The notes under the pieces were generated by a model, which saw only the letters and a program-made list of their open reading frames with translations, did not search any database and was not told the DNA's origin. Position numbers and translations under genes: made by a program. DNA of 10,583 nucleotides from Promethearchaeota archaeon (GTDB taxonomy: Archaea > Asgardarchaeota > Lokiarchaeia > Sigyniarchaeales > SOKP01), in assembly GCA_013375475.1 (NCBI GenBank), contig JABXKD010000105.1, forward strand, positions 1 through 10,583. The letters run 5' to 3'. Positions 1-10,583 of this stretch are shown piece after piece (the stretch's first letter is position 1; the number at the start of each line of letters is the position of its first letter).

Positions 1-656
1 AAATATCTTTCCGATAATAAACCTCCGCATAGAGTACCATATGCCAGGAGTTTAATATTATATTTTTTGCATATTGGAGCCATCAGTAGCTCTGGCCTCC
101 TGTCTACTAACGAATATTGAACTTGATTTGAAACGATATTAATTCCCATTTCTAAGAATTCTTCAGTATGTTCCGTGTCGAAATTAGTTAATCCTAAGGT
201 TGATAATACTCCGTCTTTCTGCAAATCATCTAAAAATGAAATTGCTTTAAGATAGTTCTTATCTTGATAATCCCACCAGTGAAATTGGAGCATATCTAAA
301 ACTTCCATTCCCATTCTTTTTCGAGAAATATCAATAGCCTTATTAACTAGTTCTCTTGTGATTTTTTGAGGTCTGGGCACCCATTTTGTAAAAAATTTTA
401 TATCCTCGAGGGAGGCTTCTTTTTGTTCATTAATTCTCTGCTCTCTGAAAATTTTAACAAAATCTTCAGCGGGACCGTAATGATCTGCTAAGTCCCAAGT
501 TGTAAATCCGTTATCTACATGCAAATTCATACTTTTTATTGCTTTATTTTTATTAATATAACCATGAGCTCCAGAAACTTGCCACATCCCGTTTAGAATA
601 CGGCAGATTTTAAGATTTGGGGTCAAAAATATTTTAGATTCCAGCGGTAAATTCAT
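1..656 (-). CDS. Aldo/keto reductase family protein (3' end runs off the window)
   Basis: Manual translation from ATG at 656: MNLPLESKIFLTPNLKICRILNGMWQVSG...GFTTWDLADHYGPAE...FFTKWVP...LDMLQFHWW...LGLTNFD...SNQVQYSLVDRRP...LLAYGTLCGGLLSERYF. The AKR tetrad (D, Y, K, H) and the NQVQYSL motif are present. An AGAGGA SD-like motif lies just upstream on the minus strand. Not in the ORF track because it is open at the edge. Confidence 0.92.
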   Translation of the reverse strand, partial: MNLPLESKIFLTPNLKICRILNGMWQVSGAHGYINKNKAIKSMNLHVDNGFTTWDLADHYGPAEDFVKIFREQRINEQKEASLEDIKFFTKWVPRPQKITRELVNKAIDISRKRMGMEVLDMLQFHWWDYQDKNYLKAISFLDDLQKDGVLSTLGLTNFDTEHTEEFLEMGINIVSNQVQYSLVDRRPELLMAPICKKYNIKLLAYGTLCGGLLSERY

Positions 657-809
657 AAAAATCCTCTTTTAAGTTGTTAATTCAATTATAATTAGTAAAA
701 ATGGTAAAGCTAAATTAAAAGAACTCTATAAAAATTATAAGATTTTGAATTAATAGCTTATAATAGAAAACTTTTTTTTGATTTTGATATACTAATTCTT
801 GGTTTTTTT

Positions 810-1550
810 ATGCTAGAGAATAAAGTCATAGTAATATTGGGGGCTACAGGAGGGATAGGTTCCGCAGTTGCTGAAAAAGCATCCAAGCTGGGCGCGAAAT
901 TAGTTCTAGTTGCTAGAAATTTAGCTGATTTGAAAGAGTTGGAAAATAGTTTGCAACATAGTATTTCAATTCAAGCAGATGTTACTAATTCCAATGATTT
1001 AAAGAGAATGGTAGAGGAAGTGGAAAGCAAATTTGGTAAAATAGACGTTTTAATACACGCCGTAGGATCCATTGTATTAAAACCGATCCATGTGCTAAAA
1101 ATTGAGGAATTTGAAGAAATTATAAAAATAAACCTAACTTCTGCGTTCTTGGCGATAAAGGCTGTTATAAGAGGAATGATAAGGAATAAAAGTGGATCCA
1201 TAATCGTTATCTCATCTGTAGCGGGATCAAAAGGGTTAAGGAATCATGAAGCGATTAGTGCCGCAAAAGGAGGTCTTGAAAGCATGATAAGGTCTGCAGC
1301 TAACACTTATGCTTCTAAAGGTATCAGATTCAATGGAGTTGCCTTAGGATTAGTTGATACGCCGTTAGCTGCCGGAGCTAAATTAACTACAAATGAGAAA
1401 GCTTTAGAAATTTCAAACAAAATGCATCCTTTAGGAAGAATTGGAAAACCTGAGGATATTGTGTATGCTATTTTATATTTAGCTTCAGATAATTCATCAT
1501 GGGTCACTGGAGCAATATTACCGATTGATGGGGGATTATCTGTAAATTAA
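810..1550 (+). CDS. Short-chain dehydrogenase/reductase (SDR), atypical active site
   Basis: Rossmann GATGGIG, ADVT, ISSVAG, and C-terminal HPLGRIGKPEDI...SSWVTGAILPIDGG. The YxxxK motif reads I149-SAA-K153. Confidence 0.93.
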   Translation: MLENKVIVILGATGGIGSAVAEKASKLGAKLVLVARNLADLKELENSLQHSISIQADVTNSNDLKRMVEEVESKFGKIDVLIHAVGSIVLKPIHVLKIEEFEEIIKINLTSAFLAIKAVIRGMIRNKSGSIIVISSVAGSKGLRNHEAISAAKGGLESMIRSAANTYASKGIRFNGVALGLVDTPLAAGAKLTTNEKALEISNKMHPLGRIGKPEDIVYAILYLASDNSSWVTGAILPIDGGLSVN

Positions 1551-1551
1551 A

Positions 1552-1830
1552 TTAAAATTGGGTTTTTTGCCATCTCTTAATTATTTCAAATGAATTTTCT
1601 AGATGATCTTTAATAACAAGGTAAAGCTCATCGTAAGATTTTACCATAATTAAAGGTCTAAAACGCAATAAAAAATTGTTATCAATAAAATTAACAAGGT
1701 TATCTCTTTTTTTTGGATCTAAATTGTTCCACAAATTTTTAATATAAATTATTCTTCTGTTTTTTTCTTCAATTAATTTACTATAAAACCACTCTTCAAA
1801 AGACTTTAAGTCCCTTAACGAATAAACCAT
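1552..1830 (-). CDS. Hypothetical protein (about 92 aa)
   Basis: Open frame filling the gap between the SDR and fasciclin genes, ending in TAA one base from the SDR stop. ATG at 1830 preferred over TTG at 1833. No recognisable motif. Confidence 0.6.
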   Translation of the reverse strand: MVYSLRDLKSFEEWFYSKLIEEKNRRIIYIKNLWNNLDPKKRDNLVNFIDNNFLLRFRPLIMVKSYDELYLVIKDHLENSFEIIKRWQKTQF

Positions 1831-1907
1831 CAAATAATAAAAAATAGTGAGGCTATTTATAGTAGCTTTTTCAAAAAAATAGTTATAACAATATACCGAA
1901 CAAAGTT

Positions 1908-1929
1908 AAAAAAAAAAAAGAATAAAAAA
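1908..1929 (-). terminator. Oligo-T terminator for the fasciclin gene
   Basis: Long A runs on the + strand (T runs on the - strand) 30-50 nt downstream of the fasciclin stop codon. Confidence 0.45.
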
Positions 1930-1960
1930 ACATTTTAATATTAGACCACTTGAGAAGATT

Positions 1961-2359
1961 TTAAGAAGGTAATATTACCTTATCAATAACGTGAATGATT
2001 CCGTTATCAGTTTCTATATCTGCTTTAATAACGGTTGCATCGTTCACTTTTACTCCACTAGTGGCATCTATGGTAATTTCCTGTCCTTGTAGAGTCTTCA
2101 CTTTCATAATACCTGAAAGATCAGTAGATTTCACTTTTCCTTCAACTCCATGGTATAAAAGAATTCCTTTTAATTTTTCGGGATCCATTAATAAAGAATT
2201 CAAAGTTTCAGAGGGAATCTTAGAAAAGGCATCATCAGTAGGAGCAAAGATAGTAAATGGTCCTCCAGATGATAATGTATCTACAAGTCCAGCTACTTCA
2301 GCAGCTTTTAATAAAGTAGAAAAATTACCAGCTTCCTTAGCTACTTGTACAATATTCAT
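1961..2359 (-). CDS. Single-domain fasciclin (FAS1) protein, no signal peptide
   Basis: NFSTLLKAAEVAGLVDTL, H1 motif FTIFAPTDDAF, LLYH, H2 motif NGIIHVIDKVILP. The domain starts immediately after Met1. Confidence 0.95.
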   Translation of the reverse strand: MNIVQVAKEAGNFSTLLKAAEVAGLVDTLSSGGPFTIFAPTDDAFSKIPSETLNSLLMDPEKLKGILLYHGVEGKVKSTDLSGIMKVKTLQGQEITIDATSGVKVNDATVIKADIETDNGIIHVIDKVILPS

Positions 2360-2640
2360 AATTAATAATTAATAAAAAAGTAAACTATTTAAGAATTATA
2401 ATTATAAAATGTTAACAGAAAATTTCTATAAAAAAAGGTGAATTTTCTTATTTGAGCGATTATATCCTTACTAGATTTAAATTAAGCGACCAAAACAATT
2501 TACTATATTAATTCGTTTAGGCAACCAATAATTAATAAAATATAAACTGAAAAATTGCACTCTTTAGAGGCTTTAAAATACAAGTAATTATAGCTTTTTA
2601 GAATACATGGTAAAATTTAAGAAAAGGAATAGCAAAGAAA

Positions 2641-2841
2641 TTGAACCAAAAACGATTTAGAAATATTTTAAAGAAGTAACAGAAAAAAGTACCTATCTTA
2701 TTCTGGATGAGTCGGGATCATGGTGGAGTTCATGATAGAGCATGGGGTGAAAGAAAAATCTTTGGGAAAATAAGGTATATGACCTATGAAGGAATGAAAA
2801 GAAAATTTAAGGTTAAAAAATATATTGAAAGCAATTTATAG
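2641..2841 (+). pseudogene. phr: Class II CPD DNA photolyase remnant (N-terminus fused to C-terminus, internal stop)
   Basis: Frame from TTG 2641 reads [26 protein letters not shown]|[44 protein letters not shown] is the class II photolyase N-terminal motif. [27 protein letters not shown] is the class II C-terminal signature, as I recall it for the Methanosarcina mazei enzyme. TAA at 2677-2679. Confidence 0.9.
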
Positions 2842-2860
2842 AAATATTAAGGGTTGAAAA

Positions 2861-3853
2861 ATGAATAATAAGAATTTTTTAAAACCCAAAGTAGTAATTA
2901 GCAAATGTATTGAATTTGAACATTGCAGATGGAATGGAAATATTATAAAAAGTAATTTTGTAAAAGTTTTAAAAACATACGTAGAATTTCATCCAGTTTG
3001 TGCTGAGGTTGAGATTGGACTGGGAGTACCACGGGAACCAATCAAAATTATAAAATCAGAAAGATTGAAGTTAATTCAACCCGCTACAATGAGAGAATAT
3101 ACCAAAAATATGGAAAAGTTTGCAGAAACATTTCTTACTTCAATAAGTGATATAGATGGTTTTATTATGAAATTTAAATCTCCTTCATGTGGTCTTTATG
3201 AGACTAAATACTACTACGATGAAAAACCTGGTTCCGCAGTCATAGAAAAAGGCGCGGGGTTATTTGGAAAAGCTGTATTGGATAAATTTCCTAATCTATC
3301 AATAGAAACTGAGGGAAGATTAATGAATCTTCGAATTAGAGAGCATTAGCTTACTAAAATGTACGTTTTAAGGTACTTCCGAACAATAAAGGACTCAGAA
3401 TCTTATAAAAGTCTGGTTGATTTTCATTCCCGAAACAAATTACTACTTATGGCATACAATCAGAATTTAATGAGGAAAATGGGAAAGATTGTAGCAAACC
3501 CAATAAAAGTGAATTTTTATTCCGTTGTTGAGGAGTACGAAAAGCTCTTAATCCAATCGTTAAGTCAACCCCCTGAGTATACTTCGCACATAAATGTATT
3601 GATGCATGCGTTTGGATACTTTAAAAAAATGTTAAGTAATCAAGAAAAAGCTTTTTTTTTAGATGAGCTTAAGAAGTACAGGACAGGATGGATTCCTATA
3701 TTTGTCATAAAGGAATTGATTAAATCCTGGATTGTTCGAAATGATGAACCGTATTTAAAGCGACAATCATATTTTAATCTATATCCCCCCGAGTTGATGA
3801 ATTTCGATATGAAAGATACTTGGAGAGGAAGATCCTATTGGGAAAAAAAGTAA
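2861..3853 (+). pseudogene. DUF523 (TudS thiouracil desulfidase)-DUF1722 (YbgA) fusion, RudS-like, interrupted by an in-frame TAG at 3347-3349
   Basis: ORFs 2861-3349 and 3359-3853 are in the same frame, with the junction REH*LTKMYVL. The N-half has SKC16..C22RWNG, C47AEVEIGLGVPREP and KSPSC110G (DUF523). The C-half has LVDFHSRNKLLLMAY, HINVLMHAFGYFKK and YLKRQSYF..YP (DUF1722). Read-through gives 330 aa. Could instead be two functional genes. Confidence 0.8.
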
Positions 3854-3865
3854 AAAATTAAAATG

Positions 3866-5122
3866 TTATTTTTGAATCTTAGCTTCGACTATTAAACCAA
3901 TGGGTTCAGCTTTTAGAGCTTTTTCTCTACCATCATATCCGAATTTTAATACCTTAAAACCAATAAGAAATGGTATAAGACTTAATAAACTCAGAACTAC
4001 TGCATATGGAATAGTTACAGCAAAAGAAAGTAAGACTCCACCGACAATTGGTCCTATAATTTGAGTTAGATTGTCTATTCCCGTAGTAATTCCCATTATT
4101 TTGCCTTGGTTTTGACTATCTACAGAACGACTAATAAATCCAGTGATGATTCCCTGAGACATTGACCCCGCAAAACTAATAAAAAACAACAAAATTACTA
4201 ATTCCCAGACTTGAGTTACCATTCCGAAGAATAAATATGCAACTATGTAAGTTCCTAATCCTAAGAGGGCAGTAATTGGGTCTCCAATTAATTTTCTAAC
4301 TCGATTGAATATCAATACCCTAAATATGATTTGATATATGCCTAAAAGCGCCAATAGAATTCCTACTACAAATGGATTTAATCCAAGTCGAATACCCGCG
4401 AATATGCTAAAGGTTGTTTGAAGAATTCCACCCGTGATTGCAATAAAACTATACTGAATGACGAGTGTTAAAGTTTTATTATTTTTCCAAATCGAAATCG
4501 ATTTCTTATTCAAATCAGGAGTTTCTATAACAACATCCTGCCATTTTGAATGAACTTTTTTAGGCAAGCTCTCTTCTAAATAGACTGTAGTGTAAACCAA
4601 GGAAAAACCTGTGAGAATAGCTGCAAGAATACCCGGCCAAATTAGACCGTAAGGTGATAATAATCCACCAATTGCGGGACCTATTAAGAATGCCAAACCA
4701 AAAGCGATTCCAATATTGGTCATCTGTTTTGGTCGCTCCTTCGGAGGTACTACATCACCTATTATTGCTTTTGCTATTGGAAATTGACCACTAAAAACTC
4801 CATCTACAATTCTAGCGATAAATAAAAGTAAGATGTTATTGGAAATTATCAAAATAATAAAACCTACTAAGGTTCCTGCTAAAGAAATCAACATTACAGG
4901 TTTCCGACCGTAATTATCGCTCAATTTCCCAAGGATAGGTCCAAAGAAAAAGCCAAAAATTGCATTCGAACTTAAAAGAAATCCAATTATTACTGGTGAA
5001 CTATTGAATTCTGCAATAAAAAAAGGCAAAAATGGTAGTATTATACTAAAACCAAGAATGTCTACAAAAACAGCAATCCAAAGAGGAGTTAGTTTCTGAT
5101 ATTCAGACTTTATCTTAATCAT
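3866..5122 (-). CDS. MFS transporter, DHA1/TetA-like drug:H+ antiporter family
   Basis: About 12 hydrophobic segments, TM1 FVDILGFSIILP, motif A GKLSDNYGRKPV, ARIVDG, antiporter motif GPAIGG. Confidence 0.92.
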   Translation of the reverse strand: MIKIKSEYQKLTPLWIAVFVDILGFSIILPFLPFFIAEFNSSPVIIGFLLSSNAIFGFFFGPILGKLSDNYGRKPVMLISLAGTLVGFIILIISNNILLLFIARIVDGVFSGQFPIAKAIIGDVVPPKERPKQMTNIGIAFGLAFLIGPAIGGLLSPYGLIWPGILAAILTGFSLVYTTVYLEESLPKKVHSKWQDVVIETPDLNKKSISIWKNNKTLTLVIQYSFIAITGGILQTTFSIFAGIRLGLNPFVVGILLALLGIYQIIFRVLIFNRVRKLIGDPITALLGLGTYIVAYLFFGMVTQVWELVILLFFISFAGSMSQGIITGFISRSVDSQNQGKIMGITTGIDNLTQIIGPIVGGVLLSFAVTIPYAVVLSLLSLIPFLIGFKVLKFGYDGREKALKAEPIGLIVEAKIQK

Positions 5123-5327
5123 AGTTAAATAGGTGAAATTACTGTATTAAGGCTTGAGATAATAAAAAATCTAATAATTTTATATAAGATCAATTAAAAA
5201 TAGGAAAAAATCCAATTTCATTTCTTTTTAATAAATAGTTCTAAATTCTATCAGAATCTATATCTAAGTCCAATTAAAAATTGTTTAAATTAAATCCATT
5301 TTTATAGCAAATTTTAATAATTCATAA

Positions 5328-5341
5328 GAAAATGGTTTAAA
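5328..5341 (+). promoter_or_regulatory. Putative archaeal BRE/TATA promoter of the Staygreen gene
   Basis: Purine-rich GAAAATGG followed by TTTAAA (5336-5341), about 30 nt upstream of ATG 5370, with no SD. This fits a leaderless or short-leader transcript. Weak evidence in AT-rich DNA. Confidence 0.35.
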
Positions 5342-5369
5342 CTTCTTGCTGTAATACTCTATTATAATA

Positions 5370-5834
5370 ATGTCAGATTTAAATCCTGATAAATTACATA
5401 TCGTTTATAAAGATTCGATAGATGAATTAACTCTAAAAATACCTCGCAAATACACCTTAACTCATTCTGATTCAACTGGAGATCTTTTTCTTACGATAGG
5501 TTCAGAGTACGATTTTGAACAAATTTCAAGTCTTTACACACGCTTCATGAGGGACGAGGTGTTAGCTGAATGGCAAAAGAATAACGATCATTACGAATTA
5601 CACATATATATGCATGTTAGTGGAGGTTTTTGTTTTGGTTGGGCGGGATTACGAGACAGAATCTTTTGCTATCACTTACCACTCGTACTTCAGGCATTTA
5701 CATATGGTGATAAGAAACTTATTGAGGAGATGCCCGAAATCGAAGATTCTCAGATTATCGTACATTTTCAATCTAAGAACAAGAAATATGATAGAATCGA
5801 GACTTTTGGACAAATTAAAGAAATTCATTGTTAA
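5370..5834 (+). CDS. Staygreen-family protein (SGR Mg-dechelatase homologue)
   Basis: Signature PRKYTLTHSDSTGDLFLTIG, RDEVLAEW, LHIYMHVSGG, LPLVLQAF.YGD and VHFQS are characteristic of the Staygreen domain. Confidence 0.93.
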   Translation: MSDLNPDKLHIVYKDSIDELTLKIPRKYTLTHSDSTGDLFLTIGSEYDFEQISSLYTRFMRDEVLAEWQKNNDHYELHIYMHVSGGFCFGWAGLRDRIFCYHLPLVLQAFTYGDKKLIEEMPEIEDSQIIVHFQSKNKKYDRIETFGQIKEIHC

Positions 5835-5852
5835 GAATTATAAATTCTTAAC
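5830..5852. repeat. Perfect 10-bp inverted repeat overlapping the Staygreen stop codon
   Basis: GTTAAGAATT-ATA-AATTCTTAAC. Confidence 0.7.
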
Positions 5853-5944
5853 TATAAGGGATTAAATTTTATAATGTTTAGGGCTCAACTCAGTAATAAA
5901 ATATTACCAGAGCCTACTTAAGATTTATCTGTTTTATTAGTAAT

Positions 5945-6547
5945 ATGGATGCAATTAGTAAGTTAGTAGAACAAGGTTATAATAGAATCGCTGAAGATTA
6001 TTATAGCCATCGGAATTTAAGCAAATTCAATAATGAGTTAGAGGAATTTGCGTCTTTACTCCCAAAAAATGCTCATACATTAGATGTAGGATGCGGTGCG
6101 GGCATTCCTACTGCGAAATTCCTGACAGAAAGAGGAATTAAGGTAACTGGCATTGATTTATCTGATAAAATGTTAAATTTAGCTCGAGATAATGTACCAA
6201 ATGCTAAATTCGTTAAAATGGACATGATCAAATTAGAATTTAACGAAAACACTTTTGATGGGATAATAAGCGTATTTGCGCTATTCCACGTTCCTAAGGA
6301 AAACCATTACGATGTGTTTAAGAAATTTTTTGAAATATTGAAACCGGGTGGTATTCTAATGATAAATTCAGGTGTCTCAGAATCAGAAGGGACTAGTAGA
6401 TTTTTCGGTGTTCCAATGTTTTGGAGTAATTTCAGCCCAAAAACTACTCTAGATCTCGTGAAAAAAGCAGGATTCTCAATAATCTCAGAAGCTGTTTTAG
6501 AACGAGGGGGAGAATATCAATATTGGGTTTTTGGAAAAAAATCGTAA
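5945..6547 (+). CDS. Class I SAM-dependent methyltransferase
   Basis: Motif I LDVGCGAG, VTGIDLS, FDGIISVFALFHVP, LKPGG. Confidence 0.95.
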   Translation: MDAISKLVEQGYNRIAEDYYSHRNLSKFNNELEEFASLLPKNAHTLDVGCGAGIPTAKFLTERGIKVTGIDLSDKMLNLARDNVPNAKFVKMDMIKLEFNENTFDGIISVFALFHVPKENHYDVFKKFFEILKPGGILMINSGVSESEGTSRFFGVPMFWSNFSPKTTLDLVKKAGFSIISEAVLERGGEYQYWVFGKKS

Positions 6548-6585
6548 TCTTATTCTTAAACGATTAAAAAGAAAGATTCCAAGCT

Positions 6586-7866
6586 TTAAGTTTTTCTTAA
6601 CTCCTTTAACTTGTCTTTTAATTGGTTAGCACTCGTGATTAAAATATTTTGTGCTATAAAGGACATTTCTTCTTTAGCGAGTATTTTTAAAATTTTAATC
6701 TTTAACTTGTAGGCAACAACTAAATCTGCAGAGTTTTCATCTGAACCCTTTATTAAGACATCAAGAAGGTGAAGAGCTAATTGGAATTTTTCTTCTTCAT
6801 ATAACTGCTTTGCTCTATTAAAAAAATTAGCCTGATCGGTAATTTTTAGTAATTCTTTTGCAATTTCCTCAGATTTAACAGGAAAAAGATCAGTTGGATT
6901 TCCAGTATCGTACCAACCGTGGTAAAGCCTGTATACATCGTGTATAGCAAAACGATACTCTCCGTATAGTGGTCTCAAATACTTGTGATTTTTAAACTTC
7001 TCAGGGTAAATATCAAGCATCTCGTGGTAAGTTTCTTCAAACCACTTTCCCTCATTCAATCTTTTAACAACTTCGTCGTGAACAAAATGCAATGCCTCTG
7101 CTGTGATTGATAACGCCTCTCTGATATCTTCTTTTTGCTCAAATAGAAAGCCATGTCCAGGGACTAGATATTCAGCTTTCTTTTCCAGCATTTTTTCCAT
7201 TGCTAAAGCCCAATCTTTGGCGTAACGCTGGACTCGAAATGGACTACCAATATTTGGATATGTGCTTATCATCAAATCTCCCGTAAACAACACCTTCTTT
7301 GCAGGGAAATACATCCAGATACTATCGTCGGTTTCACCTTTGTCGTGATAGAGCTCAAAGATATAGTTGCCTAATTTAAACTCATATTTTTCATTACCGT
7401 GAATAATTATGGTAGGTTCAAGAGCACTTTGTACGCTTTCAGAATCTGATTGCATAACTCCTACCGAAGCAAACTGTTGTTTATAGGTCCACATCTGGTG
7501 TGCATCTAACATTCGATATTTTGCAAATCTTTTTACAAGGTTCTCATGCGCAATTACTTGGGGCATTTCCCACCCGTTTCTTTTAGCTTCTTCAATAAAT
7601 GGAGCGTAACCAAGGCAATGGTCAAAATGCCCATGAGATAAGATAATATATTTGACCTGTTTGTCTGAAAATTCTCGAACTGCTTTAAATACTTGTGGAC
7701 CAAATAATCTTAGCGCTAAATCGAATAGAACTAAACCCTCATCAGTTTTTACAACACCTACATTTCCGAAAGCGCCTATAAAATAACACAAGCCATCAGC
7801 GAAAGGTTTTCTTTCGAATTTACCACGACCGAAGAATCCTTCCAATCCTTTTTCGATTTTACTCAT
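6586..7866 (-). CDS. Metallo-beta-lactamase-fold hydrolase, alkyl/aryl-sulfatase (SdsA-like)
   Basis: HxHxDH (SHGHFDH), GETDD, FTGD, PGHG, followed by LRPLYG...YRLYHGWYDTGNPTDLFP typical of the alkyl-sulfatase dimerisation region. Helical C-terminus. Confidence 0.85.
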   Translation of the reverse strand: MSKIEKGLEGFFGRGKFERKPFADGLCYFIGAFGNVGVVKTDEGLVLFDLALRLFGPQVFKAVREFSDKQVKYIILSHGHFDHCLGYAPFIEEAKRNGWEMPQVIAHENLVKRFAKYRMLDAHQMWTYKQQFASVGVMQSDSESVQSALEPTIIIHGNEKYEFKLGNYIFELYHDKGETDDSIWMYFPAKKVLFTGDLMISTYPNIGSPFRVQRYAKDWALAMEKMLEKKAEYLVPGHGFLFEQKEDIREALSITAEALHFVHDEVVKRLNEGKWFEETYHEMLDIYPEKFKNHKYLRPLYGEYRFAIHDVYRLYHGWYDTGNPTDLFPVKSEEIAKELLKITDQANFFNRAKQLYEEEKFQLALHLLDVLIKGSDENSADLVVAYKLKIKILKILAKEEMSFIAQNILITSANQLKDKLKELRKT

Positions 7867-7998
7867 TTTTCAATCAAATTTTCAAAAATTATTTGATAAA
7901 GATAACAATTCGTAATAAAGTTTAATAAATGCAAGTAAAAGTACATAAGAATATAGGACATTACTCTATAATATCCAAAGAATATTAGTAGTGATTTA

Positions 7999-9129
7999 AT
8001 GACTCAAACAGAAACCATATCCTTGGAAGATCAAATAAAACAGTTGGCTTTAGAAGAAGGAGCAGCACTAATCGGCATTTGTTCTGCTGAAAGCATTAAA
8101 GATAAAGAATTTTCAGACCCAAATTTTTTACTCCCCGGCGCTAAGTCAGTAATCAGCATCGCGATAAATTTTGATGATGAAAAAGTCAGCAAATATTTAT
8201 CAAAAGAAGAATACTTACCTCTATGTCATGAAGAGGGATATACAACTAAAAATCTAAAAAGAGTAGCTGAGAAAATAAAAATATTTCTTGTAGAAAAAGG
8301 ATTTGAAGCCCACAATTGCGATTGTAATTATGATTATAGAAATGTGAATAGGGCGAGTAAGGTCGTTGTCTCTAGTATTAGGACTTTAGTTGATCTCATA
8401 AATAAGAATATGAATAGAAACATAGATTTGACAACTCAAGAGGTAAAAACATTAAATCGGTTGAAAAAATTGATTTTACCGGGGCTTAGGAAAACACCAA
8501 TGCATTTAATACCCTCGCTATCACATCGGTGCGTCGCTGTTGCTGCAGGGATAGGAAGAATTGGATGGAGTGGAAATCTACTCACGGAAAAATATGGAGC
8601 ACGAGTTCTACTGAATTCAATTATAACAGATGCAGATTTAATACCCGATAAACCATTGAAAAACAATCCATGTACAAAATGTAAACTTTGTGAAAAAGCG
8701 TGCCAAGGAGGACTTTTTAGTAGGGATGAAGAACAAACAATTAAAATAGCGGGTATAGAAGAAACTATTGCGAAACGGAATAGTTATGCATATTGTATTG
8801 CTGTTTGTAGCGGAATGTCAGGTCAGAATAAGTTTAAAGAATGGTCGACTTGGTCTCCTTTTCGCTTTGATGGAATTGAGAACCTTCCTTTAGATAATTC
8901 TGTTGATGATTATGTTAAAAATATGTTCGCCGAAGGTATTAAAAAAGGAGGTCAACAAGCTGAAAACGTTTTAAGACTAGTTGCTAATACTTTTTTAGGC
9001 CGTAATAATAAACCTGCAGAAGATTTTAGACCTTCTTGTGGTTTTTGTCAAATGGTATGTTCGGGGAATGATTTAAATAAGACTAAAGAAAACTATAACC
9101 TCATAGTAAATTCTGGTTGTATTGAATAA
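7999..9129 (+). CDS. Cobalamin-dependent 2x[4Fe-4S] reductase of the QueG / reductive dehalogenase superfamily
   Basis: DPNFLLPGAKSVISIA, SHRCVAVAAGIGRIGWSGNLLTEKYGARVLLNSIITDA, C225xxCxxCxxxC235, C266/C270, C347xxCxxxC354. No twin-arginine signal. Confidence 0.85.
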   Translation: MTQTETISLEDQIKQLALEEGAALIGICSAESIKDKEFSDPNFLLPGAKSVISIAINFDDEKVSKYLSKEEYLPLCHEEGYTTKNLKRVAEKIKIFLVEKGFEAHNCDCNYDYRNVNRASKVVVSSIRTLVDLINKNMNRNIDLTTQEVKTLNRLKKLILPGLRKTPMHLIPSLSHRCVAVAAGIGRIGWSGNLLTEKYGARVLLNSIITDADLIPDKPLKNNPCTKCKLCEKACQGGLFSRDEEQTIKIAGIEETIAKRNSYAYCIAVCSGMSGQNKFKEWSTWSPFRFDGIENLPLDNSVDDYVKNMFAEGIKKGGQQAENVLRLVANTFLGRNNKPAEDFRPSCGFCQMVCSGNDLNKTKENYNLIVNSGCIE

Positions 9130-9372
9130 ACAAGTACTCCCATATTCTCTTTATTATAATTTACGATTCTTGTTCTAGTCATTTCCAAAGAAATCTTTAT
9201 ATAATACTAAATAGAAATATTGATTTTGAAAATCTCTATTAAGTTTTGTGGGATTTTTACCGCTTTTATTATAAGATTTATTGATTCTTTAATATGTTAA
9301 AAAACAAATCTTTAAAAACGAAATCAAATAACTTTAACAAGAATTTAATTAATTAGACAATTTTATAACGAT

Positions 9373-9383
9373 AAAGGAGAGGT
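9373..9383 (+). promoter_or_regulatory. Shine-Dalgarno sequence of the Lys-rich microprotein
   Basis: AAAGGAGAGGT ending 8 nt before ATG 9392; the strongest SD-like motif I see in front of any start codon in this window. Confidence 0.75.
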
Positions 9384-9391
9384 ATAATCTA

Positions 9392-9481
9392 ATGGCAAAA
9401 AAGAAAGCTCCGGCAAAAAAGAAAGCTCCGGCAAAAAAGAAAGCCCCAGCTAAGAAAAAAGCTCCAGCTAAGAAAAAATAA
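9392..9481 (+). CDS. 29-aa Lys/Ala/Pro repeat microprotein MAKKKAPAKKKAPAKKKAPAKKKAPAKKK (histone H1 tail-like)
   Basis: ATG to TAA with a strong SD and downstream T10 tract. All differences among the 18-nt repeat units are synonymous third-position changes. Confidence 0.85.
   Translation: MAKKKAPAKKKAPAKKKAPAKKKAPAKKK
9395..9478 (+). repeat. 18-nt tandem repeat, about 4.7 copies, coding AKKKAP
   Basis: gcaaaaaagaaagctccg x2, gcaaaaaagaaagcccca, gctaagaaaaaagctcca, gctaagaaaaaa. Confidence 0.95.
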
Positions 9482-9492
9482 CGATCTAATAG

Positions 9493-9523
9493 TGGAAAGA
9501 GATCGAACTTCCGTTTTTTTTTT
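9493..9523 (+). terminator. Hairpin plus T10 terminator after the microprotein
   Basis: TGGAAAG...CTTCCG imperfect stem directly followed by ten T (9514-9523). Confidence 0.65.
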
Positions 9524-9558
9524 ATTATTATTATTATAGTTTAATTACAGATTAAAAT

Positions 9559-9620
9559 GAAAGGAACTAATAATAGCGTTGAAAAAAAAAATATTCCTAG
9601 TGTTAGGAATAGCTCCTTTC
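9559..9620. repeat. Nested inverted repeats; includes a minus-strand terminator-like hairpin plus T10
   Basis: Outer GAAAGGAACTA (9559-9569) / TAGCTCCTTTC (9610-9620), 10 of 11 complementary. Inner perfect TATTCCTA-GTGT-TAGGAATA (9592-9611), preceded by A10 (9582-9591). Confidence 0.7.
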
Positions 9621-9654
9621 GATAAAAAGCTTAATATTGGTGAGACATGTAAAA

Positions 9655-10395
9655 ATGACTGTTAAAATAGTAAAAGATTATTATCTTAAAAGAACACCAA
9701 AATTGATGATGGAATTTTCTAAACACATAGAAGTTGCGAGAAATCTTCTAATAAGTAAGTTTTCTGATGATAAAATCAATGCGTTATTTACTGAAATGAA
9801 AGCCGAATATGAGAAGTTAATCCCAGAAATACCTTATATCGGAGGAAATAAAAATTCATTTACTAGTCTCCTTGTTGGTGGTATATCCAGTCTCGCTATT
9901 TTTTATGTTTTAGAAAGAGAGGGATTTAAACTTCGAGAAATTGGGGAATTCTATATTAAATTCCGAGATATAAATAACACAATCAGAAAAAGAAATCTGG
10001 AGAAAATTGGGAAAGATCCAGCTCAATATCCCTTTGAATCAGTCTATATTGATTATGCTAAAAAACTTTGCGAAACATCAAAATTAAGAAATTATCCAGA
10101 TGACTGGGTTGCGGATTATGTCGAGGGTGACGGCAGAACTTTTGAGTGGGGATTTAATTTTCACGAATGTGGAATTCAAAAAGTATTGAAGAGGTTGGAT
10201 GCTGAAAGATTTGTTCCTTTTTTTTGTTTAGCTGACTTTTCTGAAGCAAATATTTTAGGATTTGGATTCTCTCGTACTCAAACCTTGGGATTTGGTGCCC
10301 CTTTATGTGACCATAGGTATGTAAAAAATTATGAAACTCCCAGCGGATGGCCACCAGACGACTTCCCGGAATTTAACAAAAACCTGATTCCATAA
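9655..10395 (+). CDS. L-2-amino-thiazoline-4-carboxylic acid hydrolase (ATC_hydrolase) family protein, function uncertain
   Basis: IPYIGG.KN, FHECGIQK, FCLADF and RTQTLGFGAPLCDHRY motifs. ATG 9655 is preceded by GGTGA (9639-9643), so it is preferred over TTG 9637. Confidence 0.8.
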   Translation: MTVKIVKDYYLKRTPKLMMEFSKHIEVARNLLISKFSDDKINALFTEMKAEYEKLIPEIPYIGGNKNSFTSLLVGGISSLAIFYVLEREGFKLREIGEFYIKFRDINNTIRKRNLEKIGKDPAQYPFESVYIDYAKKLCETSKLRNYPDDWVADYVEGDGRTFEWGFNFHECGIQKVLKRLDAERFVPFFCLADFSEANILGFGFSRTQTLGFGAPLCDHRYVKNYETPSGWPPDDFPEFNKNLIP

Positions 10396-10415
10396 ATATC
10401 ATAGTTGAGTTATCT

Positions 10416-10583
10416 ATGAACGAAAAGAAAGACCAGAAAGTCTTAGATAATTTAAAAGTCCTTTTTGAGCAAGTTTTTAAAAAAGAAAGAAGCGAGTCGT
10501 ATCGAGATATCTTCCGAGAAGTATATGGAGATGATTATCCCGAAGATGCTAACCCAGATAGCTTCGTTACAATTACTGATTTG
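10416..10583 (+). CDS. Probable class I SAM-dependent methyltransferase, N-terminal part (truncated by window)
   Basis: MNEKKDQKVLDNLKVLFEQVFKKERSESYRDIFREVYGDDYPEDANPDSFVTITDL, open to the window edge. IFREVYGDDYP..SFVT..DL resembles the leader preceding motif I in a methyltransferase subfamily, but motif I itself is not visible. Confidence 0.6.
   Translation, partial: MNEKKDQKVLDNLKVLFEQVFKKERSESYRDIFREVYGDDYPEDANPDSFVTITDL

Follow-up and report, generated by a model that had tools for sequence, protein, structure and literature searches.

A stand-alone microgene for a histone-tail-like lysine/alanine/proline peptide, a putative DNA-binding polycation, in one family of Asgard archaea

We describe a free-standing microgene of an Asgard archaeon that is very probably a real protein-coding gene and that specifies a 29-residue lysine/alanine/proline peptide beginning like a tailed histone of the same genome. 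By analogy with known basic tails, we give about even chances to a translated product that acts as a diffusible polycation and is held to DNA or histone-DNA fibres by its charge. Intact stand-alone orthologues occur in part of one archaeal family, in which the gene is accessory.

Results

A 29-codon gene in an intergenic gap

The window, meaning the whole stretch of DNA that we analyzed, is the 10,583-nucleotide contig JABXKD010000105.1 from a Promethearchaeota archaeon assembly (GCA_013375475.1). The host genome consists of 288 contigs (3.92 Mb, 32.5% GC) and carries an archaeal SSU rRNA. Orthologues of the 376-aa gene next to the microgene, 68-73% identical, are present in five genomes of one genus, and on this basis we assigned the contig to that genus. 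Using the ORF listing together with repeat, composition and codon analyses, we delineated a forward-strand ORF at 9392-9481, MAKKK(APAKKK)4, with 29 codons and a TAA stop, whose product is MAKKKAPAKKKAPAKKKAPAKKKAPAKKK. The ORF sits in a gap of 507 nt that extends from an ORF end at 9129 to an ORF start at 9637. Its product contains 15 lysines, 9 alanines, 4 prolines and 1 methionine without any acidic residue, giving a mass of ~3.1 kDa, a net charge of ~+14.5 and a pI of ~11.2. There is no arginine and no hydrophobic residue, and hence no signal or membrane segment. The stop-to-stop frame around the ORF spans 42 codons and holds no ATG, GTG or TTG other than the one at 9392, which is therefore the sole possible start. 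When we scanned the stop-to-stop frames of the 3.92-Mb genome for those with at least 17 of 20 residues being K, A or P, only the microgene was found.

Tandem Repeats Finder reported an 18-nt unit present in 4.0-4.7 copies. The first two units are identical, the third and fourth are one base apart, and all differences between units are synonymous. An earlier note, made from the letters of the window, had given this peptide with its length and composition (15 Lys, 9 Ala, 4 Pro, no acidic residue), the synonymous-only differences between repeat units and a gap of ~500 nt; each of these agrees with what we measured, the second by unit-by-unit comparison.

Selection on the encoded peptide

Orthologues of the microgene, whose distribution is described below, carry the signature of purifying selection on the peptide. 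Among 15 aligned orthologues, pairwise differences at codon positions 1, 2 and 3 numbered 197, 189 and 1516, an 8-fold excess at the third position; 1353 codon differences were synonymous and 247 non-synonymous over 3222 aligned codon pairs, and the variable columns by codon position were 10, 10 and 32 of 34, statistics that overstate the support in that the sequences are related and non-independent. The codon-position bias fits only the reading frame of the ORF itself. Length differences between orthologues are whole codons without exception. At the residue level, the K and P positions are the most conserved, and the A positions tolerate V, T, S, G or P.

We also considered how the lysine triplets are written. 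Of the 72 KKK triplets in 16 genes, 6 are AAA-AAA-AAA, where genome codon usage predicts ~32 and the usage of the family itself ~21 (6 or fewer in 0 of 2000 simulations), and AAG codons interrupt the poly(A) runs in the microgene family. Long poly(A) thus seems to be avoided, as would be expected for a frame that needs faithful transcription and translation. The selection on the peptide that the earlier note read from the repeat units is borne out by the codon-position counts, the whole-codon indels and the poly(A) avoidance. That note had also raised frameshifts and non-synonymous drift at homologous loci; what we found there were whole-codon indels and changes mostly at third positions.

Expression signals

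In an alignment of five same-genus loci, homology is confined to ~9292-9530, and the flanks are not alignable. This conserved forward-strand cassette (9292-9530) comprises the promoter, leader, ORF and oligo-T run. A TATA-box-like element, TTTAAAAA, lies at 9311-9318 on the forward strand, with an A-rich stretch before it and a conserved placement upstream of the ATG. The element is unvarying in the five-locus alignment, and in 14 of 16 orthologous loci from three genera TTTAAAAA, TTTAAATA or TTTATATA is found 73-81 nt upstream of the start codon, with TTTAATAA or TTTATTAA at the corresponding position in the remaining two. Given the location of this box, transcription is predicted to start near 9340, which would yield a leader of ~50 nt that includes the Shine-Dalgarno site. 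A scan for sigma-70 promoters is irrelevant for an archaeal host.

The Shine-Dalgarno motif, GGAGAGG at 9376-9382 on the forward strand, can pair with the CCUCC that the host 16S rRNA carries in its 3' end, GGATCACCTCCT. GGAG or GAGG was found upstream of 13.6% of 2716 long ORFs in the host genome, compared with 8.3% at random positions. The genome-wide mode of these motifs is 11-14 nt before the ATG; the last motif of the microgene starts 13 nt before its ATG, and the orthologues carry a GGAG/AGAGG-type motif 10-17 nt upstream.

Archaeal RNA polymerase stops at oligo-T and is not known to need a hairpin. The run of ten T at 9514-9523 on the forward strand is a likely archaeal terminator of this kind: 14 of 15 orthologues have a T run of at least 7 within 77 nt of the stop (against 4.9% of 77-nt windows placed at random), and in the fifteenth there are two T6 runs. 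A sixteenth orthologous locus has T9 after the stop, and oligo-T is thus found in 16/16 loci. The best fold next to the T10 run reached -5.3 kcal/mol (z = 0.17), with 108 of 200 shuffles folding equally well or better, and a terminator scan returned 0 sites. Of the self-contained unit described in the earlier note, then, the strong Shine-Dalgarno site (at modal spacing), the 29 codons and the T10 run hold up, and the hairpin does not.

In one RNA-library run (X21, a small share), a 48-nt contig fell on the repeat at 9440-9478 with 1 mismatch, which is not proof of transcription, and a 157-nt contig matched exactly within the gene downstream of the microgene.

Distribution within the host's family

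We searched related genomes with a back-translated PAKK-x-PAKK pattern. Within the genus, 10 of 42 genomes had matches (reversed control, 0), and within the order 29 of 154 genomes did, all of them in the host's family (reversed control, 1 match). With the host excluded, this corresponds to 28 of 134 family genomes and 0 of 19 genomes in the order's three other families. We read the frames around one or two pattern places per genome, all but four of the places, and found three classes of match. The first consists of stand-alone ORFs of 28-35 codons that start with MAKKKAPAKK, present in 14 genomes; the second of histones with an N-terminal tail; and the third of RNA polymerase subunit A' extended at its C-terminus. 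The remaining matches were a few other proteins, a divergent variant of 80 residues and a fragment of 11 residues at the edge of a contig.

A profile built from 15 microproteins was run across 400 genomes of the phylum and gave short open frames (≤56 aa) in 13 genomes, all belonging to the host's family and one of them new relative to the pattern search. In the 265 phylum genomes outside the family, there were two profile matches, in frames of 316 and 470 aa; the stand-alone microgene was absent from these 265 genomes within the limited sensitivity of a profile search whose first-look filter overlooked at least two pattern-positive genomes. In total, 14 by pattern and 1 by profile, intact stand-alone orthologues of 28-37 codons were found in 15 of 135 genomes of the family (f1), in three genera (g1, g21 and g22). 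A search of the kind that the earlier note proposed, for short (APAKKK)n ORFs in archaeal genomes, turned up a set of orthologues within one family. In the cultured Candidatus Lokiarchaeum ossiferum, a stand-alone copy was not found by pattern or profile.

In named public genomes, 94 stretches encode MAKKKAPAKK, 13 of which are stand-alone Asgard-type copies that overlap the family set in species and are not independent of it. Cassettes with near-identical peptides and leaders occur in low-GC records, mostly named "Promethearchaeota archaeon" (kingdom Promethearchaeati), and the host is therefore very probably a Loki-type Asgard archaeon. Among 12 stretches on metagenome contigs, there were four further stand-alone copies, and the contig of one of them is collinear with window positions 6832-9595 (2.8 kb) at 83% identity. 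In several species groups, the microgene holds its syntenic place with neighbouring proteins down to 64-90% identity.

The microgene is accessory

The microgene is an accessory gene: patchy in distribution, cleanly absent from a close relative and without conserved neighbours. When two carriers are compared with a close non-carrier, 678 nt in the carrier correspond to 74 nt in the non-carrier, with flanks that are 82-89% identical. Since this close relative cleanly lacks the cassette, the microgene is dispensable. Likewise, five relatives from the genus that have the upstream 376-aa gene show no microgene within 1.5 kb. The comparison with DNA reads covered three runs from marine-sediment and subsurface metagenomes (X1, X5 and X6). 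Some apparent absences may be assembly artefacts, as X1 contigs are interrupted at the repeat and leave loose ends at 9394-9482.

No conserved partner gene was found across orthologous loci. The neighbours vary between groups and are metabolic or unknown in nature, and we saw no recurrent neighbour genes for chromatin, ribosome or RNA processing, transport, immunity, defence or viruses. In 7 of 16 loci the closest gene downstream is encoded on the opposite strand, and the downstream genes are unrelated between groups. At the cassette edges, convincing terminal inverted repeats or target duplications were not seen, and for this reason we rejected a mobile element.

A shared start with Asgard tailed histones

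The host genome has four histone-fold genes. One of them, on contig C282, encodes a tailed histone of 77 aa whose first ten residues are those of the microprotein, and the two genes agree at 27 of their first 30 nt. The histone-tail analogy drawn in the earlier note is therefore literal in this genome. The same start recurs in public genomes, where 37 of the 94 MAKKKAPAKK stretches are tailed histones of 77-94 aa in low-GC archaeal records, including one in Candidatus Lokiarchaeum ossiferum. The sequences upstream of the microgene and of the tailed histone gene are not alike, and with only three residue types involved the likeness to the histone tail may have arisen by convergence. We also asked whether the microgene is the broken tail of a longer gene, as the earlier note had considered. 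No histone-fold remnant was detected 3' of the microgene: a tblastn search of the C282 histone against 9130-9640 aligned residues 1-22 on the repeat only (next-best hit, E = 0.1), and the stop is kept in 15 family genomes.

Tails of this kind are reported to be modified. In a 2026 preprint (10.64898/2026.07.02.735847), Loki tailed histones are described as abundant, co-localised with DNA and bearing methyl-lysine on the tail. The HLoB.2 tail peptide of L. ossiferum reported there, AKKKTPAKK, carries K9me1, and residues 2-10 of the microprotein (AKKKAPAKK) differ from it at one position. The same preprint reports that free synthetic 26-residue tail peptides serve in vitro as substrates of the acetyltransferase LoHAT2 and of the sirtuin LoSIR2b, which deacetylates them (10.64898/2026.07.02.735847). 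Above Pfam cut-offs, we found two SIR2-family and two SET-domain matches in the host genome; these are broad families, and the matches do not imply orthology to the characterised enzymes.

Catalogues and known families

In an exact look-up, 0 of 10 peptides, the window's included, were present in a 15-billion-protein collection, which fits the earlier note's description of the gene as unannotated and easily overlooked. A profile search of 1.84 billion representatives returned 4 matches only, all in longer proteins (181-383 aa), and when a natural 80-aa relative was compared with proteins shorter than those, no match reached E = 0.01. Pfam searched to E = 1 yielded a single family, DUF1388, with an E of 0.36 that falls short of the family's cut-off, and Rfam yielded nothing at E up to 1. 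The ESM Atlas contains look-alike clusters of "hypothetical proteins" of 30-38 aa with scores of 0.95-0.96, a lead only, as sequences and taxa are not given. In a full-text search of the literature on Asgard histone tails, archaeal PAKK and Asgard small, lysine-rich or protamine-like proteins, a tail-only gene was not described, and the main text of the preprint on Loki tailed histones (10.64898/2026.07.02.735847) does not mention stand-alone or small proteins.

The microprotein lies outside the H1, Hc2, protamine and histone-fold families. By resemblance, we would regard the microgene as a new stand-alone variant of the lysine/alanine/proline DNA-binding-tail kind. The microprotein shares its ten-residue start with the tailed histone of the same genome, and a lysine-rich, proline-punctuated and presumably disordered character with Asgard tailed histones of the HLoB/HMpB type. 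It differs from them in having no histone fold (PF00808), in having its own putative promoter and terminator, and in carrying four to five repeat units where the histone tail has one or two. Moreover, the Asgard tailed histone is widespread, whereas the microgene is found in part of one family.

The C-terminal domain of linker histone H1, with its SPKK/PAKK minor-groove motifs, is rich in lysine, alanine and proline and strongly positive. The microprotein shares with H1/H5 this basic composition and the expected neutralisation of DNA charge, a likeness of composition only and not homology; it lacks the winged-helix globular domain and has 29 residues, compared with ~100 for the H1 tail. H1-like lysine/alanine/proline repeats also form the tails of mycobacterial HupB/Hlp and Pseudomonas AlgP. 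The repeat chemistry of these bacterial proteins and of chlamydial Hc2 is the same as that of the microprotein, but the bacterial repeats are appended to folded DNA-binding domains, whereas the microprotein is free-standing. In Pseudomonadales records, for example, a lysine/alanine/proline head precedes HU-like DNA-binding domains, and these HU-like proteins start with the MAKKKAPAKKKAPAKK head, as the microprotein does. The HC2 profile (PF07382) did not match the microprotein and gave sub-threshold matches only in larger PAKK-repeat proteins of the relatives. Protamines are stand-alone DNA-condensing polycations, and the microprotein is likewise tiny, free-standing and extremely basic; unlike them it is lysine-based, with no arginine, and archaeal, and the likeness does not imply condensation.

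Finally, uncalled microgenes of 26-28 residues that begin with MAKKKAPAKK were found in high-GC Chloroflexi and Dormibacterota-type records. They share the head, the size, the stand-alone state and a strong Shine-Dalgarno site with the Asgard microgene, but they belong to GC-rich bacteria, end in hairpin terminators and have a conserved leader of another kind. These bacterial microgenes are probably analogous rather than homologous to the Asgard one.

Discussion

If the microgene is a real protein-coding gene, we lean slightly towards a role on chromatin or DNA. The microgene would be transcribed independently, from a TATA-like box ~75 nt upstream, as an mRNA with a leader of ~50 nt that contains the Shine-Dalgarno site, ending at the oligo-T terminator. 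Translation followed by removal of the initiator methionine would release a 28-residue, ~3-kDa and ~+15 unstructured lysine/alanine/proline peptide. Such a peptide would bind nucleic acid electrostatically and without sequence specificity, and its targets would mainly be DNA or histone-DNA fibres, the genome being histone-packaged and AT-rich. Phosphate charge would then be neutralised much as by a histone tail or the H1 C-terminal domain, though by a diffusible molecule whose dose could be set apart from the histone fold. We infer both the DNA or chromatin binding and any lysine modification of the microprotein; the DNA-binding reading is supported by the four histone-fold genes of the host, the shared ten-residue start, the methylated Loki tail peptide and the heads of the HU-like proteins.

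Binding driven by charge is blind to RNA versus DNA, and ribosomal accessory proteins are typically very small and very basic. The microprotein has this size and basicity, and the strong Shine-Dalgarno site of its gene resembles that of the host histone genes. As a chaperone or an accessory peptide of the ribosome, the microprotein could bind rRNA, tRNA or mRNA. We nevertheless regard this as unlikely. Presence in 15 of 135 family genomes and a clean absence from a close relative are unlike a ribosome component, and the near-universal presence in a lineage that marks a core ribosomal protein is not seen (15/135 in the family and 0/265 elsewhere in the phylum, with limited sensitivity). In addition, there is no Pfam match and no ribosomal or RNA-processing neighbourhood, and the identity that we do find is to a histone tail.

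A more speculative thought, which we hold to be doubtful, concerns where tailed histones come from. The microgene may represent a genetically separate histone tail, that is, a portable polycation gene that was fused to a histone fold to give tailed histones, with the free peptide still serving as a trans-acting tail or decoy. Such a peptide would act in trans for fibres of tail-less histones or would engage the Asgard lysine writers and erasers as their diffusible substrate or decoy. Besides standing alone, the MAKKKAPAKK head is found joined to the histone fold and to another small module, which is compatible with a fusion origin of this sort.

The free peptide might also mimic the tail without compacting DNA, as a substrate or decoy for tail-lysine enzymes and readers that would tune modification. 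The single substitution between AKKKAPAKK and the methylated HLoB.2 peptide, the modification of free synthetic tail peptides by LoHAT2 and LoSIR2b in vitro (10.64898/2026.07.02.735847) and the SIR2-family and SET-domain matches in the host genome are all in keeping with such a mimic. We think it improbable: the SIR2 and SET families are broad, and a decoy should co-occur with the tail system, which is far more widespread than the microgene.

To about the same degree, we doubt that the cassette is young and functionless, a duplicated histone 5' end or slipped repeat with little or no product. A low-complexity tandem repeat of variable number, a patchy distribution with clean presence or absence between close relatives, and peptides that are missing from the protein catalogues searched are what one would see in that case. 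Against it stand the 8-fold third-position bias, the whole-codon indels and the avoidance of poly(A). The promoter box, Shine-Dalgarno site and T run are moreover conserved across three genera, and the syntenic place has been kept while neighbouring proteins diverged to 64-90% identity.

Polylysine-like peptides are antimicrobial in general, and an accessory, patchy and cassette-like distribution in variable contexts would suit an exported, antimicrobial or antiviral polycation whose targets lie outside chromatin, such as competitors or incoming nucleic acid. This is highly improbable for a peptide with no hydrophobic residue, and hence no signal or membrane segment, whose gene has no recurrent transporter, immunity, defence or viral neighbours and no terminal repeats or target duplications seen at its edges. 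The least credible reading is a lysine-sensing leader peptide or attenuator of the downstream gene, or a non-coding RNA or DNA repeat: 15 lysine codons in 29 followed by a T run look superficially like a bacterial attenuator, but this is largely refuted by the codon-position pattern, which fits the ORF frame only, and by downstream genes that lie on the opposite strand in 7 of 16 loci and are unrelated between groups, and the hairpin is not significant and Rfam is empty.

For Asgard chromatin research, the interest of the microgene is tempered by the fact that the gene is accessory and found in part of one uncultured family, with a putative function. Because the gene is patchy and dispensable, any argument from it about how H1, or histone tails at large, arose is weakened. 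Asgard archaea have conserved polybasic microgenes, with analogues in some bacteria, that gene callers and tryptic proteomics systematically pass over. The microprotein is cheap to synthesise and can be tested on DNA, on reconstituted Asgard histone fibres and with the writer and eraser enzymes already described. The description of tailed histones in Asgard archaea and of the marks on their lysines is recent, and a tail-only gene offers a handle on what such tails do alone and on how they were acquired, by fusion or by duplication.

Proteins sharing the MAKKKAPAKK head

The first ten residues of the microgene peptide, MAKKKAPAKK, occur in at least three different contexts: alone, before a histone fold and before a module that we designate ETGK..W, since the last of these also bears the head in a 44-amino-acid stand-alone protein (L143). 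The ETGK..W module was also found in a second setting. In six family genomes (relatives' loci L041, L042, L045, L047, L048 and L050), subunit A' of RNA polymerase, in which Pfam recognizes Rpb1 domains 2-5, carries a C-terminal Lys/Ala/Pro repeat of the (PAKKA)n type, and this repeat is followed by a conserved module of approximately 30 residues with the form ETGKNAIWRGK..TK.F.EWK. A Pfam search of the subunit A' proteins returned no name for this module. A further locus, L049, holds a 351-amino-acid ORF in which two copies of the module are present together with a PAKK linker.

In one tailed-histone gene (L080:1236-1560), an in-frame interruption of approximately 30 nt with a stop codon follows ..YIAK, and the histone fold resumes beyond it in the unchanged frame. 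Possible explanations are a misassembly, a pseudogene or a small intervening sequence.

Bacterial proteins and microgenes of similar design

HU-like proteins of approximately 130-168 amino acids from Pseudomonadales and Gammaproteobacteria have a MAKKKAPAKK(K)APAKK head N-terminal to their DNA-binding fold (L074, L077, L081, L099, L104-L107, L123, L124, L232, L233 and L235). Uncalled ORFs of 22-28 codons that start with MAKKKAPAKK were identified in high-GC records of Chloroflexi or Dormibacterota type (L096, L117, L140, L150 and L151) and on one metagenome contig (L241). All of them combine a strong AAGGAGG site with a GC-rich hairpin terminator and share a conserved leader, ..GGCTACC..GTTGCC... 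They look like an analogous bacterial microgene family.

The window and the host assembly

Within the window, the T10 run at 9514-9523, the likely oligo-T terminator of the microgene, is perfectly complementary to an A10 run 58 nt downstream (9582-9591). Elsewhere in the window, positions 5370-5834 (+) encode a 154-amino-acid protein of the Staygreen family (PF12638, E = 1.3e-48), which is unusual for an archaeon.

The host assembly (G000) contains two different SSU rRNA genes with unlike 3' flanks, G000:C222:102936-104338 and G000:C263:2265-3749, which score 1238 and 1043 bits with the archaeal model. Because of these two genes and a stated contamination of 6.41%, a second organism may be present in the bin.

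Divergent variant and carrier neighborhood

One genome of the genus encodes an 80-residue divergent variant (MAKKTTVRKRPPAKK...) close to a contig end (L010:30-272, minus strand); it includes PPAKK and PTTPKK units, with an A-run afterwards. The microgene of one carrier, L169, is among the closest orthologues as judged by leader and terminator, and is adjoined upstream by an ornithine/arginine/DAP decarboxylase gene (L169:132-1274, minus strand). As this enzyme is of the polyamine-pathway type, two kinds of polycation are neighbors at this locus, which is a single case.
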